In this document: positions 1 to 64,000 of the stretch, one piece after another
How positions within the stretch are numbered: the stretch's first letter is position 1
Layout: every line of letters starts with the position of its first letter
Assembly (NCBI GenBank): GCA_023399095.1
Contig: JAEWQS010000040.1
Location: 3,225-67,224 of the forward strand
Source: Bacillota bacterium
Lineage (GTDB): Bacteria > Bacillota > Clostridia > Christensenellales > SZUA-584
Length of the DNA stretch: 64,000 nucleotides
Reading direction: 5' to 3'
Position numbers and translations under genes: made by a program
Notes under the pieces: model-generated
The model's input: only the letters and a program-made list of their open reading frames with translations
The model's database searches: none
Told to the model about the DNA's origin: nothing

Positions 1-484
1 ATTTTTTGGTTATGGCGCTTTTCAGACTTTCGGGCGTGATGCGAAAATCGTCCTCTTCTTTTAAGACCATGGGCACAGGCGTGCCGCCCGCAAAGCTGAC
101 GCCCGGCATATAGGCCACATACGAAGGCGCAGGGACAATCACCTCGTCACCCGGGTTCATGATGGCACGAAACGCAAGATCCAGCCCTTCGCTGGCGCCC
201 ACTGTCGCCACAATTTGACTGATCTCATAACAAAGGCCAAAACGCATATCAAAATAATCGCGTATGGCTTTGCGAAGCTCTGTGCTGCCGTGGTTGGATG
301 TGTAGTGCGTGCGGCCTGCCTCCAGCGCATAAATGGCACTTTCACGTATATTCCATGGCGTGTCAAAGTCGGGTTCGCCCACACCCAAGGAAATGCAGTC
401 CTTCATTTCGCTCGCAATATCAAAAAACTTTCGTATGCCCGACGGGGGCACTTCTTTGACTCTTTCCGATATCCTCTGTTCCAT
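1..484 (-). CDS. PLP-dependent aminotransferase, class I/II (N-terminal ~161 codons; 3' end runs off the window)
   Basis: Absent from the ORF track because it is truncated. Hand translation from the ATG at 484 gives MEQRISERVKEVPPSGIRKFFDIASEMKDCISLGVGEPDFDTPWNIRESAIYALEAGRTHYTSNHG...VIVPAPSYVAY, a typical AspC/AlaT-type N-terminus. The start lies 2 nt after the stop of the Lrp gene. Confidence 0.8.
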   Translation of the reverse strand, partial: MEQRISERVKEVPPSGIRKFFDIASEMKDCISLGVGEPDFDTPWNIRESAIYALEAGRTHYTSNHGSTELRKAIRDYFDMRFGLCYEISQIVATVGASEGLDLAFRAIMNPGDEVIVPAPSYVAYMPGVSFAGGTPVPMVLKEEDDFRITPESLKSAITKK

Positions 485-486
485 CG

Positions 487-981
487 TCACGGCGAGATCA
501 CCAGCCTTTCCTCCTGTTCTTTCGTTGTGAGAATCACACCCTGTTCTTTGTATTTTCTCATTATAAAATGTGTGACCGTGCTTGATACGCCATCCAGCAC
601 TGCAAGCTTTTCAAAGACAAACTGCGAAATCTGCTTCATGCTTTCCGCACGTATCACAACCGAGAGATCGTACGTACCGGACATCAGATAAACCGATTTA
701 ACCTCAGAAAAGCCATAAATACGCTCCGCAAGATCGTCGTAGCCAAGACCGCGTTTGGGCACGACCTTCACCTCAATGAGTGCCTCTGCTTCTTCTTTGT
801 CCACTTTTTCTCTATTCACAATCGCCGTGTATTTGACAATGATCTTTTCCTGCTCCATCATCCGAATCGTTTCTTTGACCTGCTCAGCCGATGCGCCCGT
901 CATCACGGCCATATCTTCTATGCTGACCTTGGCATCATGCTCCAGCATGTCAAGAATCTCGCAATATAAAGTACTCCTCAT
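487..981 (-). CDS. Lrp/AsnC-family transcriptional regulator
   Basis: 164 aa. N-terminal HTH (ILDMLEHDAKVSIEDMAVMTGASAEQVKETI) followed by an AsnC-type ligand-binding fold (AEALIEVKV...VKSVYLMSGTYDLSVVI). Confidence 0.85.
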   Translation of the reverse strand: MRSTLYCEILDMLEHDAKVSIEDMAVMTGASAEQVKETIRMMEQEKIIVKYTAIVNREKVDKEEAEALIEVKVVPKRGLGYDDLAERIYGFSEVKSVYLMSGTYDLSVVIRAESMKQISQFVFEKLAVLDGVSSTVTHFIMRKYKEQGVILTTKEQEERLVISP

Positions 982-1081
982 TGATATACCCTCCGTGCTC
1001 TGCGTTATTCTTGGTATTCTACCACTGCTTAATGCAACCCGTCAAACCAAATGTCTTCTTATGTGACCAAGATCATAATAT

Positions 1082-1112
1082 AAAAAGCGCCGTACTCGTT
1101 TGAGTACAGCGC
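1082..1112 (-). terminator. Rho-independent terminator after the zinc-ribbon gene
   Basis: Minus strand reads GCGCTGTACTC-aaac-GAGTACGGCGC followed by TTTTTAT. Confidence 0.55.
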
Positions 1113-1129
1113 TTGTTTGCTGATTAACC

Positions 1130-1435
1130 TTAGTAACGATCTCTTCTTGCTCTGAAGCAATCGCTGCAATAAACAGGTCTCTCACCCGTGGGCTGGAACG
1201 GAACCTTTGTGGTTGCTCCGCATTCCGCACAAGTCGCATTATACATAGGACGATCGCTCGTTCTCTTCTGCTGTTTTCTTCCTTGGCGGCACTGTTGGCA
1301 CCTTTTGGGTTCATTCTCGAAACCCTTTTCCCGATAGAATTCCTGCTCAGACGCGGTAAAAACAAAAGGTGAACCGCAATCTGCACACGTCAGTGTCTTG
1401 TCTTCAAACATTTCTTCTCCTTTTTTTGTAACCAT
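1130..1435 (-). CDS. Zinc-ribbon domain protein (two CxxC pairs)
   Basis: 101 aa with CADCG...CQQC and CAECG...CSDC. This resembles the small zinc-ribbon proteins of Firmicutes. Function unknown. Confidence 0.6.
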   Translation of the reverse strand: MVTKKGEEMFEDKTLTCADCGSPFVFTASEQEFYREKGFENEPKRCQQCRQGRKQQKRTSDRPMYNATCAECGATTKVPFQPTGERPVYCSDCFRARRDRY

Positions 1436-1692
1436 GGTTCTTAAAGACGAGATGACATTTCTTAATTCCGGGCTTCATGTTTTAAAACAAACACACGCGG
1501 CTAGAAACTCTTTTCTTCGGCTTCGGACGACCATAGGATTTATATGCAGCGAATCACCACCGCATAAACCTTTATTTATTTAATCATATCACCAAAAATC
1601 ACATCCGTCAACACCGCAACCTTTAAATTCACCGAATATAAAGCGGTTTTAACAGATTAACGGCCAAAACACCTTTTCTATTGCGTCACGGG

Positions 1693-3411
1693 TTAAGTCA
1701 CCGGCGGCGTATCTGCTGGCGGCGTATCTGCTGGCGGCGTATCCGCTGGCGGGGTTTCCACGGGAATCGAGGGATCCGGACCATTCACATACACCTGACC
1801 CGTATAGGATCTGTACGTGCACTTCTCATAAGTCTCTTTATGCAGTTCATTGCCCTGCAAATCGAGGATATGAATATAGGATGTGGCGGAAGTAGAACCG
1901 CGTGCCTTTCTGTATTCATGCGATGCACCGGGGGCAATGGGTGTGCCATCGGGTGCTGTCTCGGAGTTATAGTAGACCTCCGTTCCCGGTGTTGCGCCCG
2001 TGCCGCCTTTGTCGGACGTATATGTCAGTATCACATCACCATAGGTCGCGTCAACAACGGGTGTTCCGTATATCTCAACCGTGACGTTCTCTTCATCCCT
2101 GTTCATGTAACACACAATAAACATCGATGAGGCATTGTTGTTCTTAAGCTTAAGATCAGGGCCGCCGGTACTGATTGTCGCATCAAGGCCGATCGGTATA
2201 TAGTCGGAAATAATCGAATGATGCTTAAAATCAGTGATTTCCAGGCCTGACCGTATCGACGCGTTGTACAGCGTACTCGAAATCTGGCAGACGCCGCCGC
2301 CCGGATCGGGCACGTAAGCACCGCCGCTGATTCCCGCCGCCTCATACCACCCAAGTGATACTTTTCGAGGACCCGCCGTGTCGTTTACGGACCATTCCAC
2401 ACCAGGAAGCAGCTCTACGCCATTGATTATACCACCCATTTTTGCAACATTCTTTATTCGGTTCGAGTTGTCATGGTTGCTATAGCTGGACGTCCACGAG
2501 GCCACAAGCTGCGTCTGTGCCTTCACCTGTTCCAGCGTAGCCAAGGGCTCAGTCACCTCTGTGGGTGCAGTAATCACCGCGCTTAAGTCGCCGTTTTGCA
2601 CCGCTTCCAGTATCAAAGCCGTCACTGCATCAATGTCCGTCTTCAAACCGCGCTGCTCAGGCGTGTAGAGAAACCGCGAAATGCTGGCATCCTTGGGGAT
2701 GTAATCTTTGATATATTTTGTGTTTCTCCAATATTCATAGCGGAATTTATTGGGCATTTCCGCTTCAAGTAATCTCACAAGTTGTGGTTCACCAAGCGCA
2801 TCCTTATCATAGTTTTCGGGATCATACGGCGTTCCATCCGCAAAATAGCCGTTGGGCATAAACACATATGATGCGTCCTGCGCGGCCACATTGAAGGTGG
2901 TTTCATGCGCAGCAAGAGCCGTTTTCACGCTCTGCTCGTCCGCGTTGATGCTCACCTCAAAGTCGATACCGCTTTTGGCTGATTCGACATCCTCGGTGCG
3001 CTGCATAAAATCGCCCGTGCGTCCAAAACCGATGGCCTTGGCAATCACATCCTCATAGTCGGTCGTAAGGCCGACAGCCTGTGAATCCAAAGTCTTGACT
3101 TGACCGCCGATGTCAAATTGCAGCTGAGTATCTCCCATAAGGTTATCAGCAAGGCTTTGCGTGGCTTCGCGAGCCTGCTCTTCGGTCATGCCCGAAATAT
3201 CAACGCCGCCGACCGAAACGCCCTGCATCACCGTGTTGTATTCAATGATGCGATCAATGCTGCTCACTTCTGTGTTTCCAAAATACCAAACAGCAACCGC
3301 TCCCAACGCCACAATAAGCACACTCGCAGACACGATTAAGAATATTTTTAACCCTTTTTTATTACTCTTCAGGCCTTTTTTCGTCACCGATATCGTCGTC
3401 TTTTCGGCCAT
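1693..3411 (-). CDS. VanW-family protein with N-terminal membrane anchor
   Basis: 572 aa. N-terminal TM helix (LKIFLIVSASVLIVALGAVAVWYF). VanW core GGVCQISSTLYNASIRSGLEITDFKHHS...GLDATIS. C-terminal PPADT x3 repeat. Confidence 0.8.
   Translation of the reverse strand: MAEKTTISVTKKGLKSNKKGLKIFLIVSASVLIVALGAVAVWYFGNTEVSSIDRIIEYNTVMQGVSVGGVDISGMTEEQAREATQSLADNLMGDTQLQFDIGGQVKTLDSQAVGLTTDYEDVIAKAIGFGRTGDFMQRTEDVESAKSGIDFEVSINADEQSVKTALAAHETTFNVAAQDASYVFMPNGYFADGTPYDPENYDKDALGEPQLVRLLEAEMPNKFRYEYWRNTKYIKDYIPKDASISRFLYTPEQRGLKTDIDAVTALILEAVQNGDLSAVITAPTEVTEPLATLEQVKAQTQLVASWTSSYSNHDNSNRIKNVAKMGGIINGVELLPGVEWSVNDTAGPRKVSLGWYEAAGISGGAYVPDPGGGVCQISSTLYNASIRSGLEITDFKHHSIISDYIPIGLDATISTGGPDLKLKNNNASSMFIVCYMNRDEENVTVEIYGTPVVDATYGDVILTYTSDKGGTGATPGTEVYYNSETAPDGTPIAPGASHEYRKARGSTSATSYIHILDLQGNELHKETYEKCTYRSYTGQVYVNGPDPSIPVETPPADTPPADTPPADTPPVT
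1703..1752. repeat. 15-bp tandem repeat (3 copies plus a partial) at the 3' end of the VanW gene
   Basis: GGCGGCGTATCTGCT at 1703-1717 and 1718-1732; GGCGGCGTATCCGCT at 1733-1747. Encodes PPADTPPADTPPADT. Confidence 0.8.
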
Positions 3412-3518
3412 TTATTTATCCTCCAATAAGCTAGTACAGCTTCTAATATCATATAATATATCGCTGACTTTGTAAACCAAATCCATATTCACCCGTATAA
3501 TCACGAAGCCTATGACAT

Positions 3519-5018
3519 CTATTCGACAGGCGCCGCAGGCACGGTATCAGGGTCCGCCCCGTTCACATAGATAACGCCTTTAAAGGCTTTGTATGTATCC
3601 TTTGAGAAGAACTCAGATTTCACCACATCTCCCGCATCATTAACATACTGCTTGTACACTTCCCAAGTTTGACCATCGCGTGACTTCACCCATTCAACAG
3701 TTTTACCGGCTCCAATCGGAGCGCCCTCGGGATCTGTGGCCGCATTATAATGGTATTCGGTTTCGGGCGCTTTGTCAGTTGCCACCAGCGTCGTCTTAAA
3801 TTCAACTTTATAACCATGCGTCAGCGGCGGCCCATAAACGTTGATAGTCAGTTCCTTCTCCTCTTCATCAAGCACCGTTTCAATATAAACAGGCATGTCA
3901 TAAGGATTGGATATCTTTAATTCGGGCCCGCCTGTACTAATCGTTGCATCCATTCCCTTGGGTATGTACGACGAAGGCCAACTGTGCGCCTTTCTCTCAA
4001 CAATCGTGAGCTCTGCACGTATGGACGCGTTATAAAGCGTACTTGACACCTGACAGACACCGCCGCCCACCTCCATACGGTATTTACCGTCTGCAATACC
4101 CGGCGCGTAAGCCCAGCCAACCGTCTTGACTGTATCATCGTTTCTCGGGCCTGCGGCGTCGTTGATGGACCACGTTTCACCAGGCTGTATAATGACGCCG
4201 TTCACGATCCCCGACATGATGCGGATATTGGTCACACGGTCGGCATTATCGAGACCGCTTTCGTCAAAAGACGATGTAAAGGTACCAATGAGCTGTGTGT
4301 TGGCCTTGAGCGTCGCCACGTCAATGCTCGGGTTTGTGATAATCGCGGGCGCTGCCACCACACCATAATTGCCATTGTTAATATTATCGCTTATCAGCTT
4401 GGCAAACGCCGATGCATCGATATCCACGCCTGTGACCGCTTCAATATACTTGAAACGACCTTCACCTTGCATATCGTCCAGTATCTCCAGCGTCGCATCC
4501 TGCGGCAGCATATCAATCGTGGGTTTGAGTGCGGTCAGCTTTTCTAAAACGACCGTTTCTTGCGCATACATGCCGAGTTTAAAATCGTAGCCGCTTTCCT
4601 GCGCCTGCGCCTTCTGCTCTCTTACCAAAGCGCCGTCGCCAATCTGTCCGAACTTCATCGCTTCCCTGAGTGTATGATTGATACTGGAGGTGATTCCAAG
4701 ATCCTTCGCGCTCAGCGTATATTCACGACCGCCAGCTGTGAAAGTATACGTGAATCCGTCCTCCATTTGCTGCGAAACAGACTGAAGTGTATCGTTTGTG
4801 AGTGCTTCCTCCATGGTTTGGCCTGAAATATCAACACCCTCTACAGTTACGCCCTGTATAAAATGACCACTCTCCATCAATCTGGCTTCGCGTTCTTCAA
4901 CTGTCATTCCCGCACCGGACAAAAGAAGTATCAACACCACGATCAGCGCAATAATTAATATGCCAAATGCCATAAGCATCATTTTAAATATCTGGTTATT
5001 CCTTGTTCGCCTTTGCAT
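3519..5018 (-). CDS. VanW-family protein, paralogue of the neighbouring gene
   Basis: 499 aa with the same architecture: TM anchor, then GGVCQVSSTLYNASIRAELTIVERKAHS...GMDATIS. Confidence 0.8.
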   Translation of the reverse strand: MQRRTRNNQIFKMMLMAFGILIIALIVVLILLLSGAGMTVEEREARLMESGHFIQGVTVEGVDISGQTMEEALTNDTLQSVSQQMEDGFTYTFTAGGREYTLSAKDLGITSSINHTLREAMKFGQIGDGALVREQKAQAQESGYDFKLGMYAQETVVLEKLTALKPTIDMLPQDATLEILDDMQGEGRFKYIEAVTGVDIDASAFAKLISDNINNGNYGVVAAPAIITNPSIDVATLKANTQLIGTFTSSFDESGLDNADRVTNIRIMSGIVNGVIIQPGETWSINDAAGPRNDDTVKTVGWAYAPGIADGKYRMEVGGGVCQVSSTLYNASIRAELTIVERKAHSWPSSYIPKGMDATISTGGPELKISNPYDMPVYIETVLDEEEKELTINVYGPPLTHGYKVEFKTTLVATDKAPETEYHYNAATDPEGAPIGAGKTVEWVKSRDGQTWEVYKQYVNDAGDVVKSEFFSKDTYKAFKGVIYVNGADPDTVPAAPVE

Positions 5019-5133
5019 GCTTTTTGTTCCCCCTCTCGCTATGCAATAACACAGCTAAAGATACAATAAATGAAAGCCTTTGTAAATACAAAAGCATATA
5101 TTGTCACTGATTTTACATTTTTGTCATGTGTGA

Positions 5134-5532
5134 TTAATCGATGCTTTTTATTATCTTAATAAAAGCCTTTCTCTGGCGGGGTCCGTCATATTCGCAAAAA
5201 TAGATGCTTTGCCATGTGCCAAGAATCAAACGACCGTCTTCAACGATTACGGTGAGTGAAAAACCTGTCATAAGCGCCTTTGTGTGCGAGTCGGAATTGC
5301 CCTCGCCGTGATAGAAACCGCTGTTTGGCACAGCACGCTCCAGTGCGAAAAGCACGTCGCGTTTCACATCGGGATCGGCGTTCTCATTGATCGAGACACC
5401 CGCGGTGGTGTGCGGAACAAATACGGTGACTGTCCCGCTTGTCGCACCGCTTTCCTTAACGGCACGGCTGACCACAGGCGTGATATCAATAAGCTCACAT
5501 CTTTGCGAACTGCGAATATCAATTTTTTTCAC
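5134..5532 (-). CDS. YjbQ/UPF0047-family protein (secondary thiamine-phosphate synthase-like)
   Basis: 132 aa: ELIDITP...VTVFVPHTTAGVSINENADPDV..D......HGEGNSDSH.K....G.S..VIVEDGRL.LGTWQ.IYFCEYDGPR.R. Confidence 0.8.
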   Translation of the reverse strand: MKKIDIRSSQRCELIDITPVVSRAVKESGATSGTVTVFVPHTTAGVSINENADPDVKRDVLFALERAVPNSGFYHGEGNSDSHTKALMTGFSLTVIVEDGRLILGTWQSIYFCEYDGPRQRKAFIKIIKSID

Positions 5533-6157
5533 TTTTATCCCTCATATGATAGGAAAGAATATATAAGCTGTCGCTCAAATGCACGTTTTCCACGCTGACG
5601 CCGCGCCTCACTTCTACGTCGACGGGCGCAAAATTCCAAATGCCCTTTACGCCAAGGCTCACAAGCTCATCCGCCGTTTTCTGTGCGTATGCTTTGGGGA
5701 CTGCAATAATGCCGATATCCACTTTGTTCTCTCTCACGAAGTCATCAAGTTCACTCATGGAACGGATCGTCATATTGCCAAAGTCTCGGCCAATAAGCTG
5801 CGGATCCGCATCGAACACGGCCGCAATATGATAGCCTTCTTCTGCGAAATGCCGATATTTAAGCAGGGCTTGTCCAATATTGCCGACGCCCACAATGACT
5901 GCCCGATAGGATATTCCGATACCGAGTATTTTCATTATCTCCTGCTTTAGCCGGCTCACCTGATAGCCGTAGCCCTGCTGTCCGAACCCGCCGAAGCAAT
6001 TGAGATCACGCCTGATTTGGGACGCATTGAGATTCATCTCATGGCTCATGCGGGAAGACGATACGCGCTCAATCCCTGTTGTCTCCAGTTCAGAAAGATA
6101 CCGATAATATCTGGGCAGTCGGTGTATAACCGCATCCGAGATTTTGTTGTCCTGCAT
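5519..6157 (-). CDS. rex: Redox-sensing transcriptional repressor Rex
   Basis: 212 aa: IHRLPRYYRYL...VSSSRMSHEMNLNASQIRRDLNCFGGFGQQGYGY, then the Rossmann motif VIVGVGNIGQAL. Confidence 0.9.
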   Translation of the reverse strand: MQDNKISDAVIHRLPRYYRYLSELETTGIERVSSSRMSHEMNLNASQIRRDLNCFGGFGQQGYGYQVSRLKQEIMKILGIGISYRAVIVGVGNIGQALLKYRHFAEEGYHIAAVFDADPQLIGRDFGNMTIRSMSELDDFVRENKVDIGIIAVPKAYAQKTADELVSLGVKGIWNFAPVDVEVRRGVSVENVHLSDSLYILSYHMRDKSEKN

Positions 6158-6263
6158 AACACGCCCCTCCTTTCATTATTGAAAATCATTATAACATATT
6201 CTTTTGAACAAAGACAAAGCTTTTAACGCACTGCTTTTCAATCACTTGGATTTTGGGTAAATA

Positions 6264-6288
6264 TGAAACATATTTTTCTTAAATATGT
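6264..6288. repeat. Copy 1 of a 25-nt perfect direct repeat with an internal dyad
   Basis: TGAAACATATTTTTCTTAAATATGT. Internal palindrome ACATATTT-N5-AAATATGT. Confidence 0.9.
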
Positions 6289-6438
6289 GATATTGTTGAA
6301 AAACCTACGGTTTCCCGCCAGTTTACCGATTTTGCTTGTTCCTCGCAAACTCGAAACTGCACAAAATCGCAAGGTGTGGGCTGCGCGGGCATAGCCCGTC
6401 TTGCCCACGAATTATATTTCAAGGCTTTTCTTACAGTC

Positions 6439-6463
6439 TGAAACATATTTTTCTTAAATATGT
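6439..6463. repeat. Copy 2 of the 25-nt perfect direct repeat
   Basis: 25/25 identical to 6264-6288, lying 175 bp downstream. Confidence 0.9.
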
Positions 6464-6600
6464 TTGACGGCAATATCATGGATAGAGTAGAATTATTCTA
6501 AACAAAAGATCATGATAGTATTGCAGTCACGTACATTAAATATTTTGCCATCAAAACAATGGCTTATCATATTCAGTTCATTATATCAGGAGGTTTATTT

Positions 6601-7410
6601 ATGAATAAGAGGGGCAGAATGTCCGCGTTTGTCATGGGTCTCATCGCAGGTATTTTTAACATGATTATTGGCATCATTGTTTTCTTAGCCGGTATGTTTA
6701 CCGTTTCAACATCATCCATGTTCGGGTTGGATAACGCCGCAGGAGCTGCTTGGATCGTCGTCTTCTTGGTGTTTATAGTGGTGATATTCAACCTCATCGG
6801 AGGCTGCATCGTCCGAAGCAACCGCGTTGCAGGCGGCGTGATGATGCTGGTGACAGGAGTGCCGCTGTTTATCCTCAGCTTAATAGGGACGCTTGGTACT
6901 ACGGCCGCATATTCTTACTCATATTCTTATGGTTATTCCGATTTTAACGCATCGCTGATCGTTTGTATCTTTATTATGGTGATTGAATTGCTATCGATTA
7001 TTGCCGGTATTATCGCCTTCGTGCCGCCAAGCAATGCAAACGCTTATGCACAATACGGTCAGCCATATCCGGGGTATGGTCAGCCCTACGGTCAGCAGCC
7101 TTATCCGGGCTATCCTCAACAGCCCTATGGTCAGCCGCCCTACCAAGCCAATGCCCCACAGCCAAACGGCCAGCAGCCTTATCAAGGTTACGCTCAGCAG
7201 CCACCTTACCAAGGCTATGCCCAGCAGCCGAATACCCAGCAGCATCCTTACCAAGGCAACGCGCAGCAGCCGGATACCCAGCAGCCGTCTTACCAAGCGG
7301 CGCAACAACAGGAGAATCCGCAGCAATCGGATTCTGCCGGACCTCAAGCAGCTGAACCCACAAGTCCCATCCAAGTTGACAGCAATGAAGACGTGACTCC
7401 CAATATGTAA
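6601..7410 (+). CDS. Polytopic membrane protein with a P/Q/Y/G-rich low-complexity C-terminal tail
   Basis: I prefer the ATG at 6601, which follows AGGAGG (6588-6593), over the track start at 6559. Four predicted TM helices, then about 110 aa of QPYPGY/QQPYQGYAQQP-type repeats. Confidence 0.6.
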   Translation: MNKRGRMSAFVMGLIAGIFNMIIGIIVFLAGMFTVSTSSMFGLDNAAGAAWIVVFLVFIVVIFNLIGGCIVRSNRVAGGVMMLVTGVPLFILSLIGTLGTTAAYSYSYSYGYSDFNASLIVCIFIMVIELLSIIAGIIAFVPPSNANAYAQYGQPYPGYGQPYGQQPYPGYPQQPYGQPPYQANAPQPNGQQPYQGYAQQPPYQGYAQQPNTQQHPYQGNAQQPDTQQPSYQAAQQQENPQQSDSAGPQAAEPTSPIQVDSNEDVTPNM

Positions 7411-7424
7411 CTGAACATTTGAAA

Positions 7425-7455
7425 GCCTGCGCAGAACGCGCAGGCCTTTTGTTTT
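7425..7455 (+). terminator. Rho-independent terminator
   Basis: GCCTGCGC-agaac-GCGCAGGC followed by CTTTTGTTTT. Confidence 0.75.
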
Positions 7456-7660
7456 AGAAAAGCATAAAAAAGCGGGGCTATGTCGAAAAAGATGTTTATG
7501 TTATTTCGATCGAGCTAAGTGATTGAGGAATCCCCTTATGTAAAGCATTTTTCATGGGATTCCAGTCCACTACCGTAGTCGACAGGCTCGGAATGACCAG
7601 ATGGGGTTTATCGACAGGCTGAATCGGGCTATTCCCATGCCTGCTTTTCTGCACCATATA

Positions 7661-10120
7661 TTAGATAAACAGATTGGTGTCTGAGCTTTCCGCAGCACTC
7701 AGATACGAGGCCACACCGGCCAGCTCAACGCCGTCAATCAGCTCTTCCTTATGGATGCCCATCACATCCATCGACATCGTACAGGCCACCATTCGCACAC
7801 CGCTCTTTTTCGCCTGAGCGATGAGCTCATCCAGCGTGGCGACGTTCTTTTTCTTCATGATGCCCTTCATCATTTTGGAACCCATGCCCAGCATGTTCAT
7901 TTTGGACAATTTGAGTTTTGTCGTCCCGCGCGGCATCATTGCACCAAACATCTTCTCAATAAACGTCTTTTTCACTTTCACCTTATCACGGCGGCGCAGA
8001 ATATTAAGCCCCCAGAATGTGAAGAACATGGTCACACGGCGGCCCATTGCCGCCGAACCGTTGGCGATGATAAAGCTTGCCAGCGCTTTATCCATGTCCC
8101 CGCTGAAAACCACCATCGATTTATCATTTCCCGTGGCAGACACGCAAGCACCGCCCGTCGCCGCTTCGCCTTCGCAGCCCTTTTTGATCCAGACCGAGAA
8201 ACTGCTATCCAGCTTTTCGCCCTTCATATACGTGTTCTGCGTGCGCCCGCACCAAGAAGATGCATCCGCGAAAAATCCGGGATCGGTCGACGTGATGTTG
8301 ATCACATCGCCGTCTTTGGCATCCAGCATTGCTTCATAAAGCTTGATCACCGGGCCGGGGCATTGCAGCCCGCACGCGTCCACTTTTATGGTGTTTGCCG
8401 AATCAACGGCCGCTTTGGAAACGCTATTATCCGTCTTGACTGGCTTTGGGCCGTCGTTTGCGCTCATCGTATAATCCTTGCTGGCCACGCGGTAGGTCGT
8501 GTATCCGCCGGCCAGATTGCGCACATCCTTGAAACCGTTCTGCATGAGCAACCGGCTTGCAATATAGGCGCGTATACCCACTGCACAGTAAACGATGTAT
8601 GTTTTCTTTTTATCCAGCGTCTGCATCCTTTCCCTGAGGCTGTCCACGGGAATGTTGATGCTGCCGGGAATGTTGCCCATCGAGACTTCGGCTGCGGTGC
8701 GCACATCAAGATAAACCACATCATCAGGCAGCGATTTTAATTCACTGAACGTGATGTTTTTGACGATCCCTGCAAGAATGTTATCCGCAGAGTAGCCTCC
8801 CATATTCACCGGATCTTTTGCGGAGGAATACGGCGGCGCGTAGCACAGTTCAAGCTCTTCCAAGTCATAGACCGTGGCGCCGAAATGCATGGCCGATGCC
8901 ACCACATCGATGCGCTTATCGACGCCCTTATAGCCCACAGCCTGCGCGCCCAGCACGCGGCCTTCCGGCCTTTCGAATATCAGTTTCATGGTCAGCGGCA
9001 TACCGCCCGGATAGTAGCCCGCGTGAGACAGCGGGTGCATCATTGTCACGTTATAATCTTCATTTATCCTTTTGCCTGCGCTGATAAGCTGCTTCTCACT
9101 GAGCCCCGTTGAAGCCACGGTCATGTCGAACACCTTGGCCACCGACGACCCAAGAGTCCCTTTATATTTTCTGCCCATGCCGCAAATGTTGTCCGCAGCC
9201 ATACGCCCCATTTTATTCGCTGGGCCTGCAAGCGGAATCATCGCTTTTTCATGCGTCACATAGTTTTCGACCTCCACCACATCACCCACGGCGTAGATGC
9301 TTTCGTCGGACGTGCGCAAAGACGCATCCACCACGATACCGCCGCGCGCATTGGTTTTTAGCCCGCTTTCCACCGCAAGCGCCGAATTCGGCCGCACGCC
9401 AATTGCGAGTATCACGATATCTGCCGGTATGCTGTGCTTATCCGTCACCACAAGAACGCCGCTGCCGGTTTCCTCAAAGCGCTCCACGCGTTCGCTGAGC
9501 GCAAGGTTCACACCGTTATCCACAAGATGCTTGTGAAGAACCTGCGCCATTTCGTAGTCGATGGGCGGCATCACTTGATCCAGCATTTCGACCAAGGTCA
9601 CCGATAGACCAGCATGCACCAGGTTTTCCGCCATTTCTATGCCGATAAAACCACCGCCCACCACGACGGCGTTTTTGGCATCCTGCTGCTTCATTGTCGA
9701 AATAATCGCGTCCATGTCGGGTATATTCCAAAGCGGCTTGATTCTGTCGCTTTTTATACCCGGCAGGTTGGGCACAACAGGCGTTGAGCCCGGAGAAAGC
9801 ACCAGCACATCATAGCTTTCTGTATATGTGTGGCCTTCGCGCGTCACGGTGACGGTCTTGGCCTGTCTGTCTATGCTTTTCACCTCGCTATTGACCCTCA
9901 CATCGACATTAAAACGCGCATGAAAGGATTCGGGCGTTTGGAGCAGCAGCTTTTCGCGCTGGTCTATCACACCGCCCACATGGTAAGGCAAGCCGCAGTT
10001 CGCAAATGAAATGTACGGCCCTTTTTCAATCATAATGATCTCTGCTGACTCATCAAGACGTCTTAAACGCGCCGCACAGCTTGCGCCTCCGGCCACACCG
10101 CCTACAATTATAACTTTCAT
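7661..10120 (-). CDS. CoA-disulfide reductase / NADH-oxidase-family flavoprotein fused to rhodanese, TusA(SirA)-like and DsrE/DsrF-like domains
   Basis: 819 aa. N-terminus VIIVGGVAGGASCAARLRR...ANCGLPY (FAD motif and redox Cys). Rhodanese CAVGIRA active-site loop. TusA-like CGLQCPGP motif. C-terminal DsrE-like SMVVFSGDMDKA...FFTFWGL. Confidence 0.85.
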   Translation of the reverse strand: MKVIIVGGVAGGASCAARLRRLDESAEIIMIEKGPYISFANCGLPYHVGGVIDQREKLLLQTPESFHARFNVDVRVNSEVKSIDRQAKTVTVTREGHTYTESYDVLVLSPGSTPVVPNLPGIKSDRIKPLWNIPDMDAIISTMKQQDAKNAVVVGGGFIGIEMAENLVHAGLSVTLVEMLDQVMPPIDYEMAQVLHKHLVDNGVNLALSERVERFEETGSGVLVVTDKHSIPADIVILAIGVRPNSALAVESGLKTNARGGIVVDASLRTSDESIYAVGDVVEVENYVTHEKAMIPLAGPANKMGRMAADNICGMGRKYKGTLGSSVAKVFDMTVASTGLSEKQLISAGKRINEDYNVTMMHPLSHAGYYPGGMPLTMKLIFERPEGRVLGAQAVGYKGVDKRIDVVASAMHFGATVYDLEELELCYAPPYSSAKDPVNMGGYSADNILAGIVKNITFSELKSLPDDVVYLDVRTAAEVSMGNIPGSINIPVDSLRERMQTLDKKKTYIVYCAVGIRAYIASRLLMQNGFKDVRNLAGGYTTYRVASKDYTMSANDGPKPVKTDNSVSKAAVDSANTIKVDACGLQCPGPVIKLYEAMLDAKDGDVINITSTDPGFFADASSWCGRTQNTYMKGEKLDSSFSVWIKKGCEGEAATGGACVSATGNDKSMVVFSGDMDKALASFIIANGSAAMGRRVTMFFTFWGLNILRRRDKVKVKKTFIEKMFGAMMPRGTTKLKLSKMNMLGMGSKMMKGIMKKKNVATLDELIAQAKKSGVRMVACTMSMDVMGIHKEELIDGVELAGVASYLSAAESSDTNLFI

Positions 10121-10121
10121 T

Positions 10122-10159
10122 TATATTACCTCTCTTCCTCTATATTACCTCTCTTCCTC
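10122..10159. repeat. Perfect 19-bp tandem duplication across the ferredoxin stop / reductase RBS junction
   Basis: TATATTACCTCTCTTCCTC at 10122-10140 and again at 10141-10159. Confidence 0.95.
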
Positions 10160-10336
10160 TAATGACAACGCGCCCATGGGGCAAAACCGCACACATTTTC
10201 CGCATTCGATGCATTTGCTCTGATCGACTGCCGGTGCTTCGTACAACTGCTGCGAAAGCGCATCCACCGGGCAGACTCTCACGGACGGGCACGGATGGAT
10301 TTGCGGACATCTGCGCTTATTAACCACAAGTTCCAT
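10145..10336 (-). CDS. Small 4Fe-4S ferredoxin-type protein
   Basis: 63 aa with CPxxxPCPxxxxCP and CIECGKCVRFCP cluster motifs. Directly upstream of the reductase fusion. Confidence 0.75.
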   Translation of the reverse strand: MELVVNKRRCPQIHPCPSVRVCPVDALSQQLYEAPAVDQSKCIECGKCVRFCPMGALSLEEER

Positions 10337-10466
10337 CTATATATCACTCCCCCAGAATATTATGAATCGATATTTTTTTCACAATTTCAACTATAAAGAA
10401 ATGATATCCGAATTTCCGTGACTTTATCACGTATAAGAAAAAACATATAAGACCGCATCCGTTACT

Positions 10467-10495
10467 TTTTACTTTTAATCTTAATTAATGTATAA
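10467..10495 (+). promoter_or_regulatory. Sigma-A-type promoter with extended -10
   Basis: TTTACT (10467-10472), 17-bp spacer, then TG-n-TATAAT (10488-10495). Lies about 60 nt upstream of the ATG at 10554. Confidence 0.4.
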
Positions 10496-10553
10496 TTAAT
10501 CAAAAGCTAATAGAAATGCATTTATATCACTCTATACTATTAGGAGAATAAAA

Positions 10554-11018
10554 ATGAACCAAGTCAATATATCTCCACTAATAAAACCCAACAAACTGCC
10601 AAAACAATCTCCTGTTGGACTTGACGGATGGTTTACACTTATCATTATCGGGCTTTTTGGCACCATAATCGTGGATATTATAACGGTTATCACACTGTTG
10701 CCATTAGACCTCTCAACAGTCAATATGTTTTATTTCGCGATTTTTATCATTTGTGTTTTAAACGAAGTCGGGCTTTCTTCCTTCATTTTGTTATTCATAT
10801 TTAAGCGCAATATCGTTTTCAGAATACTATTTCTCATTCAAACCTGCATTTTGGGCACCTGCTTTTTTCTTATGCCGAGCGGATCCTCATTCATACCAAT
10901 ATTGGCGCGCATACTTTGGACCGTTTATCTTTACCGTTCGGAACGCGTTAAAAACACATTCATCGGCATTAAATCCATCAATCAGGTTCTGACCGAAACA
11001 GAAACGCCAGTTTTATAA
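10554..11018 (+). CDS. Small polytopic membrane protein (DUF2569-like)
   Basis: 154 aa with 4 hydrophobic segments, preceded by the AGGAG RBS. AT-rich gene. The family assignment is from memory only. Confidence 0.45.
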   Translation: MNQVNISPLIKPNKLPKQSPVGLDGWFTLIIIGLFGTIIVDIITVITLLPLDLSTVNMFYFAIFIICVLNEVGLSSFILLFIFKRNIVFRILFLIQTCILGTCFFLMPSGSSFIPILARILWTVYLYRSERVKNTFIGIKSINQVLTETETPVL

Positions 11019-11234
11019 CTGCTGCATTTTTAAAATGGCTGATTTTTGCTCGCTTTTTTAATTTTTTGCTCAGCATCTTATTAATTTCCATTCTTTTTTG
11101 CGTTTAATAAATTCCTTTATTTAGCCTAATTATATGCATGCACAAAAATTAACAGGTTTTTTTGGCCTTATTGTGCAAATACTAAATCTGAAAAAAGATG
11201 TGTTTATTCACAGATACACAGAAAGGAGAAAAGA

Positions 11235-11456
11235 ATGGCATCAGGCAAACGCAAATACGGCCCGGACCATCCGTGGACAAAATTCAAAATCGAATGCGCA
11301 TCGGAAATTGGCATGGTTCAATACTGTAAAGAAAATAATGATCATTACAAGGGAGACCTGCCTGCAAAAGTCAACGGCGCGCAGGGAGGCCCCATCGGCG
11401 GCGAAATGGTGAAGCGAATGATCCAAATGGCCGAGCAGCAAAAAGGAATCACCTAA
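11235..11456 (+). CDS. Small acid-soluble spore protein, alpha/beta type
   Basis: 73 aa: KFKIECASEIG...GDLPAKVNGAQGGPIGGEMVKRMIQMAEQQ, the SASP signature. RBS is AAAGGAG. Confidence 0.85.
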   Translation: MASGKRKYGPDHPWTKFKIECASEIGMVQYCKENNDHYKGDLPAKVNGAQGGPIGGEMVKRMIQMAEQQKGIT

Positions 11457-11488
11457 AACTATCACCCCTTAAAATGGGGTGATAGTTT
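11456..11488. terminator. Bidirectional terminator between the SASP gene and fliY
   Basis: AAACTATCACCCC-ttaaaat-GGGGTGATAGTTT. The A/T runs on both sides let it serve both converging genes. Confidence 0.7.
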
Positions 11489-12554
11489 AGTTGTCCTTAA
11501 TCTGCTCTGAGGTGATCTCGGTAATACGCACACCGTAATTATCGTCGATGACAACAACCTCACCTTTGGCAAAAAGCTTGCCATTAACAAGGACGTCAAC
11601 CATTTCACCCGCCAGCCTGTCAAGCACGATGATTGAGCCGCGGTTTATGTCAAGAATCTCTTTAATGCTTTTTCGGGTTTTACCCAGAACCACAGTCACA
11701 TGAAGCGGCACATCGATAATCAAATCGATGTTCTTGCTCATTTCCGGATGGTTCATAAAATAGTTGCTGCCCTGGGAGTCGAACGATTCGAATTTTACTG
11801 CCTTTAACTCTACCTTCTCTTCGTTTTGCATCCTTTTAACATCCTTTTCGTTAGCTTGCATTCGGGGAGCAGGCGCTGGCTGTTGCTGCGCCTTGGGCGG
11901 CTGCGGCACTTGTGCCGTCGGTTCCTCTGGGTTGGGCTCTTCGCCGATCAGCGAACGCACTAACTTTTTACCAAATTCAAAAGGCATAATCTGCACAAGG
12001 TTGCTTTCCAACAAGCCTTCAATCTCCAAGCGAAAGCTTGTCTTAATAAGCAGCTCTCCCTCTGAATTTGTGATGTTGTCCCGTGTAATTTCCTTCACCA
12101 CCGGCGGTGAAATATTCACGCTCACATGAAGCAGATCGGCAAGTGCCGTTGATGACGAACCCACCATTTGATTCATGACTTCACTGATTGCGCTTAAAAA
12201 GAGTTCGTCGAGATCTGCGTCTGTGCCGACCAGCACTTCCGTGATCGCGAGAGCATCCTCTTTTTTGATAAGAAAAACGTTGGTGCCATCCACACCCTGA
12301 GTATAGGATACTTCAGTGGCCACTATGGGCTTTTCATAATCATCGAGATATTCATTACCTCTGCAGGTGCTGACCCTTGGCGTCGTTATGTTCACGCGTT
12401 TGCCAAGCAGCGTCGACAATGTTGTCGCCGACGTACCCATGCATATATTCCCGATTTCTCCCAGTGTATCCTTTTCGAGGTCGGTAAGAGTTTCGTTAAT
12501 ATAGTTGTTGCTGTTTGGATAGAATACGTTATTGTTCGTTGATGTCTCGCTCAT
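11487..12554 (-). CDS. fliY: Flagellar motor switch phosphatase FliY (CheC-like domain plus FliN C-terminal domain)
   Basis: 355 aa. CheC motif DTLGEIGNICMGTSATTLS; FliN-type C-terminus DVPLHVTVVLGKTRKSIKEILDINRGSIIVLD. Confidence 0.9.
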   Translation of the reverse strand: MSETSTNNNVFYPNSNNYINETLTDLEKDTLGEIGNICMGTSATTLSTLLGKRVNITTPRVSTCRGNEYLDDYEKPIVATEVSYTQGVDGTNVFLIKKEDALAITEVLVGTDADLDELFLSAISEVMNQMVGSSSTALADLLHVSVNISPPVVKEITRDNITNSEGELLIKTSFRLEIEGLLESNLVQIMPFEFGKKLVRSLIGEEPNPEEPTAQVPQPPKAQQQPAPAPRMQANEKDVKRMQNEEKVELKAVKFESFDSQGSNYFMNHPEMSKNIDLIIDVPLHVTVVLGKTRKSIKEILDINRGSIIVLDRLAGEMVDVLVNGKLFAKGEVVVIDDNYGVRITEITSEQIKDN

Positions 12555-13539
12555 TTACCGTTTCCTCCTCTATAATATCGGCAATCTTAACCGCATAATT
12601 CGAGCCCTTCATGCCGATAAAACCTTTAAATTTTGGAATATGCTCAACCTTAACGGTGATAGGTGCACTGATATGATGATTGACATTTATAACATCACCA
12701 ACCTGTGTATTGAGTATATCCCGCACAGTTGCGTTAATCTCGTTAAAAACCACATTCAGCGACAGCGCTACCCCGGCAAGCCCTTGCTTAAGATCATCCA
12801 CATTCACGTTTCTGCTGCGGAAATCCTGCTCAGAATACCATGTTTTCATGACCAGCTTTTTGGCGATGGGCTGCACGGCCACGTTCGGTATACATATGTT
12901 GATGATGTCCGATACGTTGCCAATCTTCACATTCATTGTGATAATCGCGATCGGCTCATTGGCGCTCACGATCTGAACATACTGCGAACTCGTCTCAACC
13001 CTATCCAGCCGCGCTTCCACCCTGTTGATCTTCTCCCAAGATTCGTTCATGAGCCCCAGCATCTTTTTTATGATGCGTTCCATGATAGAAAGCTCAATCT
13101 CAGTGAACGGCTTATCGAGAGCCTGTATCTCTCCCGAGCCGCCGAGCAGACGGCTGACGATCTCATAAGAAATGGCAGATGATATCACAAAAAGCGAATT
13201 GCCCTGCAGCGGCGGCATACCGATAATAGAAACCACCACAGGAGACGGCATCGAATTGCTAAGCTCGGAAAACGACTGCTCTTCAATGGAGATGACCTCC
13301 GCCTCGCAGATGGCTCGCAAGGTTCCGGAAAGATATGTTGACAGACGGCTGGCAAAATTATCGTGTATGAAATGCAGCGTCCTCATCTGTTCCTTGGAGA
13401 ACTTGTTTGCCGTCCTGAAATCGTACTTTTTTATCGCTTGTGCATCTTCGGTTGGGGTATCCTCAATAGCGGCATCCTTACCCGACGATAATGCGCTTAG
13501 CAGCTCATCTATTTCATTTTGCGATAAGATATTCGCCAA
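12529..13539 (-). CDS. fliM: Flagellar motor switch protein FliM
   Basis: 336 aa: LSQNEIDELLSAL at the N-terminus, then KYDFRTANKFSKEQMRTL. Confidence 0.9.
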   Translation of the reverse strand: MANILSQNEIDELLSALSSGKDAAIEDTPTEDAQAIKKYDFRTANKFSKEQMRTLHFIHDNFASRLSTYLSGTLRAICEAEVISIEEQSFSELSNSMPSPVVVSIIGMPPLQGNSLFVISSAISYEIVSRLLGGSGEIQALDKPFTEIELSIMERIIKKMLGLMNESWEKINRVEARLDRVETSSQYVQIVSANEPIAIITMNVKIGNVSDIINICIPNVAVQPIAKKLVMKTWYSEQDFRSRNVNVDDLKQGLAGVALSLNVVFNEINATVRDILNTQVGDVINVNHHISAPITVKVEHIPKFKGFIGMKGSNYAVKIADIIEEETVNERDINEQ

Positions 13540-13567
13540 AATTTTTCTCCTCTATCGCACTTCAAAT

Positions 13568-13966
13568 TTACTGTATGACATAATCATTAAAATAGATCGT
13601 CTCGATATAGTCAAGCCCCATCTTGCTTTCCAAACTATTCACTAACTCATCGCGAAGCGTTTTCTCGATTTCATTGCTTCTGAGTTCATCCTCGGTCTTG
13701 CTTCTCAAAGCAAAGACGATAATATCTCTTATAATGTGATTGTTTTCTGTTAAATACTCCTTCACTTTATCGGCTTCCGCGGTTTTAAGCTCAAGAACAA
13801 TGGTGGTTTTAAGCAGCCGCGTGCTGTCCGCAATGTTCGTCACAAAATAATCTCCCGGCACGTAATAAACCGTCTCCGCGGCCGGCGGCGGCATTAAAAA
13901 CAACAGATAGACGGCAGCTCCCGCCAAGATCACAGCCACTATAACTATTATCAGAATTTTTTTCAT
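13568..13966 (-). CDS. fliL: Flagellar basal-body-associated protein FliL
   Basis: 132 aa with a single TM helix. Typical FliL position between motB and fliM. Confidence 0.75.
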   Translation of the reverse strand: MKKILIIVIVAVILAGAAVYLLFLMPPPAAETVYYVPGDYFVTNIADSTRLLKTTIVLELKTAEADKVKEYLTENNHIIRDIIVFALRSKTEDELRSNEIEKTLRDELVNSLESKMGLDYIETIYFNDYVIQ

Positions 13967-13978
13967 TGTTTAATCCCT

Positions 13979-14752
13979 CTAATCTTTAAGAATGCTTTCA
14001 ATTACGAAATCAACACGTCTGTTCCGGGCCTTCCCGGCTTCTGTGGTGTTATCATCAACAGGATGGTATTCTCCTAACCCAACAGGCCACATTTTCACAG
14101 GATCCATATTCATGGTCAGTAAGTATTGCAAGACACTATATGCTCTTGCCTGCGATAGCTCCCAGTTATCCTTAAATTTGCTGTTTTGAATCGGAACAGT
14201 ATCCGTATGGCCTTCAATACGTATCTTCCTAATCAGTTTATCGTATTGCAAAATAATTTCACAGATAGAAGGTAAAATCTCTTTAGCAATTGGCCTGATC
14301 TCGTCTCTGCCCGAATCGAAAAGCGCCGATTCGTTCATTCGCATTACAATGACATCGTCTTCCATCGTCACATTAAGGTCTTCTTGCAAGCCATTCTGTG
14401 CGATATGTTCCTTTATTTTTTCATATAGCTCGTCAAAGCGCTCCTTGATTTCCTCCACGTTCATACCATTCACCGTAGACGGCTGGGGCGTGGGCTCAGG
14501 AATATCCCAAGATGTCTCATCTATCGGTTGTTCATCCGCCATCACATCGCCCGGATCAAGCGCCTGAATTGCCACAAACGGCGTACCCGAAAGCGAGCTC
14601 ACAATCTCTTCCCATTTTTGCGCGTCGATAGTGGAAAAGGCAAAAAGCAAGACGAAGAAAGTAAGCAGCAAGGTAACCATATCGCCGTATGTATTCATCC
14701 ACGCCGGCGAACCTTCTTCTTCAGGCGGCTCCGATTTTTTGCGATTCCTCAT
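13979..14752 (-). CDS. motB: Flagellar stator protein MotB (OmpA-like C-terminus)
   Basis: 257 aa: WMNTYGDMVTLLLTFFVLLFA plug/TM segment. OmpA-like GHTD...N..LS..RA......L and NRRV. Confidence 0.85.
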   Translation of the reverse strand: MRNRKKSEPPEEEGSPAWMNTYGDMVTLLLTFFVLLFAFSTIDAQKWEEIVSSLSGTPFVAIQALDPGDVMADEQPIDETSWDIPEPTPQPSTVNGMNVEEIKERFDELYEKIKEHIAQNGLQEDLNVTMEDDVIVMRMNESALFDSGRDEIRPIAKEILPSICEIILQYDKLIRKIRIEGHTDTVPIQNSKFKDNWELSQARAYSVLQYLLTMNMDPVKMWPVGLGEYHPVDDNTTEAGKARNRRVDFVIESILKD

Positions 14753-14764
14753 CCTCTTCTCCTT

Positions 14765-15562
14765 CTAAACCTCTTTCACCTCAGGATTTGGTTGATTCTC
14801 CTCGGCCTTTTTCAAGTCATGACGTGAAATAAACGCCGTCAGCTTGTCCTTTATGATACGCGGGTTCTCTCCATCCTGAATAGAGAGCAGCCCTTCCATA
14901 TACAGCTCTTTTTGCAGGCTCTCGCCCTCACTTTGCGCCCTTAACTTTTTGGCAATCGGCGTGAACACAAGGTTTGCCAGCAGCACACCGTAAAACGTTG
15001 TGATAAGCGCGGTAGACATGCCGGGCCCGATCGCACTCATATCGCTGCCTAAATTCTTCAGCATATTAATTAGACCGATCAGCGTACCAATCATACCGAA
15101 AGCGGGGGCATAGCCCGCCATGCTGAGTATGATCGCTTGTCCCTGCCCGTGCCGCTCCTGTATAAACGTGATTTCCGTTTCCAGTATGTTCTTAACCAGT
15201 TCGGTATCCGCGCCGTCCACGATGAGCATAATACCCTTTTTGAGAAACGGATTATCGATCTCTGCCATCGCATCCTCAAGCGCCAGCAAGCCTTCGCGAC
15301 GGGCGATGTTTGCAATTCGGATGATAAGCTCGATATCCTCATTCAAATCAACCTTTTTGGTTTTAAACGCGTTAGAATAAATGGTTTTCAGCGATTTTAA
15401 CGCCTTGCCCGAATAGGACACCACCGTTGCTGCTATGGTACCGCCGATCACTATAAAAATAGAGGGCAGATGTATAAAAGAATCAATTTTTCCATCCATC
15501 ATGATGGAAATAACGATACAACCAAAGCCGGCAATGATACCGATTAATGTTGTCTTCTCCAC
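14765..15562 (-). CDS. motA: Flagellar stator protein MotA
   Basis: 265 aa; MotA/TolQ/ExbB-type channel (GAPAFGMIGTLIGLI, ALITTFYG). Confidence 0.9.
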   Translation of the reverse strand: MEKTTLIGIIAGFGCIVISIMMDGKIDSFIHLPSIFIVIGGTIAATVVSYSGKALKSLKTIYSNAFKTKKVDLNEDIELIIRIANIARREGLLALEDAMAEIDNPFLKKGIMLIVDGADTELVKNILETEITFIQERHGQGQAIILSMAGYAPAFGMIGTLIGLINMLKNLGSDMSAIGPGMSTALITTFYGVLLANLVFTPIAKKLRAQSEGESLQKELYMEGLLSIQDGENPRIIKDKLTAFISRHDLKKAEENQPNPEVKEV

Positions 15563-15574
15563 AAATAATTACCT

Positions 15575-15829
15575 CTACTTTTCCCCTTTGCTTAAGCCGT
15601 TAGAGCAAAAAATCTTTCTTTTATACTCTAAAATGAGATTCTGTATCTCATTGCTTGACTCTGAAACCACAAGCTTTCTTCCCGAAACCATGGATATCAC
15701 TGTGTTGGGCGTCTCCTCCACAAATTCAATGAGCTCGCAGTTAACCAAGAACTCCTGATCGTTTAAGCGATGAACACGAACCAAACGGATCACCCCCCTG
15801 ACATTATTTTTTATGAGACGGGAGATCAA
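15575..15829 (-). CDS. flbD: Flagellar protein FlbD
   Basis: VRVHRLNDQEFLVNCELIEFVEETPNTVISMVSGRKLVVSES. The true start is probably the TTG at 15784, 7 nt after AGGGGGG. Confidence 0.8.
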   Translation of the reverse strand: MISRLIKNNVRGVIRLVRVHRLNDQEFLVNCELIEFVEETPNTVISMVSGRKLVVSESSNEIQNLILEYKRKIFCSNGLSKGEK

Positions 15830-15853
15830 GCCCTCGCCTCATCTGCGCGTCAA

Positions 15854-16690
15854 TTATCTGACCATGTTCACGATCTCTTCGAGCATTTCATCCGTCGTGG
15901 TTATGATTCTTGAGTTGGCCTGGAAGCCTCTCTGCGTGACGATCATGTCCGCAAATTCAGCTGTCAAATCCACGTTAGACATTTCCAGCGTGCCCGGGTT
16001 TAATTTGCCGGCGCCGTTAGTGAACGGCTTGTTTAAAACCGGATCACCGGAGTTTACCGTTGGTCTGTATGAATTCGAACCACTTTTTTCAAGGCCGTTT
16101 GGGTTGGAGAACGTTGAAATTGCAAGCATACCAATATTTTCAGTATCACTGCCATCCAAGGCTGTAATTTGACCTTTGCTGTCAATAGACAAGTTTGTGA
16201 ATGAGGGATCAATCAAAATACGCTCTGTTATTGCGTTACCGTCAACGTCCAATTGTATAGAACCGTCTGCCGCCAGATCAAGCCCCAATACATAATTTCC
16301 GTTTGCATCAACAAGATAGTTTTCGGTATCCACATAGAAGTTTCCTGCTCTCGTATACGTCCTCTCTGCTCCGTTCTCAATCACGAAATAGCCGTCACCA
16401 TCGATTGAAAGATCCAGCGCGTAGCCCGTATACTGCGGCGTGCCCTTTGTATGCATCACGTCGATTGTGGCCACCTGCATGCCAAGGCCAATCTGCTGCG
16501 GGTTCGTACCGCCCGAGGTGGCGCTGGCTGCTGTAGCGGGCTTAACCGTCTGGCTGTATATATCCTGGAATATCACGCGGCTGGACTTGTAGCCGAGTGT
16601 GTTCACATTGGCAATGTTGTTGCCGATCACATCCATCTTTGTCTGGTGGTTTCTGAGTCCGGTCACGCCGGAGTACAATGAACGCATCAT
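15854..16690 (-). CDS. flgE: Flagellar hook protein FlgE (short Firmicute type)
   Basis: 278 aa: MRSLYSGVTGLRNHQTKMDVIGNNIANVNTLGYK N-terminus; C-terminus LEMSNVDLTAEFADMIVTQRGFQANSRIITT. Confidence 0.85.
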   Translation of the reverse strand: MMRSLYSGVTGLRNHQTKMDVIGNNIANVNTLGYKSSRVIFQDIYSQTVKPATAASATSGGTNPQQIGLGMQVATIDVMHTKGTPQYTGYALDLSIDGDGYFVIENGAERTYTRAGNFYVDTENYLVDANGNYVLGLDLAADGSIQLDVDGNAITERILIDPSFTNLSIDSKGQITALDGSDTENIGMLAISTFSNPNGLEKSGSNSYRPTVNSGDPVLNKPFTNGAGKLNPGTLEMSNVDLTAEFADMIVTQRGFQANSRIITTTDEMLEEIVNMVR

Positions 16691-16692
16691 AA

Positions 16693-17307
16693 TTAATTTT
16701 CCTCCTGATTAGAAATTTCCGTAATACTTGATATTGGAACGTCCGTTCCGTCCACAACGGCATAAACAGCGCCGTCCTTAATCGTCAGTTTTTCCACCAC
16801 ACCGGTTATCGGTGTTGTGGTTTTCCCATCCTCACTCGGTATCTGTGCCGTTATCGTTTTGCCTATGAGATTCGCGCTCTGCAGTATCTGATCATCCAGA
16901 TCACCTTCCACTGCCGACGGATCCATGACGCCTACGACATTTTTAGCATCAACATACTTGTCGCCGATCATCAGGTAATTGACCCCATCCTCGCTGGCCA
17001 CGCCGATCACCTTGCCGCTCGTGCCGTCCTGCAAAGCCACATACTTGCCGATCATGCTGTACGCCTGACTCGCCATAAAGCCGGCGCTCATTTCCGACAT
17101 CGCCTCCAGCGCGGAAAACTGCGCCATTTGGGCAATAAACTCACCGTTGCTGGATGGTTCAAGCGGATCCTGATTAGCAAGCTGTGCCGTGAGTATCTTT
17201 AAAAATTCATCCTGTCCGAGTTTGCTTTTTGCTTTTCTTTGACTTTCCTGGTAGTCTTCCAGTGTCCTTATATTCGATGAGGATGCTGCTGCATCTACTT
17301 CTGGCAT
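16693..17307 (-). CDS. flgD: Flagellar hook assembly (capping) protein FlgD
   Basis: LGQDEFLKILTAQLANQDPLEPSSNGEFIAQMAQFSALE. Start moved to the ATG at 17307, which follows GGAG by 7 nt; the track start at 17352 would overlap fliK. Confidence 0.85.
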   Translation of the reverse strand: MPEVDAAASSSNIRTLEDYQESQRKAKSKLGQDEFLKILTAQLANQDPLEPSSNGEFIAQMAQFSALEAMSEMSAGFMASQAYSMIGKYVALQDGTSGKVIGVASEDGVNYLMIGDKYVDAKNVVGVMDPSAVEGDLDDQILQSANLIGKTITAQIPSEDGKTTTPITGVVEKLTIKDGAVYAVVDGTDVPISSITEISNQEEN

Positions 17308-17320
17308 AATATCACTCCTT

Positions 17321-18790
17321 TTACGCGAGATACTCGACGGAGCTGCCGGCATGGGTATAGCCGGTGACTTCCGTCATCGTCTCAAACATTCCTGTCGCCA
17401 CCATCTGGGAAACATTGTGACGGCTGCTTTGCCTTTTGCCGCCGCTGCTGTTTTGATTGTAGGCTTGACGGTCGTCACCCGTCTGCATCTGGCTTTGATA
17501 GGTAATATCGATGTTTGTGACCGCAATGCCCTTATCCTTGAGCACGGCCTGCATGTTTGTAGCTTGATCGGCAAACATACCCTTCACACCAATATCGTCC
17601 GTTTTAATCTGCATACGGATCTCGCCGTTTTCCATTGTGAGCTTGATGTTGACCTTACCCAAAAAGTCAGGCTTGAGCTCCACATCAAAATCATATTTAC
17701 CGTCACTGACCTGCGTGCTCAGTTTGTCCACAATACGCATCACATTGTCTTTAACAAAGTCCGTCTGCGTCGTTTGCGGCGCATCCGCTTTGGTTTCCAC
17801 AGTATCTGCGTTTTGTATAGACGCAATCTGAGACTGTGTGCTTGTTTGCATCGACACGTCAGTTTTTGTCACTTGCTGCGGCAGTTCGTCAGTGGTTGGC
17901 ATCTTAGGTTTGTCCGTCTGAATGTTTATTTCATCCGTCTGAACTGTTGGTCTATCCGTCTGCACCGCTGCATTCACCTGCTTTGTTGAAACAGGCAATG
18001 ACACAGCTGGCTCCGTCTTACCAGACTGAACCTCAACATCAGCGCTCACCGCCGATGTGTCTGCCGAGACGGTCGCGGAATCAGCCGCCAAGGTATTCTC
18101 GGCAGGCTTCTGCGTCACTGCCTTGAGCCTTAGCAGCAGATTTGCAATTTGATCAGGTAATGCCACCGTTTCCGCCACTTTGGCAACGGCTGTGGCTTCC
18201 GTCGTTTCCGGCATCGCCGCCTGCGTCGCATCCTGCGCCGCAGTGTATTGAACTTGTTTATTGGTACTCTCGAACGAGCCCAAATAGTCGCCAACTGCTT
18301 TTATAATCGCCTGCTGCATATCTTCCGGCAGCCGACTCAGTTGGTCTTTGGACAGCATCCTTGCATATTGTTCTAACGTTCCCGATTGCTCCGCATCCTG
18401 CGTCATTCCTTGAAGCAGTGTATCGGCGGCCTTGTTCACGACAGACGCATCTGTCTGTGTGGCCTGTCCGATTTCGGATGAAACTTGGGGAAGGTCAGAT
18501 CGATAATCCAGCAAACCGAATCCTTCGAGAATGCCAACAATTTCTGACGGCACTTGCTGTGCCGGCGAAGCTGTGGCCATGCTGTTATCTTGGTTGTTAT
18601 CGCCGGTCTGGTTCATGCTGATCGGTACGCCATATGGGGCTTCGTCATTCGCGAGGCACTTTTCAAGCTTCTTCTTAAAACCCAACAGCTCCTGCTTGGC
18701 ACTTGTGCTCTGCTGCCCCGACGGCGGCTGATTCACGGCATCGACACCGGCATTAATTGGTGCTTGTTTAAAAACCATAGCTGTGTTCAA
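17321..18790 (-). CDS. fliK: Flagellar hook-length control protein FliK
   Basis: 489 aa. Q/T/A-rich ruler region plus a Flg_hook-type C-terminus (DVELKPDFLGKVNIKLTMENGEIRMQIKTDD...LKDKGIAVTNIDI). Confidence 0.75.
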   Translation of the reverse strand: MNTAMVFKQAPINAGVDAVNQPPSGQQSTSAKQELLGFKKKLEKCLANDEAPYGVPISMNQTGDNNQDNSMATASPAQQVPSEIVGILEGFGLLDYRSDLPQVSSEIGQATQTDASVVNKAADTLLQGMTQDAEQSGTLEQYARMLSKDQLSRLPEDMQQAIIKAVGDYLGSFESTNKQVQYTAAQDATQAAMPETTEATAVAKVAETVALPDQIANLLLRLKAVTQKPAENTLAADSATVSADTSAVSADVEVQSGKTEPAVSLPVSTKQVNAAVQTDRPTVQTDEINIQTDKPKMPTTDELPQQVTKTDVSMQTSTQSQIASIQNADTVETKADAPQTTQTDFVKDNVMRIVDKLSTQVSDGKYDFDVELKPDFLGKVNIKLTMENGEIRMQIKTDDIGVKGMFADQATNMQAVLKDKGIAVTNIDITYQSQMQTGDDRQAYNQNSSGGKRQSSRHNVSQMVATGMFETMTEVTGYTHAGSSVEYLA

Positions 18791-18842
18791 ATAAACCTTC
18801 CTCCTTTCTTTTCAAACATTCTTCGCATCAAACGCCTCCTTC

Positions 18843-19574
18843 TTACTCGTCTTGCTTCATCATTTCCGCTAGAATTTTTGAAGCTGTACTTGAGTTCATG
18901 TTTGAGAGAATCTTCGACGCGCTTTCACTGCTCATATTCATCAGCAGATCGACAATATACGACGTATCAAGCCGTTTGAGCATACCGGCTGCCGTGTCAG
19001 CATCCATCTTCTCAAACATCTTAGCAGCTGTCAGCAAGTCTGCTTGTGCCTGCTCGGCCTGCTCGGCTGCGTTTGTTTGATCTTCCATGGTCTGTACTTG
19101 CTCAGCCACTGCCGACTCTCTTGCTGCAAGTTCTTCCTCGCGCGCGTTTATCTCCTCTTCTTTATTATCGAGCGTTTGTTGCTTTTCCTTAACCTTTGCT
19201 TTTTGATCATCTAATTTTTGTTTTTGTTCATCAATGTCGGCCTGCAGCGCAGCGATCTCTTCTTCCGTTATAGAAGGCTCCGCCGAAACCTCTTCGGTCT
19301 CACCTGCCTGCAGGAAATCCACCACCGACTGCTTCAGTCCGCCCACGTCAAAATAAACGACAGCCGCGCCTGCAATGAGCAGCACAATCAAAAAAACGCT
19401 GAACACAGCAGCTCCTGATATTTTTTTCTTTGCTTTTTGCGGCTTACCGGGCTTAGCAGACTTTTGAGACTTTACCGGTTTTGCCGGTTTTGCTTTCTGT
19501 GCGCTTGCTCCGACGCTAGCGGCACCGGACCTTGCACCCGCTCTGTTCCCCTGATAATCTTCCTGCATAATCAA
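18843..19574 (-). CDS. MgtE-N-domain (MotE/YlxF-like) flagellar operon protein
   Basis: 243 aa. Lys-rich N-terminus, TM helix, coiled coil, then a C-terminal MgtE_N-like segment (MFEKMDADTAAGMLKRLD...ASKILSNMNSSTASKILAEM). Occupies the ylxF position between fliJ and fliK. Confidence 0.6.
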   Translation of the reverse strand: MIMQEDYQGNRAGARSGAASVGASAQKAKPAKPVKSQKSAKPGKPQKAKKKISGAAVFSVFLIVLLIAGAAVVYFDVGGLKQSVVDFLQAGETEEVSAEPSITEEEIAALQADIDEQKQKLDDQKAKVKEKQQTLDNKEEEINAREEELAARESAVAEQVQTMEDQTNAAEQAEQAQADLLTAAKMFEKMDADTAAGMLKRLDTSYIVDLLMNMSSESASKILSNMNSSTASKILAEMMKQDE

Positions 19575-19577
19575 TCC

Positions 19578-20024
19578 TTATGATATCGTGACTTTATATG
19601 AAACAAAGTCATCGACAAATTTGTTCTGATTCTTTTTCACTTCTGCGAGATACTCACTGTATTGGCTTTCCCGGAGCTTATCGAGCAGCTTTATATCCCT
19701 ACGGACGAGCACGAGCTTTTGCATCCATTCCGCCTTCTCTTCCTCAAGCTTGCCCATTTGGTCCGTCACTGCTGCCATCGTGGCTTTTGTGGTGTCAAAA
19801 AAAGAACCGTAATGGTTGGCGCGATGCGCGATCATGCCCTGCGAAACCTCGCCAAAAAACTCTTCCTTTGTTCTGTCGAAACAGCGGCCTAGTTCCGCAA
19901 GTTCATCTCTGCATGCATTGATCTTGGCTTCGATTATTCCAATCTGCAGCTTATGTTGCTTTTCAATGCCCAGCTGCATGTCGTACCACGATTGAAGAGA
20001 AAAAACAAACTTTTTCATAATCAC
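19578..20024 (-). CDS. fliJ: Flagellar export chaperone FliJ
   Basis: 148 aa coiled-coil protein immediately after fliI. Confidence 0.7.
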   Translation of the reverse strand: MIMKKFVFSLQSWYDMQLGIEKQHKLQIGIIEAKINACRDELAELGRCFDRTKEEFFGEVSQGMIAHRANHYGSFFDTTKATMAAVTDQMGKLEEEKAEWMQKLVLVRRDIKLLDKLRESQYSEYLAEVKKNQNKFVDDFVSYKVTIS

Positions 20025-21352
20025 ACACTTCGCCTGTCATAGATTTGGCTGACCAGTTCCATCGTCTCCTCGAACGAAAAGTGTTCGTCCACCTGTTGCT
20101 TTAACAAATCGTTTATCGCGTCATTGAGGGCAATGGCTTCATCAATTTTTGCGCTCGAACCGCTCTTATACGCGCCAATAGATATCAGATCGTAAGCTTC
20201 TTTATATGTGGACATGACGCCTTTTAAGTATGCGGTTTTTGCCAATGCGTCTTTATCCACCACATCAGGCATCAGACGGCTGACGCTTTGCAGCACATCG
20301 ATGGCTGGATAATGATTGCCGTTAGCCAGCTTACGCGAAAGCACGATATGGCCGTCCAGTATCCCCCTCACCGTATCGGAGATGGGTTCATCCATATCGT
20401 CACCCTCCACCAGCACGGTATAAAGACCTGTGATGGAGCCTTTGCTGCACATGCCCGCGCGCTCAAGCAGCTTGGGTAATATCGCATATACCGAAGGTGT
20501 GAATCCGCGTGACACAGGCGGCTCACCTATCGCCATCCCAATCTCGCGTTGGGCCATCGCAAAGCGCGTCAGCGAATCCATCATGAGCATCACATTATAA
20601 CCCTGATCGCGAAAATACTCCGCAATCGCCGTACCCACCATGGCAGATTTGAGACGCACCAGTGCGGGTTGATCCGATGTGGCCACAATGAGTATGGAGC
20701 GCTTTAATCCCTCTTCCTGCAGATCCTTTTCGATAAAATCCTTGACCTCGCGGCCTCTTTCGCCAATCAACACGATCACGTTGATATCCGCCGTTGTGTT
20801 TCGGGCGATCATACCGAGCAATGTGCTTTTGCCCACGCCGCTGCCCGCAAAGATGCCGATTCTTTGCCCCTTGCCGAGCGTCAGCATCGCATCGATGGCT
20901 TTGACTCCCAGCGGCAGCTTCTCGGTGATTCTGTTTCGGTCAAGCGGGCTGGGCGGATTGTTCATGATCGGATAGTGGCCGGATGCCTTCACAGGCCCCA
21001 GACCATCCATCGGGTTCCCCAGACCGTCCAGCACGCGTCCGCAGAACTCCTGACCTACCGGCACTTTAAGCGCCCTGTTATCAGACACCACATAGCTGCT
21101 GGGGCCGACACCCGAGAGATCGCCGAACGGCATCAGTAGTACCTTTTTTTCCTTAAACCCGACAACCTCGGAGAGAATATACTTTGTCTTATCGTCCGTA
21201 TAAATGCGGCACATATCGCCAAGCTTGGCGGTGAGACCCACCGCCTCCACGGTAAGGCCATAAATCTGGCTGACCCTGCCGCCATATTCAAAAAAATCAC
21301 TGTCTTTAAGTGCATTCTTGCAGATCTGTGTCTTGGCAAACATATCACTCAA
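20021..21352 (-). CDS. fliI: Flagellum-specific ATPase FliI
   Basis: 443 aa. Walker A GSGVGKST; Walker B VMLMMDSLTR. Confidence 0.95.
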   Translation of the reverse strand: MSDMFAKTQICKNALKDSDFFEYGGRVSQIYGLTVEAVGLTAKLGDMCRIYTDDKTKYILSEVVGFKEKKVLLMPFGDLSGVGPSSYVVSDNRALKVPVGQEFCGRVLDGLGNPMDGLGPVKASGHYPIMNNPPSPLDRNRITEKLPLGVKAIDAMLTLGKGQRIGIFAGSGVGKSTLLGMIARNTTADINVIVLIGERGREVKDFIEKDLQEEGLKRSILIVATSDQPALVRLKSAMVGTAIAEYFRDQGYNVMLMMDSLTRFAMAQREIGMAIGEPPVSRGFTPSVYAILPKLLERAGMCSKGSITGLYTVLVEGDDMDEPISDTVRGILDGHIVLSRKLANGNHYPAIDVLQSVSRLMPDVVDKDALAKTAYLKGVMSTYKEAYDLISIGAYKSGSSAKIDEAIALNDAINDLLKQQVDEHFSFEETMELVSQIYDRRSV

Positions 21353-22085
21353 CCTGTTCTTTTAACAGCTGCCTGATTTTGCCCAGCTGCATCGGAATGC
21401 CCGCATCCACAATTTCATTGTCGGCCTCGACAATACAGCTTCCCTGCTTTAGATTGCCGCCACAGATCACCTCAAATTGTTTGCTGCCTGTCTGCCCACG
21501 GAGCCACTTATCATCACCCTTGAAATACTTGTCAAAATCGGCGCGGCTAACATAAAGTGAGAGGTCATCCGCATGTTTGATGCCTTCCACCGCTTTCTTC
21601 ACAATATCTTTAAACACGTTATCGTCTCTGCTTATGACAACATCTGTGATTTTCTCTGCCACATCCATAGCAAGCGACAAAACGTCTGACTCCAGCATAA
21701 TATAGAGATCTTGTCTGTAATCTTCGATCCGAGACAATACGTCTTTGACTTCTTTGTTCTTTGCCCTGAGCTCGGCATCTGCTTTTTGTCTGCCTTCAGC
21801 GATACCCGCTTCATAGCCTTCGCACCGCGCAGTTTCCCGAATCTGCTCCGCTTCAGTTTGCGCATCACGTAAAATTTGCTGAGCTTTTTCATTGGCTTTC
21901 TGAATAAACTCGCACATTTTTTCCCTCAAAGCAGGCGATATTTGCTCTTCTTCCTCCGCACTCATCACCTTTTCACCGATGCTGTTATCCATCTGAACCG
22001 TCTCTTTGGGCGTAATCACGATGCACGACCGGTTAAGATTCATATTATCAATCATTGTTTTATCAATCTTATACAATGAGCTCAT
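21345..22085 (-). CDS. fliH: Flagellar assembly protein FliH
   Basis: 246 aa; coiled-coil/E-rich region followed by a FliH-type C-terminus. Synteny fliG-fliH-fliI. Confidence 0.75.
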   Translation of the reverse strand: MSSLYKIDKTMIDNMNLNRSCIVITPKETVQMDNSIGEKVMSAEEEEQISPALREKMCEFIQKANEKAQQILRDAQTEAEQIRETARCEGYEAGIAEGRQKADAELRAKNKEVKDVLSRIEDYRQDLYIMLESDVLSLAMDVAEKITDVVISRDDNVFKDIVKKAVEGIKHADDLSLYVSRADFDKYFKGDDKWLRGQTGSKQFEVICGGNLKQGSCIVEADNEIVDAGIPMQLGKIRQLLKEQVE

Positions 22086-23076
22086 CCCCCATGCTGCGTG
22101 CTATGATGATTTCGCCCGAATCATCCAGCCTTCTTATCACATTGACGATCTTCTGCTGCGCTTCCTCCACGTCTCTGACCCTGACAGGACCCATGTATTC
22201 CATATCTTCCTTGATCATCTCCTGCAAACGTTTGGAGATGTTATCGAATATCACCTTAGATACCTCGTTGGTGGCACCCTTAAGCGCAATAGCAAGGTCG
22301 CGGTTGTCGATCTCTTTGAGAACACGCTGAATCGATTGATTGCCGAGCTTGACGACATCCTCGAAAACAAACATGCGTTTTCTGATCTCTTCCACGAGTT
22401 CGGCGTCTGTCTCCTCCAGTGCCTCCAGCAAATGCCGCTCTGTACCGCGGTCGACGCTGTTCAAAATGGTCACGAGACTATCAATACCGCCTGTGATGGT
22501 ATGATCGCCAAGGCTAAGCGTAGAGAGCTTCTTCTCCAGCACCCTCTCGGTTTCCTTAATATATTCCGGAGACGTGATACCCATGTTGGCGATACGAGCA
22601 ATGACGCTGGTCTGTTTTTCCAGCGGCAGCGCGGAAAGAATCTGCGCGGCATGCTTTGGATCCACATACGACAATATAAGCGCGACCGTCTGCGGATGCT
22701 CGTTTTGTATGAAGTTAAAAACCTGCGTTGAGTCGGCTTTGCGTATAAAGTCAAAAGGCTTCACCCTTAGTGAAGCTGAAAGTTTGCCTATAAGGTCGTT
22801 TGTACGATCTTCTCCAAAAGCGCTGTTTAATATTTCTCTCGCATAATCGATACCGCCTTCGGATATGTATTTACGGGCGATACACATCTGCATGAATTCG
22901 TCTATCACCGATTCCTTGATCTCGGGATCAACACGTCTCATGCTTGTGATACCTAGCGTGAGCTGTTCAACTTCTTCCTCGGTAAGGAACTTAAAGACTT
23001 TGGCTGCATGTTCCTTTTTCATTGTGATCATCAGCACAGCAGCCTTTTCTTTTGTCGAAAGTTTTTCCCGTACCAT
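22069..23076 (-). CDS. fliG: Flagellar motor switch protein FliG
   Basis: 335 aa: KAAVLMITM....AAKVFKFL.EEEVEQLT and MFVFEDV. Confidence 0.9.
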   Translation of the reverse strand: MVREKLSTKEKAAVLMITMKKEHAAKVFKFLTEEEVEQLTLGITSMRRVDPEIKESVIDEFMQMCIARKYISEGGIDYAREILNSAFGEDRTNDLIGKLSASLRVKPFDFIRKADSTQVFNFIQNEHPQTVALILSYVDPKHAAQILSALPLEKQTSVIARIANMGITSPEYIKETERVLEKKLSTLSLGDHTITGGIDSLVTILNSVDRGTERHLLEALEETDAELVEEIRKRMFVFEDVVKLGNQSIQRVLKEIDNRDLAIALKGATNEVSKVIFDNISKRLQEMIKEDMEYMGPVRVRDVEEAQQKIVNVIRRLDDSGEIIIARSMGDELIV

Positions 23077-23088
23077 ATGAGCTTTCTC

Positions 23089-24675
23089 CTAGTCCTCGTT
23101 TAACCAGTTGCGTAAGAGATTCGCAACGGATTCCGGATTTTTGCCGATATAGTCTTCAAGTATCTGCAGCTTGTTATCCGTTTCCTCAAAGTCTTCGAGC
23201 CTGATATCATGTAAAGAAGGAAGCGGTTCATTATCTTCACCCAAAATGATTTCCTCGTCCGCAAGGTACTCAAATCCCCCTTCGGCTGCCACCGGTTCTT
23301 CCTTTTTCCTAAACAGCCGGAAAATCATGAAGATGAATATCAGCACCACCAGCACTGTGGCAAGAATGATCAAAAGGCGTGTTGTCTCGGCGCTTTGTAT
23401 GCTGGAAAGCAGCTGAGACTGCGCGTCGAAAGCATCCTGAACCTCTGAGTTGTCCATCTCCAGGAACGGAAGCGGTATCACAGTGATGCGGTCTTCAGTT
23501 ACGCCGATTGCTGTGGCCACCAGCTGCTTGACCTCATCCGAGTAATCGTCCACCTCATCGCTGTTCAGTATCACAGAGACAGACAGATCCGCAATCTGCC
23601 CCTTGGCTTGATCGATCTGAGTCTTGGTCTGATTGAGCTCATAGTTCGCTTCGCGTGACGCCTGGTAATAGGCGGAATTGTCCTTGTTGTCTTCAAGCGT
23701 GTCCAAATACTGCGAAGCCGTACCGTTTGCATCGATACCGGCCACCGAGCCGCTCGTGTCGCTCGCGATCTCCTCAATAAGCTCCGACATGCTGACCACG
23801 AGGCCTTCTGTACCGTCCGCCGGCGGTTCAAATTCCACTGATTCGGTCACTTTGGAATCGAAATTGAGCTTGACATTCACCTCGGCCTTGACGTTATCCT
23901 CTCCGAAAACAGGCGTCAGGAGACTGATGATCTGCTTTTGCATCTTCTGTTGAACAGAATCTTGCAAGCCGAGCTGAGAATCGACATTGCCGACCACATC
24001 GTCCCCGTTGGTGCTGTATACGTTCATCTGTGAGTCAACAATGCGCACATCTTCCGGCGCAAGACCCGAAATGCTGTTGGAGACAATCTCTGCAATCGCT
24101 TCCGCCTCGCTGTCGGACAGCTTCTGACCGTTTTTGAGTGTGAGCATCACCGACGCTGTGGGTTTTGTCTCATCGTCGGCGAGCACATACGAGCTTTCTT
24201 CAGCAAGATCGATATTGACAATGGCGTCGTCCACCTTGTCCATCTTTAAAATGGTCTGCCTTAAATTCTCTTGTATTTGGAACTGATAGTAGACCTTCTT
24301 TTCCATATCCGTCACGCCCAAGCCCGACGCATTCTGGAAAATATCATAATTGTAACCGCTGCTGGGATACCCTTGCGCCGCCAGCTCCATGCGTACGCTG
24401 TCGGCCACGCTTTCTTCGACGAGTATCGTATTGTCACCCTGCGCCTTGGCATCCACGCCCATATCGGACAAAACCGTCATGACGTTTCCCGCATCGGCGG
24501 AATCCATGCCGGAATAAAGCACCGTATAGTTTTTTTGATTCAAAAACACCGACACAACGGCGAGTATAATTATAATGATAGCAATAAGTACGAATAGCCG
24601 TACCTTCTGCCCTTTTTCCAGTTTCTTGAAAGCTTCAGCTATCTTTGAAGGTATTTTCGTCAATCCATTTGCCAT
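23089..24675 (-). CDS. fliF: Flagellar MS-ring protein FliF
   Basis: About 528 aa. The ATG at 24675 (6 nt after AGGA) is preferred to 24681. Typical FliF N-terminal TM plus YscJ-like domains and a C-terminal TM. Confidence 0.9.
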   Translation of the reverse strand: MANGLTKIPSKIAEAFKKLEKGQKVRLFVLIAIIIIILAVVSVFLNQKNYTVLYSGMDSADAGNVMTVLSDMGVDAKAQGDNTILVEESVADSVRMELAAQGYPSSGYNYDIFQNASGLGVTDMEKKVYYQFQIQENLRQTILKMDKVDDAIVNIDLAEESSYVLADDETKPTASVMLTLKNGQKLSDSEAEAIAEIVSNSISGLAPEDVRIVDSQMNVYSTNGDDVVGNVDSQLGLQDSVQQKMQKQIISLLTPVFGEDNVKAEVNVKLNFDSKVTESVEFEPPADGTEGLVVSMSELIEEIASDTSGSVAGIDANGTASQYLDTLEDNKDNSAYYQASREANYELNQTKTQIDQAKGQIADLSVSVILNSDEVDDYSDEVKQLVATAIGVTEDRITVIPLPFLEMDNSEVQDAFDAQSQLLSSIQSAETTRLLIILATVLVVLIFIFMIFRLFRKKEEPVAAEGGFEYLADEEIILGEDNEPLPSLHDIRLEDFEETDNKLQILEDYIGKNPESVANLLRNWLNED

Positions 24676-24763
24676 ATTCATTCCTAAACCGTTATAAAAT
24701 ATATAAATATATGTGAGTCCGACATATTAATAAACTTTTTTATGCTGATGAATCATTTTTTTG

Positions 24764-24790
24764 TAAAGTCTTGACCAAAAGTGACGATAT
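24764..24790 (+). promoter_or_regulatory. Sigma-28 (SigD/FliA)-type promoter of the flagellin gene
   Basis: TAAA (24764-24767), 15-nt spacer, GACGATAT (24783-24790), against the consensus TAAA-N15-GCCGATAT. Confidence 0.65.
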
Positions 24791-24857
24791 AACTGATGTA
24801 GCAATCAACGCCGGAACTATAAAGGCGCCTTAGAACCGGGGCTGACGCTGCAAATAA

Positions 24858-24895
24858 GAGCATGGACGCTCAATAAAAAAATTTCATGGAGGAAA
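24858..24895 (+). promoter_or_regulatory. Two CsrA-type binding hairpins in the flagellin 5' leader
   Basis: GAGC-AUGGAC-GCUC (24858-24871) and UUUC-AUGGAG-GAAA (24882-24895). Each presents GGA in a 6-nt loop. The second overlaps the Shine-Dalgarno GGAGG. Confidence 0.55.
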
Positions 24896-24900
24896 TAAAA

Positions 24901-26040
24901 ATGAGAATTAACAACAATCTTATGGCGATGAACACTCATCGTCAGTATGCTGTCAACAACGGCAGCGTGGCCAAAGCAACAGAAAGACTGTCCTCGGGCT
25001 TAAAGATCAACCGCGCCGGTGACGACGCTGCCGGTCTTGCGATTTCCGAGAAGATGAGAGCCCAGATCCGCGGCCTCAACATGGCTTCCAAGAACAGTAA
25101 TGACGCCATCTCGCTCGTCCAGACTGCTGAAGGCGCGCTCACAGAGACGCATTCCATACTGCAACGTATGAACGAGTTGGCTGTGCAGTCGGCTTCTGAC
25201 ACAAACGAAGACGACGTCGACCGTGACGCCCTGCAGGCAGAATTCACAGCGCTTCGCAGCGAAATCGACGACATTGCCAACAAGACAACCTTCAACAACA
25301 AGAAGTTGCTCAATGGTGACTTCGGTACGGAATATTCCATCGCTGCCGGGGCTGGAAGCGACGTGCAATTGTATGACAACGGTATTTCTAATATCAATTT
25401 TGAGGGCTTCACTTCATCCGATGTGGGCGTTGCACATTCAATTGTTTTAACTGTTGCTGGCGGTGTCATAACAGGTGCACAACTAGACGGAACAACTGCC
25501 GCAGCAATGACTGGGGATGGCGCTGCAGGTGCTGGTTCTTTAGTGCTTGATTTCGGCAATGCTGGAATGGTCACTCTTTCTTTCTCGTCTGAACATGGTG
25601 CTTTTACAACTGCTGATGAACTTAATTTTACTGCAACTCAAGATGCCGCTGAAATTCAGACTGGTGCCAACGCCGGAGAAACGCTTGATATCTCAATCAA
25701 AAGCATGAAGGCTGCAGATCTGGACGCTGGCATGGCAGCGGCTGATATCAGCACCAAAGCTGGTGCAACTTTAGCTATCACAAGCACACAGAACGCGATC
25801 AACGCTGTGTCTACACAGCGCGCGAACCTCGGTGCGATTCAGAACAGACTCGAGCACAAGATCAACAACCTCAACACATCGGCCGAGAATCTGCAGGCCG
25901 CCGAAAGCCGCATCCGCGACATCGACATGGCTGCAGAAATGACCAACTTCACGACACAGAACATTCTGGTCCAGGCCGCTACGGCGATGTTGGCTCAGGC
26001 GAACTCTGCTCCGCAGAACGTCCTGTCGCTGCTTAAGTAA
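24901..26040 (+). CDS. Flagellin
   Basis: 379 aa from the ATG at 24901: MRINNNLMAMNTHRQ...LSSGLKINRAGDDAAGLAISEKMR; C-terminus LGAIQNRLEH...AMLAQANSAPQNVLSLLK. Confidence 0.95.
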   Translation: MRINNNLMAMNTHRQYAVNNGSVAKATERLSSGLKINRAGDDAAGLAISEKMRAQIRGLNMASKNSNDAISLVQTAEGALTETHSILQRMNELAVQSASDTNEDDVDRDALQAEFTALRSEIDDIANKTTFNNKKLLNGDFGTEYSIAAGAGSDVQLYDNGISNINFEGFTSSDVGVAHSIVLTVAGGVITGAQLDGTTAAAMTGDGAAGAGSLVLDFGNAGMVTLSFSSEHGAFTTADELNFTATQDAAEIQTGANAGETLDISIKSMKAADLDAGMAAADISTKAGATLAITSTQNAINAVSTQRANLGAIQNRLEHKINNLNTSAENLQAAESRIRDIDMAAEMTNFTTQNILVQAATAMLAQANSAPQNVLSLLK

Positions 26041-26084
26041 AAATAGTCTATTGAACCTTTTGGTTCAAACCAGGCGCCAAAATT

Positions 26085-26117
26085 CAGCCGTCGGATTTAT
26101 CCGGCGGCTGTTCTTTT
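26085..26117 (+). terminator. Rho-independent terminator of the flagellin gene
   Basis: 10-bp stem CAGCCGTCGG-atttat-CCGGCGGCTG followed by TTCTTTT. Confidence 0.75.
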
Positions 26118-26129
26118 GGCATTTAATGC

Positions 26130-26506
26130 GGGCCGGCATGGAAACCGGCCCCTACGGTTCGTGACGCATTTGTTCGGGCATTCCGTTGGGGCGGGTCTCC
26201 GCCTGTTGCATCGCGGCATGATTGACGCGGGAGGGTATGGAGGCCCTCCCCTACGGTTTGTGACGTATTTGTTCCGGCATCCTATAGGGGCGGTCTCCGT
26301 CTGTGCCCCGAATGGGGTATGCGCGCCCGTCACGTCACGGCATGATTGACGCCGGAGGGTATGGAAGCCCTCCCCTACGGTTCGTGACGCATTTGTTCCG
26401 ATATTCCTGTAGGGGCGGGTCTCCGCGCCCGCCCGTCGCATGATGGCAATGTTCCAACGCGGGAGGGCGTGGAAGCCCTCCCCTACGGTTCGTGCGTATA
26501 TTCGTT
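26130..26506. repeat. Array of GC-rich REP-like hairpins (four A-type, three B-type) in head-to-head doublets
   Basis: A-type, read on the minus strand, is GTAG + GGGAGGG-N6-8-CCCTCCC (variant GGGCCGG/CCGGCCC), at 26130-26155, 26229-26254, 26353-26378 and 26461-26486. B-type, on the plus strand, is GTAG + GGGCGGG-tctccgcg-CCCGCCC, best copy at 26409-26434. Degenerate B copies start at 26185 and 26284. Confidence 0.85.
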
Positions 26507-27037
26507 ACAATGATACTCATCCAAATGCCACTTGACCGGATTTGTATCAATGTATCGCCATACGTCAAGGTACTCGCGTTCATCACGAATAATACGATCA
26601 TAAAATGATCGCTGCCACAATTTATCGTATTGTGTCTCATGTATATCGTTATATCGTTTGGTCGTAAATGATTTAAACTGCCCTATGACGGTTTGCAGTG
26701 GAATATTTGTGCTATCACCACGTACATTTAGTCATTGCAGTAATACAATCATGTGAACATGGTTGGGCATAATGACGTATTTTGTGACATTTACATTCTC
26801 GCAGTTTTCGTCTATATGCTGTATCGACTTGTTTATCTCATGACCAATTTCAGTCAGAATGATTTGCGGGTTAACAGTGTCATTTAATACATGTGATAAA
26901 ACCGGCATCCTTCCGAATGTACAGATGGTCACAAAATAAGCGCCGTTTTGCGCATAGTCATAATCCGGAATCCGCAGACTTTTTCGACATGGCATCTCTT
27001 TTTGCATGATTCCACTATATGACTTTTTATTGACCAT
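26483..27037 (-). pseudogene. REP-associated tyrosine transposase-like (RAYT / IS200-type HUH Y1) gene interrupted by an in-frame TGA
   Basis: N-terminal part from the track: RIPDYDYAQNGAYFVTICTFGR...YVIMPNHVHMIV (HUH motif). After the TGA at 26732-26734 the same frame continues by hand translation: LNVRGDSTNIPLQTVIGQFKSFTTKRYNDIHETQYDKLWQRSFYDRIIRDEREYLDVWRYIDTNPVKWHLDEYHCNEYTHEP*. This segment carries the catalytic-Tyr-type motif RYIxxNP. Total 184 codons. Confidence 0.8.
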
Positions 27038-27054
27038 CGCAATATATTATTGAC

Positions 27055-27195
27055 GGGAGGGCGTGGAAGCCCTTCCCTACGGTTCGCTGAGATTATTTCT
27101 TACCTGTAGGGGCGGGTCTCCGCGCCCGCCCGTTGCATCGCGGCAATATTCCTCATTCGGGCCGGCATGGAAACCGGCCCCTACGGTTTTTGATG
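27055..27195. repeat. Second REP-like cluster on the other side of the RAYT-like gene
   Basis: A-type 27055-27080 (GGGAGGGC...GCCCTTCCC + CTAC), B-type 27106-27133 (GTAGGGGCGGGTCTCCGCGCCCGCCCGT), A-variant 27159-27184 (GGGCCGG...CCGGCCC + CTAC). Confidence 0.85.
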
Positions 27196-27199
27196 CCAC

Positions 27200-27224
27200 A
27201 AAAAAAGCCCCTGTTACAGAGGCT
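27200..27224 (-). terminator. Rho-independent terminator after csrA
   Basis: Minus strand reads AGCCTCTG-taa-CAGGGGCT followed by TTTTTTTG. Confidence 0.7.
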
Positions 27225-27241
27225 CTCACGTTTAGTTCTAT

Positions 27242-27448
27242 TTATTTTCCAAATGAAATGGCCGGAGTTTTGGATGCGACACGATTGAGGTTAATCGTTT
27301 CTTCGAGCAGCTCATTGCGGTAAATGCGCATTTCCTTGGGGGCGTTTATGCCGATGCGGACGCGGTCACCCTCTATGGCCAGAATTTTGATCTCAACATC
27401 CTGGTCAAGCGTGATCCCCTCACCCGTTTTTCTCGACAGCACCAGCAT
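27242..27448 (-). CDS. csrA: Carbon storage regulator CsrA (flagellar type)
   Basis: 68 aa: MLVLSRKTGEGITLDQDVEIKILAIEGDRVRIGINAPKEMRIYRNEL. Confidence 0.95.
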   Translation of the reverse strand: MLVLSRKTGEGITLDQDVEIKILAIEGDRVRIGINAPKEMRIYRNELLEETINLNRVASKTPAISFGK

Positions 27449-27905
27449 CCTCTTGCCCTCCTTTGTCTGTTCTCTTCATAATGGCTTCATAGATCGGCAA
27501 ACGAACAGGCATGGTTTTGGCATCGATAATGATCTGCTTGCCTATGCCGCGCACCGCATTGATCACGATGGGTGCAGCCAGATTCACCGTCATCTTCTCA
27601 ATCTTCTCTGGTATCACCACCACGTTCATAACGAGCAAGTCATTCTGGCTTTCAACGTTGAGCTCTTCGAGCTCATTGTCTCTTATGTCAATGTAATAGT
27701 CATCCAGTATCTCAAATGTGAGTATCACCGGCAGCGCAATAAACTTATTCTCTGTAGATTGGAGCCAGTATATCGGCTTTGTCTGCCCCACTTCCAGTAT
27801 GATAAAGTAATGTAACTCTTCAAACCCCGGCAGTCCCTGCGGGAATTCGATGAGCTTGCTGTCTTTTGTGTCAAAAGTGCCAAAACGGTCTGTATCAATG
27901 AGCAC
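27420..27905 (-). CDS. fliW: Flagellar assembly factor FliW (CsrA antagonist)
   Basis: 161 aa: IEFPQGLPGFEELHYFIIL.......YWLQS......ALPVI....I..DY...I and NL.APIVIN. Confidence 0.9.
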   Translation of the reverse strand: MLIDTDRFGTFDTKDSKLIEFPQGLPGFEELHYFIILEVGQTKPIYWLQSTENKFIALPVILTFEILDDYYIDIRDNELEELNVESQNDLLVMNVVVIPEKIEKMTVNLAAPIVINAVRGIGKQIIIDAKTMPVRLPIYEAIMKRTDKGGQEDAGAVEKNG

Positions 27906-27930
27906 TGCTTAGTCCTCCTTCATTTCACGG

Positions 27931-28866
27931 CTATTTCAGAAAATTCACCAGCGACGGCTGTATAATATTGCTGCCAATCTGCAGCGACGATTCATAAACA
28001 GCTTGCGCCATCTTGTAATTCATAATGGCTTCCGCCTGGTCAACATCCTCAATTTTAGATTTTCGATCCGTATAAGTCAAAATATCATCTTCAAAACGGC
28101 TTTGTATCAGCTCTAAGCGGTTTACCTTACCGCCAATTTCAGCCGCAATGGAAAGCACGTCATTTTGATTGTTTTGCAGCTTTCCGATAAAACCGGTGAG
28201 CTCATCGCCAGACGCATTGCTTTCAAGCGCATTATATAAGTCATCAAGGACGTTATACAAGTTATTATTGCCAGTACCCATAAGTTCAACACCCGTGGTA
28301 GATACATCCATAGTGATGTTAAACCCAACCGCATAATTGATACTGTCCTGTGCCAGAGCACCCAGATCGACGGCAGCACCTGTTTTTATATCAATTCCGT
28401 TATACTGAATTTGCCCCGGTGCAATTACCTCGAACGGTGCGTTGCTGACATTGTACCCGCCGAAAATGTATTTATCATTCGATTTTGCATTACCGATTGT
28501 CACCACATGATCCCGAAGCTGTTTGACTAGCTGGGCTGCCGCCGATCTTTCCTCAGCGTCCATCGTATCTGTGGACAGACCGACCGCTGTCTCATACGCC
28601 CTTTTAATCACCTCATTGAGCTCAAGCACGGATGACTCCGTCTCATCCAACCAAGTCAAGGCCTTATCCACGTTCTTTTGGTATTGTTCGGATTTATACA
28701 GCTTAACGCGAACTTGCATGCTCGATATCGCGCCAATCGGATCGTCCGATATTTTCGTGATCCTTTTGCCTGACGCCATCTGTTGCTGCATTTTACCCAC
28801 AGACCCAAGATTGCTGCTGATATTCTTAAGGTAATTGCTGAGCAGCATATTATTGGTTACACGCAT
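27931..28866 (-). CDS. flgL: Flagellar hook-associated protein 3, FlgL
   Basis: 311 aa: MRVTNNML.......N....G.....QQMASGKRI.K.SDDPIGA. Confidence 0.85.
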   Translation of the reverse strand: MRVTNNMLLSNYLKNISSNLGSVGKMQQQMASGKRITKISDDPIGAISSMQVRVKLYKSEQYQKNVDKALTWLDETESSVLELNEVIKRAYETAVGLSTDTMDAEERSAAAQLVKQLRDHVVTIGNAKSNDKYIFGGYNVSNAPFEVIAPGQIQYNGIDIKTGAAVDLGALAQDSINYAVGFNITMDVSTTGVELMGTGNNNLYNVLDDLYNALESNASGDELTGFIGKLQNNQNDVLSIAAEIGGKVNRLELIQSRFEDDILTYTDRKSKIEDVDQAEAIMNYKMAQAVYESSLQIGSNIIQPSLVNFLK

Positions 28867-28890
28867 TGTTCACATCTCCTTTTTCCTAAA

Positions 28891-30363
28891 CTATCGTCCC
28901 ACAGTTCCCGTTCTATTAATTAAAACATCGAGCGCTTCATCCAGCGCCGTGAGCACACGCGACGCAGCTGCGTACGCATGCTGATATGTCATCATCTGAA
29001 CCATTTCTTCATCTAAAGACACGCCGGATACCGATTCCTTTCGTGTAGACAGATTATCGACAATAGCAATCTGGCTGTTGCTAAGCGTCTGTGCCTTAGC
29101 GCTCTCAATACCCAGCTCAACAACCACACTGTTTAAGTATTCTTCGAAATTTCCAACATTAGCGAGATCAGTGCGCGAAGAGAGGTCGGCCAATTCAAGT
29201 GCTATTTCGTTGTTGCCTGCCACGGTATCTGTGACTGTCACACCGGATGCGGCAATGTTTCTGACACTGGCCATAACCTGGGCCGAAAGGGCCAGATTTC
29301 CGGCGGTAATGTCGCCGTAGCCTCCTGCCGGTATATTGAAGAAATTAACACCTGTCTGTGAGGGCGTGGCCCCATCCGGTTTGGTGTAGCCTGTGCTGTG
29401 AATGGCGTTAAACTCCTGCGCCATGCTGCGAGCCAGCGTATTCAGTCTATCTAAAATGTATGGTATACCGATGTTGTCGGACGAATTGCCGTCGCGCAGG
29501 TTTTTATAGCCCATCAGTTTGCCGTCGGTATAGTTAAAATCGGTTGTTGTCCCTGCGTCATCGTAAGTGATGTTATAAAAGCCAGTTGTCACATCCACAG
29601 ATGTCTCCAGCAGTGTCGTTGTCGCGTGGTTGATTAGCTCTGTGCCGTTGCATTCTACAGCGAGCCTGCCCTGCGGGTCTACTTCGTATGTAATATCAAT
29701 CAAACCTGACAGTTCGTCTAGCAAAAGATTGCGCTTATCCCGTAAATCATTCGCCTGTTCCCCAGAAAGCTCATAGCCGAAAATCTGCTCATTATAAGTC
29801 GCAATAGCTGTGGTTAGCTCGTTGATTTGGATAACCGTGGCATTCATGTTTTTGTTATACGTGTCCTGCAAATCGGTCAGCTCAGTATAATAATGATGGA
29901 AAGATTCCAGCATTTTGAAGGCGTTTTGCTGTACATTTGTGCGGATTTCATCGTTTACTGAATCTCCCGAAAGCTCGCTCATGCTTTTGAAAAAATCCGC
30001 CATTGATTTGGAAATACCGGTGCTCGAAAGCTCATCCATCACCGTCTCAATATAATCAAGCTCCTCAGCGCGCTTGTTATAGTTGCCCAGCGTCGCATTT
30101 TCATTGCGGAATTTCCTGTCAAGGTATTCACTGCGAACCTGATCGATCATGGTTATCGCCACGCCGCCGCCAATTGTCGACTTGCTGACATTCGATATGC
30201 GTGACAACCCGCTGCTGGGATCAATGCTGTTTTGTATAATCCGCTGGCGCGTGTATCCCACCGTATTGGCATTGGCAATATTGTGGCCTGTCAGGCTAAT
30301 TCCCTGCTGGCTCACATTCAATCCCGATTTTGCAATTTCCAAGCCATAAAATAAACTTGCCAT
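28891..30363 (-). CDS. flgK: Flagellar hook-associated protein 1, FlgK
   Basis: 490 aa: GLEIAKSGLNVSQQGISLTGHNIANANTVGYTRQR; C-terminus GVSLDEEMVQMMTYQHAYAAASRV. Confidence 0.9.
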   Translation of the reverse strand: MASLFYGLEIAKSGLNVSQQGISLTGHNIANANTVGYTRQRIIQNSIDPSSGLSRISNVSKSTIGGGVAITMIDQVRSEYLDRKFRNENATLGNYNKRAEELDYIETVMDELSSTGISKSMADFFKSMSELSGDSVNDEIRTNVQQNAFKMLESFHHYYTELTDLQDTYNKNMNATVIQINELTTAIATYNEQIFGYELSGEQANDLRDKRNLLLDELSGLIDITYEVDPQGRLAVECNGTELINHATTTLLETSVDVTTGFYNITYDDAGTTTDFNYTDGKLMGYKNLRDGNSSDNIGIPYILDRLNTLARSMAQEFNAIHSTGYTKPDGATPSQTGVNFFNIPAGGYGDITAGNLALSAQVMASVRNIAASGVTVTDTVAGNNEIALELADLSSRTDLANVGNFEEYLNSVVVELGIESAKAQTLSNSQIAIVDNLSTRKESVSGVSLDEEMVQMMTYQHAYAAASRVLTALDEALDVLINRTGTVGR

Positions 30364-30374
30364 CTATTTCTTCC

Positions 30375-30887
30375 TCATACTGATTGGTCAATCAGAAAAG
30401 TCGCTTTTTGCTGTTTCTCATTCATTCCGCCGGCATTGGAATATGTGCCGAGCGCACTTACATGCCCTGCCAGCAAATTCACACAGAAACTTGCATATTG
30501 CAGCTGTGTCTCAATGAGCCCCTTATTGGCTTGATTGCTCAATTTAAGCTGCATAATGACATCATTAAGCTCGTCCCGAATACGTTTAAACTCTTCACGC
30601 ATGTCGCTGCTGACAAGTTCAATTATATCTGTTAACCGCATGGTGCTTTTGGGTCTATGGCTTAATACCGCAGCCTTTTCAATCAATGCTTCGCGCTCGG
30701 TTTCAAGCTGTTTGATTCTTTTCAGAACGGTTATTTCATGAGCCACCACAACATCAAGATCAGCGACATTATTATTGAACAATGCCTCTTTCTTGTCGGC
30801 AGCCAGTGCAAGCATCTGCTTATATTCCACCGTCTCCAGCTGAAGAACCGCTTTAAGCGCATTTAACACTCTGATCACTTTACCCAA
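30375..30887 (-). CDS. flgN: FlgN-family flagellar chaperone
   Basis: 170 aa, helical. Occupies the yvyG/flgN position between flgM and flgK. Confidence 0.65.
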   Translation of the reverse strand: MGKVIRVLNALKAVLQLETVEYKQMLALAADKKEALFNNNVADLDVVVAHEITVLKRIKQLETEREALIEKAAVLSHRPKSTMRLTDIIELVSSDMREEFKRIRDELNDVIMQLKLSNQANKGLIETQLQYASFCVNLLAGHVSALGTYSNAGGMNEKQQKATFLIDQSV

Positions 30888-30902
30888 AGCCCCCTATCGG
30901 TC

Positions 30903-31184
30903 TTACTTTCCCAGTATTTTTTCCGCAACTTTATAACCTGGCACTGAGTATGTGTTGTTTCTTATCTGCTCGGCCACGTTGTTCATATGTGCTATTTCTG
31001 TGGGCGTTCTTGTACCCATCAGCTCCTGAGCCGCTTTTAGCGCTGATGAAAACGTTTTGGCACCATCGGTTAACTCCGTCTTGTCTGACATTGGCGCGGC
31101 TTGCTCAGATGTCATTTTTGGCCGAACGACATACTGTCTGAACAAATCACTCGGATTTACTGAATTTACTCTCATATATCTCAC
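30903..31184 (-). CDS. flgM: Anti-sigma-28 factor FlgM
   Basis: 93 aa. C-terminus EIAHMNNVAEQIRNNTYSVPGYKVAEKIL is FlgM-like. The ATG at 31175 is an alternative start. Confidence 0.75.
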   Translation of the reverse strand: MRYMRVNSVNPSDLFRQYVVRPKMTSEQAAPMSDKTELTDGAKTFSSALKAAQELMGTRTPTEIAHMNNVAEQIRNNTYSVPGYKVAEKILGK

Positions 31185-31196
31185 CTCAAATAGAAT

Positions 31197-31628
31197 TTAC
31201 CTGTCACGAAGATTAATATGCATTTTGCCAAGGCCGACCGACTGCTTCGACTTCTGGCCTGATGGCTGCTTCACCCTCTGAGCTGCTTCGTTGATCAACG
31301 CGCCAAACTCTCTTTCCAGTTTCTTTTTACACGATTCGCAATACCGCCCTGTCGTTATCGAACATCCGCAGTCTTCACAATGCAGCACCCCGATGTCTTC
31401 AGAAACCGACAAACGGCCTTCCTTCAAAAAGTAGAATACATCCTTCTCGGGCACACCCGTCTCCTTCGATATTTCAACCACGTTGGCATGTTGATGATCA
31501 TATATATAGTCTTTAACCCGTTCAAAGTTCCGTTCAAGTTCTTCTACACAATTCGGACAGTACGGTGACGTACCTAAGAACTGAAATATGCGTGAACATT
31601 TTTTGCATTGAACAATTTTACCCCCCAT
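31197..31628 (-). CDS. Flagellar operon zinc-ribbon protein (YvyF-like)
   Basis: 143 aa with CKKC...CPNC and CEDCG...CESC pairs. Sits upstream of flgM, as yvyF does in B. subtilis. Confidence 0.7.
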   Translation of the reverse strand: MGGKIVQCKKCSRIFQFLGTSPYCPNCVEELERNFERVKDYIYDHQHANVVEISKETGVPEKDVFYFLKEGRLSVSEDIGVLHCEDCGCSITTGRYCESCKKKLEREFGALINEAAQRVKQPSGQKSKQSVGLGKMHINLRDR

Positions 31629-31643
31629 GATGCTCTCCCTTTT

Positions 31644-32396
31644 TTATCGTAAATTGTAAGCTTTTTCTGTCATATCGTTCCATGCAACAACCGCCCGCGA
31701 AGCAAGCGAAAATGCCCGCTGAGCACGTATAAGAAGCGTCATTTCATTGGTGACATCCACATTAGAAGCTTCAAGAACGCCCTGACGAACAGTGGCGTCC
31801 GATTGGACAGCTGCTCCTGTTGAAGCAGTTTCAATATAACATCCTTCGCCCACAAGCTGCAAGCCGTCCTTATTTGGAAAATCCACTATATTCAGCGCGG
31901 CGATTTCCTGATTGTTGGCAGACAGAACACCGTCTGTGTTAACCGTCAAGTCTGATATATTCTCCGGCAGCTTGATGCGGTTGAGCTCCGTATCCAGCAC
32001 ATAATTGCCCGATGCAGTCACAAGATACGTGCCGTCTGCTTCGTTTGATACCAAGAAGTTGCCGCTGCGCGTATACTGCGGATTCCCGGCGTTGTCGGAT
32101 ACTGTGAAAAACCCATCGCCATCCAGATAGAAATCAAGCACATAGCCTGTCATTTGCGGTGTACCTTGGGTAAAATTGCGTGATGTCGAAGATATCAGCA
32201 CACCACAGCCCTGTTGCAGGTTGGCATCACTTTGAGGGTCTGCAGGATTGATCATTGCTGTATACAGCGCATCCTTAAAATCGGTACGCTGCTGCTTATA
32301 AGCGGTCGTTTGACTGTTGGCAAGATTATTTCCGATTGTATTGACGCGCTGCTGCTGCGCCTGAAGGCCAAGCTTGGCCGTGTATAACGTCTGCAT
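31644..32396 (-). CDS. Flagellar basal-body rod protein (FlgG/FlhP-like)
   Basis: 250 aa: LYTAKLGLQAQQQRVNTIGNNLANSQTTAYK; C-terminus LEASNVDVTNEMTLLIRAQRAF. Confidence 0.85.
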   Translation of the reverse strand: MQTLYTAKLGLQAQQQRVNTIGNNLANSQTTAYKQQRTDFKDALYTAMINPADPQSDANLQQGCGVLISSTSRNFTQGTPQMTGYVLDFYLDGDGFFTVSDNAGNPQYTRSGNFLVSNEADGTYLVTASGNYVLDTELNRIKLPENISDLTVNTDGVLSANNQEIAALNIVDFPNKDGLQLVGEGCYIETASTGAAVQSDATVRQGVLEASNVDVTNEMTLLIRAQRAFSLASRAVVAWNDMTEKAYNLR

Positions 32397-32399
32397 CGT

Positions 32400-33149
32400 T
32401 TAAACCCTTCCTACTTCGTTGACCGTTTTTTCAAGAGATTGATCCATCATAGTAAGCACACGCTGGTTGAAGCTGAATGCGCGTGTCACCTCCATCATTT
32501 TGACCAGTTCTTCCGCCGTATCCACGTTGGACGTTTCAAGGAAACCCTGCTTCACCTGTATATCGGCAGGCGTTCTTGCCGGCTGATTCGTCGTATACAG
32601 ATTATCGGCGTTTTTGCGAAGACCTGTAAGGTCATCAAAGGTGGCAAGGGAAACTCTATTGACCGTTTGTCCATCCACGATCACATAGCCTTGTGAATCG
32701 ATCGCAAACTCGCCGTCTCCCACGCGGATGTGTCCATTCTCGCCGGCCAGATAATATCCGTCGCTTGTCACAAGATCACCATCCGCATTGACAAAGAAAT
32801 TGCCGTCACGCGTGTACATATTACCTTCTGGTGTATCAATGACAAAAAAGCCCGTGCCTTCCAGTGCCAAATCAGAAAGCCGTGCTGTTTGATCAAAACC
32901 GCTCTGACTGAAGTCCGTCACGACCTCATCAATATGAACGCCGTCGTTTTGGTATCCAAGCTTGTTGGAAATGCTCATCACGTACGGGTCATTAAGACGC
33001 TGGACCAGCACATCCGAAAACGAACGCGAAATCAGCTTTTCTTTCTTGTAACCCGTTGTGTCCACATTGGTCAGATTGTTTGTCAGGACATCCAGCTTGT
33101 CAGCCTGGGTTGCCATTGCCGTTCCGGCAATATAGAAGCTGCGAATCAT
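32400..33149 (-). CDS. Flagellar basal-body rod protein (FlgF/FlgG/FlhO-like)
   Basis: 249 aa: DVLTNNLTNVDTTGYKKE; C-terminus LETSNVDTAEELVKMMEVTRAF. Confidence 0.85.
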   Translation of the reverse strand: MIRSFYIAGTAMATQADKLDVLTNNLTNVDTTGYKKEKLISRSFSDVLVQRLNDPYVMSISNKLGYQNDGVHIDEVVTDFSQSGFDQTARLSDLALEGTGFFVIDTPEGNMYTRDGNFFVNADGDLVTSDGYYLAGENGHIRVGDGEFAIDSQGYVIVDGQTVNRVSLATFDDLTGLRKNADNLYTTNQPARTPADIQVKQGFLETSNVDTAEELVKMMEVTRAFSFNQRVLTMMDQSLEKTVNEVGRV

Positions 33150-33180
33150 AAGGCCACCTCATAGTATTCTTCATACTATT

Positions 33181-33208
33181 GTATCGGCATAATAGGCAGA
33201 CCACTTTA
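33181..33208 (-). promoter_or_regulatory. Sigma-28-type promoter upstream of the rod genes
   Basis: Minus strand reads TAAA (33208-33205), 16-nt spacer, GCCGATAC (33188-33181). RBS GAGGTGG and the ATG at 33149 follow. Confidence 0.55.
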
Positions 33209-33213
33209 GTCCT

Positions 33214-33813
33214 TTATTGTACTTCTTCTGTATTTCGTATTTTTAACGCGAGCGTGACTTCCCTCACAGAGATGCCAAGCCGCCTCGCAATTTCATTCTG
33301 CGCCATGCCGCGTGCATAAAGCTCTGACACTTTATTGCTTGTTGTTGAACTCTTTCTCACTGCCGCCTGGCGGAGCGGCACAGACTGTGGCGCAGCAGGC
33401 GTTGCTTTCAAAGCATGAATGCTTTGTGCAAGCTCTGATTGAGACGAAGTCTCTTCCTTTATGTCAGCCTTTTGTGGAGTCTCAGAGGCCACCGGATTTT
33501 TGACGCTGATTGGTATGCTGCTTTGCGCAGCCTTTAGCTGGGCAGCGAGGCTTCTTGTTTCCTGCAGCATGTCCTGCATTTTTGCCAAGCTTTGATTCGC
33601 TTCCCCCTTTGCTTCTTCCACATATTCCTCAAAGCTGCTCAGCATATCCTCCACGTTCTGATAGAGAGTAAACAGCTTCTGTTCCTTCTCATAGCTTGTG
33701 TGCTGCTCGCCGTCGCCCTTTTTACTTTTCTTAAGCAATCTGCCAAGCAGCCAGATAGCGGCACACACCAGTAAAAACACATACGCCGCAAATACATAGT
33801 AATCTAAAATCAT
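33214..33813 (-). CDS. Membrane-anchored protein with a C-terminal helix-turn-helix, encoded directly after sigD
   Basis: 199 aa. N-terminal TM helix (YVFAAYVFLLVCAAIWLLG), coiled-coil middle, S/T/A/Q-rich linker, then a C-terminal HTH-like segment VSELYARGMAQNEIARRLGISVREVTLAL. Confidence 0.5.
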   Translation of the reverse strand: MILDYYVFAAYVFLLVCAAIWLLGRLLKKSKKGDGEQHTSYEKEQKLFTLYQNVEDMLSSFEEYVEEAKGEANQSLAKMQDMLQETRSLAAQLKAAQSSIPISVKNPVASETPQKADIKEETSSQSELAQSIHALKATPAAPQSVPLRQAAVRKSSTTSNKVSELYARGMAQNEIARRLGISVREVTLALKIRNTEEVQ

Positions 33814-33840
33814 ATACTTTTCTCCATCAAAAACGATTCG

Positions 33841-34611
33841 TCAGCCGCGTGCTCTTGCAGGCTCATACATACCAACAAACTGCATTTTTGTTCTTATTTT
33901 CATCACCGCTTTAGAGTGTATCTGCGAAACCCTTGATTCTGATACGCCGAGCACACTCGCCACTTCTTTAAGCGTCATCTCTTCATAGTAATAGAGCGTT
34001 ATCACGATTCTTTCTTTTTCAGGGAGACTGTCGATTAGGTTGCCAAGAATCTCGACCATCTCTTTGTTCTCGATCTTTTCCTCTAAAGACTCGATCCCCG
34101 TTTGTATGCCCTGCTCCCAGACATCATTTTGAACCATTTCTTCAAAATGAATGATGTTGAACATCTGCGATTTACCAAGAGCATCCTGCATCTCTTCTTC
34201 ACCCATTTCCAGATGATCCGCCACTTCTTTATCTGAAGGTTCACGGCATAAACTGTTTTCCAGTTCATAATAGGCATTGCTGATGGCTTTTATTTTGCGT
34301 CTCAAACTGGACGGCGCCCAATCCTGCTTGCGTATGCTGTCAATAATCTCGCCCTTAATACGCATCGCCGCATAATACTCGAACTTCACATCCCTGTTCA
34401 GGTCATATTTTTCAATGGCATCCATGAGCCCTAAGATACCGCAGCTTAACATGTCATCGTAGTTGCTGTACGCTTTATATGTGGGCATAAGACGAAGCAC
34501 TATGCTCTTGACCTGCGGCAGATAGTGCAGAACCAACTCATTTTTCAGTTCAACGGTTTTTTCTTTGGCATATCTAGCCCAAATGTGACGTACATCCTCG
34601 CCTACGTTCAT
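33841..34611 (-). CDS. sigD: Flagellar sigma factor, FliA/SigD (sigma-28) family
   Basis: The ATG at 34611 (after GGGGAAGTG, 4 nt past the PilZ stop) is preferred to the TTG at 34647. Region 2 YDDMLSCGILGLMDAIEKYD; region 4 LTLKEVASVLGVSESRVSQIH. Confidence 0.9.
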   Translation of the reverse strand: MNVGEDVRHIWARYAKEKTVELKNELVLHYLPQVKSIVLRLMPTYKAYSNYDDMLSCGILGLMDAIEKYDLNRDVKFEYYAAMRIKGEIIDSIRKQDWAPSSLRRKIKAISNAYYELENSLCREPSDKEVADHLEMGEEEMQDALGKSQMFNIIHFEEMVQNDVWEQGIQTGIESLEEKIENKEMVEILGNLIDSLPEKERIVITLYYYEEMTLKEVASVLGVSESRVSQIHSKAVMKIRTKMQFVGMYEPARARG

Positions 34612-34615
34612 TTTT

Positions 34616-35272
34616 TCACTTCCCCGGCCCTCTTCTTTTCCTGGCAATGATTTGCTGACGCATGATAAACCTGGCCAAATAAGCCCGATCCTGCTCCGAG
34701 CAGTTCAGAAACATAAGAACGATGTTGTGAGGATCCGTATCCACAAACGGAGTTTCGCACCTTAAAACTTCTGTTTTAAAAACCCGATCTTCCATTTCCG
34801 GCATTTTGATTTCCGCGCTGATCGATGCGCCATCCGGAAAGCTATGGAAGCAGCTTAAGAGCATGCCGTGCTCAGATATATCCACAGTTTTTGCTTTATA
34901 TACCTTAGCCTGCTCCTCTTCGTTACCATCCAAACGTTTAAGCGTGACGCTTAGCACAATGGGCAGCCGGTAGCTTTTCCGGCGCTGATACTTTTCAACC
35001 TTAGTTTGCGCTTCCAGCTCACACAGCTTGATTTGCTCTTTGATATACCAGTCAACGATCCTGGCCTCAAATGAGAACACACCATTCGGACGATAAAAGC
35101 ACATTTTGACCGTATCGTCCTTTGTCAAAGGCAATGGCACGCTCTTAATGGTTGGATGGAACACCGTAAACCGTCCGCTCCCCAAAACATCCTGCAGCTT
35201 CGTTTTCATAGACATCTCACCGAGCTGCATCTCCATATTTTCTCCGACTGTCACAATTTCATCAAACTGCAC
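34616..35272 (-). CDS. PilZ-domain flagellar brake protein (YcgR/MotI-like)
   Basis: 218 aa. N-terminal YcgR-type barrel, then PilZ motifs QRRKSYR and DISEHGMLL. Confidence 0.8.
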   Translation of the reverse strand: MQFDEIVTVGENMEMQLGEMSMKTKLQDVLGSGRFTVFHPTIKSVPLPLTKDDTVKMCFYRPNGVFSFEARIVDWYIKEQIKLCELEAQTKVEKYQRRKSYRLPIVLSVTLKRLDGNEEEQAKVYKAKTVDISEHGMLLSCFHSFPDGASISAEIKMPEMEDRVFKTEVLRCETPFVDTDPHNIVLMFLNCSEQDRAYLARFIMRQQIIARKRRGPGK

Positions 35273-35277
35273 GATAA

Positions 35278-36144
35278 TTACTCCTTAACCATTCCGCTTT
35301 TCAACACAAAACGATCGAAAAACCCGGCCAGTCCCGTTTTTTTGTGCTGCGGAACCGAAATATTAAGAAAACTATTGACCAACTTGTTGATATCGGCTGA
35401 TGCTGTGCAGTAAGGATGACTGATAAGTATCGGCACTTGCTCCTTAACGGCGCTCAGCATATAGGCATCTTGCGATATCATACCCAGCTTTTTCATCTGT
35501 ATTTCGGTATTCTTTTCGACAATGCGGATCAAACCATCCATAACCGAGGTGGCTTCCCTCACATTCTCCACTCTGTTGAGTACAAGGCTCACATTGGGCT
35601 GATAGCCTTGGCTGTTAACAATTTTGAGCAGAGCGTACGCGTCCACCACGGCAGTCGGCTCCGGCGTGGTCACTAGAATCGTATCGTGGCTCGCATGTAT
35701 CAGGCGAAGCGTATTATCATTGACACCCGCTCCCGTATCAAAGATGATGGTGTCGGACACGCTTTCAAGCGACATCACGTTTTCCATAATACGCATGAGC
35801 TGCGGTGATTCCAGCTTAGTGAGCTCATATATACCCGATCCGCCTGATATGAACTGCACACCCTCAAGCCCGACTTCAATGATTTCACTGATTTTTTTAC
35901 GGCTTTGAATCACATCCATCAGGTCGTACTTTGCCCGCACGCCTAGCATCACATCAATATTTGAAAAACCAAAATCGGTATCAATAATCAGCGCACGGTG
36001 GCCGCGCCTATTTAAAGCAATACCCAGATTCAGCGCGAGGCTGGATTTGCCGACGCCACCCTTGCCGCTTGTCACCGTCACAATTTTCATTTGCTTTTTC
36101 TTCATGTTCATCAGCATCCGCAGCTTTTCGGCCTGATCTATCAT
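35278..36144 (-). CDS. flhG: MinD-type ATPase FlhG (YlxH)
   Basis: 288 aa with the deviant Walker A SGKGGVGKS. Follows flhF. Confidence 0.85.
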   Translation of the reverse strand: MIDQAEKLRMLMNMKKKQMKIVTVTSGKGGVGKSSLALNLGIALNRRGHRALIIDTDFGFSNIDVMLGVRAKYDLMDVIQSRKKISEIIEVGLEGVQFISGGSGIYELTKLESPQLMRIMENVMSLESVSDTIIFDTGAGVNDNTLRLIHASHDTILVTTPEPTAVVDAYALLKIVNSQGYQPNVSLVLNRVENVREATSVMDGLIRIVEKNTEIQMKKLGMISQDAYMLSAVKEQVPILISHPYCTASADINKLVNSFLNISVPQHKKTGLAGFFDRFVLKSGMVKE

Positions 36145-37307
36145 AGTGCGACCTCTCGCCTTCCGACGATATTTTCCGCCAGCATCGCTGGGTTCACCTG
36201 ACTGATATCATCAGGGACATCTTGTCCCATGGTGATGTACGACAGCGATTTCTTTGCATAGTCCGTTATGTTTAAGATATTTCCCCATACCCCCACCTCA
36301 TCAAGCTTTGTGATAATCAGCTTATAGTTTGGTATAAACGCATAGTTTTGGAGAATGTTCTTGCAGACCTTGCTGCCTGTTACTACGCTGATCACAAGAT
36401 ATACCTCATCCACGTGGGCTGCTGTGATATACTCTTCGAGTTCCTTGCGGTAAGCCGCATCTGTGGCACTTCTGCCTGCCGTGTCGATGAGTATCACGTC
36501 CCTGTCCGCCATCCCGTCCACCGCTTCCTTAAGATCTTTTGCGTTGTATGCGGTTTTCACCGGAATGTCCATGATTTCGGCATATATACGCATGTGCTCC
36601 ATGGCGCCTACGCGGTATGTGTCCATATTCACTAAGCCGATGTTCAAATTCTGATCCAGTGCGAGGCGCCCTGCGAGCTTCACAAGCGTCGTCGTTTTGC
36701 CTGCCCCTGTGGGCCCTGCAAAGAGCAGCACCGTCTGGGCATATTTCTTCAATTTGATCGGCATGGGTTCGCCAAGCTTGTCAATCACAAGCTGCCTGGC
36801 TACAGCACTTAATTCGATAGATTGTTTAAGCGAAACCCCATGCGTCAGCAGCGCAATTTCTTTGGCGAGATCTTCGTTAACATCTCTGTCGAGCATCTGC
36901 TGGTATAGCCCTTGCACCTCAGACGGAAGCGGCGTCGCGTCTTCTTTTGTCGTGCCAATTTTTTTGGAGATATCCGTCACCAGACCCTTTAAGGACTCAA
37001 TCTGGGCCTCAAGCGGCGCGATTTTTGATTCGGCATCGCGCGTCTGAATAACCGGTGCTTCATCGGCTCGGGCCGGGTTTTTGGCAGCCGGAGCTTTAGG
37101 TGTTTCCGTCGTCTTTGGCGGAGCAAGCTCAAAGCTCCTCCTTGGCTCGTATGCGGCAACCACCTCGAAATTCTTCTTAAAAAGCCCGGAAATACCTTTT
37201 CCCCGCACCGTTTTGCTGTCGAGAATCACCGCGTCGGGCCCGAATTCCTTTTTTATTTTTTTTAAGGCATCCTGCATATCTCGCGCGGTAAATCTTTTTA
37301 CAAACAC
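36141..37307 (-). CDS. flhF: SRP-type GTPase FlhF
   Basis: 388 aa: GPTGAGKTTT, DTAGR, TKLDE motifs. Confidence 0.9.
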   Translation of the reverse strand: MFVKRFTARDMQDALKKIKKEFGPDAVILDSKTVRGKGISGLFKKNFEVVAAYEPRRSFELAPPKTTETPKAPAAKNPARADEAPVIQTRDAESKIAPLEAQIESLKGLVTDISKKIGTTKEDATPLPSEVQGLYQQMLDRDVNEDLAKEIALLTHGVSLKQSIELSAVARQLVIDKLGEPMPIKLKKYAQTVLLFAGPTGAGKTTTLVKLAGRLALDQNLNIGLVNMDTYRVGAMEHMRIYAEIMDIPVKTAYNAKDLKEAVDGMADRDVILIDTAGRSATDAAYRKELEEYITAAHVDEVYLVISVVTGSKVCKNILQNYAFIPNYKLIITKLDEVGVWGNILNITDYAKKSLSYITMGQDVPDDISQVNPAMLAENIVGRREVAL

Positions 37308-39350
37308 CTATATACTCACCGTCCAGTCTGAATAAATTTCCACATTTGATTCCAGCTCGTTGTACGAAAGCACGACAAGCTCTGGATAAACTTGCGACGA
37401 CAGATTTTTAATATGCTTTCGTATCTGCGGCGAAGTAATCATGATGGGCGCAATCCCAAGACTTAAGAAGTGATCGATACCCTTCTTAAGATTGTTCAAA
37501 AACACTTGAATCTGAGCCGGATCCATCGGTGTAACCACGCCCTTGTCCGATTGGCGCAGACTGTTTGAGATCACCTTTTCTGTATCTGGGTTCAGTGTGA
37601 TCACACGCGCCTTGCCGTCGGGTATGAAGCCTCTCGTTATCGCACGTTTGAGCTTCTGACGAACATATTCAGTTAACACATCCGTATCCCTTGTTATCGT
37701 ACCATAATCGCCCAATATTTCCAATATGGAAGCAATGTCACGAATCGATACATTTTCACGCAGCAGGTTTGCCAGCACCTTTTGCAATTCGCCGATGGAG
37801 AACACCTTGGGCACCACTTCCTCCACAAGTGCGGGCTGCTGCTTTTTCAAATTGTCGATAATCGTCTGAACCTGCTGGCGACCCAGCAGCTCGTCCGCAT
37901 GGCGTTTGATAACTTCCATCAGATGGGTGGAAATCACAGACGGGACATCGATTGTGGTATAGCCTTTCAGCTCCGCCTTTTCGCGGTCTTTCTCTGTTAT
38001 CCAGAGCGCGGGCAGGCCAAAGGTGGGCTCCACTGTTTCAATGCCGTCGATGGGTTCATCCACTTCCTCAGGCTTGAGCGCCAGATACCGCCCCAGCATC
38101 ACCTCACCGCGCGCCACATCCAGCCCCTTGATCTTGATCACGTATTCCTTGGTGCCCAGCTGTATGTTGTCACGCAGCCGCACGATAGGCACAATGATGC
38201 CAAGATCCAGCGCACATTGCCGCCTGATCATCACCACGCGGTCGAGCAAATCGCCGCCCTGCGAAGCGTCCACGAGCGAAATCAGCCCATAGCCAAACTC
38301 CATTTCGATAAGATCCACATGCAGCAGCGACGTGACGTTCTCAGGCTTGCGTTTTTCGGTCGCGCTGATTTCCGCTTCAGATTGTATCTCCGCCTCCTGC
38401 TGCTTCTTTTCTTTGCGGTTTCTCAAATAGCCGATAACCGGCAACGCCACAGCCATAACAAGGATAAGCGGCGTAGGCAGACCGGGAATAAAACTGATCA
38501 GAGCCAGCATGCCGCCGAGAACGTAGAACACATAGGGCTGACTGAACAGCTGCTTGGACAGGTCCTGACCGAAACTGTTCTTGGTGGCGGAACGAGTCAC
38601 AATAATACCCGTCGCCGTTGAAACAAGCAGTGCGGGAATCTGGCTGCAAAGTCCGTCGCCCACAGTGGCGAGCGTATATACCGAAATCACCTGATCAAAC
38701 GGCATCACCTTGCCGCCCACACCCAAAACGCCCACAAGGATACCACCCACCACATTGATGATGGTGATGATAATACCCACGATGGCATCGCCCTTAACGA
38801 ACTTGGACGCACCGTCCATCGCGCCGTAAAAGTCTGCTTCGCGCTGAATGTCTGAACGGCGTTCTCTTGCCTGATCTTCGTTGATAATGCCCGAGCTCAA
38901 GTCCGCGTCAATTGCCATCTGCTTGCCCGGCATCGCATCCAGGGTGAAACGGGCGGCCACTTCAGACACCCGCTCGGCACCCTTGGTGATAACCACAAAC
39001 TGCACGATAACGATGATCAGAAACACGACAAAGCCGACAACTAAATTGCCGCCCACCACGAAGGTACCGAATGCTTCAATCACGTTGCCAGCGTCGCCGC
39101 CGTTGCCGAGTATCAGACGTGTCGATGAAATGTTGAGCGCAAGCCGGAACAGCGTCACAATCAGCAGCATTGTGGGATATGTGGAGAAATCGAGTGTCCG
39201 TTTTGTGTACAGCGTAATCAGCAATATCATCAGCGACATCGTGATATTGACGATTAATAAGAAGTCCATCAGTCCTGCAGACAACGGAATGATAATCAGC
39301 AGTATAATGGCCAATACCAGCACGGCCACGAGAATATCCGTAATCTTCAA
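37308..39350 (-). CDS. flhA: Flagellar export apparatus protein FlhA
   Basis: 680 aa: FVVITKGAERVSEVAARFTLDAMPGKQMAIDADL. Confidence 0.95.
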   Translation of the reverse strand: MKITDILVAVLVLAIILLIIIPLSAGLMDFLLIVNITMSLMILLITLYTKRTLDFSTYPTMLLIVTLFRLALNISSTRLILGNGGDAGNVIEAFGTFVVGGNLVVGFVVFLIIVIVQFVVITKGAERVSEVAARFTLDAMPGKQMAIDADLSSGIINEDQARERRSDIQREADFYGAMDGASKFVKGDAIVGIIITIINVVGGILVGVLGVGGKVMPFDQVISVYTLATVGDGLCSQIPALLVSTATGIIVTRSATKNSFGQDLSKQLFSQPYVFYVLGGMLALISFIPGLPTPLILVMAVALPVIGYLRNRKEKKQQEAEIQSEAEISATEKRKPENVTSLLHVDLIEMEFGYGLISLVDASQGGDLLDRVVMIRRQCALDLGIIVPIVRLRDNIQLGTKEYVIKIKGLDVARGEVMLGRYLALKPEEVDEPIDGIETVEPTFGLPALWITEKDREKAELKGYTTIDVPSVISTHLMEVIKRHADELLGRQQVQTIIDNLKKQQPALVEEVVPKVFSIGELQKVLANLLRENVSIRDIASILEILGDYGTITRDTDVLTEYVRQKLKRAITRGFIPDGKARVITLNPDTEKVISNSLRQSDKGVVTPMDPAQIQVFLNNLKKGIDHFLSLGIAPIMITSPQIRKHIKNLSSQVYPELVVLSYNELESNVEIYSDWTVSI

Positions 39351-40420
39351 GCTCTTCCTCCCATTTTTTTCATGCGGTATACATAGGCCAGCACTTCCGC
39401 CACGGCTTTATACATATCTTCGGGAACCTCGTCTCCCACCTCGCAAAAGAAGTACAGAGACTGCGCCAGAGGCTTGTTTTCCACGATTTGTATGTTTTCT
39501 TCTTTTGCTTTTTCCTTTATCTTCTGCGCCAGAAAATCCTTACCCTTGGCAACAATCACCGGCGCTGTGCTCTTGCCTTCTTTGTATTCCAGCGCAACCG
39601 CGTAATGCGTGGGGTTGGTTATCACCACATCCGCGTCTTTCACTGCCTGCACCATGCGCATGCGGCTCATCTGCCGCTGCTTTTGCGCAATTCTTCCCTT
39701 TATCTGCGGATTGCCTTCGGTGAGCTTGTATTCGTCCTTGACCTCCTGCTTTGTCATCATGAGGTCTTTGTTATGCTTCCACCGCTGATATATGTAGTCG
39801 AACGGAGCAAATATCGCAAAGGCAATGGCGAGGTTGAATGCGACTGTCAATATCATCTCCACAAAGCTCGCCGTGGCCATGCTCACGTCCTGCCCCATCA
39901 GTCCTTTGAATTCCTCGATGTGTCCTTCATACTCGTTGTATGCAACAATGGCGAGTATCGCGATTTTGATGATCGACTTGACAAGATCAATCAGCGTTCT
40001 TTTGGAGAAAATTCGTTTAAATCCCGAGATTGGATTGATCCGGTCAAACTTAGGCGCCAGCGCTTTGGTTGAGAAAATGAATCCCACCTGCACCAGATTA
40101 AACACCACACCCGCCACAAAAGTGGCCACCAGTATAGGCGCGATAATGCCGATAAACATCCAGACCGCATCACCGAACATACTGACCACAGCCGCAACTC
40201 CAAAATCGTCAGGCACCTGCATGGTGAAAAAGTAATGCAGCAGTTTTTTTATATTTTCAACGATCGTCCTTCCGAAAACAGCCAGCACACCGAACATCAC
40301 GAGCATCGATAGGGCGGTGTTGATTTCGACGCTTTTGAATATCTGCCCTTTTTCCCTTGCTTCTCGCTTTCGTCGCGGTGTGGCTTTTTCTGTTTTTTCT
40401 CCTGAAGGCTGAGGGCTCAT
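39347..40420 (-). CDS. flhB: Flagellar export apparatus protein FlhB
   Basis: 357 aa: GEKTEKATPRRKREAREKGQ. NPTH autocleavage motif present (VVITNPTHYAVAL). Confidence 0.95.
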   Translation of the reverse strand: MSPQPSGEKTEKATPRRKREAREKGQIFKSVEINTALSMLVMFGVLAVFGRTIVENIKKLLHYFFTMQVPDDFGVAAVVSMFGDAVWMFIGIIAPILVATFVAGVVFNLVQVGFIFSTKALAPKFDRINPISGFKRIFSKRTLIDLVKSIIKIAILAIVAYNEYEGHIEEFKGLMGQDVSMATASFVEMILTVAFNLAIAFAIFAPFDYIYQRWKHNKDLMMTKQEVKDEYKLTEGNPQIKGRIAQKQRQMSRMRMVQAVKDADVVITNPTHYAVALEYKEGKSTAPVIVAKGKDFLAQKIKEKAKEENIQIVENKPLAQSLYFFCEVGDEVPEDMYKAVAEVLAYVYRMKKMGGRA

Positions 40421-41202
40421 GGCGCAAGCCCCGCAATCATCTTATCGATTGAGGCGTACATACGCTCAAACAGCACGTCCGAGAAGGAAACAAACACCGG
40501 TATCATTATGAAAAGCATCATTAACCCCAACACGATTTTTAAGGGTATGCCTACAACAAACACGTTCAGCTGCGGTATGGCTCTCACGATAAACCCCAGT
40601 GCGACTTCACCAAGCAGACCTGACGCGATGAGAGGCATTGCCACGCTGGCCGCAAGCACAAACGCGAGCGCAAACACCTCAAGCGCCGTGAGCCCGATAA
40701 TCGGATTCAAGGCCACCTGTCCGGGCGGGATGCGGCTGAACGTCGCAAGCAGCATCCGGATGAGCTGTAAATGGCCGTTCACGCCGAAGAACACAACGAG
40801 CAGTATAGCGTTAAACAGGTTGCCGCTCACCGGCACGCTGATGTTTGAGTTCACGTCAAACACGTTGACCATACCAAAGCCCATCTGCATATCCATGATC
40901 TGCCCCGCCGTCTGCACCACCGAGAAGAACAGCGTGGTCACATATCCAAGCACCAATCCAAAGAGCAGCTCTTTGACGCACAGCAGTCCAAACTCGATAG
41001 GGCCTGAATACTGAACTGATAATGCTGCCGGATTCGCCGAGAAAACGACATAAGTGATCATAAGACACATGCCGATTTTAAGCATATTGGGCAGCGCTTT
41101 TCTGCCGAATATGGGTGAGGCCATCAGCAGCGTGCTCACCCTGATAAACATCAATATGAAGGAGTCAAGGTTGGCCTCAATTGTGCCCAGTACTTGTTCC
41201 AT
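40417..41202 (-). CDS. fliR: Flagellar export apparatus protein FliR
   Basis: 261 aa polytopic protein; synteny fliQ-fliR-flhB. Confidence 0.9.
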   Translation of the reverse strand: MEQVLGTIEANLDSFILMFIRVSTLLMASPIFGRKALPNMLKIGMCLMITYVVFSANPAALSVQYSGPIEFGLLCVKELLFGLVLGYVTTLFFSVVQTAGQIMDMQMGFGMVNVFDVNSNISVPVSGNLFNAILLVVFFGVNGHLQLIRMLLATFSRIPPGQVALNPIIGLTALEVFALAFVLAASVAMPLIASGLLGEVALGFIVRAIPQLNVFVVGIPLKIVLGLMMLFIMIPVFVSFSDVLFERMYASIDKMIAGLAP

Positions 41203-41211
41203 CTCATCCTT

Positions 41212-41481
41212 CTATTTCAGCATCGTATCCACGTAACCGTACATACGGTGAGTGAAATCTGTTAGATTGGTCAGCATCATACCGGCAAAAACGAGCAGCA
41301 CAACGAGTATCGCTACGATTTTCGGCACAAAGGCCAGCGTTTGTTCGTTGATCTGTGTTGTCGCCTGAAATATCGAAATAATGAGGCCCACAACCATCGC
41401 GACGATTAGAATTGGCGCAGCGACGGTGATGATCGTCATCACGCCATCCTGCATGACTGTGATAACTTCTGCTTGATCCAT
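41212..41481 (-). CDS. fliQ: Flagellar export apparatus protein FliQ
   Basis: 89 aa: ISIFQATTQINEQTLAFVPKI. Confidence 0.9.
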   Translation of the reverse strand: MDQAEVITVMQDGVMTIITVAAPILIVAMVVGLIISIFQATTQINEQTLAFVPKIVAILVVLLVFAGMMLTNLTDFTHRMYGYVDTMLK

Positions 41482-41530
41482 CCTTTATGACCTCCTTTTG
41501 CTTAGCTCAAAAGCTCTTAAGTTTTCGGTG

Positions 41531-42370
41531 CTAGCCGAAGCTGGATATCAGCGTTTGCACAGTCAGCATCCACCCGTCCACGAGGACAAACAGCAGCACC
41601 TTAAACGGCAGTGATATCACGATAGGCGGCAGCATCATCATGCCCATCGACATGAGCACGCTCGCCACAATCATATCCAGCACGATAAACGGGATGTAGA
41701 GCAAAAAGCCGATCTGGAATCCGCGTTTGATCTCACTCGTAATAAAGGCGGGGATCAGCGCCGTATTGGACACATCCTCTATGTTTTCTACATCCTTGTC
41801 CGCACTCGATACGGAAATAAAATAATTAAGGTCGCTTTTATATGTTTGCTCCATCATAAACTCACGGACAGGCTCCATCGCGCGTTCAAAAGCTTCATCA
41901 TCCGTGATCTTATTTTCGATATACGGTTGATAGGCGTTCACATTGATGTCGTCAATGACCGGAGACATCACAAAAAACGTAAGAAAAAGCGCAAGGCCGA
42001 TCAGTACCTGATTGGGCGGCATCTGCTGCAAACCCAGCCCGTTTCTTATCAACGAAAGCACGATGATAATCCGCGGAAAGCATGTCAGCATGATAAGAAT
42101 GGAGGGCAGCAGCGACAGTATCGTCAGCAGCAGCACGATATCCACTGTCTCGCTGCGGTCTCCGAGCAATCCGCCGAGTACGGAGTTGTCATCGTCTGCC
42201 CGTGTGCCGGTTCCTGTCTCATTTGTATCTGAAATCGCCGAGCAGCCCGCCATCAGAAAAACAAGCGCGAGACATAGAATAACAGCAAGCACAATTTTCA
42301 TTTTAAACCGACGATGCCGCCGTTTTTTCAGCGGCGGCTGTAATGGCAAGCTATTCATCCATTTCCTCAT
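41531..42370 (-). CDS. fliP: Flagellar export apparatus protein FliP
   Basis: LLTILSLLPSILIMLTCFPRIIIVLSLIRNGLGLQQMPPNQVLIGLALFLTFFVM. The start is probably the ATG at 42358, after GAGGAA. Confidence 0.9.
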   Translation of the reverse strand: MRKWMNSLPLQPPLKKRRHRRFKMKIVLAVILCLALVFLMAGCSAISDTNETGTGTRADDDNSVLGGLLGDRSETVDIVLLLTILSLLPSILIMLTCFPRIIIVLSLIRNGLGLQQMPPNQVLIGLALFLTFFVMSPVIDDINVNAYQPYIENKITDDEAFERAMEPVREFMMEQTYKSDLNYFISVSSADKDVENIEDVSNTALIPAFITSEIKRGFQIGFLLYIPFIVLDMIVASVLMSMGMMMLPPIVISLPFKVLLFVLVDGWMLTVQTLISSFG

Positions 42371-42854
42371 TGTTGTTTTTGGAATTTTTTCTTCTTTCTA
42401 TCGCACGGGTCATCTGTTCAATATAATCTTCCTCAACGGCATCACGGGGCGCGGCCTCTTCCCTCTTCTTTTGCCTTGAACCCATGCGCGCCTTGGCAAG
42501 CTCATTCGGTGCGTTTTTTGCATTGGACAAAATTTGAGCAAATTTAGAGAAAGGGCTTGTCCCGGGCGGGCTTGCCGGCTCATTTTCGATTTCTGACAAA
42601 TCGCCGATATTCACTTCGCCAATAGAATTGATGTTTTGATTGGTCACACCGATCAGTATACATTTATCCCCCACCTTGGTCAGCAGCAGCGATTTATCCT
42701 TCGCGATGCCCATACGGTCAAGGATGACGATATGCTTGCTTTTGATGATGCGTCTTGTTTTATTGGAAAGGTATTTGGTTGTGAAATAAGCCGCGAGCAG
42801 CACGGCTATCATGATGATAACATAAAAAAGCGCAGACCACCAACTGTCGCCCAT
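42351..42854 (-). CDS. fliO: Flagellar biosynthesis protein FliO/FliZ
   Basis: 167 aa, single TM, then KHIVILDRMGIAKDKSLLLTKVGDKCILIGVT. Sits upstream of fliP. Confidence 0.7.
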   Translation of the reverse strand: MGDSWWSALFYVIIMIAVLLAAYFTTKYLSNKTRRIIKSKHIVILDRMGIAKDKSLLLTKVGDKCILIGVTNQNINSIGEVNIGDLSEIENEPASPPGTSPFSKFAQILSNAKNAPNELAKARMGSRQKKREEAAPRDAVEEDYIEQMTRAIERRKNSKNNNEEMDE

Positions 42855-42929
42855 TGAGCTTCCCCCTTCAGTCTACACTTTATATACCCTTATTGAATTG
42901 TGTGAAACAGATTTTATGTTAGCAGAAAA

Positions 42930-43223
42930 TTACACCTGCATGTTCATGACTTCTTTGTAGGCACTGATCACTTTGTTTCTGATCTGTATAGCGAGGTCTA
43001 GTGCAAGCTCCGCTTTTTGCGCCTCCATTACCGGCGTATGAAGGTCATCCGTTTCCCCCGTAAGCAACGCAGCATTTTCATCCTGCACGGAGCCTTCCGA
43101 GTCCTGCGCGCTGTTAATTGCTTCGCTTAAAATATCTGTAAAGCTGCTTTCGCTTTGCGGTTTCTTAGCGCTGCCAATTGAATCTAATCTGGATACGATG
43201 TCGCTGATTCCGTTTATCTGCAT
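42930..43223 (-). CDS. fliE: Flagellar hook-basal body complex protein FliE
   Basis: 97 aa: SFTDILSEAINS...LHTPVMEAQKAELALDLAIQIRNKVISAYKEVMNMQV. Confidence 0.8.
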   Translation of the reverse strand: MQINGISDIVSRLDSIGSAKKPQSESSFTDILSEAINSAQDSEGSVQDENAALLTGETDDLHTPVMEAQKAELALDLAIQIRNKVISAYKEVMNMQV

Positions 43224-43240
43224 AGTTTATCGTTCCTTTC

Positions 43241-43663
43241 TTAGCCGCTGATCTCAAGCGCCTTGGCTGCCATGTTCTTGGTCGCGTTAAGCGCCGTCAC
43301 GTTGGCCTCATATGAGCGCGTGGCTGCCATCAAATCGATGATTTCCTCGGTTTCATCCACGTTAGGATAAGCCACATAACCATCCGCATTCGCATCGGGG
43401 TTCGTTGGATCATAATCATATTCGAAATCGGATGAATCCTCTACAATTCGCGTCACCATGACGCCGCCGCCTGTGGCTGATTTGAGCGCATCAGCAAATC
43501 CGGCGGGCTTTTCACCCATCGACACCACTCTTCTGCGATACGGTCCGCCGTTGTCTGTGCGTGTGGTGTCCGCATTGGCGATATTCTCACTGATTACATT
43601 CATGCGTACGCGCTGGGCTGTTAAGGCCGACGCGCTGATATCAAGCGATGATAAAAATCCCAT
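43241..43663 (-). CDS. flgC: Flagellar basal-body rod protein FlgC
   Basis: 140 aa: LDISASALTAQRVRMNVISENIANADTTRT; C-terminus EEIIDLMAATRSYEANV. Confidence 0.9.
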   Translation of the reverse strand: MGFLSSLDISASALTAQRVRMNVISENIANADTTRTDNGGPYRRRVVSMGEKPAGFADALKSATGGGVMVTRIVEDSSDFEYDYDPTNPDANADGYVAYPNVDETEEIIDLMAATRSYEANVTALNATKNMAAKALEISG

Positions 43664-43669
43664 AATACA

Positions 43670-44068
43670 CTACTCCACTTTATTAATTGCTGAGTTGAGC
43701 TTTCTGAATTCGCTGGACACCTGCTCAATCAGCGTATTGTAATAGATCGTATTCTTGGCCAATTCCGCATTCTCATAGTCGATATCCACGTTGTTGCCGT
43801 CCAGTCCATTGGACGTTCCTTCATTGGTTGTGACTGTGGCTTCCAGACTTTGCGACTTAAAATCGATATGCTTTTCGCGCGTCTTTCTGGCGGCAAAGCT
43901 TTCACCATTAAGTGCCGACTTAAACATTGATTCAAACGAGACGGATGAGCTCTTGAAGTTTGGCGTATCCACGTTGGCGATGTTGTTGGAAATCACCTGG
44001 TTTTTAAGCCACGACGCATCCAGCCCTTTTTGCAAAACACCCACGTTGTTGAAAATTTTATCGATCAT
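43670..44068 (-). CDS. flgB: Flagellar basal-body rod protein FlgB
   Basis: 132 aa: LDASWLKNQVISNNIANVDTPNFK. Confidence 0.9.
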   Translation of the reverse strand: MIDKIFNNVGVLQKGLDASWLKNQVISNNIANVDTPNFKSSSVSFESMFKSALNGESFAARKTREKHIDFKSQSLEATVTTNEGTSNGLDGNNVDIDYENAELAKNTIYYNTLIEQVSSEFRKLNSAINKVE

Positions 44069-44841
44069 ATAGCCACCCCTTGCTGAGCCGCAAACTGCTT
44101 ATAGTATGAAAGCACCTTGTCCACATAGCCTCGTACACGTTCAGATATCTGATTGTATTGGGCTGGATCATCCGGGTTGGTAATGTTCAATCTCCCGATA
44201 CGTCCCGGCCCCGTGTTGTATGCCGCAAGCGCAAGCCTTAAGTCGCCAAAACGCTTAAGCTGCTGGCTTATGTATGTACTGCCGCCCATCACATTCTGAT
44301 AGGCATCAAACGAATTATCTACACCAAGCGATCTCGCCGTACCCGGCATCAGCTGCATAAGGCCCTGCGCGCCCGCGCCGGATACCGCATCCGTCCGAAA
44401 CGAGGATTCCACCTGTATGATCGCTTTGATCAGCGCGGGGTCTAGCCCTGTCGCATTCGCGGCGCTGCTGACCGCCGCCTCAATCTCGCTCGTAGACGCG
44501 GATGTTTGAAGGTTCGAGTTGCTTCGGTAGGCCGCAAAAGCCGTATAATCTGATGCGCCATACGTTTCGGGCACACCGGTGGCCTGAGCACCTGCGTCGC
44601 TCAGCGCCATACGCTGCTCGACCTCATTCAATATGTCCTCAAAAGCGCGGGATGCACCGCCGCACTTGGCAGCTTTCTCCTGAAGTACGCTTTGAAACCG
44701 GCTAAGTTTTTCAATATATATATTCTCTACACGATTCATACAATTAATATATCGGTTGATTTGGCGTATACCTTTAGCGGGATATATTTCTTCCTGAGCA
44801 ACTAACTTTTGACCATTCGTAAATCTCATGGCCAATCGCAT
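44065..44841 (-). CDS. SLT-domain lytic transglycosylase encoded immediately upstream of flgB
   Basis: SLT catalytic region IQVESSFRTDAVSGAGAQGLMQLMPGTARSLGV...AYNTGPG. The start is uncertain. The track start at 44841 overlaps cheB by 68 nt. The ATG at 44739 (MNRVENIY...) is more likely but has no RBS. Confidence 0.75.
   Translation of the reverse strand: MRLAMRFTNGQKLVAQEEIYPAKGIRQINRYINCMNRVENIYIEKLSRFQSVLQEKAAKCGGASRAFEDILNEVEQRMALSDAGAQATGVPETYGASDYTAFAAYRSNSNLQTSASTSEIEAAVSSAANATGLDPALIKAIIQVESSFRTDAVSGAGAQGLMQLMPGTARSLGVDNSFDAYQNVMGGSTYISQQLKRFGDLRLALAAYNTGPGRIGRLNITNPDDPAQYNQISERVRGYVDKVLSYYKQFAAQQGVAI
44749..44776 (-). promoter_or_regulatory. Candidate sigma-28-type promoter inside the 3' end of cheB
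   Basis: Minus strand reads TAAA (44776-44773), 16-nt spacer, ACCGATAT (44756-44749). The ATG at 44739 begins 10 nt after the -10 element. Confidence 0.35.
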
Positions 44842-45838
44842 CGAGAGGCAGCTCTTTCTGTACAGCGCCTATCCGGTTTGCCACGGCAGGCATGCCGTAT
44901 ACCACGCTCGATTTCTGATCCTGCCCGATCGTGGAAGCGCCGCTTTGCCGCATGGCCAGCAAGCCTTTGGCCCCATCGCTGCCCATCCCCGTCATAATGA
45001 TGCCTAAACGATTAATACCCTTCAATTTGGCAACTGAATCAAACAAATAATCCACAGACGGGCAGTGGCCGCTTATCTTCTCGCCTTCCTTGCATTCCAC
45101 TGCAAAGCCTCCGCCGCGTTTCACAACACCCATGTGCAGGCCGCCCGGCGCAATCAGCACCGTGCCGGGATTCAAAACATCATTGTCTTTGGCCTCCCTG
45201 ACCTCCATGGCACAGATGTTGTTAAGACGCTCCGCATACAGTCTCGTAAACACAGGCGGCATATGCTGAACGATCACAATACCGGGAAGATCGCTGCCCA
45301 GTTCACGCAATATGCTGAGTGTGGCTTCGGTGCCTCCGGTTGACGCCCCGATGGCGATAATGCAATTTTTCGCCTCAGGCCCTTGTTTCTCCAAAGCTGC
45401 GTTCCTTGCCGGGCTGTGCTTGTGCTGCCCCACCTTGGCAATGGAAGCGATCTTTATTTTCACCGTCATCTCGGAAATAAACTGTTGCTTGTCCCGCTCG
45501 GTCTTTAGCTCGGGTTTTGTGATAAAATCCACAGCTCCCACGTCCAAGGCTTCAAAAACGTTGCTGCCGACTGCGCTGATCACCACGACCGGCAGCGGAT
45601 ATTGAGGCATCAGCTTTTTTAAAAAATCAATGCCGTTCATCTTGGGCATATTGATATCTAGTGTCATCACATCGGGCTTAAGCTCAATGATCTTGTCCCT
45701 TGCTTCATAAGGATCGGCCGCTTTGCCGACGATTTCGATACCAGGATCAGTCGAAAGCGCGGATGCAATATATTCCCTCATGAACAAGGAATCGTCCACA
45801 ACCAATACCTTCACTGCTCTTGTTGCCATTGCTGTCAC
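44774..45838 (-). CDS. cheB: Chemotaxis response regulator / protein-glutamate methylesterase CheB
   Basis: 354 aa: VKVLVVDDSLFMRE...DVMTLDINMPKMNG, then the esterase domain IIAIGASTGG, GMGSDG. Confidence 0.9.
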   Translation of the reverse strand: MTAMATRAVKVLVVDDSLFMREYIASALSTDPGIEIVGKAADPYEARDKIIELKPDVMTLDINMPKMNGIDFLKKLMPQYPLPVVVISAVGSNVFEALDVGAVDFITKPELKTERDKQQFISEMTVKIKIASIAKVGQHKHSPARNAALEKQGPEAKNCIIAIGASTGGTEATLSILRELGSDLPGIVIVQHMPPVFTRLYAERLNNICAMEVREAKDNDVLNPGTVLIAPGGLHMGVVKRGGGFAVECKEGEKISGHCPSVDYLFDSVAKLKGINRLGIIMTGMGSDGAKGLLAMRQSGASTIGQDQKSSVVYGMPAVANRIGAVQKELPLDAIGHEIYEWSKVSCSGRNISR

Positions 45839-46650
45839 CCTACCTTTTTATATACGGATGGCATTACATTCTTGAACTTGTAATCACCTCTATCGATTGT
45901 CTCAGATTGTCCGATAAAAAGATACCCCCCAATTTCGATAGAGTCGTAGAATTTTTGAATCAGTGTTTTTTTTGTCTGCTCGTTAAAGTAAATCATCACA
46001 TTACGACAGAAAATCACATGAAATTTTTTCCTAAAGGGAAACTGCTCCTCTATGAGGTTAAATCGCCTGAACAACACCTCTTTTTTAAGTGCATCGCTAA
46101 CTTGCCAGTTGCCGTCCTGTTGTTTGTTAAAATGAGTCATCTTCCAATTCGACGGCACATTTTTCAAACATTCGTCATCGTAAACGCCGAGCTTGGCGGC
46201 ATCCAGTGCTTTTATGGAAATATCCGTCGCAAGTATTTTTGAATCCCAGTTCGCTTTATCCTTGCCGAAATGATCTGAAATCAGCATAGCGAGCGTATAT
46301 GGCTCCTGTCCCGTTGAACACCCTGCGCTCCAGATACGCAGATCGTGGTCTTTCACGCTTGCCGTGAGCTCGCCGAGTAAGCGGTCCTTAAAAAACTGAA
46401 AGTGCTCCCATTCGCGCATGAAATATGAATAATTGGTTGTCAGACGGTTTAATATCTGATTAAGCTCCGTTCCCGTGGCATCGCTAAACACATATTCCAG
46501 AAAGGATGTGTAATCAGAATAACCCTTGCTTACCAGATAGTTGTTCAGCCTGCTTTCAATCAGCGTTCGTTTTTTAATCAGATTGATGCCGTAGTTCTTT
46601 TGCAGATACCCAACAAGCATATTAAAATCTTTGTCATTTATTGCTATCAT
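45835..46650 (-). CDS. cheR: Chemotaxis protein methyltransferase CheR
   Basis: Start at the ATG at 46650, after GGAG. Motifs LRIWSAGCSTGQEPYTLAM and IFCRNVMIYF. Confidence 0.9.
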   Translation of the reverse strand: MIAINDKDFNMLVGYLQKNYGINLIKKRTLIESRLNNYLVSKGYSDYTSFLEYVFSDATGTELNQILNRLTTNYSYFMREWEHFQFFKDRLLGELTASVKDHDLRIWSAGCSTGQEPYTLAMLISDHFGKDKANWDSKILATDISIKALDAAKLGVYDDECLKNVPSNWKMTHFNKQQDGNWQVSDALKKEVLFRRFNLIEEQFPFRKKFHVIFCRNVMIYFNEQTKKTLIQKFYDSIEIGGYLFIGQSETIDRGDYKFKNVMPSVYKKVG

Positions 46651-46664
46651 AAGTCTCCAAGATT

Positions 46665-46693
46665 GCGCAAAGGGGGGATAACCCCCCATGCGC
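46665..46693 (-). promoter_or_regulatory. Very stable stem-loop in the cheR 5' leader
   Basis: Minus strand reads GCGCA-u-GGGGGG-uuau-CCCCCC-uu-UGCGC, ending 7 nt upstream of the GGAG RBS. Confidence 0.4.
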
Positions 46694-46709
46694 TTAAGTT
46701 GAATATTTT

Positions 46710-46738
46710 TTTATAACTAATTAAACCTTTAATTGTAA
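46710..46738 (-). promoter_or_regulatory. Sigma-A-type promoter candidate for cheR-cheB
   Basis: Minus strand reads TTACAA (46738-46733), 17-nt spacer, TATAAA (46715-46710). It lies just downstream of the cheW terminator. Confidence 0.4.
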
Positions 46739-46752
46739 TCTCCAAATTAGAT

Positions 46753-46775
46753 AAAAATCCGGCATAATTTGCCGG
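46753..46775 (-). terminator. Rho-independent terminator after cheW
   Basis: Minus strand reads CCGGCA-aatta-TGCCGG followed by ATTTTTAT. A T-run on the plus side makes it bidirectional in form. Confidence 0.7.
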
Positions 46776-46792
46776 TTTTTATCGTGTTTATG

Positions 46793-47284
46793 CTATTCGA
46801 CATCCCCGATCTCCTGCACCTCTTGTTCGTCAAAAAGCTTTTTGCAGTCAAGCAGCAATGTCACTTCATCACCGATCTTTCCGATGCCCCGAATATATCG
46901 GTTTCGGATACCCGATTTATAGCTTGGCGGCGGCGAAATATCCTCATCCTCAATGGTGAGAACCTCAGCCACCTTGTCCACAATCAGTCCGACAATCATT
47001 TCCTGTGTATCCACAACAACGATACATGTCCGATCGTCATATTCGATGGACTCTTTGTTGAATTTAAGCCGCATGTCGATAACAGGGATGATCTTTCCGC
47101 GCAGATTGATGATTCCCTTGATGTATTCCGCCACTTCGGGTATCTTTGTGATCTGCTGCAAACCGATGATCTCTGTAACGTATTCAATCTCGATGCCATA
47201 AATCTCTTCGCCGAGATTAAATGTTAGAAATCTGCCGTGCTGCGTATCCTCTTCCTGTTCGAACAGTTCGTTTTCCAGGTTCAT
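46793..47284 (-). CDS. cheW: Chemotaxis coupling protein CheW
   Basis: 163 aa: FLTFNLGEEIYGIEIEYVTEI......I...P......GIINLRGKIIPVIDMR. Confidence 0.9.
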   Translation of the reverse strand: MNLENELFEQEEDTQHGRFLTFNLGEEIYGIEIEYVTEIIGLQQITKIPEVAEYIKGIINLRGKIIPVIDMRLKFNKESIEYDDRTCIVVVDTQEMIVGLIVDKVAEVLTIEDEDISPPPSYKSGIRNRYIRGIGKIGDEVTLLLDCKKLFDEQEVQEIGDVE

Positions 47285-47342
47285 CGTATTCTCCTCCTCT
47301 TATATATGTGAAGTCTGTCCATTTATTTTCTGTAAAGTGCAT

Positions 47343-47795
47343 CTATAAAAACAGATCCACCAACATCCCCCGTATATCGTCCACCATTTGCAGCAGGCGT
47401 ATATTGTCCCGCTGATCGGAGAGTATCTCCCTTGCCAGTTCTTCAAGCTTCTGATTGACGCTTCGAATTACTAAAAAAACCTTGTGCCGGCCTCTTGCGT
47501 CAAACACGTTCGATTTGATACAGGCAAAAGCGTTGCTGGCCGTTTCACCAAGCAGCTCCCCGATAAGCATCCTATATTCCTGAAGCGCCTTAATATCGGC
47601 TTTTTCCTTTATCTTTTCCCCCTGCTTATAGATCTTTTCCTGAAGATCAGCAAGGTAACGTTGATACTGAGTTTCATTGAGGGTGGTTAATTGACGAAAA
47701 AAAGCCGTATCACGGCCAGCGGCAGTCCGTCTGTCCGCCGCCACATAACGTTCTTTATTATCTGCCGAAATATGGTTGATGTCCGTTACTTTCAT
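47343..47795 (-). CDS. YaaR/DUF327-family protein
   Basis: 150 aa. The general pattern (ALQEYRMLIGELL...HKVFLVIRSVNQKLEELAREIL) recalls DUF327, a family often found in flagellar loci. Assignment from memory. Confidence 0.6.
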   Translation of the reverse strand: MKVTDINHISADNKERYVAADRRTAAGRDTAFFRQLTTLNETQYQRYLADLQEKIYKQGEKIKEKADIKALQEYRMLIGELLGETASNAFACIKSNVFDARGRHKVFLVIRSVNQKLEELAREILSDQRDNIRLLQMVDDIRGMLVDLFL

Positions 47796-47818
47796 TAATT
47801 GTCTCCACCCGGAAAAGC

Positions 47819-48238
47819 CTACTTCTGTTCATCAAAGTAAAACGCTTCATTCATTTTGTTGGCTTTTTGGTATTGCCCGATCCCTTTCTTTTGCTGGTTC
47901 AAGCTGCGTATCTGCACCCTGTATTGGTCAATCTTATTCTGTGCCAATGCAGTGTTTTGCTCATCGATTTTCAATATCTCTTGTATGATGTCGCGGGACT
48001 GCTGCTTGAGCAATTTCACCTGTTCATCTTCAATTTCGCTCATTTGCCTTTCTATTTTCGTAAATGCATCGATTTTTTTGATGATATCTTCTCGTTGCTG
48101 CAAGCCATCCACAAACGCATCGACATCATCTGCTTCCAGCAATTCTGCAAATTCCTTAGTTATATCGCGCATTTTCGTGAGCAATTCTTTTTTTTGTTCT
48201 AAAAGACCTAAAAGATTCTCACGATCCCGTGTACTCAT
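47819..48238 (-). CDS. FliT/FlgN-like helical flagellar chaperone candidate
   Basis: 139 aa, all-helical and charged. Occupies the fliT slot after fliS. No diagnostic motif, so the call rests on synteny. Confidence 0.45.
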   Translation of the reverse strand: MSTRDRENLLGLLEQKKELLTKMRDITKEFAELLEADDVDAFVDGLQQREDIIKKIDAFTKIERQMSEIEDEQVKLLKQQSRDIIQEILKIDEQNTALAQNKIDQYRVQIRSLNQQKKGIGQYQKANKMNEAFYFDEQK

Positions 48239-48642
48239 TCGCCTTCCTGTCCTGCGGCATATAAGCCGCCTTTGTTTTCATTATGCACCTGTTCCCAAGC
48301 ATCGCGCAAGCTGGTTAATATTCCCAAAAGCGGCTCAATGCCATCCGCCTGCTTCGATGCGTTAATACTGTTGATCTGATGATGAGCAAACTCGTAAATA
48401 TTGAGCAGATCCTGCGCGATACCGTAGCTTAAATCAAGACCCATCATAAGCTCCATCACAATGTCCTGCGCATTTTGAAGATGTTCATTTGCCGCCTCTG
48501 CATCCTTGTCGCCAATGGCGATTTCCGCCTGACGGAGCTTCTTTATCAAACCGTTATAAAGCATGATCACAAGCTCCATCGGATTCGCCATCATGACGTT
48601 ATGTTTTTTATATTGTTGATATGAATTCTTCATAGCGCTCAT
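48235..48642 (-). CDS. fliS: Flagellin-specific chaperone FliS
   Basis: 135 aa: ANPMELVIMLYNGLIKKLRQA...AQDIVMELMMGLD...GIAQDLLNIYEF. Confidence 0.9.
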   Translation of the reverse strand: MSAMKNSYQQYKKHNVMMANPMELVIMLYNGLIKKLRQAEIAIGDKDAEAANEHLQNAQDIVMELMMGLDLSYGIAQDLLNIYEFAHHQINSINASKQADGIEPLLGILTSLRDAWEQVHNENKGGLYAAGQEGE

Positions 48643-48673
48643 TTCTCTTTGCTCCTTAATATTTCCTTCTTAG

Positions 48674-50194
48674 TTATGAATTCATCGAGGAGAACATCGA
48701 TGAAAGCCAGCTCGACTGGCTGTTTAGCGAGGCCAGCGCCGATTCCATTCTGCTGAATCTTATATATAACGCTTCTTCCCTTACAGACATCTTGTCTTCA
48801 AGTATCTCCACGCGATCCTTGGAATCCGAAATCTGATCATCCAATGTCGAGAGCGATACATCTGTGGCTTTCTTTGTATAGTCCAACAGCGAATCTGATA
48901 TGCGAACCATCAGACCTGACTCTTTGAACTTGGTTGCATCATCCTCAGAACCGGATACTTGTGTAAACATTCTTGTGACCGCATCAGGATTGTTTTCCAA
49001 GGCCTTGCGAAGCTTGTCCTTGTTAAGCGTGATCTTTGCGCCGTCAGCGTACGCTCCAGTGGTCAGACCAATATCAGATAAGGACATGCCCGTTCCCTCA
49101 ACCTTTGTATAAAGCGCACTTCTGACTTTGGTCAGCAATACTGAAATACCCGAATCGTTGCGGAGCAAGCCGCTCATGGCTTGTTTCTCCCATTTTTCAA
49201 TATCAGAATCGGACATCGCTTCTTTCTGCGCATCTGTAAGCGGCGTATAAGACCGATACACATCTTCGCCGATTTTATCTTGAAGCTTGCCGATCAGCTC
49301 ATTATAAGAATCGACAAACGCGGAGATTTTATCGACGGTGGTGTCCACATTCTTATCCACCATAAAGGATATCGGCTGTGACTCAGGCGATTCATCTTTG
49401 AGCGTATATGTGATGCCGTCGATCGTAAACGTGTTGCTGGATCTGACCACATCATAGCCATTGATTTTTAGCTCCGCGTCCTGTCCGTTCTTGGTTTGTT
49501 CTGCTATGCCAAACGCACTGTCAGTCGCGGAGAAAGCGTTGCCCGATGTATTGACAATTTTTATTTCGCTTGCGCTTCCCGTGGTGTTGGCTGTCATCGT
49601 AAAGCCCTTTGATAAACTGCTGTAGCTGATTTTCACACCTGCGCCCGATGCGTTGATCTGGCTCATCATGTCGTTTAATAGCGTGTCCTCTGAGAAGGTA
49701 AAATCCTTGCCGTTAATCGAGAACTTGATCTCGCGGTTGACATCAAACGTCAGAGGCGTATTAAAGCTTAAGTCTTTAAGCGCTGTGTCTTTGCTGATAT
49801 CTGTCGAAAAGAGATTTGAACTCGTTAACTGGGCCGCTTCCGCAAGCTTCGTGATGCTGTTGATCGTCACTTTACCTGCAACCGCGGACGAGCCTGCGCT
49901 CACCGTCACCGCATTCGTTTCTGTCAGCATTGTAACGTCAAACGAACTGTATGCCGATGCAGACATCATGTTCGTATTCGGGCTGAGCACACTCAAATTC
50001 TTTTCACGGAACGACTTCATCAAAGAATTGATCTCTCGCAGCGCATCCGCTTTCCACTGCAGCTTGGTCGTCGCTCGATTCTGCTTGTCCAGACGCGACT
50101 GGTCCACCTGCAGCATGTTCTTGACAAGCGTATCGATATCAAGACCGGACGCCAATCCGGTGACGCGATTCGTTGTGACTGGATTTATAGCCAT
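48674..50194 (-). CDS. fliD: Flagellar filament cap protein FliD
   Basis: 506 aa: VTGLASGLDIDTLVKNMLQVDQSRLDK; C-terminus YIRFSRMESALASLNSQSSWL. Confidence 0.9.
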   Translation of the reverse strand: MAINPVTTNRVTGLASGLDIDTLVKNMLQVDQSRLDKQNRATTKLQWKADALREINSLMKSFREKNLSVLSPNTNMMSASAYSSFDVTMLTETNAVTVSAGSSAVAGKVTINSITKLAEAAQLTSSNLFSTDISKDTALKDLSFNTPLTFDVNREIKFSINGKDFTFSEDTLLNDMMSQINASGAGVKISYSSLSKGFTMTANTTGSASEIKIVNTSGNAFSATDSAFGIAEQTKNGQDAELKINGYDVVRSSNTFTIDGITYTLKDESPESQPISFMVDKNVDTTVDKISAFVDSYNELIGKLQDKIGEDVYRSYTPLTDAQKEAMSDSDIEKWEKQAMSGLLRNDSGISVLLTKVRSALYTKVEGTGMSLSDIGLTTGAYADGAKITLNKDKLRKALENNPDAVTRMFTQVSGSEDDATKFKESGLMVRISDSLLDYTKKATDVSLSTLDDQISDSKDRVEILEDKMSVREEALYIRFSRMESALASLNSQSSWLSSMFSSMNS

Positions 50195-50230
50195 GTTCTG
50201 GCACCTCCTGTTATCCGACTAAGAATTGAT

Positions 50231-51154
50231 TTATGCATGAGCAAAGTAAGAAACCTTTGGTAAACTCTTATTGTAAATCGACGTGATCGGCTTATAATTC
50301 GTGAGAATGCGCCCGGCTTGGGCGATCGTCACGCCGCGTTCTTGATTATACTGGCCATCCTTCGAGGGACACACAACCTGCACATGTCCATGTCCTGTCT
50401 TCTTAAAAGCCGTGACCACCGGCCTGCCCTGATTGGCAAGCGTCTGCGCCTGCTCCGGCGTCACTTCAAACCAACCGTAGTCACTGCCTTGCTCGTGCAG
50501 CCAGTTGTAAATGCTGTTTGCCGACATCTCTCTTGCGCCCTTGGTATCGGGATACGTTCTGGGCGCTCCCGTCTCGGCATCAACATAATGCGGTATCTCC
50601 GCGCCCATCGCACTGGTCACATCCCACAAGAAGATGTTGCAGTATGTATCGCCATGGCCTTTCTTGTTAACCGCGTAACGCGGGTTTGTCTCTACCGCAA
50701 ACTGATCAATCACCTGGCGGTAAAGCGCTGCCGACCGGTTACTTTCGTTGCTTGTAATCGCTGGTGTGCACGATTTGGACGCTGCAACAGGCGTCACCGC
50801 CGTTCCTGTATAATTTGACTGTACACCATATGCAGACGATGCGGCCCGGTATAGCGCTGTCGATGGGGTTGACCCTTTACTGTCCAAGGCGCTGCCAAGG
50901 CTCGACATGGCTATTCCGGAATTGCCGCTCAGCAATGACAGCAAAAGCAGACTGGTCATATTGCTGCCCAACCCGGAAAACGAACCTGCTGACTCGCTTG
51001 ACTGGGCGCTGCCGCCCAAGGTCTCAAGCATCTGAGCCGAAAGCATGCTTGAAAACAAGCTTGTGACGCTCTCCGCTTTGCTGCTGTTCTTGTTCAATAA
51101 ACGAAGCATCGCTGTTTGTGCGGTATCAATGCTGTTTACAGACATTTTCTTCAC
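50231..51154 (-). CDS. Hypothetical flagellar-locus protein: S/L/A-rich N-terminal half plus a C-terminal domain with a Cys/His (NlpC-P60/CHAP-like) signature
   Basis: 307 aa. The N-terminus SLFSSMLSAQMLETLGG is reminiscent of FlgJ rod-binding segments. The C-terminus has GHGDTYCNIFLWDV (candidate nucleophile Cys) and KKTGHGHVQVVCPS (candidate His). The hydrolase assignment is tentative. Confidence 0.4.
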   Translation of the reverse strand: MKKMSVNSIDTAQTAMLRLLNKNSSKAESVTSLFSSMLSAQMLETLGGSAQSSESAGSFSGLGSNMTSLLLLSLLSGNSGIAMSSLGSALDSKGSTPSTALYRAASSAYGVQSNYTGTAVTPVAASKSCTPAITSNESNRSAALYRQVIDQFAVETNPRYAVNKKGHGDTYCNIFLWDVTSAMGAEIPHYVDAETGAPRTYPDTKGAREMSANSIYNWLHEQGSDYGWFEVTPEQAQTLANQGRPVVTAFKKTGHGHVQVVCPSKDGQYNQERGVTIAQAGRILTNYKPITSIYNKSLPKVSYFAHA

Positions 51155-51179
51155 CTTTGCATATGTCTATATATCTATA

Positions 51180-51491
51180 TCAACCCAATTTATCCAATCC
51201 AAACCGCGAACCGTACTTTGCATCCATATTGTTTACAAATACAAGTATCTCCGCGACCACCTTATAGAGCTCTTCGGGAATCTCGTCTCCCACACTCATC
51301 TTTTGAAGAACTCCCGACAGCTTTTGATCCTGAACAACCTGAACGCTGTTTTCGCGGGCTTCTTCTACCATCCGCTGGGCAACATACCCCTTGCCCAATG
51401 CCACGATGAAAGGGGCGCTGTCTTCCTGTGCATTATATTTTAGCGCCGCGGCCTCGGTCAATTGCTGATCTTTGTCCTTATCCTGTGTCAT
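51180..51491 (-). CDS. Free-standing FlhB C-terminal-domain paralogue (EscU/YscU/FlhB-C family, YlqH-like)
   Basis: 103 aa: AAALKYNAQEDSAPFIVALGKGYVAQRMVEEARENSVQVVQDQKLSGVL......DEIPEELYKVVAEILVFV matches the post-NPTH half of FlhB (compare the FlhB C-terminus at 39347-39600). Confidence 0.8.
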   Translation of the reverse strand: MTQDKDKDQQLTEAAALKYNAQEDSAPFIVALGKGYVAQRMVEEARENSVQVVQDQKLSGVLQKMSVGDEIPEELYKVVAEILVFVNNMDAKYGSRFGLDKLG

Positions 51492-53332
51492 ATCCTCACA
51501 TCCACATTTCCCGCGCTGCCGCCCGTTTCCTTCTCGAGACGGTTTTCGGCATTCAGCACCATCGTACGAGCCGTTAATGGCTTCACACTCACGCCTGCAA
51601 GATGATAACCCGTTTCATTAATCGTTTGCTCAAGGCGCGCCGAGTCTGCCTTCATTTCATCGCTTAGACGCATATCCTCAATATTAAACTCAACGCTTAG
51701 GCTCTTGCCGTTTGTCTTTATCAGCGTTTCCACACGGCCCATATACTGCGTATCAAGACCGAGAAGTATCAATATATTCTCCGGATCCACCGTCTTCTTG
51801 CCGCTGCGGTATCGATATACGTACAACTCGGCGGCTGTTTGCTGCTGCGGACCTGATTGCAAGGGTATTTGATAGCAATCGAATCGCCTGACCTCGTTCA
51901 TCATTGACATCTGTTTCTCTATCTGGTCAAACTTTGCTGCTACCGTTTCCTTAACTGTATTATCGGTATGTTCAATCAAAACCTTTAGCTCTTTTATCTG
52001 CTCCGGAAGCTCCTGAACGGCCTTTTTTAAGTGTACCGCCAGTTCGTCTGCGTCTTCGAGGTTTACAAACATGGCGAGCGCTTTACTCGTTATTTGCTCC
52101 GGCATTTCTTTTGGCGTTGCGGCGATTTTTTGCTGCTCCAGTATTTGGGCAGCCTTATCTGCTGTGCCTGCAGCAGGCATCTTGATGCTTTGCGCTTCAT
52201 TGAGCGGAGCGTTCGTTCTTGCCGTTAAATCTGTATCCAGTGTTGTCTCCGGTGCAGATGTGTGCAGGACTGCATGAGGGTTTTCGGCAGCATTTGCTGA
52301 TAGCGCCCCTGCATTTGCCGACTGAGAAACGGCTTGCGGATTCGCTTGGTTCGCAGGCGCGGCCTGACCATCGGTATTTTGGATCTGCGCTGCCGGTTGC
52401 GTTATCGCCTGAGCAGGCTCTGCATGAGGCGCAGCGGCATTCGTCAATGCGTTTTCAGCGGGTGCTGTCTGCCCGACACTTTGGCCTGCCGCCGTGGTCT
52501 CCTGTGTGGCAGGCTGCAATATGGTCTGTGTTTCGGCTGGTGTCTGCGATCCGGTCAGCGTTACTCTCACTGTATCAGTCTGCATTACCTCATTTGCGAG
52601 AGCCGCACTGACCTTTGCGGCACCGTCCGGAGTTTGAACGAGGTCAGCGGTTTGTGATGACATAGCGCGGGGTGTCTGTGCGTCCGTTGAAACCACAGCT
52701 TGCGCCAAGGAATCGGTACTCATCACAGGCTGTGCTGTTTGCGTCATAGATATGGTATTCGCCGCAGGCTGCATCGTCTGCGCTGTGGGTGCCAAAGAGC
52801 CTGCTTGTTCCTTACCTATATCGAAACTATGAATCAACTCTGTCAGCAGTGTGGTCACAGCTGTCATACCCTTAGCCATTTGCGAAACCGTTTCTATGTT
52901 TTCAGCGCTGCCGGTAATCCCGTGTTTCGAAAGAAACGCCGCTGCTTTGGGGTCTGCGCCCGGGTTGTTTTTCAGCATGACAAGCGTATTATGCAGCGCC
53001 TGTGCACGAGCCGAATGGTTTTGGGTTGTCAGTGTCTTCAAGTCATCCGCTTCCGATCCAAAAGGCATCTGACGCGAGATATCAAGCACACGGAGCACAA
53101 TACGCCCTCCGCTCGTGTCGTCTACCACTGTTTCCACATAGTCTCCGACGGAAACAGCAATATCGCTCATGAGCTTGGCTGTCAGCACTGCGCCGCCTTC
53201 CTGATTCTTCAAAAAAACCTGATCGCCCTTTAATTCCGTCACCTCGGCAACAAGAATATCTCCCTGCGTCAATCCCTGCCGCTGGGGACTTTCCGTTATG
53301 CTTTTGGGCATTCCTACGTGTTCAACTCTCAT
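51488..53332 (-). CDS. Second FliK-like protein (Flg_hook-type C-terminal domain; YlqG-like)
   Basis: 614 aa. N-terminal beta-rich module (GDILVAEVTELKGDQVFLKNQEGG...), about 250 aa of Q/A/T-rich low complexity, then the C-terminus LLGLDTQYMGRVETLIKTNGKSLSVEFNIED...LEQTINETGYHLAGVSV. This follows the L.L.P..LG.V.V.I...G..L.V.F pattern of the FliK C-terminal domain. Confidence 0.5.
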   Translation of the reverse strand: MRVEHVGMPKSITESPQRQGLTQGDILVAEVTELKGDQVFLKNQEGGAVLTAKLMSDIAVSVGDYVETVVDDTSGGRIVLRVLDISRQMPFGSEADDLKTLTTQNHSARAQALHNTLVMLKNNPGADPKAAAFLSKHGITGSAENIETVSQMAKGMTAVTTLLTELIHSFDIGKEQAGSLAPTAQTMQPAANTISMTQTAQPVMSTDSLAQAVVSTDAQTPRAMSSQTADLVQTPDGAAKVSAALANEVMQTDTVRVTLTGSQTPAETQTILQPATQETTAAGQSVGQTAPAENALTNAAAPHAEPAQAITQPAAQIQNTDGQAAPANQANPQAVSQSANAGALSANAAENPHAVLHTSAPETTLDTDLTARTNAPLNEAQSIKMPAAGTADKAAQILEQQKIAATPKEMPEQITSKALAMFVNLEDADELAVHLKKAVQELPEQIKELKVLIEHTDNTVKETVAAKFDQIEKQMSMMNEVRRFDCYQIPLQSGPQQQTAAELYVYRYRSGKKTVDPENILILLGLDTQYMGRVETLIKTNGKSLSVEFNIEDMRLSDEMKADSARLEQTINETGYHLAGVSVKPLTARTMVLNAENRLEKETGGSAGNVDVRI

Positions 53333-53563
53333 TTTCTCTCGCCTTTTTCAAAAATTTTCGCATATTTTGCGTTTCTGTCGGTTTATATCGGGTTATAATT
53401 GTAATGCGTCTATGTGTATGGCTTCTCTATAGTTATATATCGGATTTTTTAAAAAAGCTTAATAGGCTTATTGTTTAATTCGATATATAAAATAGCCAGT
53501 AAAAATACAAGGCGTTTCTGATTTTGATATATATACCGAAAATACTACGTGAATGGAGCAACT

Positions 53564-54187
53564 ATGTTTAATCAAGGAGGGATACCAAGCGACCAGCTTG
53601 ATTTTCTGAAAGAGCTGGAGAACATCGGCGCGGGACATGCAGCCACGGCGCTGGCGTCCATGCTCGGCCACGAAGTCAATATCAGCGTCCCTCACGCCCA
53701 GTTTTGCCCATATGAGCAAATCAGCGATATTCTTGATGGTCCGGAAACAGTGGTTGCCGGTCTGTTGGTGGGCATTTCAGACGATTTAGACGGCTATATA
53801 CTGCTCGTGCTTAAGCGCGACGACGCGTATGAATTAACCAAAACAATTATCAGCCAGATGGGTTGTGAGGTTGATGAGAGCGGCGAATTCAATGAGCTAC
53901 AGGTTAGTGCTCTTAAGGAGTTGTCCAATATTCTCATTGGCTCATACCTCTCTGCTATATCATCTCTGACCGGGCTTAGAATTGATGCATCCGTACCGGA
54001 GCTCGTTATGGATATGTCGGGCGCCGTATTAAATCTTCTTGTTTCGGCTTACGGTGAATATGGTGACAATGTGCTTTTCATGGAAACAGAATTTATGGAA
54101 AGCGAACACAGCATTTTCGGTCATTTCTTTCTGATCCCGAATGTGGATTCCTACAACCGGCTTATGGCACAAATGGGGTTGGCATGA
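53564..54187 (+). CDS. cheC: CheY-P phosphatase CheC
   Basis: The ATG at 53564 (after GGAG) is preferred to the GTG at 53549. Motifs DFLKELENIGAGHAATALASML and a second repeat ALKELSNILIGSYLSAIS. Confidence 0.85.
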   Translation: MFNQGGIPSDQLDFLKELENIGAGHAATALASMLGHEVNISVPHAQFCPYEQISDILDGPETVVAGLLVGISDDLDGYILLVLKRDDAYELTKTIISQMGCEVDESGEFNELQVSALKELSNILIGSYLSAISSLTGLRIDASVPELVMDMSGAVLNLLVSAYGEYGDNVLFMETEFMESEHSIFGHFFLIPNVDSYNRLMAQMGLA

Positions 54188-54669
54188 GCATATTCACTAT
54201 TGGGGTTGCGGAGCAAAAGATCGTCAATTCGCCGGACAAGCTTGTGACACTCGGGCTTGGTTCGTGTATAGGACTGGTTTTATACGACCCCATCGCAAAA
54301 ATTGGCGGCATGGTGCACATTATGCTCCCCACCGCAACGGCTCATTCTACAGTCACTAACAGATTTAAATTTGCAGATACAGCCATCGTCGACATGATTG
54401 ATCTGATGATGAAGACCGGGGCATCTCGCTTAAGACTCCGTTCCAAAATGGCAGGCGGGGCGCATATGTTTAAAACCTCGGGGGCGATTGATATCATGAA
54501 TGTCGGTCAGAGGAATATAGCCATGTGCCGCAAAGTATTGGAGGAAAGCCGCATCACTCTTGACGGCGAAGATACCGGTGGCAGCAGCGGGCGTTCCATC
54601 GAATTCTGCCCTGAAAGCTGCCAGCTTTCCATACGCACCGTGTCTCCCAAAGCTTTACGTATTATTTAG
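54184..54669 (+). CDS. cheD: Chemoreceptor glutamine deamidase CheD
   Basis: 161 aa: LVTLGLGSCIGLVLYDP...GGMVHIMLP. Confidence 0.9.
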   Translation: MSIFTIGVAEQKIVNSPDKLVTLGLGSCIGLVLYDPIAKIGGMVHIMLPTATAHSTVTNRFKFADTAIVDMIDLMMKTGASRLRLRSKMAGGAHMFKTSGAIDIMNVGQRNIAMCRKVLEESRITLDGEDTGGSSGRSIEFCPESCQLSIRTVSPKALRII

Positions 54670-54730
54670 CGCCGCTTGACGGCTAAGCTCAAAAAACTTA
54701 AACCGCTAAACAGGAGGTTACAAAAAAAAC

Positions 54731-55087
54731 ATGAAAAAGGTACTGATCGTCGACGACGCAGCATTTATGAGGGTCTCCATTAAAAACATGCTTACCAAGA
54801 ACGGATACGAAGTTATCGGTGAAGCTGAAAACGGAAAAATCGCCCTGCAAAAATATCAGGAATTGGGACCTGATGTCGTCACAATGGATATCACCATGCC
54901 GGAGATGGACGGCCTCACCAGCTTAAAGAAAATTCTTGAATTGGATCCGGGCGCCAATATCGTCATGATCAGCGCTATGGGTCAGGAAAGCATGGTCAGA
55001 GAAGCGGTTCTTTCTGGCGCAAAGGGTTTCATCGTCAAGCCTTTCAAAGAAGATGTGATTACTGCGGCGCTCAATAATCTGCCGTAA
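54731..55087 (+). CDS. cheY: Chemotaxis response regulator CheY
   Basis: 118 aa: KVLIVDDAAFMR...DVVTMDITMPEMDG...ISAMGQ...GAKGFIVKPF. Confidence 0.9.
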   Translation: MKKVLIVDDAAFMRVSIKNMLTKNGYEVIGEAENGKIALQKYQELGPDVVTMDITMPEMDGLTSLKKILELDPGANIVMISAMGQESMVREAVLSGAKGFIVKPFKEDVITAALNNLP

Positions 55088-55139
55088 TTTTATGCTTTCT
55101 GATTTAAGGGTCTAAACTTAAAAGAAGGGGGAAATTAAT

Positions 55140-57146
55140 ATGTCCGCAAACGATTCAATACTTGATATATATCTGTATGAAAACGGTCAGCTGCTTGATA
55201 ACCTTGAGTCTTTGCTTTTGGTTTGTGAAAAAAGCAGTACGTTTACTTCGGAACAGATTGCAGATATCTTTCGTATACTTCACACCATAAAGGGCGCATC
55301 AGCGATGATGAACTTTGACAACATCACCGGTCTTTCCCATGTTCTTGAGGATCTTTTTGGCTTTTTGCGTGAGCACAAGGCCCGAAAAAAAGATTACCGT
55401 AAGATCAGTGATCTTGTATTTACGTCTGTGGATGCAATAAAAGCTGAGTTTGAAAAAATACAAAACAGTGGCCTTCCGGATGGAGACTTATCAAATATCA
55501 CTGAAGATGCGCGTGCATTCTATAAAATTCTCACCTCCGGGAAGACGGAACCCGAATCAGGTTCAGAAGAGGTCCCTGCCACTGCGCCGCCGACAGCTTC
55601 CGGCAAGGCCGGTAATCACCGCTATAAAGCACATATCACATTCCAAAAAGACAGCAAAATGGAAAACATACGTGCGCTGGGCATTGTAAAGTCTCTTGAG
55701 AAGCTTTGCTCCAGTATTGAAACGATACCGAGTGACCTGCTTGGCGATCATAGTGATGATGAAATTACCGCAAACGGCTTCGATTTGCTTTTGGTGTCGG
55801 ACCAGCCGGTCAATGTGATTACAAGCAAAATCAGAGAAGCCTTCTTTTTAAAAGACTGCCATTTTGAGGAGGTTTTCGAGAAGCAAGACGATATCAAGGC
55901 CTCAAAGAAGGAAGAAAAGAAGACAAAAATAGAAAAGTCCGATATTTCGGCCATCAATGCCGAAGTTTCACATAATTTAAAACAAAGCTATATGAGCGTC
56001 AACCTAAGCAAGCTTGATGCGCTTATGGATATTGTCGGTGAAATCGTGATCACCGAGTCCACAGTGACGAAGAATCCTGAAGTCTTAAGGCTCGGGCTTG
56101 ACAGCTTCGATAAGGCAGCTCGTCAGCTGCGCAAGCTCACAGACGAATTGCAGGACATCGTCATGGCAATCCGTATGATTCCCGTATCTGCCACATTCCA
56201 CAAAATGGAACGCATTGTGAGAGATATGTCTAATCGTATCGGCAAACAGGCCGAGCTCGTTATCATCGGTGAGGATACGGAGCTTGATAAAAACGTCATC
56301 GACAATCTGTCCGATCCTCTCATGCATATCATCCGCAACGCCATGGATCACGGTCTTGAAACTGCCGAGGAGCGCATAGCGCAGGGCAAAGATCCCAAAG
56401 GCAGAATCACGCTTGAGGCGCATAACTCAGGCAGCGACGTGCTGATCGGCATATCCGATGACGGACGCGGTCTCAACAAAGAAGCGCTGATCGACAAGGG
56501 TATTAAAAAGGGCCTGATCAAAAAGAGCCCTGCCGACGTAACCGACAAGGAAGCCTACTCGCTGATTTTCGCACCCGGTTTTTCTACCAAAGAGCAGGTC
56601 ACCGAGTTTTCAGGCCGAGGTGTCGGCATGGACGTGGCCATGAAGAATATCGAAAAACTGGGCGGCGCGCTTGTGGTTGACAGTAAGCCGGGCAACGGAA
56701 TGAGCGTACAGATTCGCATACCGCTTACGCTGGCCATTATCGAAGGCATGCAGGTTAGCGTCGGCGGGAACATATTCATCGTGCCTTTGCTGTCCATCAA
56801 AGAATCGTTTAAGCCAAAGATGCGCGATATCGCCAAAGACCCCGACGGCAACGAAATGATCACTATGCGCGGCAACTGCTACCCCATACTCAGACTGCAT
56901 AAGGCGTTTAATATCGATTCTGATGTGACATCGTTCGAAGACGGTATACTCATCATTTTGGAAACACAAACGTTGACATACTGCCTGTTTGTCGATGCGC
57001 TCATCGGTGAGCAGCAAACGGTGGTGAAACCTCTGCCTGTCTATATTTCAAAAATCCTCGGTTCATCCAAGAGCATAGCAGGCTGTACGATTTTAGGAGA
57101 TGGGAGTGTCAGTCTCATATTAGATATTAATGGACTGATGAGTTAA
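55140..57146 (+). CDS. cheA: Chemotaxis histidine kinase CheA
   Basis: 668 aa. P1 FRILHTIKGASAMM; N box HIIRNAMDHGLE; G boxes DDGRGL and GRGVGMD; CheW-like C-terminus. Confidence 0.95.
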   Translation: MSANDSILDIYLYENGQLLDNLESLLLVCEKSSTFTSEQIADIFRILHTIKGASAMMNFDNITGLSHVLEDLFGFLREHKARKKDYRKISDLVFTSVDAIKAEFEKIQNSGLPDGDLSNITEDARAFYKILTSGKTEPESGSEEVPATAPPTASGKAGNHRYKAHITFQKDSKMENIRALGIVKSLEKLCSSIETIPSDLLGDHSDDEITANGFDLLLVSDQPVNVITSKIREAFFLKDCHFEEVFEKQDDIKASKKEEKKTKIEKSDISAINAEVSHNLKQSYMSVNLSKLDALMDIVGEIVITESTVTKNPEVLRLGLDSFDKAARQLRKLTDELQDIVMAIRMIPVSATFHKMERIVRDMSNRIGKQAELVIIGEDTELDKNVIDNLSDPLMHIIRNAMDHGLETAEERIAQGKDPKGRITLEAHNSGSDVLIGISDDGRGLNKEALIDKGIKKGLIKKSPADVTDKEAYSLIFAPGFSTKEQVTEFSGRGVGMDVAMKNIEKLGGALVVDSKPGNGMSVQIRIPLTLAIIEGMQVSVGGNIFIVPLLSIKESFKPKMRDIAKDPDGNEMITMRGNCYPILRLHKAFNIDSDVTSFEDGILIILETQTLTYCLFVDALIGEQQTVVKPLPVYISKILGSSKSIAGCTILGDGSVSLILDINGLMS

Positions 57147-57151
57147 CAAGC

Positions 57152-58228
57152 ATGAGATATGTTCCTATTAACCATCTGCGCTCCGGACAAAAGCTGGCAT
57201 CAGATTTGGTTGTATCAAGAAACCGCATCCTTCTTCGTAAAGGACGTGTATTAACCGATTCTCTTATCAGAAAAGTCGCTTTGCTGGGTTATCAGGGGCT
57301 ATATATTGACGATGAATTATCCGAAGGCTTATATGTGAACGACCTCGTCAGTGCCGAACTCAAAATGACGATGAAGAACGAGCTTCAGGCACTGCTCGAT
57401 ACCACGCGTATGAACCGTCCGTCTGCTTTCCGGCTGCGTATGCAGACGATCAACAAACTTCTTCAATGCACAATCGATGAAATTTTGCACAGCAGCCAGG
57501 TGATGGTCAATATGATTGACCTTAGAACCTACGACGACTACACCTACAGTCATAGTCTCAATGTCTCCATTTTATCAGTGGTGATCGGCATCACGCTTGG
57601 TCTCAACAAAAAAATGCTTAATCAGCTTGCTCTTGGCGCTTTATTGCACGATACCGGAAAAATGTTCATTGACAAAGATATACTCAACAAACCCTCGCGG
57701 CTCACACCCGAAGAATTTGAAGAAATCAAGAAGCACAGTGAACGCGGATACATCTACTTAAGCGATTATCTTGATATCCCCGACAGCGCGCGCACCACCG
57801 CCCTGCAGCATCATGAGCAGTTTAACGGCAAGGGGTATCCGCACGGGCTCTCCGGAGAGTCCATTCATCTGTTCGGGCGTATTGTGGGTGTTGTGGATGT
57901 TTTCGACGCACTCACCGCTGACAGGCCGTACCGAAAAGCCATGCTGCCCTCAGACGCCATTGAATACATCATGGGCGGATACAACTCCATGTTTGACCCG
58001 AGCATTGTCAACGCGCTCACAAGAAAGGTGGCGCCATATCCGGTGGGCACATGCATCCGGTTAAGCACAGGCGAAACCGCCATTGTCACCAAGAATTACG
58101 AATTCGCAAGCATGCGTCCGATGGTTAAGCTCGTTGTGGACGACAAGCCGACGGAAACGTATCTTGATCTCGCGCACGACCGTAATGCGCTTAACATCAC
58201 AATCAAGGAAATTGTCAACATCGGCTAA
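57152..58228 (+). CDS. HD-GYP domain protein (putative c-di-GMP phosphodiesterase), last gene of the che operon
   Basis: 358 aa: HSLNVS...GALLHDTGK...HHEQFNGKGYPHGL...D.FDALT.DRPYR. Confidence 0.85.
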   Translation: MRYVPINHLRSGQKLASDLVVSRNRILLRKGRVLTDSLIRKVALLGYQGLYIDDELSEGLYVNDLVSAELKMTMKNELQALLDTTRMNRPSAFRLRMQTINKLLQCTIDEILHSSQVMVNMIDLRTYDDYTYSHSLNVSILSVVIGITLGLNKKMLNQLALGALLHDTGKMFIDKDILNKPSRLTPEEFEEIKKHSERGYIYLSDYLDIPDSARTTALQHHEQFNGKGYPHGLSGESIHLFGRIVGVVDVFDALTADRPYRKAMLPSDAIEYIMGGYNSMFDPSIVNALTRKVAPYPVGTCIRLSTGETAIVTKNYEFASMRPMVKLVVDDKPTETYLDLAHDRNALNITIKEIVNIG

Positions 58229-58243
58229 TTGGTTAAAAAACAA

Positions 58244-58283
58244 ACACGCTTAGGACATAAAATAACCTAAGCGTGTTTTTATT
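58244..58283 (+). terminator. Rho-independent terminator of the che operon
   Basis: ACACGCTTAGG-acataaaataa-CCTAAGCGTGT followed by TTTTTATT. Confidence 0.75.
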
Positions 58284-58325
58284 CAGCATCCTCCAAAAGA
58301 CAAAGTTTTTATGGGGAAAGTTTCA

Positions 58326-59207
58326 TTAGAATATTACACCAAATTGTAACCAAAATATAATCGTTGCTATAAGGACAAAACAAACTCCCCAGGATATAAT
58401 TATAAAACGTTTCCATGCGAGCTTATCTTCTTTTTGTACATCATCGCTTCTCTCAACGTTGTTTTTCTTTATGAATAGTCCTGCAAGAACAACTATAGTA
58501 ACAAGAACACCTAAGATAACCGGAATCAAACCAATACCGGGTATCAACTGATTCCAATCAAAGGATATCCATCCAATCAATTGTAAGATAAAGGCATAGA
58601 TAAATAGGCTTAATTGATTCTTGCGAGAAATTTGTTTGTTTCTGCTAAGAACGTGAGTAGAGTATTTTATAAAAATAGAATTAAATAATATAATGCCGCC
58701 TATCATCAATATTCCAAGGAGTGTAATGACTAAATATCGAGTTGTTTCACTTGGAACCATTGAATATATTAGAGCATAATCTCCAATACCTCCAATATAA
58801 ATGGCATCGAAAAAGAAATAAGGTATACTGTCCATAAATGCCGTAAAAGCTAGAATGAGAAATGTTAATGATAGAAGGTTATTGTTTCGGAAGCGATGGC
58901 TTAAAATGAAAAAAACGATAGCGAGAATTGTTGTTACAATAATGCCACCTAATAATACAATTATTACAGAGGGTATGGATAGATTCAGACTATTAATCAT
59001 GGCATAACCCATTCCATCAATGAGTATGCCAAAACCATCAAATGTTCCACCTAATAAAGAACAGGATAAACCGTGTCCGACAATTTCATGGAAAATTACA
59101 CTCATTATTGTTCCAATATAAATAATGGGCAGTAATTGTAGGGATAACAGTAATAGGTCTTTGCGAAAAGTGTTTTCTAATAATTGCTTTGAGTTTTTTA
59201 ACGGCAT
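58326..59207 (-). CDS. Polytopic membrane protein with an HEIVGH motif in its first TM region (AT-rich gene)
   Basis: 293 aa, about 8 hydrophobic segments. FHEIVGHGLSC might be a metal-binding or peptidase-like motif. No family recognised. Confidence 0.5.
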   Translation of the reverse strand: MPLKNSKQLLENTFRKDLLLLSLQLLPIIYIGTIMSVIFHEIVGHGLSCSLLGGTFDGFGILIDGMGYAMINSLNLSIPSVIIVLLGGIIVTTILAIVFFILSHRFRNNNLLSLTFLILAFTAFMDSIPYFFFDAIYIGGIGDYALIYSMVPSETTRYLVITLLGILMIGGIILFNSIFIKYSTHVLSRNKQISRKNQLSLFIYAFILQLIGWISFDWNQLIPGIGLIPVILGVLVTIVVLAGLFIKKNNVERSDDVQKEDKLAWKRFIIISWGVCFVLIATIIFWLQFGVIF

Positions 59208-59239
59208 ATTGAAACTCCTTTTAATGATTTAATACCTAA

Positions 59240-59270
59240 ATCATAAACCGTCCAGTAACTGGAGAGTCAA
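59240..59270 (-). promoter_or_regulatory. MerR-type promoter (19-bp spacer) with a central dyad operator
   Basis: Minus strand reads TTGACT (59270-59265), 19-nt spacer, TATGAT (59245-59240). The spacer contains the perfect dyad CCAGT-N1-ACTGG (59252-59262). RBS AAAGGAG and the ATG at 59207 follow. Confidence 0.6.
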
Positions 59271-59291
59271 TGCTGCTAAACCAAAAAAATT

Positions 59292-60107
59292 TCAACTTTT
59301 ATTTTCTATTAGGATCTGGAGTTCAAAATGCTCTGTATCTTTAAAAACTTCATTGATTAATTCAACCTGTAATATTTGAAGAGGATGATAGTTTTTAGTC
59401 TCTATATAATTATTTAATAATAAAAGCTGCTCTTCATAGGTGTTTTGAGAATAACATATACATAGAAATTTTCCGCCTGGTATTTCAATAAGATCTCTAG
59501 TGTTTGAATTATCTTTAAGCTTAATAGAACAAAAATACCGGGTAGGTATATAAGCCGAATCCACCATTTCATACAGGCAGCCCGATTCGTAGGTATTCAT
59601 TAAGTTATTTTGTTCAATGATTTTATATAGTTTTGAATAAGCCATCATAAGACTGTTTTTTGTCCGCATGTTCTCTAAAGGACATGTAAGAACATACCGG
59701 GTATCTATGTACTTATAAAAAACGGAACTATTTAATAAAGAAGCTTTTGATTCTTCTATATTGGATTTTGCAGTATCTATCAAAGAAATCGCGTTTCCAA
59801 TTTCTAAAATTTTTTTGCTCAATTCTTTTTTTTGCTCACTAAGAAAACCAATAAGTGCATCTGTATCTTGATCCTTAATGATTTTAGCCATATCTTTTGT
59901 ACTAACTTGCATTGATTTCAAAGCTTTCACAATATCAATTAGTATAAATTGATCTGCAGAATAATATCTGTATTTAGTAAACGGATCTATATAATATGGT
60001 TTTATCACTCCGATTTCATCATAGAATCGTAGGGTTTTTATATTGATACCTTTTAATCGTGATATTTCACCAATTGAGAATAAATTATTTTTCATGATCT
60101 CGCTCAC
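59292..60107 (-). CDS. MerR-family transcriptional regulator with a C-terminal effector-binding (GyrI-like) domain
   Basis: 271 aa: FSIGEISRLKGINIKTLRFYDEIGVIKP...YRYYSADQ, plus a C-terminal half of about 150 aa. Confidence 0.8.
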   Translation of the reverse strand: MSEIMKNNLFSIGEISRLKGINIKTLRFYDEIGVIKPYYIDPFTKYRYYSADQFILIDIVKALKSMQVSTKDMAKIIKDQDTDALIGFLSEQKKELSKKILEIGNAISLIDTAKSNIEESKASLLNSSVFYKYIDTRYVLTCPLENMRTKNSLMMAYSKLYKIIEQNNLMNTYESGCLYEMVDSAYIPTRYFCSIKLKDNSNTRDLIEIPGGKFLCICYSQNTYEEQLLLLNNYIETKNYHPLQILQVELINEVFKDTEHFELQILIENKS

Positions 60108-60402
60108 TTTATACTATCAGAAGGGTCTGCTTGATAATAAATAATATCGTTCACTTTCTTAACATTTCGAATAAATTAAATTTATGATTTTTAATAATTA
60201 GGGTCTGCTGATCTACACAACGATCTGAGCACGGCCAATATCAAAGTACCCGTGTTGCAAAATCTGTGTAGGATCAGCAGCTTAAAAAATGTCGCAAAGA
60301 AGACGTCATCTTCTTATAAATGTTCATTATGTGCGTCTCACTGATACAGTAAATCACCTTATTTTTCCTTCGTTGCTAGGTTTTTGTGTTGTTCAGTTGA
60401 CC

Positions 60403-60711
60403 CTATTTAAACTTGACAGCCGTACCGTATGCCGTAACCTCAGCGGCACCCTGCATCACCGAGCTGGATGTGAAACGCATACCGATAATGGCATCGGCGC
60501 CCAGCATCTTGGCCTGATCCGTCATGCGCTTGACGGCCTGCTCACGCGATTCCTCCATCATCTCTGTATAGCCCTTGAGTTCACCGCCCACAATGGTCTT
60601 AAAACCCGCCATCATATCCTTGCCGATATGCTTGCTCTGTATCATTGAACCTCTCACAAGCCCCAATACCTCATACGGTTTGCCGACATTTTCGATTGTC
60701 ATGATGATCAT
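60403..60711 (-). CDS. YbjQ/UPF0145-family protein
   Basis: The ATG at 60711 (after GGAGGG) gives MIIMTIENVGKPYEVLGLVRGSMIQSKHIGKDMMAGFKTIVGGELKGYTEMMEESREQA...GADAIIGMRF. Confidence 0.8.
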   Translation of the reverse strand: MIIMTIENVGKPYEVLGLVRGSMIQSKHIGKDMMAGFKTIVGGELKGYTEMMEESREQAVKRMTDQAKMLGADAIIGMRFTSSSVMQGAAEVTAYGTAVKFK

Positions 60712-60777
60712 AAAAAACCCTCCGCTATTCATTCTATACAAAATAATGATTCATTATATCACACTGATATATGATTA

Positions 60778-63700
60778 TTAAAGCTTTATCGCTTCGCCGA
60801 TCTTTAAGAAGTAGATATGCATCTCCGTCACATCCTTATGCGTGATGCGCGAGAGCGCCTTGGCGTATAGCGCCAGCTGCACGGCATATTTATTTGCGGC
60901 CTGCTGTGCCTCTCCTTTGCTCACGCTGTCTGTTTTATAGTCCACGACAATCCACTTGCCGTTCTCCACAAAGCAAAGATCGATGACACCTTGAACGACG
61001 ACGCTTTCATCAGATTCTTCGCTCAAACCCGCTTCCTTTGCGCTCATGCGCAGGCAAAACGGCTGCTCGGCACGTACCATCTGTGAGCGTCGCGCCCTTG
61101 CAGCGATATCGCTGTGCAGAAAACGCGATACCGCCCCTGCATCCGCCTCTGATACCAGCGCGGGGTCGATTATACACTTTTGAGCCATTTGTGCAATGCT
61201 TGCTTCGACTGCCGCTTCATCCTTTGGCTCCAGCCCGATATGCTCCATGATACGGTGCATCAGCGTGCCGCGCTGTGCGGCATCGATGCCGTCATCCGCA
61301 GACGGCGCAAACACCGGGCGAAAAATCTCCGGCTCTTGCATCCTTTTGAGTGCCGACACACTGACCTTGGACAGTACGCCCAGATCGTTTTTATGCTGGT
61401 AATCTTCAAAAAGCGATTCAGGCTTCTGTGCCTTGGCCTCCTCCCATAACGCGGCAAGCCGCTCAGGCTTGCCTTGCTTTTGTTCTTCCGCAGAATCGTC
61501 ACGCTCGATGCGCACAAAGTCCTCTAGATTTTCGCCGTTCTCCGCACACATCATCGCCACAGCGGGCATAAGCAAATCGAAATGCGTGCTTGCACCTTGC
61601 TGCCAACCTGCCGCCTTTTGTTCAAGCCATTTGTCTTTAATCTCGCAACCCGCACCAAGTATCACTAGCCGTTCAATCGCGCGCGTCATACCGACGTACA
61701 ACAGGCGTACTGTTTCGGATATCTTTTCTCGCCGCAGCCCGCGCGCCACGGCCAGCCGGTGCAGCGTTGGTTTGCGTATATGCGCCGATTCGTCCAAAAT
61801 ATCCAGCGCCAGCCCTAGGCTACGCCCCACCAGCACGCTGCCGTGCGTATCCCGCTGGTCGATTTTCTTGTGCAGCCCCGATAGTATCACGGCGCGGAAC
61901 TCCAGCCCTTTTGATTTGTGTATCGTCGTCAGGTACACGCCGTCGGATTCCACAGGGTTTTGCTGCGTCTCTTTGGCGCGTCCCAATCTTTCGGCCACGG
62001 TCAGCACATCGGTCAGCGAATGCACGCCCATCGCCGCCACGTCGCTGATAAACGCGCTGATCGCGACTTCGCTTGCCGCACCGCCCGGAGACGTAAGCGC
62101 ATACTCACGCAGACGCATATCCAGCCGCAAACGCATCAGAAAATCCGGCAGCTTCATACAGGCCGCCAAACGGCGATACTGCCCGAATGTCTCGCGAAAG
62201 GCTTGTACCTTTATACCGAGCGCCGAATCCCTTGTAAAAGTGCGAACAGCGTCGCAAAAGCCTGTGTCCCTTAGTCCGAGGCGTATCTGCGCAAGCTCCG
62301 GCTCCGTGAAGCCAAAATGCGGATAGCGCATGACGCTCAGCATCGCGATATCGTCCGTCTCGCTGTGTATCAGCTTGAGCGCGTTAATAAACACACTTAG
62401 CTCGCCGAGCCCCGCATCTGCCGACCCTGCGCCGCCGGAAATGGGAATGTTCATATCCACGAGCGCCTTGGCGATGTGCCGACCCGACTGCGTGATCTCA
62501 GGCCGCAGTATGGCGATATCACCATACGCAAAGCCCTGATTCAACAGCCTTCTGATCTGTGCCCCAATCTCACGTGCTTCGGCTTCTACGTTTTCCTCAT
62601 CCTCGCGGTGCGCGATTATGATCTCTGCCTTGCCCTCGCCCTGCGATCCGGGCTGCAAACACTGCCCGCCCGTGTAATCAACACCGCCGACTTCCTGCGT
62701 CATCATGTGGCGCATCACACCATTGATAAAACGAATGACGCCCGGCCTGCTGCGGTAGTTGGTGTTCATCTCGATGAGCCCGTCCGCTTGAAGCTCACGG
62801 CAGCGCCGTATCAGCAGATCGGGGTTGGACTCACGGAAGGTATAGATGCACTGCTTTACATCGCCCACGAGGAAGTCGTTATTATCTTGCTGTATTTTCG
62901 TGATGATGGTATGCTGCGCTTCGTTGATGTCCTGATACTCGTCCACAAATACATGCGCATATTTGTTTCTGTATCTCACGGCGACCTCGTCTACGCTGAG
63001 CGCCTTAAGCGCAAAATGCATCGTGTCATCGTGGTCGATAAGGTTCTTCGCACGCTTGGCCCGCGCATATCGGGACATGAAAAGCCGTGTCAGGTCGATA
63101 AAAAATCGTCCGTCCTTCGCTTCTGATTTGAGCTCCTGCGCAATCTTTGCAGCAAAGCTGCCTGCGCAGCCGCGCAGGTCGTCCATGCATTTGTTGGCGC
63201 GGTTGGTCATGGTGGAACTCTCGCGGTTGGGCGCACCCTTGGCCTTCACGCTGACGGTCGCCGCTACCGGTAAAATCACATTATCCTTGGTTATGGCCTG
63301 CGCCGTGCGCAGAAATTCGATACGGTCGTTCTCGCTCTCGTCCGCCTGCTCATAAAAGCCCTTTTCACGCCATATCTCGCTGCGTTGTGATAAATAAACT
63401 GACGCGTCCATTGCCGCCGTACGCACCATGCCCATAAATTGCTCAAACAGTGTGTCTACAAACTCACCGCCGTCGAAATGCGAATATGCGTCACTAAGCC
63501 ACTGCTGCGGGTTCTTAAGGCTCACTGCGCGGTTATAGATAGCCATCACGATATGCATGATCTGATCCACGTCGCCCCGGCTTGAGTATTTCTCCACGAT
63601 GGGACTTTTGGCGGCATCTGCCGCCGCCTGCTCGATGGCCTGCTCCAGCGCTTCTTGCTTTAATCGTGCGGTCTCCGCCTCGCTCGCGATCGTGATCGAC

Positions 63701-64000
63701 GGCGATGTGCCCGCGTGTTCAAAGTTGTCGCGTATCAGCCTTCCGCAAAACGCGTGCAGTGTGGATATATCCGCAAAGGCGCACTTCTCCGCCTGTGCCG
63801 CGAGGCGCGGCGATTCTGTCCCCGCGTCCTGAAGCCGTTTATAGATACGCTCACGCATCTCGCTCGCCGCGAGATTGGTAAACGTCACAATCAGCATGTT
63901 TTCAATGTCTTCGCCTTCTTCGATGAGGCGCAGCACGCGCTCTGTGAGCACGCTTGTTTTGCCGCTCCCTGCCGCGGCTGACACCACCACGCTTTTGCCG
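60778..64000 (-). CDS. addA: Helicase-nuclease AddA (UvrD/PcrA-type helicase with a C-terminal PD-(D/E)XK nuclease); N-terminus beyond the window
   Basis: More than 1070 aa. Walker A AAAGSGKTSVL near the window edge; helicase motifs VDEYQD and TIHKSKGLEF; C-terminal nuclease GVIDLCFVENGKWIVVDYKTD. Confidence 0.85.
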   Translation of the reverse strand, partial: GKSVVVSAAAGSGKTSVLTERVLRLIEEGEDIENMLIVTFTNLAASEMRERIYKRLQDAGTESPRLAAQAEKCAFADISTLHAFCGRLIRDNFEHAGTSPSITIASEAETARLKQEALEQAIEQAAADAAKSPIVEKYSSRGDVDQIMHIVMAIYNRAVSLKNPQQWLSDAYSHFDGGEFVDTLFEQFMGMVRTAAMDASVYLSQRSEIWREKGFYEQADESENDRIEFLRTAQAITKDNVILPVAATVSVKAKGAPNRESSTMTNRANKCMDDLRGCAGSFAAKIAQELKSEAKDGRFFIDLTRLFMSRYARAKRAKNLIDHDDTMHFALKALSVDEVAVRYRNKYAHVFVDEYQDINEAQHTIITKIQQDNNDFLVGDVKQCIYTFRESNPDLLIRRCRELQADGLIEMNTNYRSRPGVIRFINGVMRHMMTQEVGGVDYTGGQCLQPGSQGEGKAEIIIAHREDEENVEAEAREIGAQIRRLLNQGFAYGDIAILRPEITQSGRHIAKALVDMNIPISGGAGSADAGLGELSVFINALKLIHSETDDIAMLSVMRYPHFGFTEPELAQIRLGLRDTGFCDAVRTFTRDSALGIKVQAFRETFGQYRRLAACMKLPDFLMRLRLDMRLREYALTSPGGAASEVAISAFISDVAAMGVHSLTDVLTVAERLGRAKETQQNPVESDGVYLTTIHKSKGLEFRAVILSGLHKKIDQRDTHGSVLVGRSLGLALDILDESAHIRKPTLHRLAVARGLRREKISETVRLLYVGMTRAIERLVILGAGCEIKDKWLEQKAAGWQQGASTHFDLLMPAVAMMCAENGENLEDFVRIERDDSAEEQKQGKPERLAALWEEAKAQKPESLFEDYQHKNDLGVLSKVSVSALKRMQEPEIFRPVFAPSADDGIDAAQRGTLMHRIMEHIGLEPKDEAAVEASIAQMAQKCIIDPALVSEADAGAVSRFLHSDIAARARRSQMVRAEQPFCLRMSAKEAGLSEESDESVVVQGVIDLCFVENGKWIVVDYKTDSVSKGEAQQAANKYAVQLALYAKALSRITHKDVTEMHIYFLKIGEAIKL

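Follow-up and report, generated by a model that had tools for sequence, protein, structure and literature searches.

The gap between the converging hag and csrA genes of the window analysed here, a 64-kb stretch of DNA, is filled with short GTAG-footed hairpins wrapped around a single transposase-like gene, which raises the question of whether a REP/RAYT system resides in the flagellar locus of a Clostridia-type bacterium, as the initial annotation had proposed. The assignment of the host to an uncultured Clostridia lineage is supported, and the genes around the RAYT-like gene are flagellar, in line with that annotation. To our knowledge, what is understood of REP/RAYT biology comes almost wholly from Proteobacteria, and we know of assayed enzymes only from E. 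coli, Stenotrophomonas and Marinomonas. We propose that the locus is very probably a REPtron, namely a single-copy chromosomal RAYT gene with cognate REP hairpin clusters on both sides, located in the hag-csrA gap. The RAYT/GTAG-hairpin combination is a known kind of system, which has hardly been described in Clostridia so far.

The hairpin arrays and the gene fill exactly the gap between the hag and csrA terminators (26126-27196), as the terminator scan together with RNA folding confirmed. The hag terminator has its stem at 26085-26110, followed by the T-run, and folds as RNA at -29.9 kcal/mol (z -7.6), and the orthologous gene at the hag position carries Flagellin_N and Flagellin_C domains. 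The csrA terminator, which was missed by the consensus terminator scan and detected by folding (-15.6 kcal/mol, z -2.5), comprises a minus-strand hairpin at 27227-27203 followed by U7 and is conserved in three related loci (L118, L119 and L120); a CsrA Pfam match was found in the orthologous loci. The features are listed in Table 1.

Table 1. Coordinates of the genes, terminators and hairpin elements at the hag-csrA gap (A-type sequences are read on the minus strand).
Feature	Position	Strand	Evidence or remark
hag, flagellin gene, left neighbour converging on the element	24886..26040	+	384-aa ORF
hag intrinsic terminator, 11-bp stem + T-run, left boundary of the element	26085..26118	+	Terminator scan
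A1: GTAG + GGGCCGG-TTTCCATG-CCGGCCC	26129..26155	-	Hairpin scan, repeats, profile
B1', decayed B copy, GTTG foot, 3' arm lost	26185..26222	+	Repeat family D3; nhmmer B profile E = 8e-4
A2: GTAG + GGGAGGG-CCTCCATA-CCCTCCC	26228..26254	-	Hairpin scan, repeats, profile
B2', decayed long-form B copy, ATAG foot	26283..26331	+	Nested GCCCC-GAAT-GGGGT hairpin in loop
A3: GTAG + GGGAGGG-CTTCCATA-CCCTCC	26354..26378	-	Hairpin scan, repeats, profile
B3: GTAG + GGGCGGG-TCTCCGCG-CCCGCCC	26409..26436	+	Hairpin scan, repeats, profile
A4: GTAG + GGGAGGGC-TTCCAC-GCCCTCCC	26460..26486	-	Hairpin scan; fold z -3.4
RAYT-type (TnpA-REP-like) Y1 HUH gene, pseudogene	26483..27037	-	184 codons, single frame
A5: GTAG + GGAAGGGC-TTCCAC-GCCCTCCC	27055..27080	-	18 nt upstream of first ATG
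B4: GTAG + GGGCGGG-TCTCCGCG-CCCGCCC	27106..27133	+	Hairpin scan, repeats, profile
A6: GTAG + GGGCCGG-TTTCCATG-CCGGCCC	27158..27184	-	Hairpin scan, repeats, profile
csrA terminator, hairpin GAGCCUCUG-UAA-CAGGGGCUU + U-run, right boundary of the element	27196..27227	-	RNA fold
csrA, right neighbour converging on the element	27242..27448	-	68-aa ORF

On the minus strand, the region harbors GTAG hairpins of the A-type, six in number; the plus strand carries four of the B-type, two of them intact and two decayed, in agreement with the earlier count of at least six A-type and three to four B-type elements. Each A-type element consists of the GTAG foot and a G+C stem of 7-9 bp (GGGAGGG/CCCTCCC or GGGCCGG/CCGGCCC) closed by a loop of 6-8 nt, and the B-type element reads GTAGGGGCGGG-TCTCCGCG-CCCGCCC. 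The two types alternate in orientation on both flanks of the gene, the A-type being oriented as the gene and the B-type opposite to it. Within 1 kb, the gene is flanked by four A-type and three B-type elements downstream, and by two A-type and one B-type elements upstream. The hairpins nearest to the gene, A5 and A4, are in direct rather than inverted orientation, and the TAG of A4 provides the stop codon of the RAYT frame. The nested insert of B2' recurs in the units of two other loci (L118 and L126).

The A-to-B spacing in the arrays is 22-30 nt, and the two head-to-head pairs quoted in the initial annotation (A3 with B3, and A5 with B4) hold, the spacers measuring 30 and 25 nt, respectively. 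Owing to the A/B alternation, adjacent pairs are inverted near-copies that could fold, as single strands, into hairpins of ~85 nt. The A5+B4 doublet forms an 85-nt hairpin of -25.1 kcal/mol (z -5.4), the B3+A4 doublet an 84-nt hairpin of -26.2 kcal/mol (z -4.0), and the B4+A6 doublet a long hairpin of -23.1 kcal/mol (z -2.8), whereas no long-hairpin folding was found for the A3+B3 pair (z -0.7). The description as REPIN-like inverted doublets thus holds for A/B doublets that fold into long imperfect hairpins. Taken singly, the hairpins exceed shuffled G+C-rich sequence only slightly in stability (z -0.4 to -3.4); they are taken as real because of their recurrence in register and stem covariation, not because of energy. 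Compensatory variation in the stem is strong: double-sided changes occur at five of the seven stem pairs, with 47 double-sided change cells against 10 expected from shuffles (0/500 shuffles; slid controls 3-12), a figure to be read with the caveat that many of the sequences were retrieved using patterns that contained both arms.

Scanning the 64 kb for GTAGGGGMGGG with at most one mismatch yielded nine matches against 0.7 expected, a number reached by none of 100 shuffles, and all nine are confined to 26145-27184. An unbiased scan for GTAG followed by a G+C hairpin gave eight hits in the 64 kb, all eight at the RAYT locus, and nhmmer searches with the A and B profiles detected no additional copy in the window. 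Away from the RAYT locus, no A/B copy was found in the 64 kb, nor in 20 kb around each of the two related loci L118 and L119; dispersal through the genome is a hallmark of REPs. Tandem Repeats Finder called no array at the locus, as the units are too divergent (61-90% identity), and Rfam gave only chance-level matches to the hairpins, far under the gathering scores. Reading the array as CRISPR-like or as a minisatellite was rejected in view of the alternating GTAG-footed hairpins, which recur at unlinked loci of other genomes. The array also generates spurious ORFs, such as 26097-26441 and 26116-26349.

The hairpin family extends well beyond this locus. When the window was compared by BLAST with all motif-bearing loci, similarity was limited to the hairpins. 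The A-type pattern was found in 37 DNA stretches from ~25 MAG assemblies, with as many as six contigs of a single assembly carrying it, and the broader A/B pattern at no fewer than 120 loci in genome contigs. Among the matches listed, 132 of 140 A/B matches lie more than 600 nt from any RAYT, and the exact 26-mer of A1 occurs in 12 metagenome stretches, each without a RAYT. Moreover, only 17% of 150 GTAG hairpins fall inside ORFs of at least 150 aa, compared to the 76% of that DNA taken up by such ORFs. Scanning metagenomes for the clade-specific extended A unit (CTACGGTTYGTGACGYATTTGTT) returned zero matches. Altogether, these data support a family that is scattered, mostly extragenic and far from RAYTs, in many Clostridia MAGs and in other phyla.

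In homologues of the gene, similar hairpins lie inside the reading frame. Two in-gene hairpins are present in 52 of 80 homologues, one of them in the β3-αC loop; the pair is inverted, lies in frame at fixed positions with a median separation of 140 nt, and flanks the HUH-coding segment. Their stems comprise 31 types across genes, yet are matched within each gene. The A-type of the window is nearly identical to the second in-gene hairpin of the homologues and the B-type to the first, whereas the window gene and its two orthologues retain in-gene hairpins only as decayed traces, so this lineage has lost the in-gene REPs carried by most Clostridial homologues. In one genome (L044/L277), dispersed short doublets coexist with a RAYT that has matching in-gene hairpins. 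In-gene REPs have already been reported for RAYT subclass 2.4, as its unique trait (PMC6006769). We regard as tentative, and on balance rather unlikely, the idea that the normal state in the Clostridial RAYT clade is a gene carrying its own REPIN, rather than a gene flanked by REPs.

These resemblances bear on the possibility that the arrays are remnants of a RAYT reading frame rather than mobilised REPs, in which case A and B would have been duplicated from the in-gene hairpin segments, followed by local duplication and decay. This origin would accord with the pairwise likeness of A and B to the two in-gene hairpins, with the presence of flanking hairpins in a lineage whose in-gene ones have decayed, and with the plus-strand frames across the array, which translate as GGYGSPPLR and VGAGLRARP, where the in-gene hairpin segments of homologues give GGHGNPPLQ and VGEGLCALP. 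However, beyond the 27-nt hairpins the arrays share no similarity with RAYT coding sequence, their A-to-B spacing is far from the median of the in-gene pairs, and the same short doublets are found far from RAYTs in other genomes, including L044/L277. As an alternative to a REPtron it is thus very unlikely; it is better taken as an account of how the two REP types originated, compatible with REP identity.

The gene itself was initially annotated as RAYT-like with an HUH motif (NHVHMIV) and a RYIxxNP motif, both of which were found on one minus-strand frame with a single TGA; its start codon is likely the ATG at 27007. The NHVH of the HUH motif corresponds to residues 92-95 (H93/H95 at 26761-26753), and the tyrosine motif is RYIDTNP, with the catalytic Y162 at 26554-26552 and YIDTNP at 26554-26537; a WQR motif is present as well. 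In an alignment of 15 sequences, Y, I and N of YIDTNP are invariant and P is nearly so (≥90%). The in-frame TGA at 26734-26732 (codon 102) lies after the HUH motif and ahead of the catalytic tyrosine, at a codon for Ser in 14 homologues and read as TCA or TCG in the orthologues. Recoding of TGA was considered but rejected, given these Ser codons and the TAA that ends the flagellin gene. The gene in this genome is a pseudogene, and therefore no activity can be assumed here; it deserves a pseudogene flag in annotation, and the ORFs of the array should be regarded as spurious.

Profile searches placed the protein closest to the RAYTs. Pfam Y1_Tnp (PF01797) matched at 30.1 bits against a cut-off of 23, and the best family was NCBIfam REP_Tyr_transpos (NF047646) at 71.1 bits, which is below its curated cut-off of 80 bits, compared to 25 bits for the IS200 family, whose cut-off is 55; intact relatives show the same pattern, scoring 71-77 bits with REP_Tyr_transpos. 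As phmmer against PDB sequences gave 4ER8 at E = 0.5 only, too weak a match, a structure model was used instead. The AlphaFold2 model of an intact orthologue (pLDDT 90) matched Y1 transposases exclusively among its best 30 PDB matches, with the best superposition onto TnpAREP (PDB 4ER8), at a TM-score of 0.62 and an RMSD of 3.8 Å; by E-value, the IS608, ISDra2 and IS200 transposases come first. More than 3,400 homologues were found, mostly unnamed; those with names have JGI labels of RayT or “putative transposase” and NCBI/nr organism names of Clostridia, Bacillota or Oscillospiraceae. The Y---NP motif, the REP_Tyr_transpos score, the superposition onto 4ER8 and the absence of tnpB from the neighbourhood together support, at the level of sequence and predicted fold, a RAYT-type Y1 HUH enzyme rather than a canonical IS200 TnpA, as the initial annotation had suggested.

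The same chromosomal site was compared among relatives. Two related organisms (L118 and L119) carry an orthologue of 82% identity at the same csrA|hag site, both with intact frames (P0001 and P0002) and with A/B arrays of differing lengths. The three organisms sharing the site differ by dS of 0.6-0.9, and dN/dS among the orthologues is 0.16-0.19. By contrast, in a sister species at about equal distance (~85% nucleotide identity) the gene is missing and four decayed A/B remnants are left. Another sister species has kept a solo A plus long-form remnants at the site, and several related species are without the locus.

A decaying insertion sequence of the IS200/IS605 type, with A5 and A4 as its ends on the coding strand, as in IS608, and the other hairpins as insertion scars, would draw on the fold common to the IS608, ISDra2 and IS200 transposases and their leading E-values, on the direct, coding-strand orientation of the two gene-proximal hairpins, and on the relatives without the locus. 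The G+C content of the gene (39%, compared to 48% for the window and ~62% for the repeats) looks foreign and hints at a foreign origin, which would suit such an element. Nevertheless, the tyrosine motif is Y---NP and not the Y---Q of subclass 1.1 (PMC6006769), and the IS200 score is far below both its cut-off and the REP-family score. In addition, no tnpB is present, the 64 kb contain just one copy of the gene, three organisms at the above dS share the chromosomal site with dN/dS ~0.17, and the hairpins occur without the gene in hundreds of places, all of which leaves the insertion sequence with very little probability.

It is hardly credible, finally, that the hairpins are kept for a transposase-independent host function, either as insulators or 3'-end stabilisers between hag and csrA or, given CAUGGAAA as the sequence of the A-type loops in the hag sense, as a multi-GGA-loop RNA that titrates CsrA: the exact placement between the two terminators, the GGA in the loop of six hairpins on the hag-sense strand, the decayed copies that outlast gene loss in the sister species and the action of E. 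coli REPs as mRNA stabilisers or terminators (PMC3733652) would fit, whereas the loop sequence is family-wide, occurring at unrelated loci, in unrelated phyla and within RAYT frames, a strong hag terminator already stands upstream of the array, the sister-species remnants are decaying and not conserved, most relatives have no hairpins at csrA|hag, and Rfam gives no matching family.

Within known systems, the REPtron reading finds its closest counterparts in subclass 2.4 (Bertels group 4) or 2.7, likened here by shared traits. Previous work defined REPtrons and the Y---NP class signature, and placed GT[AG]G-footed REPs no more than 1 kb from the gene (PMC6006769); the two subclasses share with our locus the NH[IFV]H, WQ and YIxxNP motifs, a short protein (160-190 aa) without C-terminal extension, and this proximity of GT[AG]G-footed REPs. 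Subclass 2.4 has in-frame REPs in the β3-αC loop, as does the wider Clostridial family, and a subclass 2.7 REP of Desulfomonile, GCCGGC-CTCCGT-GCCGGC, resembles the B-type. However, REPs of subclass 2.4 are “long” or “double-foot”, whereas the window elements are short, with stems of 7-9 bp, apart from occasional long forms; moreover, the Clostridial family has two fixed, inverted and mutually matched in-gene sites, both lost by the window gene. REP-flanked RAYTs of subclasses 2.4 and 2.7 have been reported from Cyanobacteria, Bacteroidetes and “various phyla”, and the supplementary text of Quentin et al. 2018 contains no Clostridia or Firmicutes names (PMC6006769). The earlier statement that such systems are characterised mainly in Proteobacteria is roughly right for characterised systems, and with REP-flanked RAYTs known from other phyla the surprise is smaller than first assumed.

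The REPtron of E. coli K-12 (TnpAREP/YafM, PDB 4ER8; Y and Z2 REPs in BIMEs) likewise has a single-copy Y1 HUH gene, flanked by paired REPs of two subtypes that alternate in orientation and carry a GTAG foot. Nonetheless, TnpAREP shares only 19% identity with the protein here and belongs to another subclass (2.2: DHLH, WE, YIHYNP), and E. coli REPs need a bulged stem for activity (PMC8266576), whereas the window hairpins have perfect stems. Dispersed REPs number in the hundreds in E. coli, compared to none seen beyond the locus here (64 kb + 2 x 20 kb). The REPIN-RAYT systems of Pseudomonas, reportedly those of Bertels and Rainey 2011 and said to represent groups 2 and 3, resemble ours in the inverted doublets forming a long hairpin, in the single-copy, vertically inherited RAYT, and in the decay of the repeats once the RAYT is lost; they differ in that the doublet halves here are distinct subtypes with different loops, and in protein group. 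The IS200/IS605 TnpA proteins (IS608, ISDra2) have the fold and the HUH/Tyr chemistry in common with our protein, and their sub-terminal hairpins with a 5' guide tetranucleotide are like the elements here, but they combine Y---Q with tnpB and multiple copies, in contrast to Y---NP, no tnpB, no multicopy unit and a site syntenic across species.

By analogy with the enzymes of E. coli, Stenotrophomonas and Marinomonas, an intact protein of this kind would bind hairpins folded in single-stranded DNA. GTAG guides cleavage (PMC8266576), and the 5' GTAG here may likewise serve as the guide, with the tyrosine cutting beside the hairpin before rejoining. Hairpins would thereby be copied or moved and local arrays would grow or shrink, the A/B pairs presumably folding as REPIN/BIME-like hairpins of ~85 nt. 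As a nonsense codon cuts the frame short of the catalytic tyrosine, just past the HUH motif, the locus here is most likely a recently inactivated REPtron, the repeats of which are now passive DNA, and the sister species, which has lost the gene and is left with decaying hairpins, would represent the later stage. The initial proposal of a REPIN-RAYT-like system thus stands for the gene type, the flanking hairpins, the doublets and a family dispersed elsewhere, but not for a working system in this genome, as the gene is broken and no copy outside the locus was found in the DNA searched.

Uncultured Clostridia, among them Oscillospirales of the gut and rumen, commonly carry a GTAG-hairpin/RAYT system with A/B doublets. 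A single site displays three stages, namely arrays around an intact gene, arrays around a gene with a nonsense mutation, and decaying hairpins without the gene, which constitute a small natural time series of the fate of REPs upon RAYT loss. Cultured carriers, namely Clostridium grantii DSM 8605, Acetobacterium fimetarium DSM 8238 and Pseudoflavonifractor capillosus An827, would permit experiments. If the in-gene pair is functional, it would be a built-in coupling of a domesticated transposase to its repeats, possibly as a protected REPIN master copy or as a site for the enzyme on its own gene or mRNA. If so, the lineage of the window would be a natural variant, its in-gene pair decayed and its repeats moved outside the gene into flanking arrays.

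Positions 26126-27196, between the flagellin gene and csrA, hold ten short elements rich in G+C and a single A+T-rich gene, in the plus-strand order A1 B1' A2 B2' A3 B3 A4, gene, A5 B4 A6. The six A-type hairpins, read on the minus strand, consist of GTAG followed by a stem of 7-9 bp (GGGAGGG or GGGCCGG) enclosing a loop of 6-8 nt (TTTCCATG, CTTCCATA or TTCCAC), and the two intact B-type hairpins read GTAGGGGCGGG-TCTCCGCG-CCCGCCC on the plus strand. The first decayed B copy has a GTTG foot and lacks the 3' arm; the second (26283-26331) has an ATAG foot, and its loop holds a nested GCCCC-GAAT-GGGGT hairpin. Every A element is oriented as the gene is, and every B element is opposite to it. The core motif has nine matches in the window versus 0.7 expected, all inside ~1 kb; a motif-free scan of the 64 kb for GTAG plus a G+C hairpin yielded eight elements, all at the hag-csrA locus, and nhmmer profiles of A and B found no further copy elsewhere in the window. 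By several tests, the recurrence of the array is far beyond chance. The repeat census, the scans and the terminators confirm the initial annotation of a GTAG hairpin array around an HUH gene between the hag and csrA terminators. The proposed inverted A/B doublets also hold; of the four in the window, three fold into a single hairpin, long and imperfect (z -2.8 to -5.4).

Coordinates of the RAYT-type gene, its neighbours and two example in-gene hairpin pairs of homologous loci
Feature	Position	Strand	Description
RAYT-type gene	26483-27037	-	one frame, 184 codons, single TGA interruption at 26734-26732
Flagellin gene (hag)	24886-26040	+	left neighbour of element
csrA	27242-27448	-	right neighbour of element
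hag terminator	26085-26118		element begins just past its end
csrA terminator	27196-27227		element's right end
L041 in-gene pair	4115-4141 and 4278-4304		homologous RAYT locus
L051 in-gene pair	4169-4195 and 4327-4353		homologous RAYT locus

A nested GCCCC-GRRT-GGGGT hairpin sits in the loop of long-form variants of both REP types (window 26283-26331; L118, an orthologous locus, 10520-11390), and in L118 every A-type unit is long form. In the hag sense (plus strand, 26129-26486 and 27055-27184), the loops of all six A-type hairpins carry GGA (CAUGGAAA, UAUGGAAG, CGUGGAAG) and adjoin csrA and fliW, superficially like CsrA-titrating RNAs; this is probably a coincidence, as the whole family shares this loop. 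ORFs of 77-114 codons that cross the arrays, at 26097-26441 (-), 26116-26349 (+), 26335-26640 (-) and 27063-27323 (+), arise artefactually from the G+C-rich repeats, and annotation is likely to mistake them for genes.

The enclosed gene is of the REP-associated Y1 HUH transposase (RAYT) type. Its frame contains NHVHMIV, WQR and RYIDTNP, among them the HUH and tyrosine motifs noted initially. Alignment to 14 homologues places N92, H93, H95, W141, Q142, R143, Y162 and N166 among the invariant residues and shows the window stop codon in place of a Ser. Pfam assigns Y1_Tnp with 30 bits (cut-off 23). The top NCBIfam model is REP_Tyr_transpos with 71 bits, below its cut-off of 80, compared to 25 bits for the IS200 model (cut-off 55); intact relatives give the same pattern, and the comparison favours a RAYT over IS200/IS605 TnpA. 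REP-associated transposases bear the signature Y---NP and IS200 transposases Y---Q (Quentin et al., PMC6006769). For the intact orthologue P0002, an AlphaFold model (pLDDT 90) was compared with the PDB: the 30 best matches are all Y1 HUH transposases, and both the best TM-score (0.62) and the best rmsd (3.8 Å) are to the E. coli REP-associated transposase (4ER8). The frame ends at the TAG of A4's GTAG (26483-26486); orthologues stop a few codons earlier, at a codon removed in the window gene by a TAA-to-TAT change. The G+C content of the RAYT gene is 36-39%, compared to 48% for the window and ~62% for the flanking repeats, and is similarly low in all three orthologues (L118 10001-10492; L119 10001-10510). 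As read from its codons, the window enzyme would be truncated ahead of its tyrosine, so that the locus is probably inert. The initial reading of a REPIN-RAYT-like system in Clostridia (REPIN, inverted REP doublet) is largely right: the RAYT-type gene with flanking hairpins stands, the window copy is probably a pseudogene broken by the TGA, and no repeat copy was found beyond the locus in 64 kb.

No A/B copy was found away from the locus in the 64-kb window or in the 20 kb surrounding each orthologue. The element family acts like REPs in other genomes. The A-type pattern occurs in 37 DNA stretches from ~25 MAG assemblies, one MAG having it on as many as six contigs, and the broader A/B pattern at no fewer than 120 loci, those listed including Acidobacteriota, Arenicellales, Myxococcales, Chloroflexi and the cultured Clostridium grantii. 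Among the A/B-pattern matches listed, 132 of 140 have no RAYT gene within 600 nt, and the exact A1 26-mer recurs in 12 metagenome stretches, none with a RAYT nearby. In the first 37 loci, ORFs of at least 150 aa contain only 17% of 150 GTAG hairpins, although they make up 76% of the DNA, and the hairpins form mixed clusters that include A/B inverted doublets spaced 13-30 nt. Covariation of the stem is strong across 43 distinct variants: 47 double-sided changes were counted versus 10 in shuffles (0 of 500), the retrieval patterns themselves having contained both arms.

Two contigs of Clostridium grantii DSM 8605 (L241 3556-3771 and L273 948-1163) share, at 93% identity, a non-coding repeat of 216 nt in which an A+T-rich spacer of 111 nt separates a GTAG hairpin from an inverted one; one frame reads VGGGFHAAP ... 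GGHGNPPLQ with stops in between. It looks like either a long-spacer REPIN or the decayed hairpin-bracketed core of a RAYT gene. In Acetobacterium fimetarium DSM 8238 (L080), direct, non-alternating arrays of GTAG-GGGGCGATC-CGC hairpins with a period of 65-80 nt lie either side of a RAYT homologue, and another array lies ~2.8 kb off.

Scanning of 80 homologous RAYT loci revealed that GTAG hairpins usually sit inside the RAYT gene, any flanking hairpin being present at only 33. Two in-gene hairpins occur in 52 of the 80: the first, around codon 50, lies on the coding strand, and the second, directly after the HUH strand, lies on the other strand. They form an inverted, in-frame pair that brackets the HUH motif with a median spacing of 140 nt. 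Two G+C islands of 27 nt (nine codons) each interrupt the otherwise A+T-rich homologous genes; typically, the first encodes VGEGLCALP and the second GGHGNPPLQ. The stems fall into 31 types among genes and are matched within a gene (identity 0.85 versus 0.58 in shuffled pairings; 0 of 2000); therefore, selection or conversion acts on DNA or RNA and not on the peptide. Of the two in-gene hairpins, the first is the counterpart of the window B type and the second that of the A type; in one MAG, the stems of a RAYT's in-gene pair recur in an extragenic doublet on a different contig. In the window gene and its two orthologues, both sites have kept no more than decayed traces. As the unique trait of subclass 2.4, Quentin et al. 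(PMC6006769) report REPs inserted in frame in the β3-αC loop, so in-gene REPs are not new in principle; what exceeds the text of that study is the pair itself, fixed, matched and inverted, and how prevalent it is in Clostridia.

The REP families listed by Di Nocera et al. (2013) include none from Firmicutes, and Bertels et al. (2017) name Clostridia only under group 1 RAYTs, a group without REP flanks; the REPIN literature searched makes no mention of Firmicutes. Some named homologues already carry the JGI label RayT. The locus therefore belongs to a known type of system in an under-described host group.

The data show the anatomy, family assignment, synteny, purifying selection and dispersal of the element family elsewhere. 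By analogy with work on E. coli, Stenotrophomonas and Marinomonas (PMC8266576), the enzyme would bind the folded single-stranded hairpin with GTAG serving as guide, cleave beside the hairpin and then rejoin strands, which would spread REPs and remodel arrays near its own gene.

As hosts, only MAGs of uncultured Clostridia/Bacillota are involved at this site, with Christensenellaceae as the nearest named group (~60% FlgL identity). In two other assemblies (L118 and L119), the identical site encodes the two closest proteins, at 82% identity, both loci having the order FlgK-FlgL-FliW-CsrA-RAYT-(flagellin, convergent)-FliF. Both genes are intact and flanked by A/B arrays of differing length, with about seven long-form units downstream of the gene in L118. 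Pairwise dN/dS is 0.16-0.19 (dS 0.6-0.9); the RAYT gene has thus been under purifying selection, and the nonsense mutation in the window is most likely recent. The RAYT gene was not found in the closest GTDB species representatives. The sister-species locus L120, at ~85% nucleotide identity about as distant as L118 and L119, has no RAYT gene and carries four decayed A/B remnants in a 173-nt csrA-hag spacer (7667-7840); L126 (7700-8000) likewise has no RAYT gene, and its spacer carries a solo A-type hairpin and long-form remnants. More distant relatives have neither gene nor hairpins at the csrA-hag site. The simplest history would be that an ancestral REPtron (RAYT gene plus flanking cognate REPs) occupied this site and that some descendants then lost it, leaving orphaned hairpins to decay, and L120 and L126 offer a natural example of REP decay once the transposase is lost.
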